A stretch of DNA of 64,000 nucleotides, taken from positions 62,001 to 126,000 of the forward strand of contig CDROCS010000452.1 of the NCBI GenBank assembly GCA_977020255.1, written 5' to 3'. Below are positions 1 through 64,000 of this stretch, one piece after another. The notes below the pieces were generated by a model that was given only the letters and a program-made list of their open reading frames with translations, ran no database searches and had not been told where the DNA came from. Positions within the stretch are counted from its first letter, which is position 1; each line of letters starts with the position of its first letter. Source of the stretch: Obrimoposthia wandeli. Its lineage: Eukaryota. The translations under genes were made by a program, and so were the position numbers.

Positions 1-3000
1 TTTATCAAACATATTTAACTACTGAGATAACTTAATTTGATTCAAAACATTATTTTCAAACATATTTATTGTTTAATATTTATGCTTATCAATTAAATCG
101 CTTACAATAAATTTTAAACTAAGCCATCAAAATTATATTCAAATTAAAAACAGTTAATTAAAGATTGTGCTTATATTCGAAATGTATCATCTCACAAAAG
201 CCCAAGTATTAGTATGATCTTCTCGAGCCTGGAGCAGTGAGCATATACATACATTTTAGGATCAACAATTATGTCTACAATGTTAGGAATTAGGAATTTA
301 ATATTTTTTTAAAGTAATTATTATTTATATAAGAATATAAAACATTGAAAGCAAGGTGTAAAGAATAAATAATTAAATTAGAATTAAAATTAAAATTAAA
401 TGTAATAAAATCCAAAAGTATTTTACGACCTTGAAAGGTTATGTCTGGTGTGAGATATGTATAAAAGTTTAGGGACCCAAAAAATATAGAGTGCAACTAG
501 CAAGAAGAATTAAGAAGAGAAAAGGCACTCAAGAAAAATAATTAAGTAATCAGAGAAGAAAGATATATACTGCACTTAGCAAGAAGAAGCAAAAAGAGAA
601 GGCACGTACGAAAAGAGAGAACAAAGTGCTCTAAGAAGAAGTGAATTTCGCTGGGAATTTATCCAACTGACGTGAAATCTGCGACCCTAAGTGCTGTTTG
701 TAGATTCCTGGGAATTGGCCAGCTGACATTCATCCAACCCAGTAAGGTAAGTGCCACCTAGTTAAATGGTATCACTTAATTATTTTCGTTTAGGAAGTAT
801 ATAAACGAAGGCAAAAAACGAGAATCGCCACAAATTAAACGCAGAAAATCCGAACGCAATCCAGCAGTAATCCAGTCGTAAAAGCAAAAGCGACACGAAA
901 ATCAAAAGAGAAAAAAAAAAGTTACAAGGTGAACTGAACCAGTAGAGATTCGAGACATAACGAGAAAGGACACACTTCACAAGGAATTCGGCAGGACCGA
1001 CGATCAACTATCTGAAACTAGGAGAACAATCGGACAGATCGCGTCGACAAGCCAGCTCGAACTCGCTCGTCCCGGAGATCTGCCAGCACGTGCAAGGAAT
1101 CGGACCAGGGCGGACTTGGACTCGATGACGTCCATAAATATTGGTGAGGCATGAATCCTAATCTAGAGTTTGAAGTAATTTTGTGAAAGATCATTTTCGG
1201 TAAAAGTAAATCGTAATCTAGAGTTTGAAATAATTTTGTGAACTATAATTTTCATAAAAACATGAATTGCTCGTATATTTCATTAAAATTGAATTCGTTC
1301 GTATATTATTTTATTGTTGATAAAAGACAAATTAAAGTTAAGTAAAATAATTTTGAATTTTAACATTGAGTTAGAACAAGTTTGAATTTGAGCAAATCTC
1401 ACCGGACGTAGAACTCGTAAAATTGTAAGGCCCGATTAAAATCAATACGCCAAGATATCCCCAATGTGTGAAGTTTAGTGCAGTAATTAGGACTAGTTAT
1501 TGTAATTTTTAGGAACGTAGTTAGAATGTGTTTAGAGAATAAAGTTTTCATACAATTAAGCAGTGTTGTTTTGAACGAACACTTACAATCAGGCAAGTAA
1601 CAACCCTCCATATACTACACCACAATAAGGAAAATTTTTCAGTACCCTGTGCACACAACTGCTTACACATCTCCCACGCTACAGACTAAAAAACAAACCC
1701 TTTAGATTGAGACTAACTTAAGTAGGATAAATCTAAATAATAAATCCATCAGTAAGCCCTATTGCTATAGAACTCACGTTGGGGGCCTCCATCCGAGGAT
1801 CTATCTAGTAGTTTCATATAGAAACCCCAACAACAGAATAGTTAGGAATTTCTCAAATAACAAATCAAACAACGGAATAATCTTTGCAAAAATTTATAAG
1901 ATATTATCGCTATATTAAATATGTTAATGTTGCTTTAATTATATTGCGCCCACTTTTTTTTCGTTCCTTTAATTAGACAGTTACTGTTTTTGAACTTATC
2001 TGTGATTCTTATGAATAAGCACTCTCATTTCGCATCTTAAATTGTAAAATAATTAATATTTATCTGTCGTTTGTAAATATCAACACATTTTTAAATTAAT
2101 TATTTATTTTTTCTGAACTAGTGTTATTATTTTCTATATCAAATATGAAAGGAATTTTAGAGAGTATCGCAATAAAAATAAAATAATTGTTTCATATTTT
2201 CTTTATTTAAAATTCACGTCATTTTCTTCACTTATTACTTATTAAATCAGCCACACTAATATTTTTACCTCATATTAATGTTATTATAATACATATATTG
2301 AACCATAATTACCATTGTAGCTGCTACCATTTTGTCGAATGATTATTTCTCATGTGCAAGATGATGCTTCCGGAAGTGCTTTATATGAAGACTGATATAA
2401 TTTTAATAATTTTTATTGTATGTTGCTGATTTTGGTATTTATTAATATGTAAAATTTTGTTGTATTACAATAAGTAGTTACAGAGTAAAAGGTACATAAA
2501 CATGGTGTTTTTTCTTAACCATTAAAATAAGTTAGTCTAGTGCCCTTAACACATAAATCTAAACACATAATATATTATTTCAACAGTGTCATACCTGATT
2601 AATACACATTGGCTATTTATAGCCTAATCAAATCAGTGTGTAATTGCAAACAAAGAACTGTAACATACAAAGACCGGACTTTAAAAGGCTCATTCAAATC
2701 TCAGTTGGTATCAGCCAAACATGCACCCAATTCACATTGGAAAATATTAATTATTACACGTAAATATTAAAATAAGCAAATCCTTACATAAACTTCTACC
2801 AATCCTTACTCAACTAATTCCAATACTCAAATTGACATAAATCCCGTATGAAACTGGATTTGACTTGCAGTGATTGTAATTTCTGGCTTTATTTCCTTAT
2901 TTATGAGCCTTTTTCGACGAATTGAAATTAAACTGTCTGATTTTTTAAATTAGCAGTGAATTACGATTACTGGATGATAGGAAAAATTGAATTATTTTTT

Positions 3001-3326
3001 CATAGCTGATTAGACGTTTATTTTATAGATTTTTGCAGATATTTTAAATTGTATGCAAAATAAGGATATTTTCAAACCAGCGTTTTAATTTTTATTAAAG
3101 TTAGTATGTAGTTGTTAACTTTTATTATATTTAATTGTATATTTTAAGTCAATATTCAAAAATGAAATGAGATGTGAACCTCAAAGTAGTTATGAAATTT
3201 TAACAGTGCTTGTAATGTATCTTGAAATAATACTTATGCGTAGTAAATCGAGTTTGCTAAATAGAAGAGTAACCTAAATGAACACAGGCTATATCTATCC
3301 TTGACAAGTAGTTTGTTTCAACTCAC

Positions 3327-3624
3327 ACTTCACAAATGCGTAGGGTCCAACTGAAGACGACCCATATGAAGAGGATGAATAGCATCAGCATTGTGCCCGG
3401 ACTCGTGGTCATGACTTTCTTCAGCACGAAGCTAATGTTGAAGCTGACTTTGTTCATGGCTCCTATACTACGGGATCCCGCGTCACTGAACAGCTTGCTG
3501 TGTAGCAGTATAACACGCAGAATCAGATAGAGCCTCAGAACCATGGGCAGCGACAGTACTATGTTGATGCTGATGTCGCGCTCTGGCTCCTCTTCCCTGA
3601 CACGCCATTTGAAGGTCCAGTTGC
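3327..3624 (-). CDS. KCNN: SK/KCNN channel exon (S3-S4 linker, S4, S4-S5 linker, S5)
   Basis: Translates to GNWTFKW...LSLPMVLRLYLILRVILLHSKLFSDAGSRSIGAMNKVSFNISFVLKKVMTTSPGTMLMLFILFIWVVFSWTLRICE, matching the SK motif LRLYL..RV.LLHSKLF.DA.SRSIGA.N. Acceptor ttgccag|GC (phase 1) fits the upstream exon; donor GT|gtgagt. Confidence 0.95.
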
Positions 3625-4038
3625 CTGGCAACGTAATTAACAACATAAAATAATAAACATATAATTTTTAGCCACAATAAGTCAAATCTAAAATTTCGCG
3701 TTATTTTAAACGTAAAAAATATTTTTTTATTATACTTATTTTACAAACAAAATTAATAAAATAGTATCTAGATAAAATGATTATTGATAATGATAACTTG
3801 TTTTTTTAATTGGAAAAGTATATATATACTCTCATATCGTAGAGTTAGTATTTTGTCGAAAATTATTTGTTTAAAGAAGCAATTGTCAATAATATTCGAT
3901 TTAAATACATTGTATTTATTGATTTATCTATTTTATAACCCCAGGGAGCAAGAAAAGGTTTGCACGAAGTATCTACAGCAGACTCAATGGGTACCAGTTG
4001 AGGAGTTTTAAAATACCCAATTAAAACTGAATGTCTTA

Positions 4039-4217
4039 CAGTAATTATTCACCTGTAAGGGTATTCATTAAAACATGTTTTTGAGAGAGACCGACACCGA
4101 ATCACTTATAGATGCATTATTTAAAAGCTTGGAAAGGTACTATTATAGGAAAAGCGTGAAATTTTCGGTGACCAGACACCCTTATAGGTGGGACCCCTTA
4201 TAGGTGAATAATTACTG
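4039..4217. mobile_element. Tc1/mariner-superfamily (pogo/Tigger-like) MITE, 179 bp
   Basis: 24-bp TIRs, CAGTAATTATTCACCTGTAAGGGT and ACCCTTATAGGTGAATAATTACTG (1 mismatch), with TA on both flanks. Confidence 0.85.
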
Positions 4218-6636
4218 TAGAAACAATTGTAAATTCCGAAAAAATAATCAAATATGTAATAGCAGATGTGGTTATATAAATTGTAAAATTAATATTTTAT
4301 AATCATACATTCAGCTAAATTTACACAAAAGACTTTTAAGACATTTAATATGAATTACCTCTAAGTTGACCTACATTCCTATAACCTACATTAAATATTT
4401 TACATATACTCTTACAAATTTACTTTCAATTTTTCTAAATACTGGATTGGCCAACGTTTTATTGGTATTGTCTAATTACCAAGATTTCCAATCATATATA
4501 TTTTATTAATAACAATCTGTACAAAATGTAAGCAAGATCGGCTCTTGACTGATGCCAATTTGACCCACGTTTTTGTAAAAAAACTGTAATAAAATAGTGC
4601 TGTATTGATAGAAAGTATTACCGATGTTGTTGTCAATTTAGATTGCAAAAATAGAAAAATACATACAAAACATTAAGCAGTATAAAACATTATAAAAATA
4701 TTACTACTGAATATGTGACCGTGTTACCATACGCATGATATCAGGGATTATAAAATATTAGAATTAAATTATTCTTTAACATTTCTAACAAATATTAACA
4801 TAAAGATTTGCGATGGTTATTTGTTTAACCGATGTATATTGAAGAACTGTCATTAACGTTAATTAATTTAGATTATTTGCGAAAATTTATTATTGTCTAT
4901 CTTCCTGGCACTTTGTAAACAGAATTTGAATAAAAAACTAATCAACTAAGACAAACAATTTCCTTTTTCATATTGTTTCTTTCAGATTGATTATTAGATG
5001 TAAATATTAACGAATTTCTAATGGCTTCTTTTATATTTGTTTTGGAGACTTTTTGACTAAATTCATTCTGACTAATAAGCGGCAAATGAATAAATATTTA
5101 GTTTATATCAAACAATGATTGGTTTTAGCTTAAAATCATAGCATTAATGCAAAATATATAAAAAAACTTTAAATTTGACTTAAAAATCCGAATTTCTTAA
5201 ATGTTTTAGGTATTAAAGTAATTTATACATTTAGAAAATCGGTTAAATCTAAAAATCCAAACGTGTGAATGTAAAAATTGAAAAAACAGTTCAAATTCAT
5301 TTTTGAAATTGGATTTTTATAGAGTGTCTTACTTTTTCAAGGTCTTTGGAGTAACCCTTTAATGACCATACTTTTATGTCATGACAGATTTTAATTAATT
5401 TCATAATATTTGTTTAATTTGGTATCATAATTCTATAAAATTTATTTGATACCAAAAATATAATTGGATCCCCTAATTTTTGAAGTGCTATATACAATAT
5501 GATCAAGATCAGCAGAATTTTCATTCCATAGTCTTATCAGTGGTATCAGATTCTCACAAATCCAGTTCTGTACAACTCAACATTAGGTCCATTTTGCATA
5601 AAAATACTGGAAATGTTTGTCTTGTTGAGATGGTTTTTCAGGATGTCAAAATAAACATTGATTTTAATTTTAATAGAAATACAACTCCCGATCATCATAG
5701 AAGGCGAATGTTTGACCTTTTGGCATGTATATGTGATATTATAACATATGTTATGCGGTCTACTTACAAACATCGTATTTGATCCGAACTGCTTTAAAGA
5801 ATATTAATCAACAAAATAATATTTTCCTAGCATACACGCTAACAATCACACTTCTTACAGAACGATAATCGATCCTGAGCGTTTGCAAGAACTACTTATG
5901 CTTTCTATTTTTAAGTGTTCCTCAAATTTTGACCTGTGTTTTAAAATTTTATAACGATTATTTCTATTTTTAATTCAAGTATTTACAAAATTGTTATGGT
6001 TGGATAAAAACAGATTTTTTATAGGATAATGCAAAAATGTTTTTATTTTATGAACTTTCCGCATTGGCTAGTAATCATTCAGACGATTTGAGCACTGAAA
6101 ACAACATTTTCGTTCCTTTGCAAACAAATAAACATGATTTCCAACATATATGCATATAATGGCGCTTTCTTCATTGTGACGATTGTTATTGTGAAGAGAA
6201 GGTGCTTAGTATTCTTGCAACAACCAATTGGCAAAACCATTTCCTTGAAAATAATACAAAAAATGCGTTTACTCAAATTCAAAATGTGACTTTTTAGTTC
6301 AATTTCGTGACATTCCTTCACTATCTTAAATTATTGTTTTATCAAATATAGTTGAGTCATTGGAAAAATCCACATCTTCATTGACCATTTCAACCTCATT
6401 ATTTGCAAAAAATACCTGTACAGCTCTTTTAGCTGCTTGCTTCTTAGGTTTAACAAAGGTTAGTTTTTTAAATAAATGAATCGTAAACATATATGTATTT
6501 TTTATTAAATTATGATGATTAATGATAAATAATAAAAAATCATATGTTACCTAAATAATTTCAAACATTTAAACATTATATAAACATTCCATGACCAACG
6601 CTTTGGTATTTGTCAAATTTTAACTTGATAAATAAT

Positions 6637-6765
6637 NNNNNNNNNNNNNNNNNNNNNNNNNNNNNNNNNNNNNNNNNNNNNNNNNNNNNNNNNNNNNNNN
6701 NNNNNNNNNNNNNNNNNNNNNNNNNNNNNNNNNNNNNNNNNNNNNNNNNNNNNNNNNNNNNNNNN
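6637..6765. other. Assembly gap (129 N)
   Basis: Run of N in the sequence. Confidence 1.
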
Positions 6766-6769
6766 TAAA

Positions 6770-9350
6770 AATGGGGAAATATTTTAATGTAGGGTCGGAC
6801 CTTTTAGAAAACCTTCATTTATTAATTGACAGTAACAACAACGCATTAATTCCCCACACACAAAACACAACATTTCCAAATCAACACAAAATACAACACA
6901 TAGTCACAAAATCAAACCCACAAACTTAAACTTTTACAAATACATACTCATACACAATGTACAAATTCAAAACTCAACAACACTCCCATCAAAATAGAAA
7001 ACTAACACAACCAGATGCAAAATAGTACCATCAGGATATGCATTCCACGCAAAAGCTGACAACTACCACTAGACAAATTTACGGTCGCAAAAATAATCTT
7101 CGACAACATTTTAACAGAAAAAACATAAGACTTTATAAATCACCTTGGGCATCTGAGAAAAATATAGAGATATAGAGGAAAATGATGTAGAATGGAGATA
7201 TTGCGGAGACTACCGATCCCTGAACACTTTAACAGTTCCCAATACCACTCATTCACGACAGAACAGCAGTAGCAACAATCTTTTCAAACTTATATCTTAA
7301 ATCTGATTATCAACACATCCCCGCCAAAACCACGGACATAGAGTAAACTGTCGTTATCATCTCATTCGGATTATACGAACATTTAAAATTAAAGAATTCA
7401 GCATTTACTTACCAACGCTTTATGAAAACATCTTCGGATACGCCAAGAACGTCATACGCACATCGACAACATACACATAGCTAACCCAAACAGAAAACAA
7501 CATAAAATAACAATATTATAGAAAATAACGAACTAACATTAAACACTAAAAAATGTTCATACAGCAAGGAGAAAATAAACCTTTTAGAATATACTTTGTT
7601 CAAAGATGACATCAGTCCAAATACCATTAAACTCAAAACCGTCTTACAACTACACCCGCCACAGACAGTGAAACAACTACACAGATTACCTTGAATGGTC
7701 AAGTTTAATCATAAATATATTAAAACCTCAGCAGACATATTAGCACTAATAAACGAGATCCTTTAAAACAAAAACTCAAAAATAAAGTTCAACATTCAAC
7801 TCCAAGATTTCAACAACGCTAAAGAAGCACTTAAAACTACCACCACTTTTACAAGGCCTATATACAATGTGGAGATCCATCTAACCACTGACGCATCCAA
7901 CTTAACAACCAGAGCCGTACTGAATCAGATTATCAACAAACAAACGACACTTTCGGCTTTTTTCTCAAAAACACTTAAGACTCACCAAACTAAGTATTCA
8001 ACATACGACTGCAAACTACTACGAATATACCAAGCCATCAAATACTTCGAACACCAACTAATCGAAAAAATATTCACCATATACACAGATCATAAACCAT
8101 TTTTACACACATTACACATGAAAATTCCTTTGCTACAACAACAACTTAAATTAATTACATATCACAATTTAACACAAACATCAGATACATTATAGGCTTC
8201 ACAAAAAGTATCGCTGATACATCAATCAGACCATCCGGCATAGATCAAACATACACCATCAACACTATATACAACGTTTTCTAACCAAACAAACTCATCT
8301 GCAAAGAAAACTTACATGAATTCACAAACAATATATACAATATCACTTTGTGCAACAACATATGGTATGAAAATACAAACGGAAGCCTCGCCAGAATCAT
8401 ACTATCCCGAGAGTTAAACTAGAGGTGCTTTGCACAATTTTATAATATATATCATACAGGAATCAAAGGCACATACCAACTCATAAAACACCACCTCTTA
8501 TGACCCAACATGAAAAAGACACATAAAACTTCATCAAATCAGGTTCATCATGCAATATTTACAAATCACAGAAACACACTATCACAAAAACTTAAATGCA
8601 ACCAGCGATACACCTTACCCCAGACCTTGTAAGACCACTACCACTACATAGAACATATTCACACTTACTCACAATTATAGATAAAACATTAATTAGTACA
8701 GAGCCATACCCATCAAAAACGTATTAATACAAAGCATAATAAATAAAAAACATACACAGTTGTGAACTCTATTCGGATTTGCGACAAAGATCAAAACAGA
8801 CTAAGGACGACAATTCATCAGCAAAAAGTTCAACAAATATTGTAAAAGCCATCACAACGTACATGTACAACCCACAATCCAACCGTAAAATCGAACGATT
8901 AAACCGAAGCATCACAGAGTTAAGCATGTTTACAACAACCACACAACTGACCTAACACTATTCACACAATCATGACGAGAATACGCAACACACCTCACAA
9001 TAAAGACAACAAAAGCCCATCATATCGAACATTCAAAAACAACATTTCATGAATAACAACGACATAAACAAAACACAAAAATACATAAAACGTCATCCCC
9101 ATACATTCATCAAAGTTTCCCCATATTCCCCATACACCCGTCAACTGGAACCAAAATATGCTGGACCGTACAATATCAAACAATAAAACAACAATAAATA
9201 AAATAAATAAAAAACATACACTCATAAATAACTGAAACACAAAAAGCAATAATAGCTTTGAAATACAACAACAACAACAAAATGAAATTCCCACATTAGC
9301 AGCCCATTCAAACAACATACAACTAACCACATCATAAGCTGTACATTACC
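6770..9350 (+). mobile_element. Degenerate Gypsy/Ty3 LTR retrotransposon internal region (RT, RNase H, integrase)
   Basis: RT remnant PQTVKQLHRLP*MVKF; RNase H IHLTTDASN...AFFSKTL...KYSTYD...YTDHKP (ORF 7869-8195); integrase TD*GRQF, YNPQSNRKIERL and LEPKYAGPYNI. RT-RH-INT order is Gypsy-type. Confidence 0.88.
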
Positions 9351-11904
9351 CTATATCATTGACGTGGACAAATTATAAGCATTGTACGAAACTTTATTTT
9401 ACCGTTATTTTACGTTTAGGCCATATTTGTTATAATTGTACCACGATAATTTAAATTTTCTTACTATGTACAATATACAATCATCAAAGGCTTTTACTCT
9501 CTGAAGTCGATTATTCAATCAATAATTATGATGTACATAAATGAAAAGAGTTCTACTGGCTTTGCTGCATTTTAGAAAAACAATTAAACATATTTTAAAT
9601 GAATAGTTTAAATAGTATTTCCATTGTTGTCTTGGATTTTGAGAGACTCACTGATTTCATAACTTATTTTTACCTGTAATGTAGGTCAGCACTTCTAAAA
9701 AATAGCGTTTAAATCAAATTTACTTAAACATTTAATATTTTGGAATAAAAAAATTGACGGTTTATCATACTATAATAGATTTCAAAATAACAACAAATTA
9801 AAATTTTAACGAAAACCATGAATTAATAAAATAGTTTTGAAAAGGAGAACACATATCCTGTATTGTAGCTTTACAGAAAATGGCATACTGAACTGTCTCT
9901 GTTTTCTGTAAAAAAGCAATGGTAGATAAAATAATCCAATTAGATGAAATTTTGGACGATACATTTATTAAGTTTTTTCGTTTGCGATCAGATAAAATAA
10001 TTCTGATCTGCAGCAGGCAGCTCAAGAGAATGCAACTGAACTGGGCATGAATAGGATAAATCGACGGAAAAAGTAACAATATTGTAGCTACTTCGGTAGA
10101 CGAGGTTAGAGCGAATGATTGGCTTAATAACAGTTTGCCATTACAGTTTACAGAATTTCTATCCCAGATCATATTGAATCGCAACGAAACGGAAGTATAT
10201 TTTAATTAATGTTTTTTTTATTTATATCCTTTACTTCAGTTGTTTGTCCGATCGAACACATAAATTTCAGAATGAAACTGGTGTTTGTAGAAAGTTATCA
10301 AAGGAGCGACTAACTGATATGGCTACAGCGATAGAGGTCTTTGATAGCCATCGGTAAGAATGCGTGGTCTCGATGTGCTACGGGAATCAAAACGATGAAT
10401 GAAAATATCTCATTTTTAGATAAATTGACCTGCCACAATTAAAAGTCTAAACCATCAGTGTCAGATTCAAATATTGGAATTCGGTATCTGTTTTTCAAAT
10501 CTCTTATCTAAACGTTGTTTTAATAAAACTCAATTTTCAAAGTTGTACTGCCTAGAACATGACTTTGATATGAGGAAATTCTTATTAGATCACGTCTTTT
10601 GTACAATTTTCTGAATGTACATTGTACTTGATTATTTTATTCAAATGATGGGTACTAAATTCGACAGTTTCACAACTAATTATCTTCTAAATATACTTCA
10701 GAGGGTTATAAAATAAGTCACAGACAAATGTAATGTTTTTATTTTTGCACAGCATTCAAATTGAATTGAATTGTTAAAAAAACAGTTTTGGCGTAAAATA
10801 TCAATTTAATAAAATGTTAAAAACAAGCATCAGTCATATCCAAACGATGTATATAATATGAAAATACCTTACTACCGAGATAGCTACAATGGTAACGAAT
10901 GCGATTATTACACCAAGACTTGATTTTTAATTTTATTTTTTGTTTAGTAATAATCTTATTAATTAAATAGGTCACAGAACATTTTAAATTAAAGAAAAGT
11001 GCTAGTACATGTAAACACTCAGTGAAGCTACCGGTCAATGTAAGAATGGATTTTAATACCCTAAATATTATCAAAGAAAGAGTATTATCTCACAAAAACC
11101 TGTTTTATCTCTTTTCAAGACTGTTGCAATGAACTTGTATATAAATTAGGGTAAAAAAACTCAAATAACAAACAGAGTGATGTAATAGTTGATATTTATG
11201 CTTTGCGTCTTTACAAAAGTCTTAAAACAATGTTGAAAAATAAAATATATTATTGTTATTCTAGACAATAATTTTTAATTGTTTTATTAGTGCGTGAACT
11301 TTGTTCAGGTCAGCATCTCTCGCACTTTCGATATTTATTCAAAAAGCTTTCTATCTAACAATAACATGATACAGAAATAATTCCCAAATTTACACGAAAC
11401 ATTCAATATGACGATTCACAATGTTTTTCAAAGCGTACTTTCTAGAGTTATTAGTTTAATATCCAAACATAACTATTTAATAATCATTCTGCAATTCATT
11501 TTTAAACCAATTAAAATGCAACTGATAATGTCATAGCGAATTCTAAAGCTCAGGCTTCTAGAAATAAGATGTTTGTCCTCTTTTCTTCTTAATTGCTTGT
11601 AGAATCGTTATAAAGAAATGTATTATTATGATTCTCTAGAATGCAACCCATAGCGTTTTTCATCATTTAACTTTTATTTATAGATTCGCAGCATCCTGTA
11701 ATTAAAAAATATACATATTTTATTGGTGCTTCAAGGCAGCATAACGTTTCATATATTACGATATAACGAACAAGGACGTGTTTATGTCACTTACATTCTC
11801 AGTAAGAATTTTATTCTGAAAATAATACCCAGAGATTCAAAGTAAAATGAAGAAATTTGTAGAAAATATCAATAGAAATTATAATATATCTCAACGTTCC
11901 TCAC

Positions 11905-12013
11905 CCGGAATAGGTTGGATACTGCAAACAATGACCTCTAGACTCATTTGAGCGACCCTTTGCCAGGTCACTGCGATTCGCCAATCTTCTATGGCGTCGT
12001 CCCATGAAAATAT
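11905..12013 (-). CDS. KCNN: SK/KCNN channel exon (S2-S3 loop, S3)
   Basis: IFSWDDAIEDWRIAVTWQRVAQMSLEVIVCSIQPIPG matches the SK motif DWRIAMT...LE..VC.IHPIPG. Acceptor tttgcag|ATA; donor CCG G|gtgagg; 109 nt, phase 0 to 1. Confidence 0.95.
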
Positions 12014-12949
12014 CTGCAAACGCCGAACCATTTTGTTTATCAGTTCGTACTTCATCAAAAATATAACCCGATTAACAATCATAAAAATATAATATATTCT
12101 TGATATATTCGAAAACAAAATATTTAATCAGTTAGTCATAATCTTTAAATAAAATTCAGCTAAATCTAATTTAAAACAGCACCGAATCAGCACTTTTTTG
12201 TAAAAATATTAAGAGTTAATTCGTCTAACATTATTTTTGCTCATCAAAAAATATAAAATGAAGTCGAGGTAATTTTGGATTTATTTATATAAAACATTGT
12301 TACTAAGAAATGTACACAATGTTTATTTAGTCAAAAAATAATGTACATTGTGATAATTATGTAGTTCACAACCTATTTCAGAAACAACACGTGACTAATT
12401 GTTTATATTTTATAAACATGAATAATTTATCATATGGTCATCAATAAAATGAAAATATTAAATAATATGACCTTAATAGAAATTTTAAACTTGAACAATA
12501 AAGCAAGTAAAGATCAAATTAATTTTTTAGGCTCGACCATTGGAAATAATTTTATAAAAAAACGTTGTTTGATAACCTTATCTAAAACTGACATCACTTT
12601 TGTTCCTTAACCACAGAATATGTCACAATTTTAAGCATTTCAATTTTGAACGAATTTACGTTTGTGTTTACAACAATAAACAATTTCGTCGACAATTTCG
12701 GTTTGAAATTTAATTAAATCAACGAAATCCAACATTCAAATTTCGTAGAATTCAAGTGATTTATTAATTATTTACAAACCATCGTGCTCGGTCTATTAGT
12801 TTATGACTTCTAAGTTTAGTATTCGGTGAGAATTAATCAGAAGGATGAAAACGTGGCGACGGAATATTTCGAGGAGTTTCGTTCCTTTACTGCACATTAA
12901 TGACCAATCAACAATTTAAAAATACCAAGTTTATATATTTGAATAACAT

Positions 12950-13450
12950 TTATGACTTCGGTGAAGGAAAGGCAATGACTAGTAGGGGGACTTGCTGCCA
13001 AGCATTGCCATGGATCAAGCTAGATGTATTCCAATCAATAATCTGATAGAGGGGAACACATTTCTGGTGCATCCTTTGAAGAAGCTTGATGGTTTACATA
13101 TAATTATATCCTCTATTATCAAATGTGACTAGGAATCAATAAATTATCTTCTGGTAAGGCATACCATGAAAGATTTGACGTCTTGGTTCCTATGGAGGGA
13201 TGATAAAACCATTTCTCGTCGATGAAGATGATCTTATGTGGATAGTTATTTTAGCTAACAACTTCATGAGCAAAATCAACTCTAAAAACCTTTTTGTTCA
13301 TTTGAAATTCGGACATGACACAATGTGTATGAAAGTTGAAAGGTTTCAAATCACGAAGCCCCCTCACAAGGATATAAAATTATATATTGTAACAAATACA
13401 TTTCATAATAATTGACCTTGCTTAGACCCGGTTCAGGAAATTCTTTTCAT
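12950..13450 (-). mobile_element. Tc1/mariner transposase remnant
   Basis: Minus strand 13232-13203 reads IIFIDEKWFY, the first-Asp motif of IS630-Tc1-mariner transposases. The rest is decayed and the limits are approximate. Confidence 0.55.
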
Positions 13451-13832
13451 CTCCCTATTTTCATAATTGTCATTAATGTTTTCGAAACAGAGCTCGAATT
13501 ATTAACTTAAAAGTGTATTTTTTAGTTTACTGACACATTTTTGTGGAATTAAATTACTCTCAATTTGAGTGAAAAAAAACGAATTATTTTATTTTTCCTC
13601 CTTTTGAAATAAACTCTTTAAATGATTAATAATTCTTTAAAAGTAATAACTCGCTAACATATACAGTAAAATAAAGCAATAACTACAATAATACATAAGA
13701 ATGTCAATGTTATTTTTCACCTACTGGTTTCGATAGTTATTAGATTCATAAAAGTTAAGCAATTTTGTATTTGTGTAAATTTGTATAAAAATGTGTGAAA
13801 AAGTAAAACAAATCAGTGCGACCTGGTTGTAC

Positions 13833-13928
13833 CTTTATCTCCATAACATGAAAGCCCATTATCAATCCGACTAGTATGATGGTTGATATGATCATGAGGA
13901 TTTTCAAGATGGTGGAGTACACAGATAA
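13833..13928 (-). CDS. KCNN: SK/KCNN channel exon (S2)
   Basis: Not in the ORF track; found manually. ttttcattcag|TTA...AAG|gtacaa, 96 nt, LSVYSTILKILMIISTIILVGLIMGFHVMEIK (compare SK S.YS..LK.LIS.ST.IL.GLI..YH..EIQ). Phase 0/0 fits both neighbours. Confidence 0.92.
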
Positions 13929-16453
13929 CTGAATGAAAATGAGATCATGTCACTTTTATATTAATTGATTAGTAAACTGCTGCAAATTATCAGATTTTAT
14001 ATTTCATATTTTTATATCTTATTTTGAAAAAAATTGTCAGTTTAAATACATTTGTATATATTGAAATTAAAAGGCATTAAAGTTTTAGAATAATAAAACA
14101 ATACATTATAATTGAAGATGTTGAAGTCTATGATAAAAGTTACAATATGCAACATGATTTATTTTTATTAAATAGGACAATAAGTTTCTAAAGCAGAATT
14201 TTAACCTGACTTAAAATATTCTAAGCAAAACATATATTACAAAATACATTTAAATTCTTTGAACAAAAATCAACACAATCGCCTAGATTTGCTGGGTACA
14301 ATTTTCCTGAATATCGGTTCTCCGTTAATCGCATGTGCACTAATTCCTTAAACTGTCAGAGGACAAAGTCAGATAAGTAGTTTATAATGGCCGTGATATT
14401 CAAAAAATTCTAAAAATATGTAAATTTTAAACCAAATTTGGCAAGTTAAAAAGTGCCATGCACATCATTTGAACATTTAGCTCAAACACATCTGGGGAAC
14501 TATGGAGATCCAATAAATGAGAGCCTTATCAGTAAATTGTTGAATGGGATGAAATATGAACCTCAAACTTTACTTTCTGTATTCTCAATTGGATTTTTAC
14601 AGAGAATTTAGGAGCATTATTTAAAAACATGAAATACAAGGGCGATAAACTAGAATAATATGGCTAATTAATACTGGGATTTAAAAGGTTGTTGCCCAAT
14701 AAAATTACAACATACTATCTAAAAGGTAATCTTTACTAATACGTTTGTATATTTCTTAATATATTGTTTTGTATAAATAGTTTGTGTACACATTGCAAGA
14801 AAAATAAATTTGATAAAGAATTTTTTAGAGTGTATTTTTTCGAATTAGCATGAAATAAGTTAAAAACTAAAATTTTTATAAAAACCACAGAACAAAAAGT
14901 TATTTTGTTATCTAATGTTACTAATGCATAATTGAAAGAAAAACATTAAATAATAATATATTAATTCAAATTTTAACTATTTACCAAAATGTCATTTTTA
15001 AAGTTAAAATGGAAATTTAAAATTAATGCATGTGATTTAAAATAAATATTTTACTTTAAGTTTTGATTGACTTCATTTTACTTTTACTGGTCAAAATGTC
15101 AATAGTAAGCATGAAAAAGTTAGACAAAATGGACCATCCATTTAAAACATAAAATATTTTCATATTTTCTCAGGTAATTTATTTTATTATTATAAGATTT
15201 TTATACTTTTGAAAACGTTATATTGTTTGAAGGGATGATTATTATTAAATTCAGATATTCACATATACTGAATTCTGTTTTATGTGGTTATAGATGTTGA
15301 TAATTTCCTATTTTTATTTTAAAACACAAATCATATTACGTAATAGTACATTTAAATTACTAAGAACGAAGCAAGCTTAAAAAATATTCAATAATAAAAA
15401 AAATATTTTCCTCTAATTTTTTTGTTAAAAATTCTACTTGCCCAATGTTCAAAGATAAAAAACTTTAAACAGAAAAAATGGCATTTTTCATTAGAAACAA
15501 TAATTTTAGATCGCTTACTTCAACTCTTGGTAAACACTTCGGTTGAGGCGTATCTACTATAAGGGCCATAAAAACGAAACTGTTATAAGAAAATAGGGTA
15601 TTTATACTACAATACTGTGTTGAAGGATACTGTTGAATACTGTTCTTGAGAGATACTTTAAAATAAAAAGCACTCGAAATTTGGATCGAAGAATTTACTC
15701 AGAAAAGAGTTTCAATTTTAAAATGTATAAGCAACTCGGGGAATTGGAGCCCTCTAGTTCTTCAGGTTAGAATAATGATTCAGACATTTTGTGCTAGCAC
15801 GTTATGACTCACTGATTTTCTAAAGATATGCATTCCATAACCTAAAGAGAAAAAAAGTGAGATCGCATCAGCAGATGAAATACTTATTTTTTTACCATTT
15901 TTTTTCTATTTTAATTTATTGTTTAGATTTTGTGTGATTTTTGGTATGTTAATCAATTTCTGACAGTGTGCCACTAACTTATGAAATTGACTGTAGAACG
16001 GTTCTTTAATTTTCATAAAGAAAAACCATATCTATGCGTTTTTATGAGAGTTTCTATGGATTGCTTTTACCGCCTATGAACAGAATCCGGTGTACATACC
16101 ACATACAGGTCATACAATATAAGTGGTTCAATTTACGTTGCTTGACCAATATGCCCAAAATTATCTAAATTACAATTAAAATTTTATCAAAACAACATTG
16201 ATCATTTTTAAAAATTTAAATGTCTACTAAATTTTAGGTTTTGATTGTAACATATTTTGTATTAATATTTTTAGAAGCGGTGAAAATGAGAATCTTAGTA
16301 AAAATTCAAATTGCAACAATATAATTTCATTTAATTTTCTGAATCAAACATACATATTAATGGAAACAAAAAAGAAACAGAGAAAGAAGTGAATCTGAAT
16401 TGAGATTCGGTATAAAATTTCTGATCTAATTTTGTAATCATAGTGAATCTCAC

Positions 16454-16649
16454 CGGAAGATAAAAGCCGTTCATAATGAACTCGAGGTCCAGAATCATTA
16501 TGAAGACACCGAATAGAGCAAAAATGATAGAGTAATCCGTTAATCTCTTTCGCCGCTCAAATAACTCCTTTCTTTTGCCGAGACGGTAACCTACATTCCG
16601 GCTCATGGAAGATGATCCACCTTGATTCTTGTTATTGTAAGCATCACGT
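16454..16649 (-). CDS. KCNN: SK/KCNN channel exon (HA helix and S1)
   Basis: RDAYNNKNQGGSSSMSRNVGYRLGKRKELFERRKRLTDYSIIFALFGVFIMILDLEFIMNGFYLP contains the SK signature NVGYRLG.RK.LFE.RKRL.DY. Donor CCG|gtgaga. Acceptor catgcag|A (phase 2) chosen to fit the 50290 donor; an alternative acceptor lies at 16665. Confidence 0.92.
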
Positions 16650-16679
16650 CTGCATGGAGAAATTTCTGTTGAGAAGAGT

Positions 16680-16975
16680 ATGAGGATGAGAATGATGATG
16701 AGAATGAGAATGTAGATGAGGATGAGAATGTATATAAGGATGAGGATGAGAATGTAGACGAGGATGAGAATGAAGATGAGGATGAGGATGAGAATGTAGA
16801 CGATGATGAGAATGAAGATGATGATGAGGATGAGAATGAAGATGAGGATGAGGATGAGAATGAGAATGTAGACAAGGATGAGAATGTAGACAAGGATGAG
16901 GATGAGAATGATGATGAGAATGAGAATGTAGATAAGGATCAGAATGTAGATGAGATGAGGATGAAGATTAATTTA
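16680..16975. repeat. Complex GATGAG/GAGAAT microsatellite punctuated by AATGTAGAY
   Basis: About 300 bp of imperfect 3- and 6-mer repeats, directly visible. Confidence 0.95.
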
Positions 16976-19900
16976 AATATGAGTGAGGTGATTGTCTGTT
17001 TTGAGCTTGGTTCAATGAGAAATTAGGGAAATTATCAATATTCTTTATGGCGGATTATGCAGAGTTCAATTTAGAAATTCAATATCAGTAAAATCATTGA
17101 AATTAACACTGTTTCGACTAATCTGCGTAGATCAAAATTTTCTTTCAGACGATATAATTCTAAGACATTTACAACATTTTGTCAAGAAACATATTTACTT
17201 CTGTGACTCTCGTGATTTATTATGTGAGGATTTCTACAATTTACAGCATGTAGTCAAAAGAGTGAAATTATAAAAAATATACAAAAACCTTTCGAATTTT
17301 ATATTTTCATTGAATTTGTTTTTGTAAAATAAATACTGGTTGATTACTTGAAATACATATTTTTAGAATGAATACCATTTTTATAATTAAATATAAAGTT
17401 TGGTTTAAGGCACACTTTATGATTTTGTCTACTAAAATAAACTATATTTTAATATTGCCGGTTCACATTACTTCTAAAATTGTATTAAATATCATTTTTC
17501 AAATATTCAATTTTATTTTAACACTTTCCTTTCATCAGCGTTTCTTTAGCTACGTAATAATTATGTTACATATACTGGAATTGATTCTATAGATTGAACA
17601 AATAAGTGCCACCAGCAAATTATTATTATCATATGTCCTGAGGCTACTAAATGAGGTGTACCAAGAACTAATAATGCCGCCTTAGGACGGGCTCATATCT
17701 TTAACCGATGTTTGAAATCCAATCATACGCCTCTGAATGTTCTGTATACTTTGTAAAGAAGAAATGTTTCAATTGATTGATCCTTGAACTGCGTATTACG
17801 AAGCAATTCTCATGTATATCGGAAAGTATATCGAACAAATAGCGTAACAAGTAGAAGATAGAAAACAGTACACTAGGAATATCGCAATAATTTGGAGTTT
17901 CTGATCAGCATTGCTTCTCACTTTAATCTTCAAGTTTGATTTCAATTCATGTCTCAATAAATATTTTCATTTTTATATATTTTGTCAAATACATATATAT
18001 GTATTAATTTCCATTATTTCCCTTTATTGTTCTAAAATCTTAAAACAAACTTTATAAGTTCAAAGCGAAAGAATAATAATAGTACTAACAAGGGATCATG
18101 ATGTAGATGATAATGATAAATAGTAACGATTTAAATGTTATTCGACAAACAATTATAAAGAATTGTTTTCCTATATCAGTTTATTAATGTAAAAATTTAG
18201 AAAACAAGATTTCAATTTAATTTATAATATAAAAGTGAATACTGAACATTTTAGAGTAGTTAAGAAATAATTAAAATAATGCAGGTTTCTAGTAAATGCA
18301 TATCATTATTTTTAAGTAATTTATAATTTAAATACAAAACATATTTAATTCTGTTAAAAATATTAAGTATTGTAAATAAAGAAAAGTATTTCCATTCTAA
18401 ATATTCTCAGTTTTTTTATTTAAAATGTGAATCCATCTTGTATTTAATTTTTTATTGATAATCCATACATTTATAATTAAATATGATAAAGACTACATTT
18501 AAACAACACTTTATTGATTAAGAGGAAAACATTGTGAGAATATTCTTTATCTATAAAATCAATATCAATGTATCTGAGCGTTATCATTATATGGACAAAT
18601 GTTTAGAAAACGATTAAAATCAGAGTTGAAACTGACAGTTTTCTGAATATTTGAAAAAATAAAACAACAGGTTTCAATTAAAAAAATATTTTACAACATG
18701 CATTCGTCAACAATACGTAGTCCTTATAAACAATATTTATTCGATTAGCTATATTTTTAAATTCGTGAAAATGATTTGTAATTTCTGTCAAATGTTGAAA
18801 AAGTAAACTTAAGTTATACAATAATATATTACTCATAAAAAAGTAGTAGATTATACATAAGTAATATTTTTCAGAAATTTATCATACGGTCCAGATGATT
18901 ACAATGTCTCAAATTTACATTTATAAGATTATGTCTACACTAATTTGATGAATATTTTATGGGTCCTAATAAATCCTCAATAATCCTAAAAAGTATAGTT
19001 TTATAAAAAGTATTGTTTATAAACCAAAATGAAGTTCTGTAGATACACCTATGTCCAAATGAATAACAACATATTTAATAACTTCACACATATCATGAAA
19101 AATAAAATAAATGCCTTTATGATAATTTTTAACGAAAATAAACAGTCGGAAACTAAAAGCAGAACCAGAAATGTTTTCTTCGAGATAAATGAAAACGATT
19201 CATAAAATTTATAAGGAAAAAAGATTATTTTATAAACAAAGAAAATATTATATTTTTAAAGTAATTGGGAAATGAAATAAATCTGAAAATATCCATATAT
19301 ATTGTAAATTCAGATGTGTGAAAGAAATTTGTTTTCACAAAAATAATGACTTTCTTTGAGTATTTAATTTTCGTTTAATCGTTCTCACGTTTTTTTAACT
19401 AGCTCATTTGAGCAATTTTAGAGGTGTTTTTACAGTTTTATCTTACAGTAATTAGCTAAGTACAGAGGATTGCTGTATGAAACACGAACTTGTCAGGAAC
19501 CATCCTTAGGTCTAACAAAGCTTAACTAATAAAATACAAGAAGTGCAAATGAGCTGCTAAATGTGTTGTACAATTTGATGTTACTGGATTTTTACAATTT
19601 TGGTACCTTTTCATCATTAATCCATACTGTGAGATAACTGAAAGACAATATAGTTATATTTAGACACTACATTATTTTAATTAAGTTTATTTATATGATT
19701 CTACTATGTTTGCAAGAATGATTGAATGAATGTTTGACTTGCTCAATAACTGAAATTTTATATGCCCAGTCGAAGGTTAAGGACGAAAATTTAACAATAA
19801 TAATTTTTATGTTTTTTGAATATAAATTTGAAGTTGTAAAATGAAGGTATTGTCTCGAATTGAATCTAACATGGTAACCATGCTACTTCAATCCATCAAG

Positions 19901-19999
19901 TCACCAGAGCAGTATCAAATTGAAGACAAATTGAACATTTAATTTAAAAAATCCAGACATAAAGATGTTATTTTTTTGGTACTTGCATTTTTATTCACA

Positions 20000-20620
20000 G
20001 AAGCAGCAATACAGTGAAACCTAAGAAGACGATCCAAAAATATATTTTTCAAGTTATTAAGGTAAAAACAATGTTAGAACAAGATTTACCAAATGCAGTG
20101 GAATTTAGGAAGACAGGTTGATTGAAAATGTGTTTGAACATAAATTAGAGAAAGAAAGCTTTGAGATATTTGTCATTAATAATTCAATTATAACAATGAA
20201 ATGAATGAAGAACTCGAACATCGGAATATTTAAAATAAAGAAGCTATGAAGGCTGAGTTTTCAGGATGAGAACAAATGAGGAAAGAAGCTGGAGAAGGAA
20301 ATGATATCAAGCCCAGTTATATAAATTTCAGTAGAAGAAAAATGAACATTTTTCAATAATCAAGAAAGAATAATCAAAGCGTTTCAAATCTAAATCACTG
20401 GAATGAAGAAGCGAATCAAGACGTAATAATTAGAAAGAAATTGAACATTAAACACAAATAAATCAGAAAAGCGTAAAGATGCTGGACATGTGGTGAAGAA
20501 GAACACAATCGAGATGACATTTCACTGCTTAGAGACTAGATAAAATTAAGTGTCTCACTTTCTATGAGAAACAAGCAAATCAGCTGAGTTTTCAATTCAA
20601 ATAAATCTGTCGAAAAATAT
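20000..20620 (+). mobile_element. Degenerate LTR-retrotransposon gag remnant
   Basis: RCWTCGEEEHNRDD at about 20477-20518 is a decayed CX2CX4HX4C knuckle, in an A-rich coding-like context. Confidence 0.45.
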
Positions 20621-21539
20621 CACAAAGATCAGCGAATCAATGGAAAATCAACATTTTGATGAAATAGACAAACTTCCATTGACTTTCTGTTTCTTTTCCA
20701 ATTACAAATCCAATCAATTTTAAACTTTATTCCAATCTTACACCGGTATATTCATCCATGTCTTCGAGTTTGGCTTTCTTCCACAAGATTATGTTGGTCT
20801 TTTGTATATGCTCAGTAGATCTTTGACAGCCAAATAAATACGCACCCTAGGAATATGCCGATAAAACAACGTGATTACATAATAGTTTAACTAAGAGTTC
20901 ATGGGCCTACAACCATCTTGATTCCACTCGTCTCTGGAGTCTGTTGTCAGGAGCACTGTCAAATATATGAGAACTTCGACGTTCTCTGTGAACACAAAAT
21001 TCAGATATAACACTAATATCCCTGATTTTGTCCCAAACACACAAATGCGAAAATTATCATCCATCTACCGAAGCTTTGCTAAACTCATACCGTATGTCAT
21101 GTTACTCATTATCGCTGAATAATTGATCAATAAAAAATGACACAAAAAACTCTGATAACGAATAAAATATAAATGAAATTGTGTAAAATTTTGAAAATAA
21201 TAGAAAAAGACCTTTTGCATACCAAGTGTTGTAGAGTTTGTAATGTGAATAAAAATCTATTAAAACTGAACATAATTATTATTTAATATTTTATTTTACT
21301 TCTTTTTTTCTTTTTAAATACTGGAATCATACACCTACACGGGTAATTTTCAAATAATGCATTACAATTAATTGCAATTAAAAACCTTGACTCATTTTAA
21401 TTGAAGCTTTTCATCACCATTCAATCAACACATAATCATACATCATATTTATATATCAGTTTTAAATTTAATATTCTAAATAATTATTTTAAAAAACCAG
21501 TGTTATATTTATCTTATTTGACGCTTTCAACTTACATAT

Positions 21540-21846
21540 TGTGACATTCACAGTGTGGGGGCTTCAAATTATCAACTTTGTTTAACTTCGGCAAATCGAT
21601 CGCCAGTCATGCATTAGGAGCCGAAAGACTAATCAAACGTTCTGGCAGCTGGGTTATTCCGAGGTTTCCCTGAGAATAGAGTAGTTATATCTAGGAAAGT
21701 GAATGATTAGAAGAGCTGGAGATGAAACATTCTCAACTTATTATCAAACTTTAAGTGGCTACAATATATCGCTTTCTTCATTGAAGTTGCACGATTAAAT
21801 ATGAATAATTAGTAGGTCATATTAGTAAACAGAACTGGTGACGAGG
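21540..21846 (+). mobile_element. Possible LTR (TG...CA) followed by a primer-binding-site-like motif
   Basis: TGTGAC at 21540 to AAACA at 21831, then gaac-TGGTGACGAGG. No second LTR copy seen. Confidence 0.3.
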
Positions 21847-24800
21847 AAATAACTTGAATGATGAGAACTGGTGAAAATTATGAAAATGGTGAAACGAAAG
21901 AATCACCGAAGGCGATTTTTTTGTGAACAAACTTAAAAAGTTCAGTTTTGGTCTAAAATTTGTTATAAATTGTAGTTTTAGACTATTATTTGGGTGCTGA
22001 ATAATTCAAGAGCAAAACGGAACCATCACAAACTGTGGCGCATATCATATATTTTTTAGAATCAAAAACGGGCCACCATTGTACAGACTTTCTTTTGCTG
22101 GGATCAGAGTTATTTCACTTCTTAAGGAAGCTTCTGGTGTGTGAGTTCTTGAGAGTATTAGGACTTGTGTGGAAGGCCTATCCTGAATAGTCTCAAATAT
22201 TCTGAAGGTTACTCGTTTTATGTTATTGTAGTGATGAAATATTATCTCTAGTTGCCACAATCTCATTATTATTAAATATGTCCTCGAAAATTAACAATGA
22301 ATCGTCTTCTTCTTAAGGATACAGACTTTATATTATTAAAATTAAACAATTATCCTAAATACACAAACTATCTGTTAATACGGTAAGTACAGCAATGGTT
22401 TAAATTCACAGTATACAAATGTATTGTGGGATTGAGTCATATTCCTCCTGTGGATTAAGTTTAGTTATAAGAGGCTTTGACCAGTACGGGTAGCTTTCAT
22501 TTTATATTTTTTTAACTAAAAAACAAGAGATGGATGCAGGTCAATAGTAATTACAATTTATTTATGATTTTACAAAATAAATTTCCTTATGATAGCCTCC
22601 CGTGGAGTTGGTATTTTGTGTTTTCTTGTAGAGAGAATTCTTCTTATATATACATTTATTTGTGATTCCTGGTTTGCCGACGACAGTCGTTCAGCAATGT
22701 TCTCTTCTCCTCTGGTGTGTCTTCTCAATATTCGTTCGATGTTCTTTCAATCATGGCAACCTGATGATTATGAATAATTACCATTACCATCTAATTAATT
22801 TTAAATTAGTGTTAGTAATTTGTTTTTCCCCTTTTAATTTAATGCCCTTAAAATGTTATTGGCCAGGATTATAAATAAAGACAAGTATTTTAATAAAATC
22901 GTCGATTTTTGAATCTTAACACTTTTACTATTCGATCAAAATATTCTACGGAATGCAAATTTGGATAACTTTATAATACCACCCAAACCATCACAATGAA
23001 CTATATTGCAGACATATAACTAGGCAATTTCAAACTCGGAAGCTAGGTTTCAGAGGTTAAAAACATTTTCAAACCAGATATAGCATTCATCAGCTGCTTC
23101 CTCTCTTTCGATGGGATCTGAATCGCAAGTTGGTTGGGACTGGATGGTTCCTGTTTATTTGTACTTCTTTACGACATTCTAAACTGTTGGAGAACTGAAT
23201 CACTCATTCATTAAATGTCCTGTAATTGAAGATTTGTTTTATTCCGAATATCTCTAGTAGAACTTGATTATCAAATCACTGATCTGATTCTCTGAATAAA
23301 TTAACATCCTAAACAATAATTAGAATAAAATTTGGATAATTCTTTTTAATTCACGAGGACTTTTTCATACAAAAAATGCAGAGTTTAGGTTTTTTGAAAT
23401 CAAGTAATTTTACAAAATTTTACATTCATCATTTTTTAAAATAACGTTGCTTGTAATGGATTAATAAATGTATCTATTTAGAAACAAATTAAAGATAATC
23501 ATAAGGCATGTGTTTAGATATTATATGTACAAAGAAAGTCGCAGGTGGGAATATCACGATGTATAAACCGAACTCGGAAACAGTATTGAGATCAAAGCGA
23601 TTATTCGATGATTTGCGTTCATGACGATTGCATTAATTAATACAGTCTGGATCGTGTCTAGGATAATTGAAATCATCATCAATCACTGTATCAAGTTAAT
23701 TATTTAATGGGACTAATAATGGATTTTTTGATAAAATTCTCTTATTAAATACGAAATTATAAACTAAAATGTATTTATTTCCATTGTATTCTTTGTGACA
23801 GAATTTAAGTCTCATCATAAAGTTTCAGTTAAAAGAAAGGTTATTTATAGTTTAATATAAATGCATTGAAACTCTATTGCGCTTAAGTCAGTATTTTATT
23901 AGAAACTGTTGTTATTCTATTTTTGGAGTCTTCTAACTAATTAATAGAAATAATATAATGATCACAACTACACATGTATTAAAGCTGCAATTTTTTTTCT
24001 TAATCAAAACATGAAAGATTCAATACGAATATTTGTTGTCTAAATCCATATATTTTTATTTCTTTCAACGATATATATATTTCCTCTGTGATATTTGAAT
24101 ACTTAACTAAAGTATAAAATAAACATACAAAAATGAATACAGGAATACCCCGATTATTGCAAATAATGCTGCTCAATTATGGCAGAAAAAACGCAATAAC
24201 TGAAACCACAATAATCGGGACCTATAACGTATGAAATATACAGTATTTGTACCGGGTTTTCGAAAATAATTTGAATTGAGAAGGAAGTAAATTAAAACGA
24301 AACATAATTTGAAACAATTATTTAATGCAGTTGTGCTTTAAAAAAGGTCATGAAACCATTAACGTTTTTTTAATATTGCTAACTTGTTTGGTTAGAATTT
24401 TTCGTCAAATATCACTTTATAACAGCTAATTGCACGGCCTATGTCTTGATGTACCTTCTTTGCACGATCAACCTCGGAATCTGCAGCATTTCTCTTTGAA
24501 TTCCTTTTGTAAAATGGGATTTCTAGAATTTGAATCAATTTGAACAAACTAATTTTCTAATTTTCAAAATTTTCATAAATACTTTAAAAATAAAATTTTG
24601 CTAATGAAAAACCGGCAACAAAAACATAAACTTCAATATTCATTAACGTTTCTTATTTAATACAAATTTAAGTTGGCTATAAAGTTATGTAATACTTTAG
24701 TGATCTATATAAACAAAAGTATTTATGGTATAAGACTTGAAATTTCCAAAACTACAGGACCAACGTGTGCATCATCTTTAATTCTTGATCATTATAAAAT

Positions 24801-24920
24801 ATAACAGTTTTGATATTTGGTATTTAATATTTTCGATCTGGAAATGAGTAACACTTTAGTTTATAGAAATTGCAAAGCTTGAAGAATTTGTAACGAATTT
24901 TGCCAACTTTAGAAAGTTGT

Positions 24921-25637
24921 TCAAACAAAATAACGGTATTCTGTAACATTATTAGTAATTTTAGATGCTGATATCCAAGTTGGGTCTGAATAACCATGCC
25001 ATTTAACATAGTATTGTTTATGTTTACCGGAACCCTGAGATTTTAATAATTTTTGAATACGGAAAACGCTAGGTTTATTTGATATTACTTTAAGTTCTTG
25101 CTCGTAAAATTTACCGCGAATGATAGTATTGTCAGCATCTTTAATAGTATACATTATTGGATTACTCCTTTGATCAATTTTACTTATACAAAATATTTAA
25201 TCGCTCCAATTCTGAGCAAAATTTTTAATAAAGGGAGTAGAGCTAATTTTCGAAATTCGAACATATTCGTTTTTCTTATATTTAGCTTTATTAATATTTT
25301 CTTTTTTATTCCTGTCTATCCAAATATCCATAGAGTTTTTATTAGTAACATCAACAGGTCTCATTCCCTTGAGACCTCTATGTTCAGAGTGATTATATGC
25401 ATGTATTATTTTAGGTAAAACTTGGATCCATTTTTTATTTCCTTCTTTTGTGAAATACTTTTTTATTCGATCTCTTAGAGTACGATTAAATCTTTCTACT
25501 ACTGCTGCTTTGTATTGTGAAAACACAGAGTAGTGATTTATATTATTTAGTTTAAATAATGATTGAACTTGCTTATTATAAAATTCTTTTCCTAAATCAG
25601 TTTGCACATTTTTAATATTGTTTATATTCGAAGCCAT
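24921..25637 (-). pseudogene. Polinton-type RVE integrase with C-terminal chromodomain, N-terminally truncated
   Basis: ORFs 25197-25637 and 24921-25154 are in the same frame, separated by one TAA (NWSD*IF). Motifs VQTDLGKEFYN, KAAVVERFNRTL, GKFYEQEL and the chromodomain YYVKWHGYSDPTWI. The first catalytic Asp region is missing. Confidence 0.92.
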
Positions 25638-25777
25638 TTAAGTTTTCTTTTACTTCGAACTACAGATTTGATTAATTTATACACTTCATTTTTCTTAATG
25701 ATTTTTTTTTATTTCTTAGGCTTTGCCTTTACATTACGTTTACGTTTTACTATCAACTTCTTAAAGGCATTGCAAAT

Positions 25778-26406
25778 TTATTTTTTATAATTGTTCTCTG
25801 TTTGTTTATAAACATTTACCACCTTAGAATTAAATATGTCTGTTAAAACACGTAAATATTCTGATCAAGCTTGTGTAAAGTCAATAAATATAACCCATGT
25901 GCTTGTTTAGCAGCATCATGGAATGAATCAACTAGAAAGTTCTTATTTTGGGGAAATACCTTTCAGGCTACGAAATCTACAACTGTTTGATGTCAAGGAT
26001 TTTTAAATAAAACTAAGAAATGTACATTAAGATCTCTTGTTCTATGATGACCTCTTTAGTGAAAAGAATTTTGAGTGATAAATATAACTGTTACTTCACG
26101 ATGTCTTGTAAAGTCCGATTCCTTGTTAGCTTTCTGATACAAATCATCAATTATTATTACATCTTCTTTTATCAATCTTTTTGCACCAATTTGCATCAAA
26201 TCCTTCAATAACTTTTATTCCCTTCAACTTGCAAACTTATGTTTGGGTTAATCCACTTTCCCCTCCTCCACCATGATGCCAATAAATATATGTTTTAAAC
26301 TAAAATTGAAATGAGATTCATTTTGCATCAATTAACATACGAAATGTGTCTTTCCACTTCCCCTGGGACTAACTATTTGAAATACAGCATTATTATATAG
26401 CTCCAT
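25778..26406 (-). pseudogene. Polinton A32/FtsK-like DNA packaging ATPase
   Basis: Manual translation across frameshifts gives Walker A IVSPRGSGKTHF, Walker B DVIIIDDLYQ, then TRHREVTVIFITQNSF, RTRDLNVHFLVLFKNP*H and DAAKQAHG/YIFIDFTQ, the typical motif order of this family. Several stops and frameshifts. Confidence 0.9.
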
Positions 26407-26442
26407 TTCATATACTCTTTCATTTTATTATTGTTTATATTA

Positions 26443-26743
26443 TCATAGAAGTTTCTTTATTGAAAGGTATACTGTCAGAGCTACTGTAGATGAAATACAA
26501 AAATTAATTAATGAATATTTGGCTAAAATTTTATTTATTTGTGTTCGATTTATAAAATCTTAAATAACATGTGATCTAACCAATATTTCAAATATTATCT
26601 CTTACTGTATCATTATTTTTTAATTTTGATACAATTTGTTTAACATTAATTTTTCCAAAAAAAATTTTGTCGAGAAGACGATCGACTTCATTGTCTGTAT
26701 TTATAGTATTACTAATTTGAAACAATAGTTTAAACGGATTTGT
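26443..26743 (-). pseudogene. Small Polinton ORF with hydrophobic C-terminal tail
   Basis: NPFKLLFQISNTINTDNEVDRLLDKIFFGKINVKQIVSKLKNNDTVRDNI/KYWLDHMLF/INRTQINKILAKYSLINFCISSTVALTVYLSIKKLL*, reconstructed with two frameshifts. Confidence 0.5.
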
Positions 26744-27171
26744 TTATAAAAAATATAACAAAATGTAATAAAATGTATTTTCTAAAAACATAGCGGTGTA
26801 AACTCCAAATATCTGAGAGCAGGAAAATTTTTCGGTTCAAACATGCATTCTTCTTTCATTTTCTCTGCAATTTTATAAAGATTTATTGCTTTCCTAAGAT
26901 TAACTATAATTGTGATTGGTTGTATGGGGCTGATTTGAATTCCAAAAATTGTAAATTGAACTCATTCAATGGTGTTTTGCATCCAAAAACACGACAACTT
27001 CCTAAAAGAATTCAATTTTTTAAAGTAAAATAAAAACTAACCTGAGGGGTAAATAACAACTGTGAAATCATCAAACTTTTTCACATATTGTCTCGGCTTC
27101 CAATCATTGAATGGTAAATACGAAATATCATCTTCTATTCTTCCTTTATAATTTATATTTACAAGTTTCAT
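26744..27171 (-). pseudogene. Divergent TBP-fold gene with a 40-nt intron (27041-27002)
   Basis: Spliced product MKLVNINYKG...KFDDFTVVIYPSG|SCRVFGCKTP...IQPITIIVNLRKAINLYKIAEKMKEECMFEPKNFPALRYLEFTPLC. It aligns by eye with TBP motifs LQNIV, LIFSSGKMVCTGAK, IQNMV and YEPELFPGLIYR. One frameshift near 26940 and an apparent deletion after PLC. Confidence 0.72.
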
Positions 27172-27447
27172 AAGATTAAAATTGTCTTCTGTAAATTCTT
27201 CTTTATATATGTCTGAGCCGGCTTTTTTATTGCACATTTCTTGTTAATATCTTGCAAACCTATTATAATTGGATGATATATTTCTTCCAATCAATTTCGA
27301 TTTTTAATATGAATTTAAACCATTCAAATTCAATGCTTTAGTTATATTAACCAATGAGTTTCATGTCTTTGTTACAAATTATTTTAAAATAATGCACCAT
27401 TTGAGGACAAATCATAATAAATGCATTTATATCAAAGACAATTATCA

Positions 27448-27903
27448 ATGATGGACGATAGCCACCGGATATTAAGCGGTGATGAAGATTTAGAAATGTT
27501 TGAAGAATCGGATAAGGATATGTATGAAGAAGTGAAACAATATTTCAAATACAAAGTCAGATTTCTCTAGAAGGCTTAACTGATTGCTTTAGTAAATCCT
27601 GTGATAATTGAAATAAGAAAGTTCAGCTATTATCTATCAAATATTCAAAATACAGATTTTCAATATCTAAAACAGAAAGTTGAAAAGGCAGTTCCAAATT
27701 TTACTTTGAATACGAACGAATTTTATATCTGAGGAGCTGATACAGCATTTCTAGATGACTATGGAAGAGAAATAGATGTTGATGTATTTCCGAAAAAGAA
27801 GCTATGTGCTGTAACAATTCGACTTTATGGTTACAAGAAAGATGAAATTGGAACAAAGTTATCTATGAAGAAAATTGAACATGCTCATATTCCTATGTTT
27901 TAA
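27448..27903 (+). pseudogene. Unknown Polinton ORF A (152 codons, 3 in-frame stops)
   Basis: ATG at 27448 to TAA at 27903 in one frame: MMDDSHRILSGDEDLEMFEE...FYI*GADTAFLDDYGREIDVDVFPKKKLCAVTIRLYGYKKDEIGTKLSMKKIEHAHIPMF. AATAAA follows at about 27927. Confidence 0.55.
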
Positions 27904-28068
27904 CTATTTTCTTTCATTTTACATGTAATAAATTGTAATCGGATTTATTCATTTTTACTATGTGTCTTACATTTGGCAATTAATAGTCAGTTTTATTTTT
28001 CATAATATTTGTATCTTATATGTATTTTTTTATAAACATTGTTTTTTAATCAGTTTCCTTATTTTAGA

Positions 28069-28393
28069 ATGGATCCTCTTCTGAGATATGTAGGGAATTT
28101 TTATTATCCTGAAAGAATTTAGAAAAGGAAAACCATGTAATATATTAAAGATGCATCAAATTATACGAGTTATGAATCCTGTGAAAATATCAAAAGTGGA
28201 GAATAAATATTTCATCGAAATTTTAACAACATCTGATATTGTATATGAAGGAAATTCTTTCCAGCTTGATACGGATTTTTAAAGATACCTGACTTTTAAA
28301 GATAATCTAAGATATTTGATTACTCCAATTTCAGATGAAGAACTATGGAATATTTCGATACGTCTCAATGAATATTTTGCTGATGCCGGTTAA
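28069..28393 (+). pseudogene. Unknown Polinton ORF B (about 107 codons)
   Basis: MDPLLRYVGNF/IILKEFRKGKPCNILKMHQIIRVMNPVKISKVENKYFIEILTTSDIVYEGNSFQLDTDF*RYLTFKDNLRYLITPISDEELWNISIRLNEYFADAG*, with one frameshift and one stop. AATAAA at about 28448. Confidence 0.5.
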
Positions 28394-28494
28394 ATGCAGC
28401 CTGTTTGGACTTTGAGTTAAGCCAATATGGTGTTTTATGTTTGATTTAATAAATGTTTTGAAAATAATTTTGACTCGTATTTTGTTTTTTTTCC

Positions 28495-28570
28495 TATAAA
28501 TTATATAAATCTGACCTAAACGTATTTTCTCTTATATATTATATAAATCTTACCTAAACCTATTTTTCCA
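28495..28570. repeat. Two-copy tandem repeat (ATTATATAAATCT.ACCTAAAC.TATTTT) at the right edge of the Polinton fragment
   Basis: Near-identical units at about 28500 and 28538. Confidence 0.7.
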
Positions 28571-29341
28571 TACCATTTATTTTTACTCGGTTCCTGTTAT
28601 TTTTAGATAATGTATTTTGTCCGTAGCCGGATTTTAACCACAACAACAGCAGCAGCATAGAATGAGAGATTTGTGAAGCAGAATCGACAAGCGCAATCTC
28701 TACAATAAATGAAAGTCAGAAAATAAATATTAAAATAAAATAAGTCTGATAGCATTATTATAAACTATTATAATAATCATTTATAATATCATCGACAACT
28801 AACTGTTCTAGAACTGAATTTATGTCAGTGATCCTCTAGTTCATTGATGCACCCTTTGTTCTTGGACTGTAAAATTGTTAAAACAGCAGAAAACTATCGA
28901 CCAGTTAAACAGCCGTTATTCTCTGGTATATTTACGAAATAAATAATTTTTTATTTTACATATAGGTAGTTTACTACTTTTGTTTATAAATAATATTTGT
29001 ATGATTAACATAATTTTAGTTTTTCAATGTTTTACACAAATTAAAAAAATCAAACACGTGAAAAAATTAAATAAAAATATTATATAGTTTTAGATCAGAT
29101 GTTGTTGACAATTGCCTCATTCAAAATGCTTCTGATACAGAATTATCAAACATTTATTTATTTTTATTTACTAGATGGCCGGTTCCTGCGATTCAAGAAA
29201 CATTTTGCATTTATGTTTTTTATAAATTATTAATTTATATATTGTTTTGTATTTTGATTTTTTTATAATAAAAAATGAACATTTTACTCTTTAAATAAAC
29301 CCTAAAATATATTTACTAAATAATTCAAGTATACAAAAAAT

Positions 29342-30104
29342 GGGGTAAAGAAAAGATGGCAATGGAAATAATGGCAATGGAAAAAATGGCAATGGAAAAA
29401 TGGCAATATGCAAAATATGGAAGAAATGGCAAACTTATTTTATTTTATAAAAAATAAAATAAATTAATAAGTAAAACCAAAAAATTATTATAAACAAAGA
29501 TACATTTGTTGTTCTCACATTTATTTACATTAAAATATTGTACAGTTATGCCATTTTATTTACACATTATATATAACCAAAAGCACATGTTTAATATTAT
29601 TCACACTATGCAGTCTTCGAGAACATCCTATCAACATGTAGATAGCATTTAAGCAAATAGTTCACTCATCAACCACTTGGTTACAATTTGAGATTGCCTA
29701 CATTTGAGATTTGAGAGAAGCCACTCTTTCAGAAGTGCAATTAGTTATTGTTGGTGCATTTGTTATCTAAATTTACTGTGATTATGACTTCATGGCTTCA
29801 TGTTTTTTAAATATTGACACATACATGTACTTAACAAATTTATTTTAACAAATAATCAATTCGCTGCTTAATATCTAAATATGTTACAGAAGCCACTCTT
29901 TGAAAAGCGCAATTAGTAATTTTTGCTGTAAGTCTTATGAACTACTGTATACATTTGTTGTGACTTCAAGGCATCATTTTTATACTTCTTTTTAATTAAA
30001 ATATTTATAATAACAAAAACAAAAATAATATTTTATCTTTGCCATTTTTTCCATTGCCATTATTTCCATTGCCATTATTTCCATTGCCATGTTTTCCTAC
30101 AACC
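29342..30104. mobile_element. Non-autonomous Mutator-like (MULE) element, 763 bp
   Basis: About 70-bp TIRs built from ATGGCAATGGAAA(T/A)A subrepeats. Perfect 9-bp TSD ACAAAAAAT at 29333-29341 and 30105-30113. Confidence 0.85.
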
Positions 30105-31329
30105 ACAAAAAATAATTAAAATAATTAAAATCATAATATTGAGGAACTATCATGTGATCAATTTTCTTGTTACAATTGTTCTAGAAAGTTCCAAATTCAG
30201 ATCTTTATCTATAAAGGATTTATATTTTATTTCAATTAAAAACTTTTCTGTTGTTCAAATCTGTAAATATAATTATAAACAATTGATGTTATATTTTAAA
30301 ACTTTCACTTTTACTTCAGGGAAAATGATTAATTTAATTAATCGAGATTTTATAAGTAAATACTATATAAATCTCAAGGAAACAATGTTTTTTATGTGTA
30401 AAAAAGCAGAAATCCTGTATATTAAATTCACTATGATATTGTTTAAAATATAACTTCTTTCAAATTAAATTATTATCTAAGGAATAACAATCCTGAATTA
30501 AAAGATAGTTCCACATGATTTATTAAAATTTTATTTTTCGTTTTAATTTTAAATTACAACATAACTTACAAAGTTAATGTAATTTGAGATTATTTATGAT
30601 TAAAATATTTTATAATTTTTATTTCTTCAAGCATTATAACCAAAAACATATAAATTACTTAAATTAGTTAAATGTGTTCAATTTATTAAAAACTTATCTT
30701 CTTTAATTGTGTTTCATGAATAAGAATAAAATTTAATTATTTGTCAAATAATAAATAAATTTTAACTTTTTTATCAGTGTCATCTTAGAATGTCTCCTTG
30801 TTAACTAATAAGCAATATTTATAAAATTAAAAAAAAACTATATTCTTATTTTATATAAAGGATTAAGACACATTAATTAACTTTATTTTTTAATCAATAC
30901 TTTTCCAGTAATACACCATTTGCAATATTAATACAGTGTTTAGCATAATTAACCCACACTGCTTTTCTGTAAACTACATAATAAATGATGTAATCGTTTA
31001 TTATTATAAATGAAATGCTTCAATTTTATTTTAGAATTTATAATCAATTATTTAAAAAAATTGGTACTTATTATTTACATAGATATTTGTAGATCTATAT
31101 TGAATTTACTTATTTAATTTCTTGTATTTTCATTAAACTAAAACAATTTCCCGTGAAAAAGTCATGTTCTAACATAAACAAGGAACAAATCCTCTTAGTC
31201 ACAGGGCAATCTTTGTACAAAAACATGATTGACTTTACATTTAATTTTGCTTGAATGCCTAAACGTATGAAGTGCATTACTCAGATTTTAAAATAAGTAG
31301 CTTATTTCAATTTACAAGTTTTAATATCT

Positions 31330-31700
31330 CTTAGAACAACTTTCATTTGATATCAACACAAAATATCCCATATTAGTATTGCAAAAACTGAGAAAACTTC
31401 TATGAACTTCCAGTAGACTTCCAGAGATAGATCTAGACAAAAAAAGTTGGAGGCTCATTATAAACAGTGCCACAACAAAAATGAGTATCGTCTTGTAATA
31501 ATAATATCTCTCTCTTGCTTCTAATACAATGTCAACAACCACAACATTCTGCTACTCCAGCCCATCTGTGAATTAGCAGAGCTCTTCCCCACACGCATAT
31601 TGTTGTCAGACAATGATGGTAAATAGACAATGCCTTCTGCACCAGAAACACTCAGGAGGCTGATACAAATATCGGTGGAGGGATTGGAGAAAATAAACAT
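31330..31700 (-). mobile_element. Possible LINE APE-endonuclease remnant
   Basis: Across frames: RWAGVA (compare R.GGGVA), CGTVYNEPP (compare G.VYRPP) and a MGYF remnant (compare GDFN), in the expected order. Confidence 0.35.
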
Positions 31701-33929
31701 TTATATAGTTCTGTAATTAGGTCTAAATAATCCCATTAAAAACGACCTTGTTAAATTTTACTGTGTCAATAATTTCTTATCCAAATTTTGAACTAATTTC
31801 GAGGTACTTTTCTCTCATATTTCAGTTTAACGAATATTGCGAATGGCATAAACAGTTTACTAGAATCCACTACCGAGATTTGAAGATGATTTACATTACA
31901 ATTAAAAATATGTCATTTGATTGAAAGTATAAGTTGCTAAAGTTAATGCTCGTTTTTCGGTTTTTATACTACTGTAAAGGTTCAATTATAATATGATACC
32001 GTATTAATTTAAGGCTTGAAAGTGGACCTAAATCGTTCTAATACACATTTTAACACGCAGTTTATACTTAGAGCGACTAAAGTGTGGCGTTTAAAACTGG
32101 CAACTAGTGATCACATCGTATTTGAGCTATGCATTCAAGAGTTCATTCTGATTAGTAATTTCTTAACCTATTTTCGAGTATTTAAGACGAGTCCAAAATT
32201 AATACTAATGTTCTAAACCTTTTTCTGTAAAAAAACAATATTTTTGAAGTATGAGTAGGTCATTGTAGTTAACGAAAATAATCCTTATATCGGGCAAATT
32301 GGAAATAACATTTAGCTCCAAAATTTACATTTTAGTCCATATCCTGTTGAAACAGAATTTGCGCATTTAGCTTATTTTCAAGCAAAGAATAAAAATCATT
32401 GAAAATCGATTCTCGGTGTAATTTGATACTGAATTACTCATTTTTAAGCTTTAGATGGTAATCATAAACTAGAACCAGATATTGTAATGTTTCACCCTTA
32501 ATACACGCCTGAATATCGAATTTCACGTTAGAACCATCGCCAGTTTAGCTTATTAATAGTGGCCTACTGTGCATTCGTATAAAAACGTAAAACTTCAATA
32601 AAGAAAGACATGCATCGCACCTATGTAAAGTTTGAGAATGAGTTGAGCAAAGTCATCCAATGACTTCTAATCATCCTCTTTACGAGATACAAATACGCTC
32701 CAAATGCCAGTTATAATGATGGAAACTTGGAGTGAACCAGAAATTTGCTGACATTAACTACCCACTAAGCAGTTTCGTTCGTTTAAGTAAGTTACACATT
32801 ATAAGGTATTTCTTATCTAAATAAAAGTGTCTAATCTTTTATAATGTTGATTTCCCAAAAAAAACATTTCTTTAGATATTTCATTGAAAAGGTCCCATTC
32901 AAACAGTAATCAAAATATACATTTATACACGTATTTCTAAAAATAGTCAGTATTTTGTTTATGCTGAAAATACATATTTCTTCATTTTATATGGAATTTG
33001 TTTGTTTTAGAAAAAACATTAATGGATTAATTTTTAAGAAATCACAAAAAACAATACTTGATCTAATAACGCTTTTCAGAACCATTGGGTCATATCAGAT
33101 ATTTGGGATAATAAAGTCAATCGACACATCACTATGGAGATGGAAATCTATTATCCTATGATACAAATGTGTAAGCTTTAAGTTCAAAAGAATTATGATA
33201 TGAACTAATACAATGAATGAAAGATTCTCCATGTGGCTGCAAAAATAGTCCAGTAACATTGTTTCGCATCTGTCCGGTTCCGGTTTCACCAGTAAAGACA
33301 ATAGAGATTCAATTATCTCAATAGATAAGAAAAACGGGTGGAGTAAATCCAAATGAAACTGATATTGGAAAATAGAAAAGTCTGTATAGATCCCTTTATG
33401 GACTTCACAATAGAGTAACAGTTAATTAATTAAGCAATGATGAAATCTATAATAATGCTGGGAGTTCGTGCTTAATTAACCGTACTACACATTAAATTTA
33501 TTAAGTCACACGAGTAATATAGGAAAAATCATTTCTTATTTATGTATTTAATTTATGTTGTTGGCAACTAAATTAACTTATATTTTATAAAAGTTATTAA
33601 CTTTTCATATTTTGTTATATTCTAAATAAAAAATACTTTGTAGTTAAATTAAATATTCCGATAAAAAATTATATTAGGACGTTTCGAAAAATTTCACTGT
33701 TTTTTAAATTGAACTTAGAGTGTTACATTTTCTATTAAAAGTAAAATTTATTAATATTGTATGTTTATATATAAAAATACCTATTTTTCAATTATTTATC
33801 TAAAATTAGAAACTTGTCTTTAGATATGACTGTCAGTTTTGGAATTTGAGTCATTTTATGACATTATTGGAAAGAAGATTATAAAGCATCCAAAGTAACT
33901 AAATTAATATGTCAATGTGAATATGACAA

Positions 33930-34110
33930 TTCACTTAATAATCTTACAGTACGCATTTCCATCAAGTCTGCACCTATGAGCATATCCACGGCCTTTTCAC
34001 TATTTGCTGTCGGGAAGTTAGTACTCCTCAAATAGGGTTAACTCTTTTTAATCTCGGACCAATCTTTGACTTTAAGATTCCCAGTCGCTTCTTTAGTAAC
34101 TGTTACAACA
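33930..34110 (-). mobile_element. BEL/Pao retrotransposon protease-region fragment
   Basis: DWSEIK...YLRSTNFPTANSEKAVDMLIGADL resembles the Pao W..L....L....IDILIGAD segment. Confidence 0.55.
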
Positions 34111-34579
34111 TGCTGATTAATTCATAAGAAATAATGTTTTCTTGTGCAGTATTCATTTCTTGAAAAATATAAACTAATATTCTGATTTTTATTATTTCAT
34201 ACTTCTCGATGTCTAACATTTTTAATTACACTCAGAAGCTTATTAAATAATTAAAAATTACCTAATAATGTTAGAAAAACAAATTTTTAACACTACGACA
34301 ACCAAATTTTATTTACTGCTTGAACCGCCATATCGGTCAATTAACTGTTGATAAATTCAATAAATGTGTATAAGTTATTCATTTTTACTAATTATACTAA
34401 TACACACATACATTGTTTACGGATGAACTAAAAAGAATAAGTGTTAAAAACTAAACTAAACTGTATTTACTTATTTTAAAATATATGAAAAATTATATTT
34501 TAAGAAAAGTTAATATGTAATATTTGATAATTGTTATATTTTAATGGATTATTATTTCCAACAAATTTATTTATAAACA

Positions 34580-34760
34580 TTTCTGTTTTCAGTAATAACA
34601 GCAACAATAATGATCAGTAAAAATTCTGTTTTAATCAGTAAATGCAATAACGATGGACAGTAATTATTTCTGTTTTCTGTAATAACAATAATAAATATGG
34701 TAAACAAAAATTTCCGAATTCTGCAATAACAGTAATAAATATAGTCAGCAATAATTCTTC
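34580..34760. repeat. Degenerate tandem repeat (TTCTGTTTT...GTAATAACA...)
   Basis: About four decayed copies of a roughly 45-bp unit. Confidence 0.5.
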
Positions 34761-35349
34761 TTTTTGTTGTAATTTAAAAATTGATCTTAGAAATTATATC
34801 CAATCTCTATGCTAAAAAGTTTTATATTTATTTTTCTGTCGTAAGTAACATTATATAGATTTGCCGGTGTTATCTCTTACTTCGCGGGAAATTATCCCAC
34901 CGTGAAGCAGAAGATAAAAACTTGTCATCGATGTCTTAAAAAATCGTTGTTCGACTGTAGGAATTTCGATCAATTCATTTAAACTATATTTCAATTCCCA
35001 ATAATACTAAATGGAAATCAAAGTCAGACCTCTGACGTTGAAGTTATAAAATCATAAATGTGTCAAAATTAAATAAAAGTTACATTTTACATTAAAATTT
35101 AAATTGTATATAAATAATAATTCACATTACATTCGTAAGCAAAAAAATTAAAATATGTATTATTACACTATGAATGGTTCTCAGAATAGCACACATAATT
35201 AGAATAAAAATGTCAGTGTTCATGCAAATGTAAAATTTGTTGTACGTCAACAAAAAAAAGAATTTGTAATAATTGTTTGCGCTACGTAGTTAGTCAGTAA
35301 AAGTGAAAAGTTTCCAATATTAAATAGTTTAATTTTCCAACAACAAAAA

Positions 35350-36520
35350 ATTATTTGACTACGAGAATTGTATCATTATTTGATCTTACTAATGTTACTA
35401 TTTTTATTGTTGTCATTTTCTTTCGTGTCATTTTACATAATGTTATGATTTTTACTCTGTTTATAGCTATTTATTTACTAATAACTTCAAATGAGTACCT
35501 TTTTTATTTTAAATGTGATTCAATTTTTGTTGTTTACTTAAGTTTATTAGTTTTCTTTAATTTACTTTTACATTTATTAGATTATTTTTATTAAATGCAT
35601 TCTAGTTTTTCTTATTGAGTTTCACTCATATAGATTTCTCTCTTTTATTTATATGATTTTTAATTCTTTATTTTGATGTATTAGATGAATTTGTGAAACT
35701 TGGTATTATAATGTCATTATTGGACCTGGTGCTATGTAAACTTTACGTAAATGGATTGATTTTTTAGTTATATTTTGTTTTAGCATTTTAATTTTTATTA
35801 TTGTTTATGATAATGCTATATATTTCAATCAAAATTACTATCATTATTAGTTGAGCTTGATATTTGTTTTCTAAACATTTTTGTTGGCTATAATATGTTA
35901 TAATTATAAATTTGTAAATTTATAAAATCTCTTTTTTTAAAGAAAAATTCATTGATTTCGTATGTTTTCTTTAGTGGTGAGTGCTAACTTATTCATGGGT
36001 ATTTTTGTTATGTTTTGTGTCGTATATAATTCAATTTTGTTGTAGTTTCTAGTATAGTATTTTTTTATCATTAAGCAACTTCCACATTAAATTGTAAGTT
36101 TCAATATTCTCGATATATAATAATTCCTAAGTTTTCTAGAGTGATTATGTTTTACAAGTATCCAGTAGTGTCCACAAAATCTACAAACCATTGGTTTATT
36201 TGTAATTATATATTCTCTACATTGTATTATTATTTTATTTTGGTTGTTTTAAGAATTTTATAGTTAAACTTGAATTTGTTTGTGATTTTACCAAGTATTT
36301 TTCTGTGTTTTGTAAACATAATTTGGTTTCTTGTATATTATTCTAATAAGGGTTTTGTCGAAATTGTCTTTATTAGTTGGATCTTCCATGTTATCATTAT
36401 TTTAGTTTTGCTAAAGTTTAGACAAAAGTATGAGGAGCAAGTCCTAAACATTACCAAAGAATTCATGTTTTTTACACTCAAGGCATCGTTTGAGCGATTG
36501 CCATGACATATATAAAGCAC
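35350..36520 (-). mobile_element. Degenerate LINE reverse-transcriptase C-terminal fragment
   Basis: LNFSKTKIMI (compare LN..KTK.M), ENLGIII (compare KYLG) and a 3' NPF...TR...IIP segment, in the expected order. Confidence 0.4.
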
Positions 36521-39500
36521 ATACGACCTTCAACATTATATTATATAATACTAAACTCCGATTTGATGTATTTTAATAGATTTGATAATATTACATATAT
36601 GTAACGTTTGTTATTAAGGGATTAAAATTACATGACATTTAATAACTGTTATGAATATATTTTAAATAAAAATGTAAACCAAAATCTATTTTCAAGATCA
36701 AAACATTTTTATGTTATAATTATAAAGAAATTTTTGACAAAAAACTTTGAAACATTTTGTAATAATTGGTATCTCCAAGCTGTTATCAGTCATACCAGGA
36801 TCTAGATTTTTTTTAAATATACAATATAAAACTAAAAGAAATTTAAGATAATCTAAGTAAATATATATTGACAAGTACTTCTTTAAAATGTTTGATTTAA
36901 AAAAATCTTAAAATGCTTTTTTAAATTTATTGGTCAATTTGAAATTAATATTTCTAAGGAAACATTCCCAAGGTTTATGCTTCAATCTTGTTCATATTTT
37001 TTTAAAGGATATTAATATTAAATTGACGACAAATTTATGCTTAATATTTGCTAAATAAATGAGATTTTAAGTATGATATTTTTTAAATATTTAATTGTTA
37101 TTGTAATTTTTTTCACATAATTCAAAACCGTAACGTATTTATTTGTATAACCTATGAACATATGTTTAGAAAATAATACTATCGAATTTAGTTTTCTTTG
37201 AAATTTTTACTTATAGCATTTAAACAAATTTAATTTGATTTTTTATTAAACAAATATCTTAGTTTCTACAGGTATTTAGCAATTATGAATGATAAAAAGG
37301 ATATTTTTTGATATTTATCTTTATTTAGTGAGATAATTTTCTTGTTAAGAACCATTACAAAACGTTGATTGGTTTATTATTTTAAAATCCAAAATTTCAA
37401 AGTTGGTATTATTAACAATAAAAATTTCTATAAACATTATTTAAGTTTATATAAAATATAAAATATTAATTGTAAAATAAAATATGTGCAATTGTTATTT
37501 ATTCGCACAATATTTGATAATATCTGTTTAGAAAAAAAATTATATATACATATGAAAATTCTGATTTTTTTTATTGATTGGAATAATCAGTGATTTGACC
37601 TCGTTTTTTTATTGCACATATTAACTAAAACGTAAACTTTATGTCTGAAATTCTATCACAGCTTTCTCAATTATAGTTCATCCAGAATCTGTGTCTTTAA
37701 TTTAATGAATAAACACAGCTTGGCTCCGTGTCCCAGATTATACAGATAATTATTCCAATCCCATTATTACAGAACACGAGACAGGACTTAATTACTGGCA
37801 CAAAAGATCCGGAGTTCAATCTATCCCAGAAGGAGTCCTACAGAATATATTTAGAAAAATGGTACAAGAGATATTTTATGACAAGCAATGACATAAATAG
37901 ACAATTAGATTACATGTTATACAAGGACGGAAGAAATACCAACAAAAAAAAGCAATTCAACACAGTATGGTCCCGTTATAACAAGTCGACAAGAGAAAAT
38001 TATTGTTAACACCGTAAGCTCGCTTTAATTAAAGGTAGTTTATTTAGATATACAAAATTGTTGTAAATGTAATTCTGATTTTTTGCAACACAAAAAGGGT
38101 CATCAAATACATTTTCCGTAGTATAATCTCTGTAAAGTTTCTATGAAAATAGTTCTCAATATGACGAGATATTAAATAAAAGTCATATCTGTGTAAACTT
38201 TCTTGATTTTTTTTACCGTATTTGACTATAAAAATCCTAAATATTTATATAATCATCTCGAACCTCGTGCAGTAAGCATCTATATACATATTAGGAGCAG
38301 TAATGATGACTGCAGAGTGATGGAATATTTGAAATTTATGCTCTGAATCTCCACAACAATTTACGAATGAATATTAGATATTAGCTATACATTAAATATA
38401 TTATTGTTATGATTGTTTTAACAAGGTTTTTAAATTGAAGAAATTGGTTTATATTTCGGTACTGGTAGATCAACACAATGTGGAACTGCATGGCAAATTT
38501 AACTTCGTGATATTTAATTTTATATTTTTTCATAGTATTGTACCTCTTTTATATGTCAAATAGAAGTAACAAAGGTCGTAGTAATTTGTATGTTAGTACA
38601 AACCATGAAAATTCCAATTGTCATTTTCCCTTGATTTTCTGAAAGATTAACTGAACAATTTTACATGTAAAAACAAAAGATTCTTTTTGACCATTTCCGT
38701 TATTTTGAGTAATTAGTCAGAGCCACTGGAGCCGTTTCGTTGCCGTGGCCATGGATGGGAATCTGTGTTTTAAATTAATTGACGTGCTCTTTTGAAATTA
38801 AAAGCCTGATTTACATACAATATTTTATGAGGCAACACTATATACCTATTTGGCATAAAATGTGCATATATCAGAAAAAGTCAGAAATTCCAATACTATT
38901 TATATACTTTACTGTGGTGTACTATAAATGACAATGCACACAATTAGAAAACACTCACACAGTATCATTGAAGGATCAGGAAGATTCTCTTGCACATTCT
39001 ATTTATAGACATACAAAGCAATTGCCGTATCAATTTGCCTTGCCTATCGCTTAACTTTTCTATCCAAAATAGTATGTGACTATATCAAAGCAAAATTATT
39101 GTTCTATTGAGTACCTAAGAATTTTTTAAACAGATTTTGATTAACTTACATGTCGTGTAATATACAGCAATTATTGTTTTAATATTGCAATAAGATCGTC
39201 CTATTTAGTTTGACTTTCATTTTCAGTATCTGAGTCTGTTCTGGAAAGGCCATTCTCTGGCATATTCAATGCTCCATACGACTTCATATTGAAATATTGA
39301 TTTATATAAATGTAATTTTATAAAATATGAAATAAATCTAGTATATTTCTCTGAATTTATAAACTAAATATCCTTTTTCTGGAGTCATTGACCGTCAACA
39401 TAGAAATTGTGATTTTATTTTCAATTCAGTTATTTGGCACAAGATAATTTAATACAAATGTGAATGCTTAAACGTTAGAAGTAGATGTTTCAACAAGAAA

Positions 39501-40779
39501 ATAGATATGAAAATTATCATTTTAATGTAGATATACTAATTTTACATATTGACCCCAATTACAGTTCTAGTTTCAAATGAAAATAATAATTTTGGTAGCT
39601 TAAAGGTGTAAATGTTTGGAATCAGTCCCATATAGACCAGATTTTTTTGTGGTAGATGGCTATTTCCACACAGAACTGAATCAGATAGAATATTACTCAA
39701 TCACAAATATCATGCTGGTGAGTGTAATCCTAAACTAAATTCACCTTTCGTAAATGCATTGTTTACTTGAAATCAGCAAATTGAAAGAGAGGAATGAACG
39801 GACAGATGCTGTGGAAAACTAATGTTTAGTAATGGACGCTATTTCTTAGTCTATTACCAAACCTCTTTAATCATCTGCACTTATCCTTATCTGAAATCGA
39901 GGAAGATAGTTTCAACAGACACTCAGACCATTGTTTGAAATCACTAAATGGTCTAGTAATCAATTACGGTACATTTAACAACAAACTATTATTACTGAAA
40001 AACTAATAAACTAAAGAGGAGTATAGAACGGTGCATAGAAGAAGTAATTGTATAGATAGGAGTAACAAAACAGTGACAGACTCTACTAAACCGTCAGTAA
40101 AGTGTGAGATTTATCTAGAAACCCAACGTGTTTCTGACAAGTCTCATGAATAATCTACTAACGTCAGTCTTGACGGGTCGCTGTAACTTGGTGGTAAAAT
40201 TACAGAATCGAAAGTTAATATGCAATAACAATATTCAGATTTCCTTGATTAAATCAGTGATAATTAACATTAGTAACAAAACTCAATCGAAATATGTTAA
40301 AATTCAAATTCATAACAGTTTAAATAGTTAAGCTAAAACCGAATTAGATGGACTTTTAAAAAGAAATGTTAAATGTCTAACTAAAAATGTTTAACAAATG
40401 TATTGGTATTTTAATCTGAAGAATTTAAGTTATGTGTAGGTGCAATTTGTTTTAAATTCGATTGTTGTCACTTTGAGATGCGCGTTGTTTAAAACTGACA
40501 AGTTCTCAATTAAGTTCAACATGGAGTCAGATTTTACATTAAATATAAACAGTAGAAATATTTTTGTGTAATGTTATTTTTATTAAAAATTATTATTTAA
40601 TCAGTACCTTATCGTCATATAGAAAAAAATCCTATAGTTATTGCATAAAGCTGTCATGATAATAAAAACAAGATTTTTTTTATATTTAAAGTATCCATAT
40701 ATTGATTTGTATTTTTAAATAATTTTAATTATCTTTATTGTTTATTACTAAGCAATTCAACACACCGTTATGATAAGGG

Positions 40780-41900
40780 AAAGTGACTATGATGGTTAGA
40801 GGCTATTTTTGTAAACACCCCAGTTTTGACTGATGAAGATTCAGAAAACGAAGATGGCTAAGACATCGACTGCTTATGTCGCAGACAACTACAGGCTCCC
40901 ACAATTCTGATATACAGAGACAGTGATATTGATTCATTAAATGACAGTGGTGAAGAAGATGATGCTGCTGAGGATATCACTGAATATGACGTACATCGGA
41001 TATTGAAAGAAGCAAAATAAAATATTCAAATCATTAAATGGTCTAATTTAGAAGACATATAACCTAAATTAGTATTTTTCTTCAACGAAATTATAATGTC
41101 GTTTCGAGTCATTGTCGTGATTTCAGCACAGTAAAGTTATTTGAATTAGTTTTTACTGAGATCGACTTGATTTAATCGTTATTGAGATAAATCGATATTC
41201 TGTGTTGAAAACGACACAGTTTCTGACATAACAAAATATGACCCACAAGTTTTACATTGGTATAATAAATATTTCTATATGCAAATGATGTGAGAAAGAC
41301 TTTTCGGGAAAGCTTTATAAGATGAGTTTGATTTACTCCTATTCGAGGTAATACCACCACGACACAGTATGATAAACTGGTTGGAAAATCATAAACTATA
41401 TTGCATTTGTTTATGGATAATTGAACAATTGAGTATATTACAGATATGGAAAACAATATGAAAAGATTACAAAGTTGTCATTTTGGCCTCCAAATCTCAG
41501 TCAAGTCTCCCAAAAGGAGTTTACAAGAGATTTTCACACAGGGACAAAAATAAGATGTGTTTCAAGACCAAATCTGGTGAAATAAAAAAATCTAAAATGT
41601 ATATAGGTGGAACTGATCTAATGAATGAGGACGTTGTTCTTTATGAAACAATAATAAAAGGGTAGAAACGGAATATTTCTTTCATCACCTGGACAATCGA
41701 CGTCAACATACAAAATATTTGGATGTTGCTTCTTCTGGAATTCCACTGACGAATTACATTTGTTTATCTTACCGCTTTGGAAGAGTTTCTTCAGGAAAAA
41801 CTGTAAATCAAGAGGAAGGTACTCGTGATGACGAACTCTTCCCGATGCAGTTAACTATTTTATTTCTTCTCCAAACGAAAACGAAGATCAACGTTGTGGT
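40780..41900 (+). mobile_element. piggyBac (PGBD3-like) transposase remnant
   Basis: TPVLTDEDSENEDG*DIDCLCRRQLQAP (compare PP...TDEDSGDED...L...QL.A) and VKLFELVFTE/LIVIEINRYS (compare ELFELFF.D..IV.ETNRYA). Confidence 0.65.
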
Positions 41901-42440
41901 GGTGATTTATAAGGCTTGGTAGTTTGAACTGATATCCAGAAATACAATGTTGAACTCTGTATCTTATGTTTTTGAGCTAAATAAACTAATTTATTGTGTT
42001 GGTCTATTGATTTTATACTTTCATTGCGTACATAAGGAACTATTGCTATCAAATTTAAATGTAAAACCTTAAAACATGTATAGTTTGTAAATTTCAAAAT
42101 TATATCTCGAAACCCTAGTGTGGTCTTGAAATATAAGCTGCTTATTTAACCTAAAATCCATTGACAATTAACACTTACCATCAATATAAATATGAAAAAT
42201 ATGAAAAAAAACTTTCTTGTCTCTTATCGGAGGAGAAAATACAATAAAATTACATTTATAACTCATTGTTTATTCTTAATATGATTATGTTTTCCTTAGG
42301 ACTTTATCTGCCGTGATACTAGAATATATTGATCTGATAACATTAATCTGTAGTTGTAGACTAAGGATTAACATCAATTTGTAGTCAAGGAGTCTGTTAT
42401 TGTAAGGATTAATATGCACTAGTATTATAAACGTGTTTGC

Positions 42441-42578
42441 ATGACTTGAATAACTTATTTTAACGTGAAATAAGTACTACGGATGGGGTCGCTGACGAGT
42501 CACAATGAAAGAATCGTTTATAAATGACTTGTATGGCTTATTTTAACGTGAAATAGGTACTATGGTACGGGTCGCTCA
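42441..42578. repeat. Two-copy tandem repeat, period 83 bp
   Basis: ATGACTTG...CTTATTTTAACGTGAAATA.GTACTA.GG...GGGTCGCT.ACGA at 42441 and 42524. Confidence 0.8.
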
Positions 42579-44399
42579 CGATTCCAATGGAATTGAGGTC
42601 AATCCAAGGGTCTATATACGGGTGGGACGACATATGATATAAATCCGTAAGAGAACATGTTTAAAAACAACTATAAACAGCTAAAAACATGAATAACTTG
42701 CTACATCACTACCTCAGAATGCAGATTGTAACAATGGACACTTTATTATTTCAAGACATTTGATGTCAAACATGCACAGTCTTCTAACTGCCATGGTATC
42801 AAATAAATACTATGTTCTTTATAAACTTTTTGAGGTAATTTTCTATTGTCTTTTTAATTATGAAGCATTCTGCCAGTTGTAGCATTTTGGTCACTGAAAT
42901 AAATTCGATTACAGTTGCAAAATAGTTAGACTGACTTTGAATATAAAAAGTGGAAATTAAAAAAAAACAGCAATAAAATTTAATAAGCAATAAACCATAC
43001 ATATTACATAAAATGAAATCTAATCCCATCAATTTAGAGAATATGCCATATAAATTAAATCCTCTCCCTTCATATATAAGCAATCTTTTTAAATTCGTTA
43101 TGTTTTATTTCGCTATTTTTATGGTACAAAGCTGTTGATCCTGATAGAGGCTTCGTCACTCTCAACTGCAGACACGTTCTGTGAATAACCTTTACTGTAT
43201 TGTATGGCTCTGAACACCCAAATTTAAAGCTTGTTTTCTCTAATGTAGATAGGAATACCTACATTTTGAAGATATGGCTGCAATATTCTAAAAACAGTGA
43301 ACTAAATTTCATTGTTTGCAAATCAAGGACGGTGGACACCCTAAATAGAAATGGTTGATTAACAAAGCAGGTAATGGCGATAATATTACATTCGCGATTC
43401 AAATGATACTACAACATCATTGATAATGTAGAGGTGACCTTTGTCGCTAAGGGTGTAGGTTCTCTGTCATGCGACCATCAACTTACCACGTCACCTTATT
43501 GTCTTACCTTCGTCAATCTTGTTATCACCGATCCCATAACCTCAGTCAACTATATGTATCAGTCGAAACGAGACTACCGAAAGTATTTTAATAACAAGAT
43601 GCCGCTCTTCTGGCCAAACTGCAAACTAGCCACTGTCCGTATTTTCCGGATGTAAGAGAACATATACTCCATTGGATCTTATGATTCTAGAAACTGGTTT
43701 GATGATCTTGGTGTTTTGGATGACTAAAAAGCCCAAACACCAAAATGACATGTTAAGCCGTTTTCAGCACTGACGTATTAATGGCAGGTTTGACTAGACT
43801 CGATTTGAGATGAGAACGGCTTTTTAATGCTTGGAACTAATCAATAATAATATTAAAATACACTTCTAGTAAAAACCACTTCTGTAGATACACTGCATTT
43901 TATAAAACAAACAATTCCATATACTCCAACTACTATATAATGACAAGTGTGTATCATATTAAGAATCATTTCTAACCTTTATGGCTCCAGACTGAGGAAA
44001 AATTCGTTTATTCAAGAAAAGAATATGTTAGTATAGTCTATTTAAAAATAATATTTAGAAATAAAATAAAACAAAATATAGGTGAAATTTTGTCGTAAAT
44101 TATCTTAGTTTTTATCTTATTTTTTTTGTTTTTAGAAATGTGTTAGTTAGAATTTATATTTTAGATTTTGAAGATGAAATTTATCTTCAATATATTTGGT
44201 CGATTTCTTAAAAATTACATTTTCTTAGTAACCAATATCATCACAATATGTATTATATTTATTGCACAGGGTAGGGAAGAAAAATCTGGACAAAAAACGC
44301 TAAACATTCTAAATATACATACTACGTGATAATATGATAATATAACTGAACGAGCACATAGATATGCATATATTATTCTATCTGTCCATCCTTTTTTGT

Positions 44400-44680
44400 T
44401 ATTCACAGCCTGTATAAATTGTCTAAATTCCGCAAAGCATTTGAGAATAAAGGCTTCTGAAAATTTACTTCAATCCGCCTAGATGACTTTCTTGAGGTTG
44501 TCAATGTTAGGGTGAGACTTTTTGTTGCTCCACACAGTGAAATATGTGAGCACTTTTTTGCACAGTTCAAGCGCTCAGTGAAAATGTTCTTATGAGTCCT
44601 ACTGTACGAAATCCATCTCGTCCAAAAATTGAGATATCAAGACGGTCAGAAAATACATTTTAATGCAAAAGAAAAAGTTT
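44400..44680 (-). mobile_element. Tc1/mariner transposase C-terminal fragment
   Basis: KSHPNIDNLKKVI*AD*SKFSEAFILKCFAEFRQFIQA resembles H.N...LK.AI...W..I.......C..F...L.A. Confidence 0.5.
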
Positions 44681-44948
44681 GAAAAGCATACAAAACAGTA
44701 TATTTAGTTATAACAATTAATTATTAGGTACGATCTGTTACGATAACATAAACTCCATTTATTGGGTTTTATTTGTATCTGCAATGTCCAATTTCATGTT
44801 CACATCCAAAAGAGAAATTTTATAAAAATTAAAATAAAATCATAATCAAAATTTTCGACCTGATCGCATTAAAATTATTTGTCTTAATCAGAATACAAAT
44901 TATTCCTGAATTTTAATTTTAATTGTAGTGAAAATGTTTCGGTAGTGA

Positions 44949-45222
44949 TGTGTATTTCTAAAATTAATTTATATGAAAGATTTTCTTTTAAAACAGTTTT
45001 AGGCCATTGAAATAATATATTTAAAAACAAAATTAACATCAAAATATATAAAACAAATTATGCTTTTCAAAATTTGTTGAATCCAAATATCCAAAGAAAT
45101 AGTTAAAGCGTAATTTGTTTTATATATTTTGATATTAATTTTGCTTTTAAATATATTATTTCAATTGGCTAAAACTGTTTTTAAGGAAATTTTTTCATAT
45201 AAATTAATTTTAGAAATACACA
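44949..45222. repeat. Long near-perfect inverted repeat (fold-back element or MITE)
   Basis: Arms of about 117 bp (44949-45066 and 45105-45222) around a ~38-bp spacer; the outer ~30 bp match perfectly. Confidence 0.9.
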
Positions 45223-48200
45223 GAAATTTGGCTGAAATATAAAATAAGATGGTGAGTTTTTTGGCACAAATTTCCTCAAAATTATCGAAATACAAAAAAA
45301 TGCAAATGCAAATAAAATATTGTGATTGTTAATTTAAGACAATCTTCTCCAGAATTATTTTACAGCAATATCAATATTCCTCTAAATTCAATTTCCGGAT
45401 TATTATCTTTTTACTGAAACAATGATTGTTATTTCAATTCAGTTATTACTAGAGAATAAATGAAACTTTTTTTCTGACCAATGCTGTACATAACAGTTAT
45501 ACACTCCCTGCAAAATAAAGTAATAATCTAATGCTAAGCTACCTACTTACTGAAGTAATGTTGTTCCTTTGTCTCAAACAGAAAGCGAGAAACAAAAATA
45601 AACTATAAATGTTAAAAATAAACTTTAGTACAATTTTGTTGCAAAAAGTAAGCAATTTTAATATTTGATTGGATTTTTCACTATCATGCAGATATTAAAG
45701 GCACTAATTTACTGAACATTTTCACAGACATCATACATTTGAGTTTGGTTAATGTTGAGTTATTCAAAAAAATTAATCTAAATAATAACAAGAATAGGAT
45801 TATAAAATTAAATTTTATTATGAAAGTTCATTAAAACATTAATAAAATTTTTACTTTCCTAGGTCTAATAAAATTGTTTAAATTATGAATTTTTTAAAAT
45901 TTAGAAATTCAAAATTCAAAATTATCTAAACTAAATGGATTTTTATTAGTTGCACATCAAAATCAAATGAAACTATATTTCACCAAACAACATATGACAA
46001 AATTAATGAGTGTTTCAAACACATAAATAAAATTATGTAAAACAGCAGAAACAGCACTGCTTCGTTTTTATGTATCATTTTTTATTTAAATTTTAAAATA
46101 ATGGATTAAAAAACAGAATAAAAGCACACGATTAGAAAATATATAAATGAAAAATGGGAATTTTTTTGAGTTTGTTCTACTAATTTCGGAAATGCGTCAG
46201 CTACAAATTGATATATTCACATGAATTCGAGCAAATGTGAGTCAAACAGTGTTGTAACTGTTCCGAACATTTCTTAGTCTGATTTAGAATTGCATGGTCT
46301 TTAGGCAATTAAATATCGCGATTGTTTGTTTCTATAAGAACAGTAAGTGGGCACTTAGTTAAATCTCTGATTTTAGAGAACAAGCGCTGCATCAAACATA
46401 TAAATAATTATTAGATTTTTTATTATTTAAACAAGACTGGCACGTAAAAGCGAACTAGAGCCATATTGCCAAATGCAATATTTCAGTCAAGAGTATGGAA
46501 ACTTTCATCGAATAATTTCAAAATAGAAAAAGTTGTAATGTTGACTTTCGGTAATCTGAAATAAAACCAAAGCATGTGATATGGTTAAAAACTGCTTTCA
46601 ATAAACTGTCAGTGAATAAAGAATTGATAACAGCTTCGTCACTAACGGAAGTCAGATTGGAATCCTTAACAAAAATTGTATAATGTGTTGTTTATTGTTG
46701 TAAATATATATTTATGCTTTTTAATATTTTTCGTATTTATTAGCTATAAGTTTTATTATTTTTCGCTGCTTACACATTATCAAAGGGTTTTTGAAATTGA
46801 GCTAACCAATTTAAGTTAGAAACATTGATTGTTTATAAACAAAATGTGTATGGCGATTTCTTCTATTTTGTTGCATTATGAATAATTGCTGTTGTTGAGT
46901 GTAGGAATAACAACGGGTTCTGAAGTCATATTTCCATAATTTGTTTAATTACATATTCTTTCTGTGTTTTCCAATAAACCGACAGCCACATTTAACAGGG
47001 CATTCGCAGATCCACATCCGTCATCCTCAAAAAGACAGCAATCCAGAAGTCAATGTTCTTGTAAGCGCCTTACTCTTAGTTTAACACAATCAAAATCAAC
47101 TTTGAATTAGGACTTTCTTTACAATTTTATACGTGAATTAAACGATAGCTTCTTTATCCAAGTTGAGAAATTCGACGATACTTCGAGAATACTTCTTCTG
47201 TAACACTTCAAATTTAAAGCCCTATGAACATACATTAATCTGTTAATTGTTGTATCTTGCACTAAATTGTAGGGACACTAATTTTTTGTGTGACAAATGC
47301 AGATAAAAAATCCAGCTTTTATCCATAAAAGTATTTTAATACTGAAAGTTTGTTCAGTTTACAAAGCGTTGGTATTTATAGAATAGTCAATATTGTAAAT
47401 GTATAATAGCCAAAAAAATTAGAAAATAACTTAATCTACAGTTAAATCAAAATTATGTAAATTGGAAATTTTTATAATCAAAGGTAGCAAAATATATTTA
47501 TTTTTTCAATTTCACATTGTTGAAGTCTTTATTTTCTTTTTGTATCTACAAATACATAAGTAGTGCATTATTACCAATCTTTCCACTTACATAAAAGGTT
47601 TTAAAACCTAATAAAAGGTATTTTACTGCTGAGTTTGATACATTTTTAAAGACTTAAAAGTAAATAAAGTATAAACTTACTTTTATTATACAAAATAATT
47701 AGTAGTTTGAATTTGTTTGAGATTTCAGGAATTTTTTTAATAAAATTTTAAAACTTTCCCTAAGTTATATTTACAAATTTTAACATGATATTTTTCCCTA
47801 AAAAATTACGTAAACTATTACGTTAAAACAACACTTTTGATACAATCTTATTATTGTTTTAATAAAATTTACTTCGTTTGTTATTAGTAATAATATTATT
47901 ACATAAATTATGTTTAAAAAATTGTTTAGTATTTCTTTAAATAATAAAAACATACTTTTAAACTTATTTTATACTTGTTTAAATCAGAAAAACAACTTAA
48001 TTCCAGAAATACATCGATAATTATGTTTTAATCAAAATAAATAAGTTCTCCTATGATAACTGCTGAGTTTAATTCTCGTTGGCAGTAACATAAATTGTTT
48101 CCAAATTAAAGCGATATATTATATTTTCTCAAAGTCTAACCTGTTCCATCTGATTAGGTGAATATTCTAAAACATTTTGCTTTAATACACTCCATAAATT

Positions 48201-50289
48201 ATCGAAAAGATTCCAATACAAAGAACAAATTTAAAACAGACATTGTCTTGTTTATTAAATATTAAATCTATTGTCTTTAGACCTCTTAACGACTGCTTAA
48301 AACCTAAAACAAATACGACTACAAAGCTCTCAGATTAGTAGATTGTGATGACGAAATACCTGCATACTCATAGACTATCTCTTATAACCGTTATGGGTCA
48401 TGCAGATAGTCTTGTTGATTATTTTTTAAAAGGCTAAAACCGCGACTGGTTCGTTATTATAACAGTAAAATGAAAATGAAAAATTACGTGGAGTAAATTC
48501 TGAAATTATACATTTTTTAAAAATTTTATGAGCTTAAGTTAAATTAAACAATTGGAGTTATTCGTTAATTTTAAAATTTGCTGATCGTGCCTTTGTTGAC
48601 TTTGTCCGGTGGTGTCGACTTCGATGAATTTTTCGTCATGGCTTATCATAAATTGTGTCATTCTTCTAGTCTGCTACTTCTTTTTATATGGATTTCGTCG
48701 GCCAAAACAGTGCTTCTTCTGTGATTATTCTAATCACGTTCTCCAATCCTGTCTCTACTTTTTCTAAATTCATGTCTCAAGTGACTCGACTCAAACAAAG
48801 AATGCAGGTCGCCTTAGGTTAATTAACGCTATTTTAAAATTAATTAAGCTCTCATTATTTGGAGAATTTGATTTTTTAATTTCTAATTTGGATTTCTCCT
48901 TAATTTGCACTTGGACAGAACTATAATTATAGCTTATTTTATTTACTTTTACCAATTCCAATCGTCTCTTTTTGAAATCCAACAATACCATAATTACTGT
49001 CAATAATATTGAACATTTTATAAATGTTTTTACAGTTTCATTCTATTTTAGATGCAAGTAATTTATTTGGTTTCATATATAAAATTAAATAATTTTAATT
49101 GATATCTAATTATAACATTTAAATGGTTAATTTTTGTATAATTTTATATTAATATGTTTATATAATCTAATTTAATCATCATAATGATATTTAGGCTAAC
49201 AATGAGAATTACTTTAAAATTCAAATTTTCAGAAACGTTTACTGTAAATTACCGAAAATAAATTTAAGCACACATTATTATTTCATATTAAAAAAGTTGA
49301 CTGTGAAAACTGTAGTCCTGTTTGTCATGCATGTGATTTTTGACTCATTTTTTTGAAAATTTGTCTATTTTATTTCCAATGACATCTTCAAAATAAGAGA
49401 CGTCAAAATTAAAATAAAAATTAGTTATTAATCATAAACATATTTGATTAAGTTAATCTTAATTTTATTAATATTTTTGAATTAAATTTCAATATTAAAA
49501 AAACTTACATGACCTTGAAAAATTCAAACTCAATAACTAATTTTATTGAAAGCTTTGACATAAAACAGAATATTTGAAGTCTATAGTGAACTTTATTTAC
49601 AAATACGATATATAAATTGAAAGAATATTAATATTTTTTACACTATTGGATTATGAGTCTATTATCGACTGAATAAACAGATTAACATATGCGGGAGAGA
49701 ATAATATTCTAAAATTCAAAACAGTGAAAAATAACAAATATTAATAAACATATAAATATTCAGAACACGGTTTGTACAGTTGTTTATGTATATAATCTTC
49801 GTAGCTGTAAATGGAAGCTTTCATTACACGGGAGATTGTGAGCGTTCCTTCTTAAACGATGTTGAACAGTTATTATGCAGGAACAATTTCCCCGCGTAAT
49901 TTTGTTCATAAAACGTAGCTACTATAGTGATCATATAGTTGATTATATAAATTTTTTTACTGATTACTATTATTTATTAATATTCTAACCAAGATGGCAG
50001 AAAGTTGAATGCACATTACGGGATACATTGCTTTATTAAACTTAGTTAAAACATAATTATTCCTTTGGGTTCAGGAATAAACTAGGTTTAACTCGGTTAG
50101 AAATGCAAGGACGCAAATTTTATCTATTTATGTAAATAACTCTAAAACTATTCTTAAAGAATTTATAAATAATCCAAACAGCAAATTGTTGTTCATGTGT
50201 CATAAAAAAATTTAGACCTGAAGAATCTAACCAATTTCAATGAAACATTGAGCAGATGTGCAAATGGCTGTTGGGAGCTGACATCTCAC

Positions 50290-50656
50290 CTGCGACATAG
50301 GGCATCTGACTCCCCACTGACATCACCATTGTTAATGGTGCTGGGACCGTCGCCCTCGTCCCCGCCGCCGCCTCCAGTGCCAGAGACTGCGATCTTTGAA
50401 GTGGCCCCGGATACCGCTAACACCACACCCATACCGGCACCGGCCATCCCCGCCAGGCCCCCTGCACAGCTGCCCCCAGCGGCTGTGGCCCCCGACCCCG
50501 TCCCCCCTCCCCGAGACTGATCTCCTGACGACTCCGCACTCCGAATCCGCATGGGGTCGCTCACTGGTGGACTGGCATTGCTGAAACTCTTCAGCAACTT
50601 TTTTTGTCGATGATGCGGCGTCTTGAATTCCTCTGCACGCTTGAGCTGCTTGAACC
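50290..50656 (-). CDS. KCNN: Probable N-terminal Gly/Ser/Ala-rich exon of the SK/KCNN gene
   Basis: GC-rich block bounded by ctcttacag|GG and GCAG|gtgaga. Open throughout as GFKQLKRAEEFKTPHHRQKKLLKSFSNASPPVSDPMRIRS...GGGGGDEGDGPSTINNGDVSGESDALCR. The phase-2 donor joins the 16649 acceptor in frame. Assignment to the SK gene is inferred from phase and strand; the first in-frame ATG is at 50552. Confidence 0.7.
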
Positions 50657-52849
50657 CTGTAAGAGGGAATGACAGCCATATAATCTAGGAAGCCCTGGGA
50701 GTTACATTCATACTGAGATAGCTTGGAAATAAAAAAAAGTATCCATATTTGGCAAAATTCAGCCCTAGCAAGGGGTATAATTGTATAATTACAATGCATC
50801 ATTCCAAATTAGGTTATGGGGAAATAGTAGAAGAAGTGAAATACATGATTCAATTCCTGGTCATGGCAACTTATTTTTTGTCGAACTAAACAAACACACA
50901 AAGAATAAAGTTCAAAATTCAAATAAAAGTCTCAATGGATAATAATAAGAACCATTACATAAAAAATGAATATTGGAATTCCTAATGAAAAGTATTCTGG
51001 TATGAGAATTTTTAATGAAATTATAGGAAAATATAGATTGAAGAGTTTTTAAATAAAGCATATCATGAAAATAAATTATCAAAACTGCGAAACATTTTCA
51101 CCACCGCCAGGTTTGTTTTCATGACAATGAAAGTACTGTATGTACATTGAATTATAATATATTTTCTTATATAAAAGTTTTAAAAAGAGAGTTAAAATGA
51201 GAAGGAAATAAAATAAAAACAAACCAACTACATTTATTGTTGAAATGGTCAAATTTAGCATTATTTTGAACCTTTAAATGAACATAAATTATCATCAGAA
51301 AATTTTCTTCAGTGCCTTTAATTCTGAATGCAATATGTATCTGTTTGGATTTTTTTTCTCTAACATTTCTGTTTTGGTTTGGCTTTTGTTTGTGTAACCT
51401 ATTGTCTTTATTTATAGATACAATTTATTGACAATTAACTTATTATTACAACTTTCAGATATCTTTTTCTTAACACTAATAAACATCTGTACAATAATTT
51501 CCCCCTTTATGCTGATTCTTACATAAAACATTTTCTTAAATAAATTTGAAAATGTTTGATTTTTTAAACAATTATTTTAATTTTTGTATTAATTATTTTC
51601 AGAATTTTTTCCCAATTCTTATAAATCTGCTTTTAGATGAAAATTCTGCTGAAAGCAGAAAATTGTTGCTCTGGTTATAAACATATATATTTTTAAACTA
51701 GAACACGAATTACGAAATCGACTACATTCGAATTTAAATATTTTAAATTATCATTAATTGCAATAATAATTAAAACATAACCTCGTTTAACGTCTCATAT
51801 GAATTCTTCTTACTGTTGTGAACTAATTTCATAAATTTTCATGTTTAGATAATAAAAATTTTATTTTGTCGTCTATTTTGTCGGCTATTTCCATGTATAG
51901 TTTATATGAGGTGTAATTTTATTTCATTATAAAAAAAATACACTTGTCTAGACAACAAGCTGCAAATAAAGTAGAAATTCAGGTATCCTTACTTGAATCC
52001 CACACAACATATTTTGGCACCATATTCAACATCATGTTTAATACACATCACTGCATTTTTTCAAGTGATGCACTTATTCAAAAGAAGTCAACTGTAAATT
52101 ACTGATCCATCAGCTGTCACTGTGCATAATTTTTGATTTTCTAAATATATAAACATAAAAGAGAATGTTTTCAGGTATGAACAGATTCCACACTTCAATA
52201 ATCAATATAATTGCTACAAAACTACTGTCGTTTTGCTCTGTACATGAAATTATAAAATGTTCTATTAATTTGGTAAATGATTCAGAACAATCAGATGGTT
52301 CAATTCCAAGTCCCCAAAGATATCGTTACAAAACCTATATAGGTAAATTTTATTCTGTATTCAACTATTGATAACAAGAATAATTTAAATGAAAACCATA
52401 TAGAATAATAAATCTTCTAATAACATTTGATAAAAATATCTTTATTATTGGTCCTCAGTTTAGTATTATTATTTAACCTATTTTATGGCGTTTTAAGAGT
52501 AAATTTTATTTCGATGAATTTTTACTGGTATAAAGTTCATCATTCTAAAATTCCCCAAATGTATCCCTCTCAGTTAACCCTAACCTTTTATTGAACTGAA
52601 CCATAACTATTTTTGTAAATTCTCTGCAGCACTCCTAACATAAGGTATATCCCTATATTTAACTCATATAAAAAATGAACAGTTGGGCTCAAAAACTATT
52701 CATTTACAATCAATGTGAATGATGTATTCTTTCTCTTTTCACAACTAGTCAATGTCCGGTTTTGTTGTTGTCGAACAGTTTCAATTGCAGCTCACGCTTC
52801 ACATGCAATCTATTTCTATATTGATTTTTCATGTACACGAGTTAAGAAA

Positions 52850-53070
52850 ACCCATTCTTGCGCTAATAAGATGACGGGAAATGCACTAAAAGGGCCAGAA
52901 CTTCATTTGAAAGATATGAAAAAATTCCCTGATGCTCATCTAAAAGTTTTCCACAGTTCAAGACTGGAAATGATTTCTCAGAGTAAAAATATTTCGAATC
53001 TCAACGAGGCTTTTATGCATTTCAAAGGCAAATTTTCAGTATCCTTTAATTTGGCTTTATATGGATGATG
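52850..53070 (+). mobile_element. piggyBac transposase fragment (first catalytic motif region)
   Basis: SKNISNLNEAFMHFKGKFSV resembles PG.N.S.DE.M..FKGR.S. Confidence 0.4.
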
Positions 53071-56000
53071 CGCTAATCGAAAAAGTTTTAAAATATTATG
53101 GAAGGCTGTAAAGAATAATTATAAAATTGAATTTTATTCCTCATAATCAAAAGTGAATTATTTAATTTTGTTTCCTATTAAAATGGGATGTTGATAACCC
53201 TAACAAAACGTAATGTATACAAATTTCTTATAGCGTAAATATTTAGACGCCATGCCCATTCAAGGTCACTAAAGCTGGATTAAAATAACTAATATTTTTG
53301 ACTTTCTTAAACATAAAAATTTCCAAATTCCTTTTGTATTTGGTAGCAAAGAGTAGCAAACTTAAATCAGAGCACAAATAATTACTTTATGGTTTAATAA
53401 TACTATTTTATGGTTATTTTTTGTAATTTTATCGCACATACAATTGTATCTGATTTTCTGCAAAACAGCAAGGCATAACAACCCATATTTTGTTTTATTT
53501 ACAGAATTATATTTACGGTATATACTTGAAATCCGTACATTTCTAAAGAAAATTAAAAAATATTTTGTAAAACAGATTTCTTGCCAAATACAAAGCAAAT
53601 ATATTATACCAAACAAAATAAAGTAATCCAGTTAATGTAGAAGACTTTCTGTACTATGATGTTTTGCTTTCAGATACCAATTAAAATAGCACCAAGTTAT
53701 TAAAATTCAAAATTAAATTCTCATTTAGAAGGGTGATCATTTGCCATCAGTTGTAGAGTAATTTTTGTTTAAAAAATACATTTATTTCCTAGTGTGTTTG
53801 AGGTGTGCGTTTAGACAGAAAATGTTTCTGTTCGAAGCAATTTTCCCAATTTTATCGAAACAGATTATCAGTAATTGTGAACAAGCCGGTTAGCATTTTT
53901 TGTGAATTATGATAAACTATACATTTGAACTGAATTAACTGCCGGGAAATACTTGAAAAAAGTATTTAGTATTAAAGTCAAATTCATATTTGTATAAACG
54001 TCTAGAAATTGAAATTTCAAGTTTAATTAATTTGAGATAAATTACAGTATTATGAAGTTGGTAATTCTAAGATCTAAATCGAATAAATACGACTGTATTT
54101 TCCAGGTATATGCGTACACGCTTTACAATAATTTGCATTTAACTGTTAGAAAGTGTTGACGAATTCTGAAGAGATATCATAACGCTTTAGATTAGAAAAT
54201 AACACAAACAAATGCTCAAAGTTACTGATTTATAAAGTGCCTACGATTTTTAAGAAATGGACGCATATTAAATATATGTTGTATTACATATCGAATCATA
54301 AATTTTATTTAACTTTATGTTTATTGAGTTTCTTTAATCTTCTTCTCTGATCCATTGTCTCATATTCATACCCATCAAATATTTAAATATACAATCGGTT
54401 ATTTCAAAGCTAAGCTTAACTTGTATTGGAATTCTGATTGCGCACATAAACTACGGAACAGTATTCATTCATGTCTATAAAGACCTCTACACCCTCTTCT
54501 TTCCTTTGGGATCCTATATACTTATCTGACAATGACTTCGAATTTGCTTAAAAAGCAATAAAATAAATATATTTAAACAACAACAAAAATAAGTTACATT
54601 TTTAATCGTAAACAAAATATTATATTAAAGTAATTTTATCTTGAAATCATAATGGGGATATTTAATTTTTTATAAACTAGAAAACAACGTCAAAAATGAT
54701 TAAAACGATTATTATTAGAGTCACCTGAGTCATCAATTTTCAGCGGAAGAATCGTTGGATATCAGAAACAGCGTGTGTATCGAGGCAGCAAGAAGTAGCA
54801 AACAGTATCTCATAAACAGCAGCGAGTGCAAGCAATAACTACAGAAATCGAACAACATCGATTAATCGTGGGAGTTGTTGCAGAAAGTATATTAGCAGTA
54901 AGATAGAAAATGAAAACTGAAGACTGAAGTCAGAATTGGAATTATAATTTTCACAAGTTAAAAAAGCTCCACTAGGCGACTAAGCTTTACAATTCGAACA
55001 AACTACCACTAGGATTATTGAGAATAAAGACAAAAGCCATACATGACAAACATACAATAACATTCAGATAATTGAGACCATACAGGATAGGCCTTCCACA
55101 CTAGTAATATACCTATTAAGAACTCACGAACTAGAAGCGTAACAACTCAAGTCCCAACATCATTTGTAACCTCAAGAGTGAGAAAGTTTTTGATGAACAA
55201 ATTAATGTTAAGAAATTTATAGTTTGGTAACAAATTTTTTGTGCTGTTTGATTACTAACAAAGCTGGCGAACATCATTGGAAATAGTTTGTTTTGACAAA
55301 CTACTTTCCCATTTAAATTTTAGATACATGTTAGATTACCATTTGTTGTGTATACTTTTAAGACTATATTGACGTATCTGGAACATAAGTTTGTTTACCC
55401 CGAGCAGCTCCACCAGATAATTTTATGAGGGGTTGTGGTGAAAATTTGTTTCATCCAGGGGAGCCCTTAAGTAATTTGTTTTTAAACTGACAAAATTTTC
55501 AGTTGAAATCAGGTTTGAACCCATGTTTACTGGATAGTAAGACTATTTGATTACTGAATTTAGTAAGGATATTCTGAATAAATTACGTAATTTCTGGGAT
55601 ATCCCCATTGGCTCTACGAAATAAAAGAAAGAATATCAAATAAAATGGGTAACAAAACTCTGCAGTTTAAAAAGTGAAAGAATCGTATAAAAGAAATTAA
55701 TTTCTCCGATGTTTAGTGACATTTAGTGGATGTTTAGACTCATAAAACACATTTAATATTTTTAATTCAATTATACACCAAAGAATCGGTGTATCTGCGT
55801 TTCTATTCACTGGATTGGACCGATACAGCCAGGAAATGTCTTAAATTTCCGAACTTTCTCAAGCGAGATAGCAGATGAAAAATATTCATTAAAAAACATC
55901 AGGAAAAGAAATCAATCTTAGACTCTAATTTACCGGATTTGGAAATTAGTTTTCGTCGTCTAAATCATCTTAATGTGGTCTAGTCACTAGACTCTAGTGG

Positions 56001-57469
56001 ACAATGCAATCAATCTATCTGTGCTGTGCATCAGGTTTCCCCGGGTTGAAGCTCTAATGAACTGAAGAGTCGGCCTCACGCAGGCATGTCTCAGGCAACT
56101 GATTTGTCAAGACCAGCGTTTGTCAACTTTGTTCTCAATGTAGCCATTTTCGTTACTGAAACAATTGTGTGACTACTTAAAATTTATTTCGCATTTGATA
56201 TGTGTGCTTAATGACAGAATATATCTATGATATTTTTATATATTTTTATAACTTCAATTTATTTAAAGTCAAGGTTAAAATTGATACACTTTTTACAAAA
56301 TATTATTAAAGAGTTATAAAATTAAATTTGACATTTTACCAGTTTTAAAAAGCTTCGATGAATGAAATACATTAAAAGAAATATATATTAAAGCCAATTA
56401 TTAAAAACTATTGATATACTCTATTAAATAAGTTCTTTTATTTAAGAAAAATAAGAAAATTAAAATTGAATTAAAAATCCACACAACTTCAGACAACTTC
56501 AGACATCCTCAAAGAAAAAGCATTTAATATAAAATTTCATTCGACAGAGCGTCGATGGAAGATTTTTAGAACAATATATTTATAAAAATGGCGTAACATT
56601 TAAAAAAGTACAATATCAAGTAAGTAACGCCTTTTTATAAGTCTATTGTCTGTTACATTTTCATGATGATAATGCCTGGAGCACAAACATTAAGTAACAT
56701 TTTATTTTAATTTGGCCTTAGATACAGAGATGTAACGCCAATTCTACGTGGCATTATTTCAATATAGTCTAAATATTTATAAATCGGCATAGAAAAGTAA
56801 ATAAATCACACAAACAATAAAATGTTTTTAATAAACTGTATTATTTACAAAGCCAATAGAAATCAGCTATCATTCTTTCGTCAACTCGACCTGTGTTACA
56901 GTTTTCCATTGTACTAATAGTTTCATTCTTACAGGACAATATTCCAAGTAATATACACGCCTATTTTGGTTAAATTTTATTCATAATAACTCATTGATCT
57001 ATTTTCCAGAACATTTTTTGTCAAATGTCTAAACTGTTTTATTTTGCTATCCATAAACTTATTTTATCCAGGGAAATTCTTAGCTGTAGTACCATTTTTA
57101 GAGAAAATAATTAGAAATAAGCTCTGCTAAAAACCGAAATGTTTGCTCTTATAACAATAATCCAGCCACAAATCATATTTTAAAATTCAGGAAACTAGAC
57201 TCTAGACTCTGTGGTGTGTTGGCCAGCCATAAAGGGTCACAACCATACCTTCAAACCATTCTCAACTCAATCCTTATGGTGTGGACGACCACCCTTATAT
57301 GATTACGCAATCAATTTCGGTATACACACATTCACTTCCGGTTATGACGTAAAGGGATAGGGTACTCCTTCCCCCTAGTGGTCTGGACTACATCAAAGTA
57401 CCTACTATTTTATACCGTTCCCCCTGAACATATGTTTGGATTATATCCCCCCTTAAAAAATAACGTATT

Positions 57470-58150
57470 TTAAAAAAAATTATCATTTTTATTTGAGAAA
57501 AACATAAGAATGATGCTTCTTTCTTGTTTACTAATAATGTGTTCAATTCTTACTTCACGTGAACTGACAGCAATTCTTAAGTCCTTTTCAAGATCTAGTC
57601 TGTTTCTCTATTTATTCTTAAATACTGTTATTTGACTGAATGCGGCCTCACCCTCCCACGATGTTGGAGATACTAATAACTTTTTTAAAGCAGCTTCTTA
57701 AATCTCAAAACTGCATTTTCACGTGACAACCATCTTACAGCAGTAAAATATATAAGTCTTGTCTCCTTTCCTTTTCTTCACATAATTGAAAGAATAGTTT
57801 TCAAACAGATTGTTTGGATTTTATTGAGTTTATTATAATTACAATTTTCTGAAACACATATGAAAATTCATCAGGAATTATTTTACTTGAAAGAACCTGT
57901 CTAAACATTATGTCAAAATGTACCAATACAAATTGTTATTCTAACTCCTTTCATTCCTATCTCTAGAATTTAGAAATTCTCCACAGTTTGGGAATCCCTT
58001 CTCTAGATCAATATTTATGTTTCCCTGCGTCTCCATTTTCCATCTTTTGACAGAGGTCATCATACTCTGCTTATCATTTACAGATCATACGAAGATTTCC
58101 ATTTTTCTCTTTGCAGAAAGAAGTAAGAAAAATTTCCTTTTTCAACACTT
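57470..58150 (-). mobile_element. Internally deleted hAT (Buster/Charlie-like) transposon
   Basis: YFTAVRWLSR (compare HTEVRWLSRG) is joined almost directly to PTSWEGEAAFSQITVFKNK*RNRLDLEKDLRIAVS, the hAT dimerization domain. Confidence 0.85.
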
Positions 58151-59559
58151 ATTCTGACGGCTAAAACAATTAAAATTTAAAAAATATCTTACTTTAATTT
58201 ATTATTATTTTAAATTAAAAGTCTCTGAAAATAATATAATTTCGTTTTTGATAAATATGGCTTATTTTAGGGGAAATGCCACAGTTTTTGTTCAAATAGG
58301 TATAAATGTCGTAATCATCCATCAAAAAGGAATCCTTTTAAAATGAGAACAAATATACCAATATGTCAAATGGATACTCTTGTGTTTAGCAAATTCTCGA
58401 GAAATGACGTAATATAGTAGATCCTTCAGTCTGAGTTCTGAAAGATGCATATACTCCTCCTTAAAATGATTTAAAAAAAGCGAATGATCAATTAAATCTA
58501 ATTTTAGAAAACATCTGTGGAAAATCTTAGAAATTGAAACGCAACAAAATTCACGAAATGAATTAATACAGATGTTCAATATGGCAGAGAGTGTAGAAGA
58601 AAAATTGAAATTCTGAAATGTCGCGCTTCGCTGACATAGTTAACTGCTTGATCATTTCGAGCAGACAGTAAACTCAATCACGGAATCAAGAAGAGACGTT
58701 TGCTGAAACTTATGTTTCGAGTTAGATCTCTGTGGGGTTACTAATGATGTGATGGTGAATTATGATAATCCCAGCACTCCTTATTGAGTAGCTTTCAATT
58801 TTAACTTTCACCACAGTTTTGTATTCTATTTCGGACTTTATATATACACTGGTACAATTTACAGGCTCAATTTCATATTCTTCACGTTAGCAATAGGAGG
58901 GGACACAAGTCCTTCTCGTGTGTTAAATTCCAATTTGAATAACCTTACAATTCCGTTGATAACACGCAGGACTGAAGTGACACATAGTTTTCTATTTTTA
59001 AATAAAAATCTGATTTTAAGAACAAGGGTATTATTTGAATTTTTATATTTCGACTGAAATAAATTTATCATTGAATATTATACACTTTCATAATTATTAA
59101 AATGGATTTTAAACCGAAAAATAAGAAAAGGAAAAATTGTAGACAACCGCAAGACAATGAGAAACTATTGAATTTGCAGAAAATAAATATATCAGCGAAG
59201 ATATTTGTATTAAAAATGGTTTCTGAACATAGAAAATGTTATGACAATCAGTTTTATAACGTTTCTAATGATAGAGAAGATGAGAAAATTACATAACAGA
59301 ACTGTCTTAGATGACTTGATAATTAAATCAGATCTAGAAGTGATTTATTAAACAAATTTTGATTGAGAAAAAGTTTAACAATTTGCAATTAATTACGTAA
59401 TGGTTTGTAATGGTATGAGTTGCGTAATAATAATGTAAAACAATTAATTCGTTGTATTTCGTTAGACGGAATTTTAGAGTTTATTAAATATCCCCACACT
59501 CTTAAATTATATCAGAAAACAATTGCTAATTTCATTCAGAACGCATTATTAACTGTTGT

Positions 59560-60010
59560 GTGACAAATAGCGATTCTAAAATAGGTTCCACGGTTGTTTC
59601 GAACGGGCCTTTTTTAATGTATGACGTTTCAGACTTTCCAGATTTTTGTTGGTAGAAAATGGTGTTCCTTCTAATAGATTTTTGGGTCAATTATAAAAAT
59701 AATAATTTGAATTCTAATGCAAAGAATCTGAACAGTCTGAATCAGTTGTTTGCGTTATGTGAGATGCCCAAACGAATAGTCACCGATAATGGCTCATCAT
59801 TTAGCAGCAAAGAGTTTGAGGATTACCTGAATAAGTTAGGTATAAAACACATTTTCTAGTGTATATTATCTGCAATCGAATGGGATTGTCGAAAGATGTC
59901 ACGAAACTATCAAAACCAGAAGTGGTAAATTATTCTTCATTGTATACGACATACATGAAGTGATTCAACGAGTTCTTTCTGATATTAGATCGACTATTGC
60001 AACTAATAAT
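59560..60010 (+). mobile_element. Gypsy integrase (RVE core) fragment
   Basis: LNQLFALCEMPKRIVTDNGSSFSSKEFEDYLNKLGIKHI/YYLQSNGIVERCHETIK. Confidence 0.88.
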
Positions 60011-60499
60011 AAAAGTAGGCGTTAAAATTGCTTAGTATCCGGATAGTATTTGAAAACGCTCTGATAAATTATAATATATATTTAAAATTGATAAACAACA
60101 CAATTAAAATAAAGTTGTCGGGATATGTTGTATAATAATAGATTTTCGGTGTATATTAATAAATTTTATTTTGTATTGATTGCATTTAGAAGCATGTCAA
60201 TTTATTGTATTTTTAATAGCTTTAAAAATCGTTAAATAAGGTTACGAATTGAAATCATAATATATAGCTGATGCGTTTATGACTTGGGACTTTTGTTTGG
60301 AATTATTTCTGGATTAAACACACACACATAGTACCATTATAAAAGAAACAATTACAATCAAACACCCTTTACTCAACACACTTTTACACTAACTGATTCG
60401 ATTCAAGCCAGTGATGAAGCGCTCTGGTTGGCTTCACACATATATTCTGAATGATTTTCTGTATTTATTCCATCTACTTATTTCCTGATGCAGTTTATT

Positions 60500-61230
60500 T
60501 TATTCTAGATGGTACTCATGACACTGGTACTTGAAATGAATTGATTTGTGACAATGAAAGCATTGTCACATTTGAACAATCTGCTCTTATATGGCCTGAC
60601 TCTCTGCAAGCCCAACATCTGAGTCATTTCTGTAAAAACTTTTTCTGTGTTCTTTATCTGATCGATTTTGATCAAATGTTTTTGGCACATTTTGATCATA
60701 ACGACTCTTTATTCTCAATTGCCATAAGTAAAATGAACTTCTTCAATTCTTCTGCATTCGTACACATTATCTAAATTGAAGATCCTTTCCATTTCTTCCA
60801 CAAAAGTCATTATTTTATCACCGATTCCAAATTCCTCACGTATTGTGACAAAATTTCCCAAACCTGCAAACAGGGTGGCCATTTTAGAATAAGTACGATG
60901 AGTATTCATTACACAATGCATTTATTAACAATTCTCCCAAACAGCAACGAACGATGAGAATTTGATGCTTGCAATGTTCTGAGCAATATTCAAACATACA
61001 TCATCAAAATGGCAACAATAAATATAGCTCATTAACGAAACTATTCAAATCCTTTCCTTTGTTGAGACATGTTTCATCAATCACATCATAGTTGTTAACA
61101 TTTTGTTTTGTTCAAACAAACCTTAAGATATATATATATATTAATTATCTTCAATTTGATGTGCATAAGTTTCAAAGGGTCTTTCAGAAAATTTTATTTC
61201 AAATATGGTAGATCTTTCGTTGCCTTAATA
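60500..61230 (-). mobile_element. LTR-retrotransposon gag remnant with intact CCHC knuckle
   Basis: 60617-60576 on the minus strand reads CWACRESGHIRADC (CX2CX4HX4C), followed by a decayed FKC second knuckle. Confidence 0.75.
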
Positions 61231-62886
61231 CAAATATATATTAGTTCTGAGTTCTAGATAAACAACAACAATGCATGTTTCAAAAGAAAATTGATGTTAT
61301 TTGAAAAGTTACAGAAATCATTTGATAAAAATCTTCTCGTCTTAACAACTTACATTAATATAGTGAAATATTTCGCTATACTCACTTTCAACTTTATGAA
61401 GCAACACCACAAATTCGCAATGATTTAGCGGATAAAGTTTATTGTGTTAAATACTGTTTCTATATAATTATTTATCTGTGTTTTTGTGTGGCAAAATGAG
61501 TTAAATATGATCCAGGGCCACCAGTTTGAGGCCACTCGTTTTCAGAACAGCAGCTGTATTCCATAAAAATCAAGTTTGATTTAAATCCCTAGAAACCCCA
61601 GCATATTGAATTATGGCAGCCTCTAATCTGATTTAGACTGACTGGACCATCTGCTGTCACACCGCCGTCAAGATCACCGCAAAATTGCCCAACTTCTCCC
61701 ACCCAAAGCATCACTGTCCAACGACATCCCATTTCTTCTAGTACCCGACATTTGCGTGCCTTATAAATTGATATTTTCCAGTGCTGCAAAAACTATTTAA
61801 CAAGACAACATTTTAAATTAAACGTCATTGCTCTTGACATGAAGTACAAAAGTCGTGCATTCGGGAATCTTGTTAGAGTATTTATCTAATTGAGGTTTAG
61901 TGCATATGTCTAAACCTACATAAAACCAGATAAAACTAAATAAAAATTTTCAATTTTTTTTATATTTCATCCCAAAAGGACTTTTTCACCTACAGTTTTG
62001 TATGTAACCTTACAAGATTACGCTGTAATTTCTTGAAATTTAAGTATGTTAGAGATAACAAAAATGTTTGGTGTTGGTTATTTTGAAGTCATTTATTAAT
62101 ACGGATTTGTTTAACTATGTTAATAAACAGGAGCACTTCAATAATTTAATTCATAATGTTCTTTTCTCTTTGGTTACTTCCAATAATCGCTCAAAAGTCT
62201 TTGTAACATTTTATCGAAAAATCTTTGTTTATCGAAATTATTTTTGAATATTTTGTAGAAATTTAATAAACATTTGGTAAAGTACATTTTATTACATGGC
62301 TTGCACATATAATTAATTATTTTTGTTGACTAACTACAGCACAAAAACATTTTAACACATACAATTAATTTACAAATATAATCAAAAGAATAAGATCAAT
62401 AATTTCTTTTTAATAAATGATCCAAATATAAGTCATTAATTGTCTAGGAAAAAAGTATACTAATTCAAAATTTTAAACGGAGATATCAGTTTAACTTCTC
62501 TCTGAATTTTCTTTTTACTTGAAAAAGTTGAAGATTTAGGACATTTGCTATACATTTCTGTTGATATTATTTCCCAGTTGTTCTCGATTATATTTAAATC
62601 GAAAGAATTTACCGACTATTCAATACTTTTCACATTATTTGCATTGACCTGCTGAAATAAGACATTGCTATCCCTTAAAATGGGGAGTAAACTTTCTTAC
62701 AATATACCACAATAATTTTGTGATTTTTTTACTATAAACAAAATTAAATTATAAAATACCACTCATTCTATTTGCAGTCCAAATCATGATACATAGAGAA
62801 ATTTGAAAACATCAATAAATTGGAGCTCTTCGTGGATATCGGATGTAAAATATGTATATATTCGTGAAGATATTTTTTTTTGAAAA

Positions 62887-63020
62887 ATTTAATTGTGATC
62901 GTATGTGAACTTAATACAAAGTTGGAGTATTTAATTGTGATCGTATGTGAACTTAATACAAAGTTGGAGTATTTAATTGTGATCGTATGTGAACTTAATA
63001 CAAAGTTGGAGTATTTAATT
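62887..63020. repeat. Perfect 42-bp tandem repeat, 3.2 copies
   Basis: ATTTAATTGTGATCGTATGTGAACTTAATACAAAGTTGGAGT three times, plus ATTTAATT. Confidence 0.97.
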
Positions 63021-64000
63021 TTTAAATCATCCAAGAAAATTACTTTAAAAAATCTCCAAACCCCAGTTTACTAACCCCAGTTTATCCCTTGTCCTTGATA
63101 GATGATTTATTTATTTTTGCCTCTCTTATAATAAGTCAATTTTGTATTTTATTCAGACTCTTTCAGGTCGTTTCCATATTTGGTAAATTATGATATTTTT
63201 TCACCGTTTTAGTGTTTCCATAAATATATTTTAGTTTCTTCTTCTTATAAGCGTTTATTATACAGCCTATCAATACAAAGAAACTTATAAAAATTATTAA
63301 TATAGGTATATTTTTGGGACAATTTAAACTCTCAAATATATTGATTTCAATAATTAATAAACTTAAACAAAACTGCAACGAAAGAGTTTTTTCAAAATAT
63401 GGTTAAACTTTATTCAAAAAAAAAATTTTTGAAACATTTCATTTAAAATTCTAGACATCTTTTTGGAAAGCACTATCTAAACAAATCAGAAATCAAAATG
63501 AATCATTTTTAAAAAACAACTTTTTTACTCATTTGTGATATGTTAAAATTTTAAACAAACGTGTGAACTATTTTCGGAAACAAATGGGAGAACTATAAAT
63601 AAAGTATTCATAATTATAAAAGTTACAAAGCATATCAACACAGCTTTAATGGATACAAATGTGTAAACAAAGGATGTTATTAAAATTACCTAACGTACAA
63701 ATTTTCTGTACTCACTACAAGTTCATTGATGAAATATATGTATGCTCAATTGAATACCAGGGTGGCTCTGTCTCATTACAAAGTAGAAAGTGATAAACTA
63801 ACTACACCTAATTCAACTGCATAGTGGCATAAAAGCAATGCAGAAAATATATAAAAATAATAAATAGTAAAATTTACTAATGAAATCAGCATCTAACCTA
63901 AATCAATGATGCCGCGAAACCTGTTTAATTACCTACTACACCTGACTCATCTCAATGTACTTTACGAATATGTATCATCTTGATTTTACTAAGAATAAAA

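Follow-up and report, generated by a model that had tools for sequence, protein, structure and literature searches.

A truncated, decayed copy of a high-copy Polinton family in Obrimoposthia wandeli, from a lineage with a compact TBP-like protein and probable short introns

Introduction

What kind of element left a cassette of broken genes in a 64,000-nucleotide stretch of the Obrimoposthia wandeli genome (the window), and how might its parent lineage have been expressed and multiplied? An initial annotation, made from the letters, described a compact bidirectional cassette at 24700..28600. Its tight gene packing and divergent arrangement were confirmed, but the limits had to be moved: the element starts at 24,961 and ends at about 28,550, a unit of about 3.6 kb. 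The intron, copy number, internal deletion, promoter box and identity of ORF A reported below were absent from that annotation.

Results

The repeat unit and its host setting

The following features were assigned.

24961..28550, no strand: whole repeat unit; truncated and decayed member of a Polinton family with a very high copy number
24961..25613, minus: C-terminal part of an rve integrase with chromodomain (residues about 131-349 of homologues)
25614..25626, minus: junction of an internal deletion; about 0.9 kb gone, comprising a presumably pX-like gene and the integrase N-half
25622..25770, minus: short, broken basic (Lys/Arg-rich) ORF, sharing 50% identity with the basic ORF of L027 across 42 residues
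25800..26406, minus: A32/FtsK-type packaging ATPase pseudogene, by homology to relatives' ATPases
26440..26722, minus: small, broken ORF with a C-terminal hydrophobic tail, positional homologue of relatives' ORFs
26788..27001, minus: TBP-like exon 2, with a frameshift near 26930-26945
27002..27041, minus: putative 40-nt GT-AG intron, phase 1, splitting the Gly codon in TBP repeat 1
27042..27171, minus: TBP-like exon 1, open, 42% identical to the L017 TBP over 43 residues
27175..27426, minus: broken upstream ORF within the repeat, sharing the TBP frame
27448..27903, plus: ORF A, 3 stops, T7 gp2.5-like (OB-fold) single-stranded-DNA-binding protein (SSB) family
28069..28394, plus: ORF B, broken, no homologue found
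28487..28566, no strand: right edge, where a 38-nt unit occurs twice, without a recognisable Polinton terminus
16453..16665, minus: host SK potassium-channel exon (context, outside the element), Pfam 40.4 bits, with splice acceptor

Depth was analyzed on 91,145, 129,278 and 96,230 contigs from three runs of the organism. In run X1, summed depth over 24893-28546 was 0.69-2.48 million compared to 64-106 in single-copy bins, and the element exceeded its flanks at least 10,000-fold in all three runs, although depth summed over contigs does not equal copy number. From this very deep stacking of reads relative to the flanks, we estimate hundreds to thousands of copies of the family. The left edge was sharp, with single-copy contigs reaching 24,989 and 24,975 from the left flank, and the right edge lay between about 28,480 and 28,568; unique contigs on the left stopped at 24989 and those on the right began at 28539. 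Both flanks were single-copy DNA, and depth dropped where Polinton homology ended. A small ORF counted as part of the element, together with the final residues of the integrase ORF, is therefore host DNA, as it lies on single-copy contigs with flank-level depth over 24632-24892. A loose end at 24961 was observed in 107 contigs of run X2 and 79 of run X3, which run on past this point into an apparent penton-like start; the presence of longer copies in the organism is supported. On the left the copy is cut off within the integrase stop region. No TIR pair was found in the window, as previously annotated, and no TSD was seen.

The element had been placed in an ion-channel intron. The SK exon was confirmed at 16665-16453, with the element on its 5' side and probably intronic. 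This placement is plausible: candidate upstream exons were found near 31,660 and 50,290, the latter without a direct in-frame join to the SK exon. The single integrase stop had been taken as a sign of moderate age. This age argument, drawn from the integrase alone, was not supported, and a single stop understates the decay, with at least five stops, three frameshifts and, near 26108, a short in-frame deletion in the ATPase, three stops in ORF A, and in the TBP copy the frameshift and the loss of the last 35 or so residues of the family protein after 26788. The copy in the window is dead, a fossil without evident function.

Gene content and lineage

Near-complete metagenomic relatives (L006 and L017) showed a gene order much like that of the window. 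As in the window, apart from its deletion, an SSB-like gene in L006 faces away from TBP, which is followed by a membrane ORF, ATPase, a basic ORF, a pX-like gene and integrase; in L006, pentons, capsid, protease and polymerase come next. The capsid and penton are the relatives' ORFs of 403 aa and about 340 aa, which we take to be such from size and position; neither had a Pfam match. The annotated ATPase was confirmed as a packaging type: it was 70% identical to that of L027, and the L006 homologue matched Pox_A32 above the cut-off. The integrase was 62-66% identical to its top homologues. The two genes each fell within one and the same clade of 16 rows (support 98 and 99), both grouped with L027 and L003 (weak support, 82-83), and their identity ranks were correlated (rho 0.78, n=19). 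The sequence comparisons thus support the view that the ATPase and integrase represent one Polinton/adintovirus lineage, and the earlier description as a fragment of such a lineage was upheld by phylogeny and gene order alike.

Within the clade (window and L001-L032), rve and Pox_A32 matches were found in L006, Peptidase_C5 in L025 and L028, and protease homologues in L006, L007, L008, L012 and L017; a single element can thus hold an integrase of the rve type, an A32-type ATPase and an adenain protease. The window contained no polymerase, capsid, penton or protease in tblastn with relatives' proteins to E=1, consistent with the initial annotation, and since it lacks a match to the L006 and L017 polymerases the copy is a fragment and not an intact Polinton/Maverick. 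Those polymerases had no PF03175 match at E 0.01 and scored 22-23 bits for Endonuclease_7, just under the cut-off of 23.6. No TIR was found in L001, L006, L008, L017 and L025, whose contigs are probably incomplete; no OTU Pfam match was found in the relatives scanned, and no TFIIB match among 16 L006 ORFs scanned.

The gene set had appeared peculiar to this copy, yet the TBP, SSB-like, membrane and basic ORFs proved to be features of the clade. The tail-anchored and basic ORFs were present as annotated, in the order of L006. Counterparts of the tailed ORF (87-107 aa) lie between TBP and ATPase in L006, L011 and L027, with weak identity of 32-37% over about 80 residues and no tblastx match. The basic ORF is probably a core protein. 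ORF A had an L017 homologue at E 3e-6 in a family of 88 members, tied to the family of homologue P0210 by hhalign (98.5%, E 4e-15). This family had no Pfam match. A model of P0210 (pLDDT 96) placed DUF2815, Enc34 SSB, T7 gp2.5 and ASFV CP312R as the top four of 48,161 chains, with Z of 6.7-7.3 (all under 8; next 5.1); Foldseek alone gave E 0.13. The OB fold is shared over 104-112 residues (rmsd 3.0-3.9) at 3-10% identity, a likeness that comes from the model. On this model ORF A is a gp2.5-like SSB family member with predicted single-stranded DNA binding. No homologue was found for ORF B or the upstream ORF, both within the repeat. The AATAAA words reported after ORF A (27927) and ORF B (28448) are present but weak as signals, because the window holds 388 of them.

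An internal deletion in the integrase

The distance from the basic-ORF stop to the QTD motif was 869-934 nt in L006, L007, L027 and L032 and about 20 nt in the window, indicating, from these four relatives, a deletion of about 0.87-0.93 kb. The integrase-chromodomain and its one stop (25197-25199) were confirmed, but its supposed near-intactness was not: residues 1-130, including the first catalytic Asp, are missing, leaving the DDE triad incomplete, and the last few codons are lost at the left edge. The gene upstream of the integrase, which we take to be pX-like, is gone, and its TATAAAC box is still present at 25620-25626. Among the six best-supported loose ends per run in three runs, none lay near 25,620, while loose ends at 26108/26109 appeared in all three. 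The deletion is probably common to most copies, judging from the absence of its junction among the best 24 loose ends, beyond which there are 8,350 more. In that case the form that was amplified would not be autonomous and would have been mobilised in trans.

A putative mini-intron in the TBP-like gene

The annotated TBP-like gene was confirmed by Pfam TBP (24.6 bits, cut-off 22.9) on 26785-26961. The 40-nt segment between its exons corresponds to L001:376-415 in codon, phase and length, with 20 of 40 letters alike. It is absent from L005, L006, L017, L025 and L027, and the window flanks are collinear with these intronless relatives. A GT start and AG end occurred in 460 of 200,000 random 40-mers of the window (0.23%); the donor, GTTAGT, is weaker than the strongest form. 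No 40-nt skip was present among the 15 joints listed and no listed loose end fell at the intron, though the small private lesions of the window do show, which argues that the segment belongs to the family. Relatives carry predicted introns of 37-53 nt in protease and polymerase genes: the protease intron follows ATG plus 2 nt in 7 of the 17 loci that gave a protease match, and the L017 polymerase 5' region stays in frame through three phase-1 introns. With GT..AG ends at a conserved position in a collinear frame, the segment is best read as a U2-type intron that would be spliced. In the integrase tree the window and L001 were not sisters, and the TBP tree gave no resolution. According to PMC8097293, intact vertebrate elements showed no introns, and 10.1101/2022.07.12.499685 places introns in cargo only.

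TBP fold and the TATAAAC box

The family TBP model (from L006; pLDDT 96.8) formed a two-repeat saddle that matched TBP at Foldseek E 2e-10 and TMq 0.74. A coil replaces helix H2 at residues 53-62, and the helix H2 with basic cluster of eukaryotic TBP was not found; the H2-region linker had 17-24 residues in 72 of 75 rows compared to 32 counted on a microsporidian TBP alignment. PMC7221094, in the part cited here, describes the roles of the H2 and TFIIB-contact surfaces of TBP and H2 as the docking site of Mot1/BTAF1, TAF1, TFIIA and Brf. The TFIIB-binding glutamates were kept (E97 in 75/75 rows, E99 in 74/75). On the DNA face, the first Asn and three intercalating Phe were nearly invariant; the first intercalating Phe had no Phe counterpart, with a near-invariant Pro (74/75) about there in an alignment by eye. 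Compared with cellular TBP (PF00352; PDB 1cdw, 1ytb), the whole saddle fold (TMq 0.74-0.79), the C-lobe Glu-Pro-Glu stirrup and three of four intercalating Phe are shared, whereas the family protein has about 149 aa instead of about 180, a short loop for H2, a changed N-lobe stirrup and no N-terminal extension. The model suggests a protein that works like TBP without being a cellular TBP, with TATA binding and TFIIB recruitment predicted.

TATAAAC occurred within 70 nt upstream of 8/9 ATPase, 7/7 pX-like, 3/3 basic and 5/7 capsid genes, against a background rate of 6.3%, and upstream of 0/5 TBP, 0/3 SSB and 0/9 integrase genes. The early/late split was not clean: the box was missing from the protease (0/5), second penton (0/2) and L006 membrane ORF (0/1), and present at the L006 polymerase and 4/4 exonuclease-like genes. 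In the window it lies 33 nt upstream of the ATPase, 40 nt upstream of the basic ORF, at 26742-26748 upstream of the tailed ORF and 38 nt upstream of ORF B (28031-28037). The element contains six copies compared to 2.3 in shuffles and 2.8 in flanks, a weak excess by itself. Across the divergent clade the box is constant up to its seventh base. TATAAA words are also bound by host TBP.

Discussion

We consider it fairly likely (about 0.7) that this dead, truncated copy derives from an amplified nuclear Polinton lineage that spliced its transcripts and steered host Pol II with its own TBP. The parent lineage would replicate and be transcribed in the nucleus with host Pol II and spliceosome, as suggested by GT-AG introns of 37-53 nt that are conserved in its TBP, protease and polymerase genes. 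Expression would begin with the box-less genes (TBP, gp2.5-like SSB, integrase); the compact TBP would then bind TATAAAC in front of the packaging and virion genes, bringing in host Pol II together with host TFIIB, the SSB may serve strand-displacement synthesis by the protein-primed polymerase, and the integrase-deleted form would be mobilised in trans. A wider picture, of an animal Polintovirus clade with an early-to-late cascade, minimal TBP, mini-intron gating and an integrase-defective derivative at thousands of copies, is put forward only tentatively. In that picture the TBP lost the surface used by all host TBP regulators and kept the host-TFIIB contact; host-sized mini-introns gate TBP, maturation protease and polymerase; the clade is widespread; and a non-autonomous Polinton is a major genome component of this host.

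An ordinary truncated fossil, whose integrase and TBP deletions followed insertion while the family was amplified full-length and autonomous, stands a real chance, though one short of even. Many copies run past 24,961 into the penton-like gene, a marine-metagenome piece (26086-26727) diverges from the window at the TBP end, the right edge also has no listed loose end, so that such lists can miss junctions, and 96% of vertebrate Mavericks are degraded according to the cited part of PMC8097293. However, 25,620 is not among the best six loose ends per run, while smaller private lesions at 26108, 27563 and 25857 are. A reading in which the TBP is no late-gene activator, host TBP reads TATAAAC and the viral protein is a decoy titrating host TFIIB or shutting host genes down is doubtful. 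The box is a canonical-type TATA box with an imperfect distribution, and the family has no Phe to match the first intercalating one; yet the other three Phe and first Asn are nearly invariant, and the box avoids the TBP gene and is fixed to its seventh base.

Amplification of the 3.6-kb piece as cargo of another mobile element or in tandem arrays seems improbable. The lack of a TIR or TSD and a copy number far above the vertebrate maximum fit it, but the flanks are single-copy, the high depth and the Polinton homology end together, and other copies continue into Polinton-like sequence. A chance insertion or small passenger in a simply broken TBP gene is even harder to credit: a GT..AG 41-mer also arises by chance in coding ATPase at 26340 and the donor is not of the strongest form, whereas L001 shares codon, phase and length with a different inner sequence, the flanks match intronless relatives, chance GT..AG ends are rare, and the clade's protease and polymerase genes have similar introns. 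The least credible reading, in which 25,620 is where the ATPase of one element meets the integrase of an unrelated one, is already largely refuted. The junction is the deletion point and the integrase is less damaged (1 lesion in 217 codons compared to 8 in 200, p=0.017), but both genes share relatives and one strongly supported clade, the missing gene's promoter box is still in place, and depth is high on both sides.

Among known systems, the preferred amplified nuclear lineage is closest to Polintons/Mavericks, that is adintoviruses (Polintoviricetes), and among them perhaps to the Beta/pPolB2-like type (parts of PMC8502044, 10.1101/2023.08.22.554363, 10.64898/2026.06.19.733378). Chromodomain integrase, A32-type ATPase, adenain protease, compact overlapping genes and integration in animal DNA are common to both, and the long polymerase of L006 and L017, with its EndoVII/HNH-type match just below the cut-off and no PF03175 match, may be a further likeness. 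Unlike them, this clade carries putative short GT-AG introns in TBP and in the core protease and polymerase genes, and has a compact TBP and a gp2.5-like SSB as features of the clade; TBP is named once in the cited part of PMC8502044, in the Fig. 5 legend. Copy number is well above the vertebrate median of 8 and maximum of 287 given in PMC8097293 (cited part). Nucleocytoviricota TBPs and beta/gamma-herpesvirus TATT-binding proteins are likewise virus-encoded TBP-like factors (parts of PMC7221094, PMC4893493), for which, as here, direction of late genes through an own box and escape from Mot1/BTAF1 are proposed. Viral TBPs among BFVD matches have 170-1,200 aa and are 8-22% identical to the family TBP; giant-virus TBPs, as far as the sources cited cover them, have mostly lost the TFIIB glutamates (about 40% kept) and have their own TFIIB, whereas the family TBP keeps both. 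Dinoflagellate Polinton-like elements also contain spliceosomal introns inside integrated viruses, described in the cited part of PMC11957031 as introner transposons and mostly post-integration gains, whereas the introns of the present clade keep their positions across divergent elements and are unrelated in sequence.

The conserved introns bear on how Polinton genes are expressed and on whether Polintons replicate independently in the nucleus, as they tie the clade to nuclear Pol II and spliceosome. Owing to these introns, open-frame surveys miss its protease and TBP genes. An H2-less TBP with TFIIB glutamates and a fixed promoter box offers a small testable system and a natural minimal TBP. 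At hundreds to thousands of copies, the family would exceed the vertebrate range and would let insertion waves be dated.

Organization and limits of the element

Six-frame reading bore out the packed, divergent cassette reported in the initial annotation. The TBP-like gene was supported by Pfam (24.6 bits against a cut-off of 22.9), the Chromo and rve_3 matches in the window were under the cut-off, and the upstream ORF and ORF B yielded neither a Pfam nor a tblastx match. When the 64 kb, flanks included, were searched by tblastn with proteins of relatives, polymerase, capsid and protease were not found, as claimed, nor was penton; no TIR pair was found in the window either, again as claimed. 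At 27426-27448, only ~22 nt separate the first ATGs of the divergent ORFs. This leaves too little room for two promoters, so that probably one start, if not both, is mis-called.

The left edge of the element was located at 24,961, where 107 and 79 contigs continued with different letters; beyond this position, other copies resembled the opening of a penton-like gene as found in the relatives. Since the "small ORF" formerly counted in the cassette lies outside this edge, it belongs to host DNA. On the right, the element ends between ~28,480 and 28,568. CpG observed/expected was 0.76 in the element versus 0.83-0.85 in the flanks, a slight difference that says little.

The host gene, as indicated by Pfam, is an SK (potassium) channel on the minus strand, whose exon at 16665 starts at an acceptor. 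Candidate upstream exons were found at ~31,660 and 50,290, the latter being phase-compatible with the former and not directly with the SK exon. The location of the element in an intron of this gene is likely. Other features of the window were as follows.

Further features outside the element
7767-8195, plus strand: frame of 142 aa, presumably a Ty3/gypsy RT-RNase H relic, judging by its motifs
16670-16968: degenerate 6/18-nt tandem array immediately upstream of the SK exon acceptor, for which it provides an extended pyrimidine-rich stretch when read on the minus strand
21761-22282 and 24110-24631: left-flank repeats of lower copy, summed depth 2,000-17,000 in X1, a sequencing run of organism A
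29350-30097: MITE-like element of ~750 bp, with 69-nt inverted arms (86%) made of 15-nt tandem units
44949-45222: inverted arms of 118 nt, 92% complementary, with a 38-nt spacer; hairpin or MITE-like

Relatives and gene order

Among 823 candidates, the integrase search found 569 proteins at E<=1e-5, with identities of 62-66% for the best; the window integrase aligned only with residues ~131-349 of full homologues. With the integrase alignment, 104 metagenomic stretches were recovered and 80 retained. One near-complete relative, L006 (14.2 kb), carries an E2 enzyme, a small ORF and an SSB-like gene on one strand. On the other strand are an acidic ORF, TBP, membrane ORF, ATPase, basic ORF, pX-like gene, integrase, two penton-like genes, small ORF, capsid-like gene, protease and exonuclease-like gene, after which comes the polymerase. 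The pX-like, penton, capsid and exonuclease-like labels are tentative, being based on position. A second near-complete relative, L017, has a similar plan, except that its SSB-like gene shares the strand of TBP. Gene-order comparison showed that the cassette of the window corresponds to the left half of this plan, with ~0.9 kb missing from the interval that separates the basic ORF from the QTD motif.

In the integrase tree (62 rows), the window integrase fell within a 31-row clade with support of 100/99. The ATPase and integrase proved to be of one lineage, as the initial reading required: for the 19 loci that have both genes, a single clade of 16 rows included the window copy in either case (support 98 and 99), and the identities of the two genes correlated (rho 0.78). 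The L006 and L017 polymerases had no PF03175 match and an EndoVII match below the cut-off, which fits Beta/pPolB2 as outlined in the available text of PMC8502044 and 10.1101/2023.08.22.554363 but does not prove it. An EndoVII/HNH-type motif was seen in both (L006 10212-14105, L017 9125-12391); the available part of 10.1101/2023.08.22.554363 describes an HNH insert as particular to the pPolB2 of nematodes and oomycetes.

The viral contigs searched yielded no integrase or capsid relatives and one distant TBP candidate (L081), and the prokaryote genomes searched yielded no TBP and three short candidate integrase contigs (L082-L084). In the ESM Atlas, only sub-threshold leads were obtained for the L006 membrane ORF and the L017 SSB homologue.

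Accessory genes were also observed. In L006, the region 222-957 holds the E2 ubiquitin-conjugating gene (Pfam 47.6 bits) and, after it, a pair of adjoining hairpins (794-883, 884-957), and dual-specificity phosphatase and RING-finger genes (L008 952-1260; L001 1710-2168) lie closely upstream of the relatives' ATPase. Tandem penton-like paralogues, two each, occur in L002, L003, L006 and L074; most other relatives have one.

TBP family and ORF A

Among 103 candidates, 89 formed one TBP family, mostly of 145-160 aa, a count taken without gene context that intron-split genes would escape. The L006 TBP model (75 rows, pLDDT 96.8) matched cellular TBP across the whole saddle, with a predicted coil in place of helix H2. 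In all but three of the 75 rows, the linker at the H2 site was 17-24 residues long, versus 32 counted on microsporidian TBP. E97, F101 and F117 were invariant, and E99, F42 and N4 were kept in 74 of 75 rows. According to the available text of PMC7221094, the H2 basic cluster serves TFIIA, BTAF1/Mot1, Brf and TAF1, and two C-lobe glutamates serve TFIIB. Giant-virus TBPs, as described there, have mostly lost these glutamates and bring their own TFIIB, whereas the present TBP family retains E97 (75/75) and E99 (74/75). No TFIIB match was found among the 16 L006 ORFs scanned. The accessible portion of PMC8502044 names TBP nowhere but in the legend of Fig. 5, and one supplementary file contains none of the terms TBP, intron, splice and TATA.

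ORF A itself gave no match in a word-seeded search. Through L017 and a profile search, ORF A was tied to L017 and L006 ORFs and to an 88-member family. The best matches of the family model (pLDDT 96) were four gp2.5-type SSBs (Z 6.7-7.3; next 5.1), and Foldseek also placed gp2.5 first, but with E 0.13.

TATAAAC promoter box

The TATAAAC box was examined on 10 hand-chosen loci, against a background of 6.3%; one penton start among them was mis-set, not being an ATG. It was found upstream of the ATPase (8/9), pX-like (7/7), basic (3/3), exonuclease-like (4/4) and capsid (5/7) genes, the first penton (3/5) and the small ORF before capsid (2/7). In L006, it also preceded the polymerase, acidic ORF and left small ORF (1/1 each). 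At the same loci, no box was present before TBP (0/5), SSB (0/3), integrase (0/9), protease (0/5), second penton (0/2), membrane ORF (0/1) or E2 (0/1). The window copy has five distinct boxes, one each ahead of the membrane ORF, the ATPase, the basic ORF, the gene lost by deletion and ORF B. In beta/gamma-herpesviruses, the TATT-binding protein for late genes offers a parallel to the combination of clade TBP and box, as described in the available part of PMC4893493.

Putative introns

A 40-nt GT..AG segment (27041-27002) interrupts a Gly codon of the first TBP repeat. In the relative L001, this codon is split in the same phase by a GT..AG segment that is also 40 nt long, with 20 of 40 letters alike, and TBP is continuous at this site in L005, L006, L017, L025 and L027 (L034 was left out of the comparison). 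By chance, GT..AG ends occurred in 460 of 200,000 random 40-mers. The 40-nt skip was absent among the 15 joints listed of 1,302 in organism A reads.

Seven of the 17 loci with a protease match (five distinct sequences) have GTAAGT directly after ATG plus two bases, with an in-frame acceptor 37-47 nt on; in six of these seven, an in-frame ATG is otherwise missing. This putative intron was not found in L025, L028 or 8 distant loci. The L017 polymerase 5' region has three putative phase-1 introns (45, 53 and 49 nt), with every exon open. More candidates of 40-48 nt were noted in accessory genes and the protease 3' end (L001 +1303, which links two frames; L001 -83; L012 +5651). A GTATGT..AG 41-mer at 26340 was ruled out as an intron, relatives being coding there, and a systematic HSP-gap scan was discarded as noisy, having missed the L001 positive.

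The candidate TBP intron may reflect ancestral presence with losses, parallel gain or module exchange. All three are possible because the window and L001 are not sisters in the integrase tree and the TBP tree gives no resolution (95 rows; five window-row residues beside the frameshift came from the wrong frame). Intact vertebrate elements have no introns in the available account of PMC8097293, and the accessible text of 10.1101/2022.07.12.499685 places introns in cargo only, in contrast to the putative core-gene introns of the window clade. Introners in dinoflagellate elements are described in the part of PMC11957031 at hand.

Decay, internal deletion and copy number

The single stop claimed for the integrase was confirmed, although only residues ~131-349 of its homologues are present. 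In the ATPase, 3 frameshifts and a short deletion accompany a minimum of 5 stops. ORF A has 3 stops, and the TBP-like gene has a frameshift and has lost its last ~35 residues. Neither the integrase nor the ATPase nor the TBP of the window copy is functional. Lesions numbered 1 in 217 codons in the integrase part (24961-25613) versus 8 in 200 in the ATPase (p=0.017, one post-hoc test); this contrast may be due to chance, gene conversion or constraint.

Small private lesions of the window copy appeared as loose ends in organism A reads. Near 25,620, the junction of the ~0.9-kb deletion, none was seen in any of the three runs among the 24 loose ends listed (8,350 more exist), and the right edge was likewise missing among those listed. 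Since private lesions appear as loose ends and the junction does not, these results suggest that the deletion is common to most copies, a reading to which we give roughly two chances in three.

Four of five runs were compared with 21500-29300 at 80% likeness, X1-X3 being one sample of organism A, which may be where the window comes from. Summed depth in X1 was 0.69-2.48 million over 24893-28546; for comparison, single-copy bins gave 64-106 and unique contigs 45-47. The same step was seen in X2 and X3. Summed contig depth is not copy number, and short-contig overlap could inflate it up to ~31-fold (reasoned from 31-letter words). Because inflation is at most of this order, several hundred copies are still left, and probably there are thousands. 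In X1, 91,145 of 7,274,543 records matched the region, mostly 90-99% alike. X5, from one marine metagenome study, contained pieces ~90% alike across 25781-28203 and does not identify the host. In the available text of PMC6431247, Mavericks are cited as occupying as much as 30% of the Trichomonas genome; high copy number therefore has a protist precedent.

Proposed expression and significance

Established here are the identity, limits, decay and very high depth of the element, with intron anatomy, folds and box distribution. Elements of this lineage would be transcribed in the nucleus by Pol II with splicing, and TBP, SSB and integrase would be expressed first. The viral TBP and host TFIIB could then act at TATAAAC for packaging and virion genes, SSB would assist strand displacement, and the deleted form may be mobilised in trans. 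Overall, the observation in the initial annotation was partly confirmed and its interpretation partly supported. In the literature searched, the clade, H2-less TBP, box, SSB and core-gene introns in animal Polintons were not described; supplements and subscription papers may hold such an account. The value of the finding lies in the lineage, not in the dead window copy.
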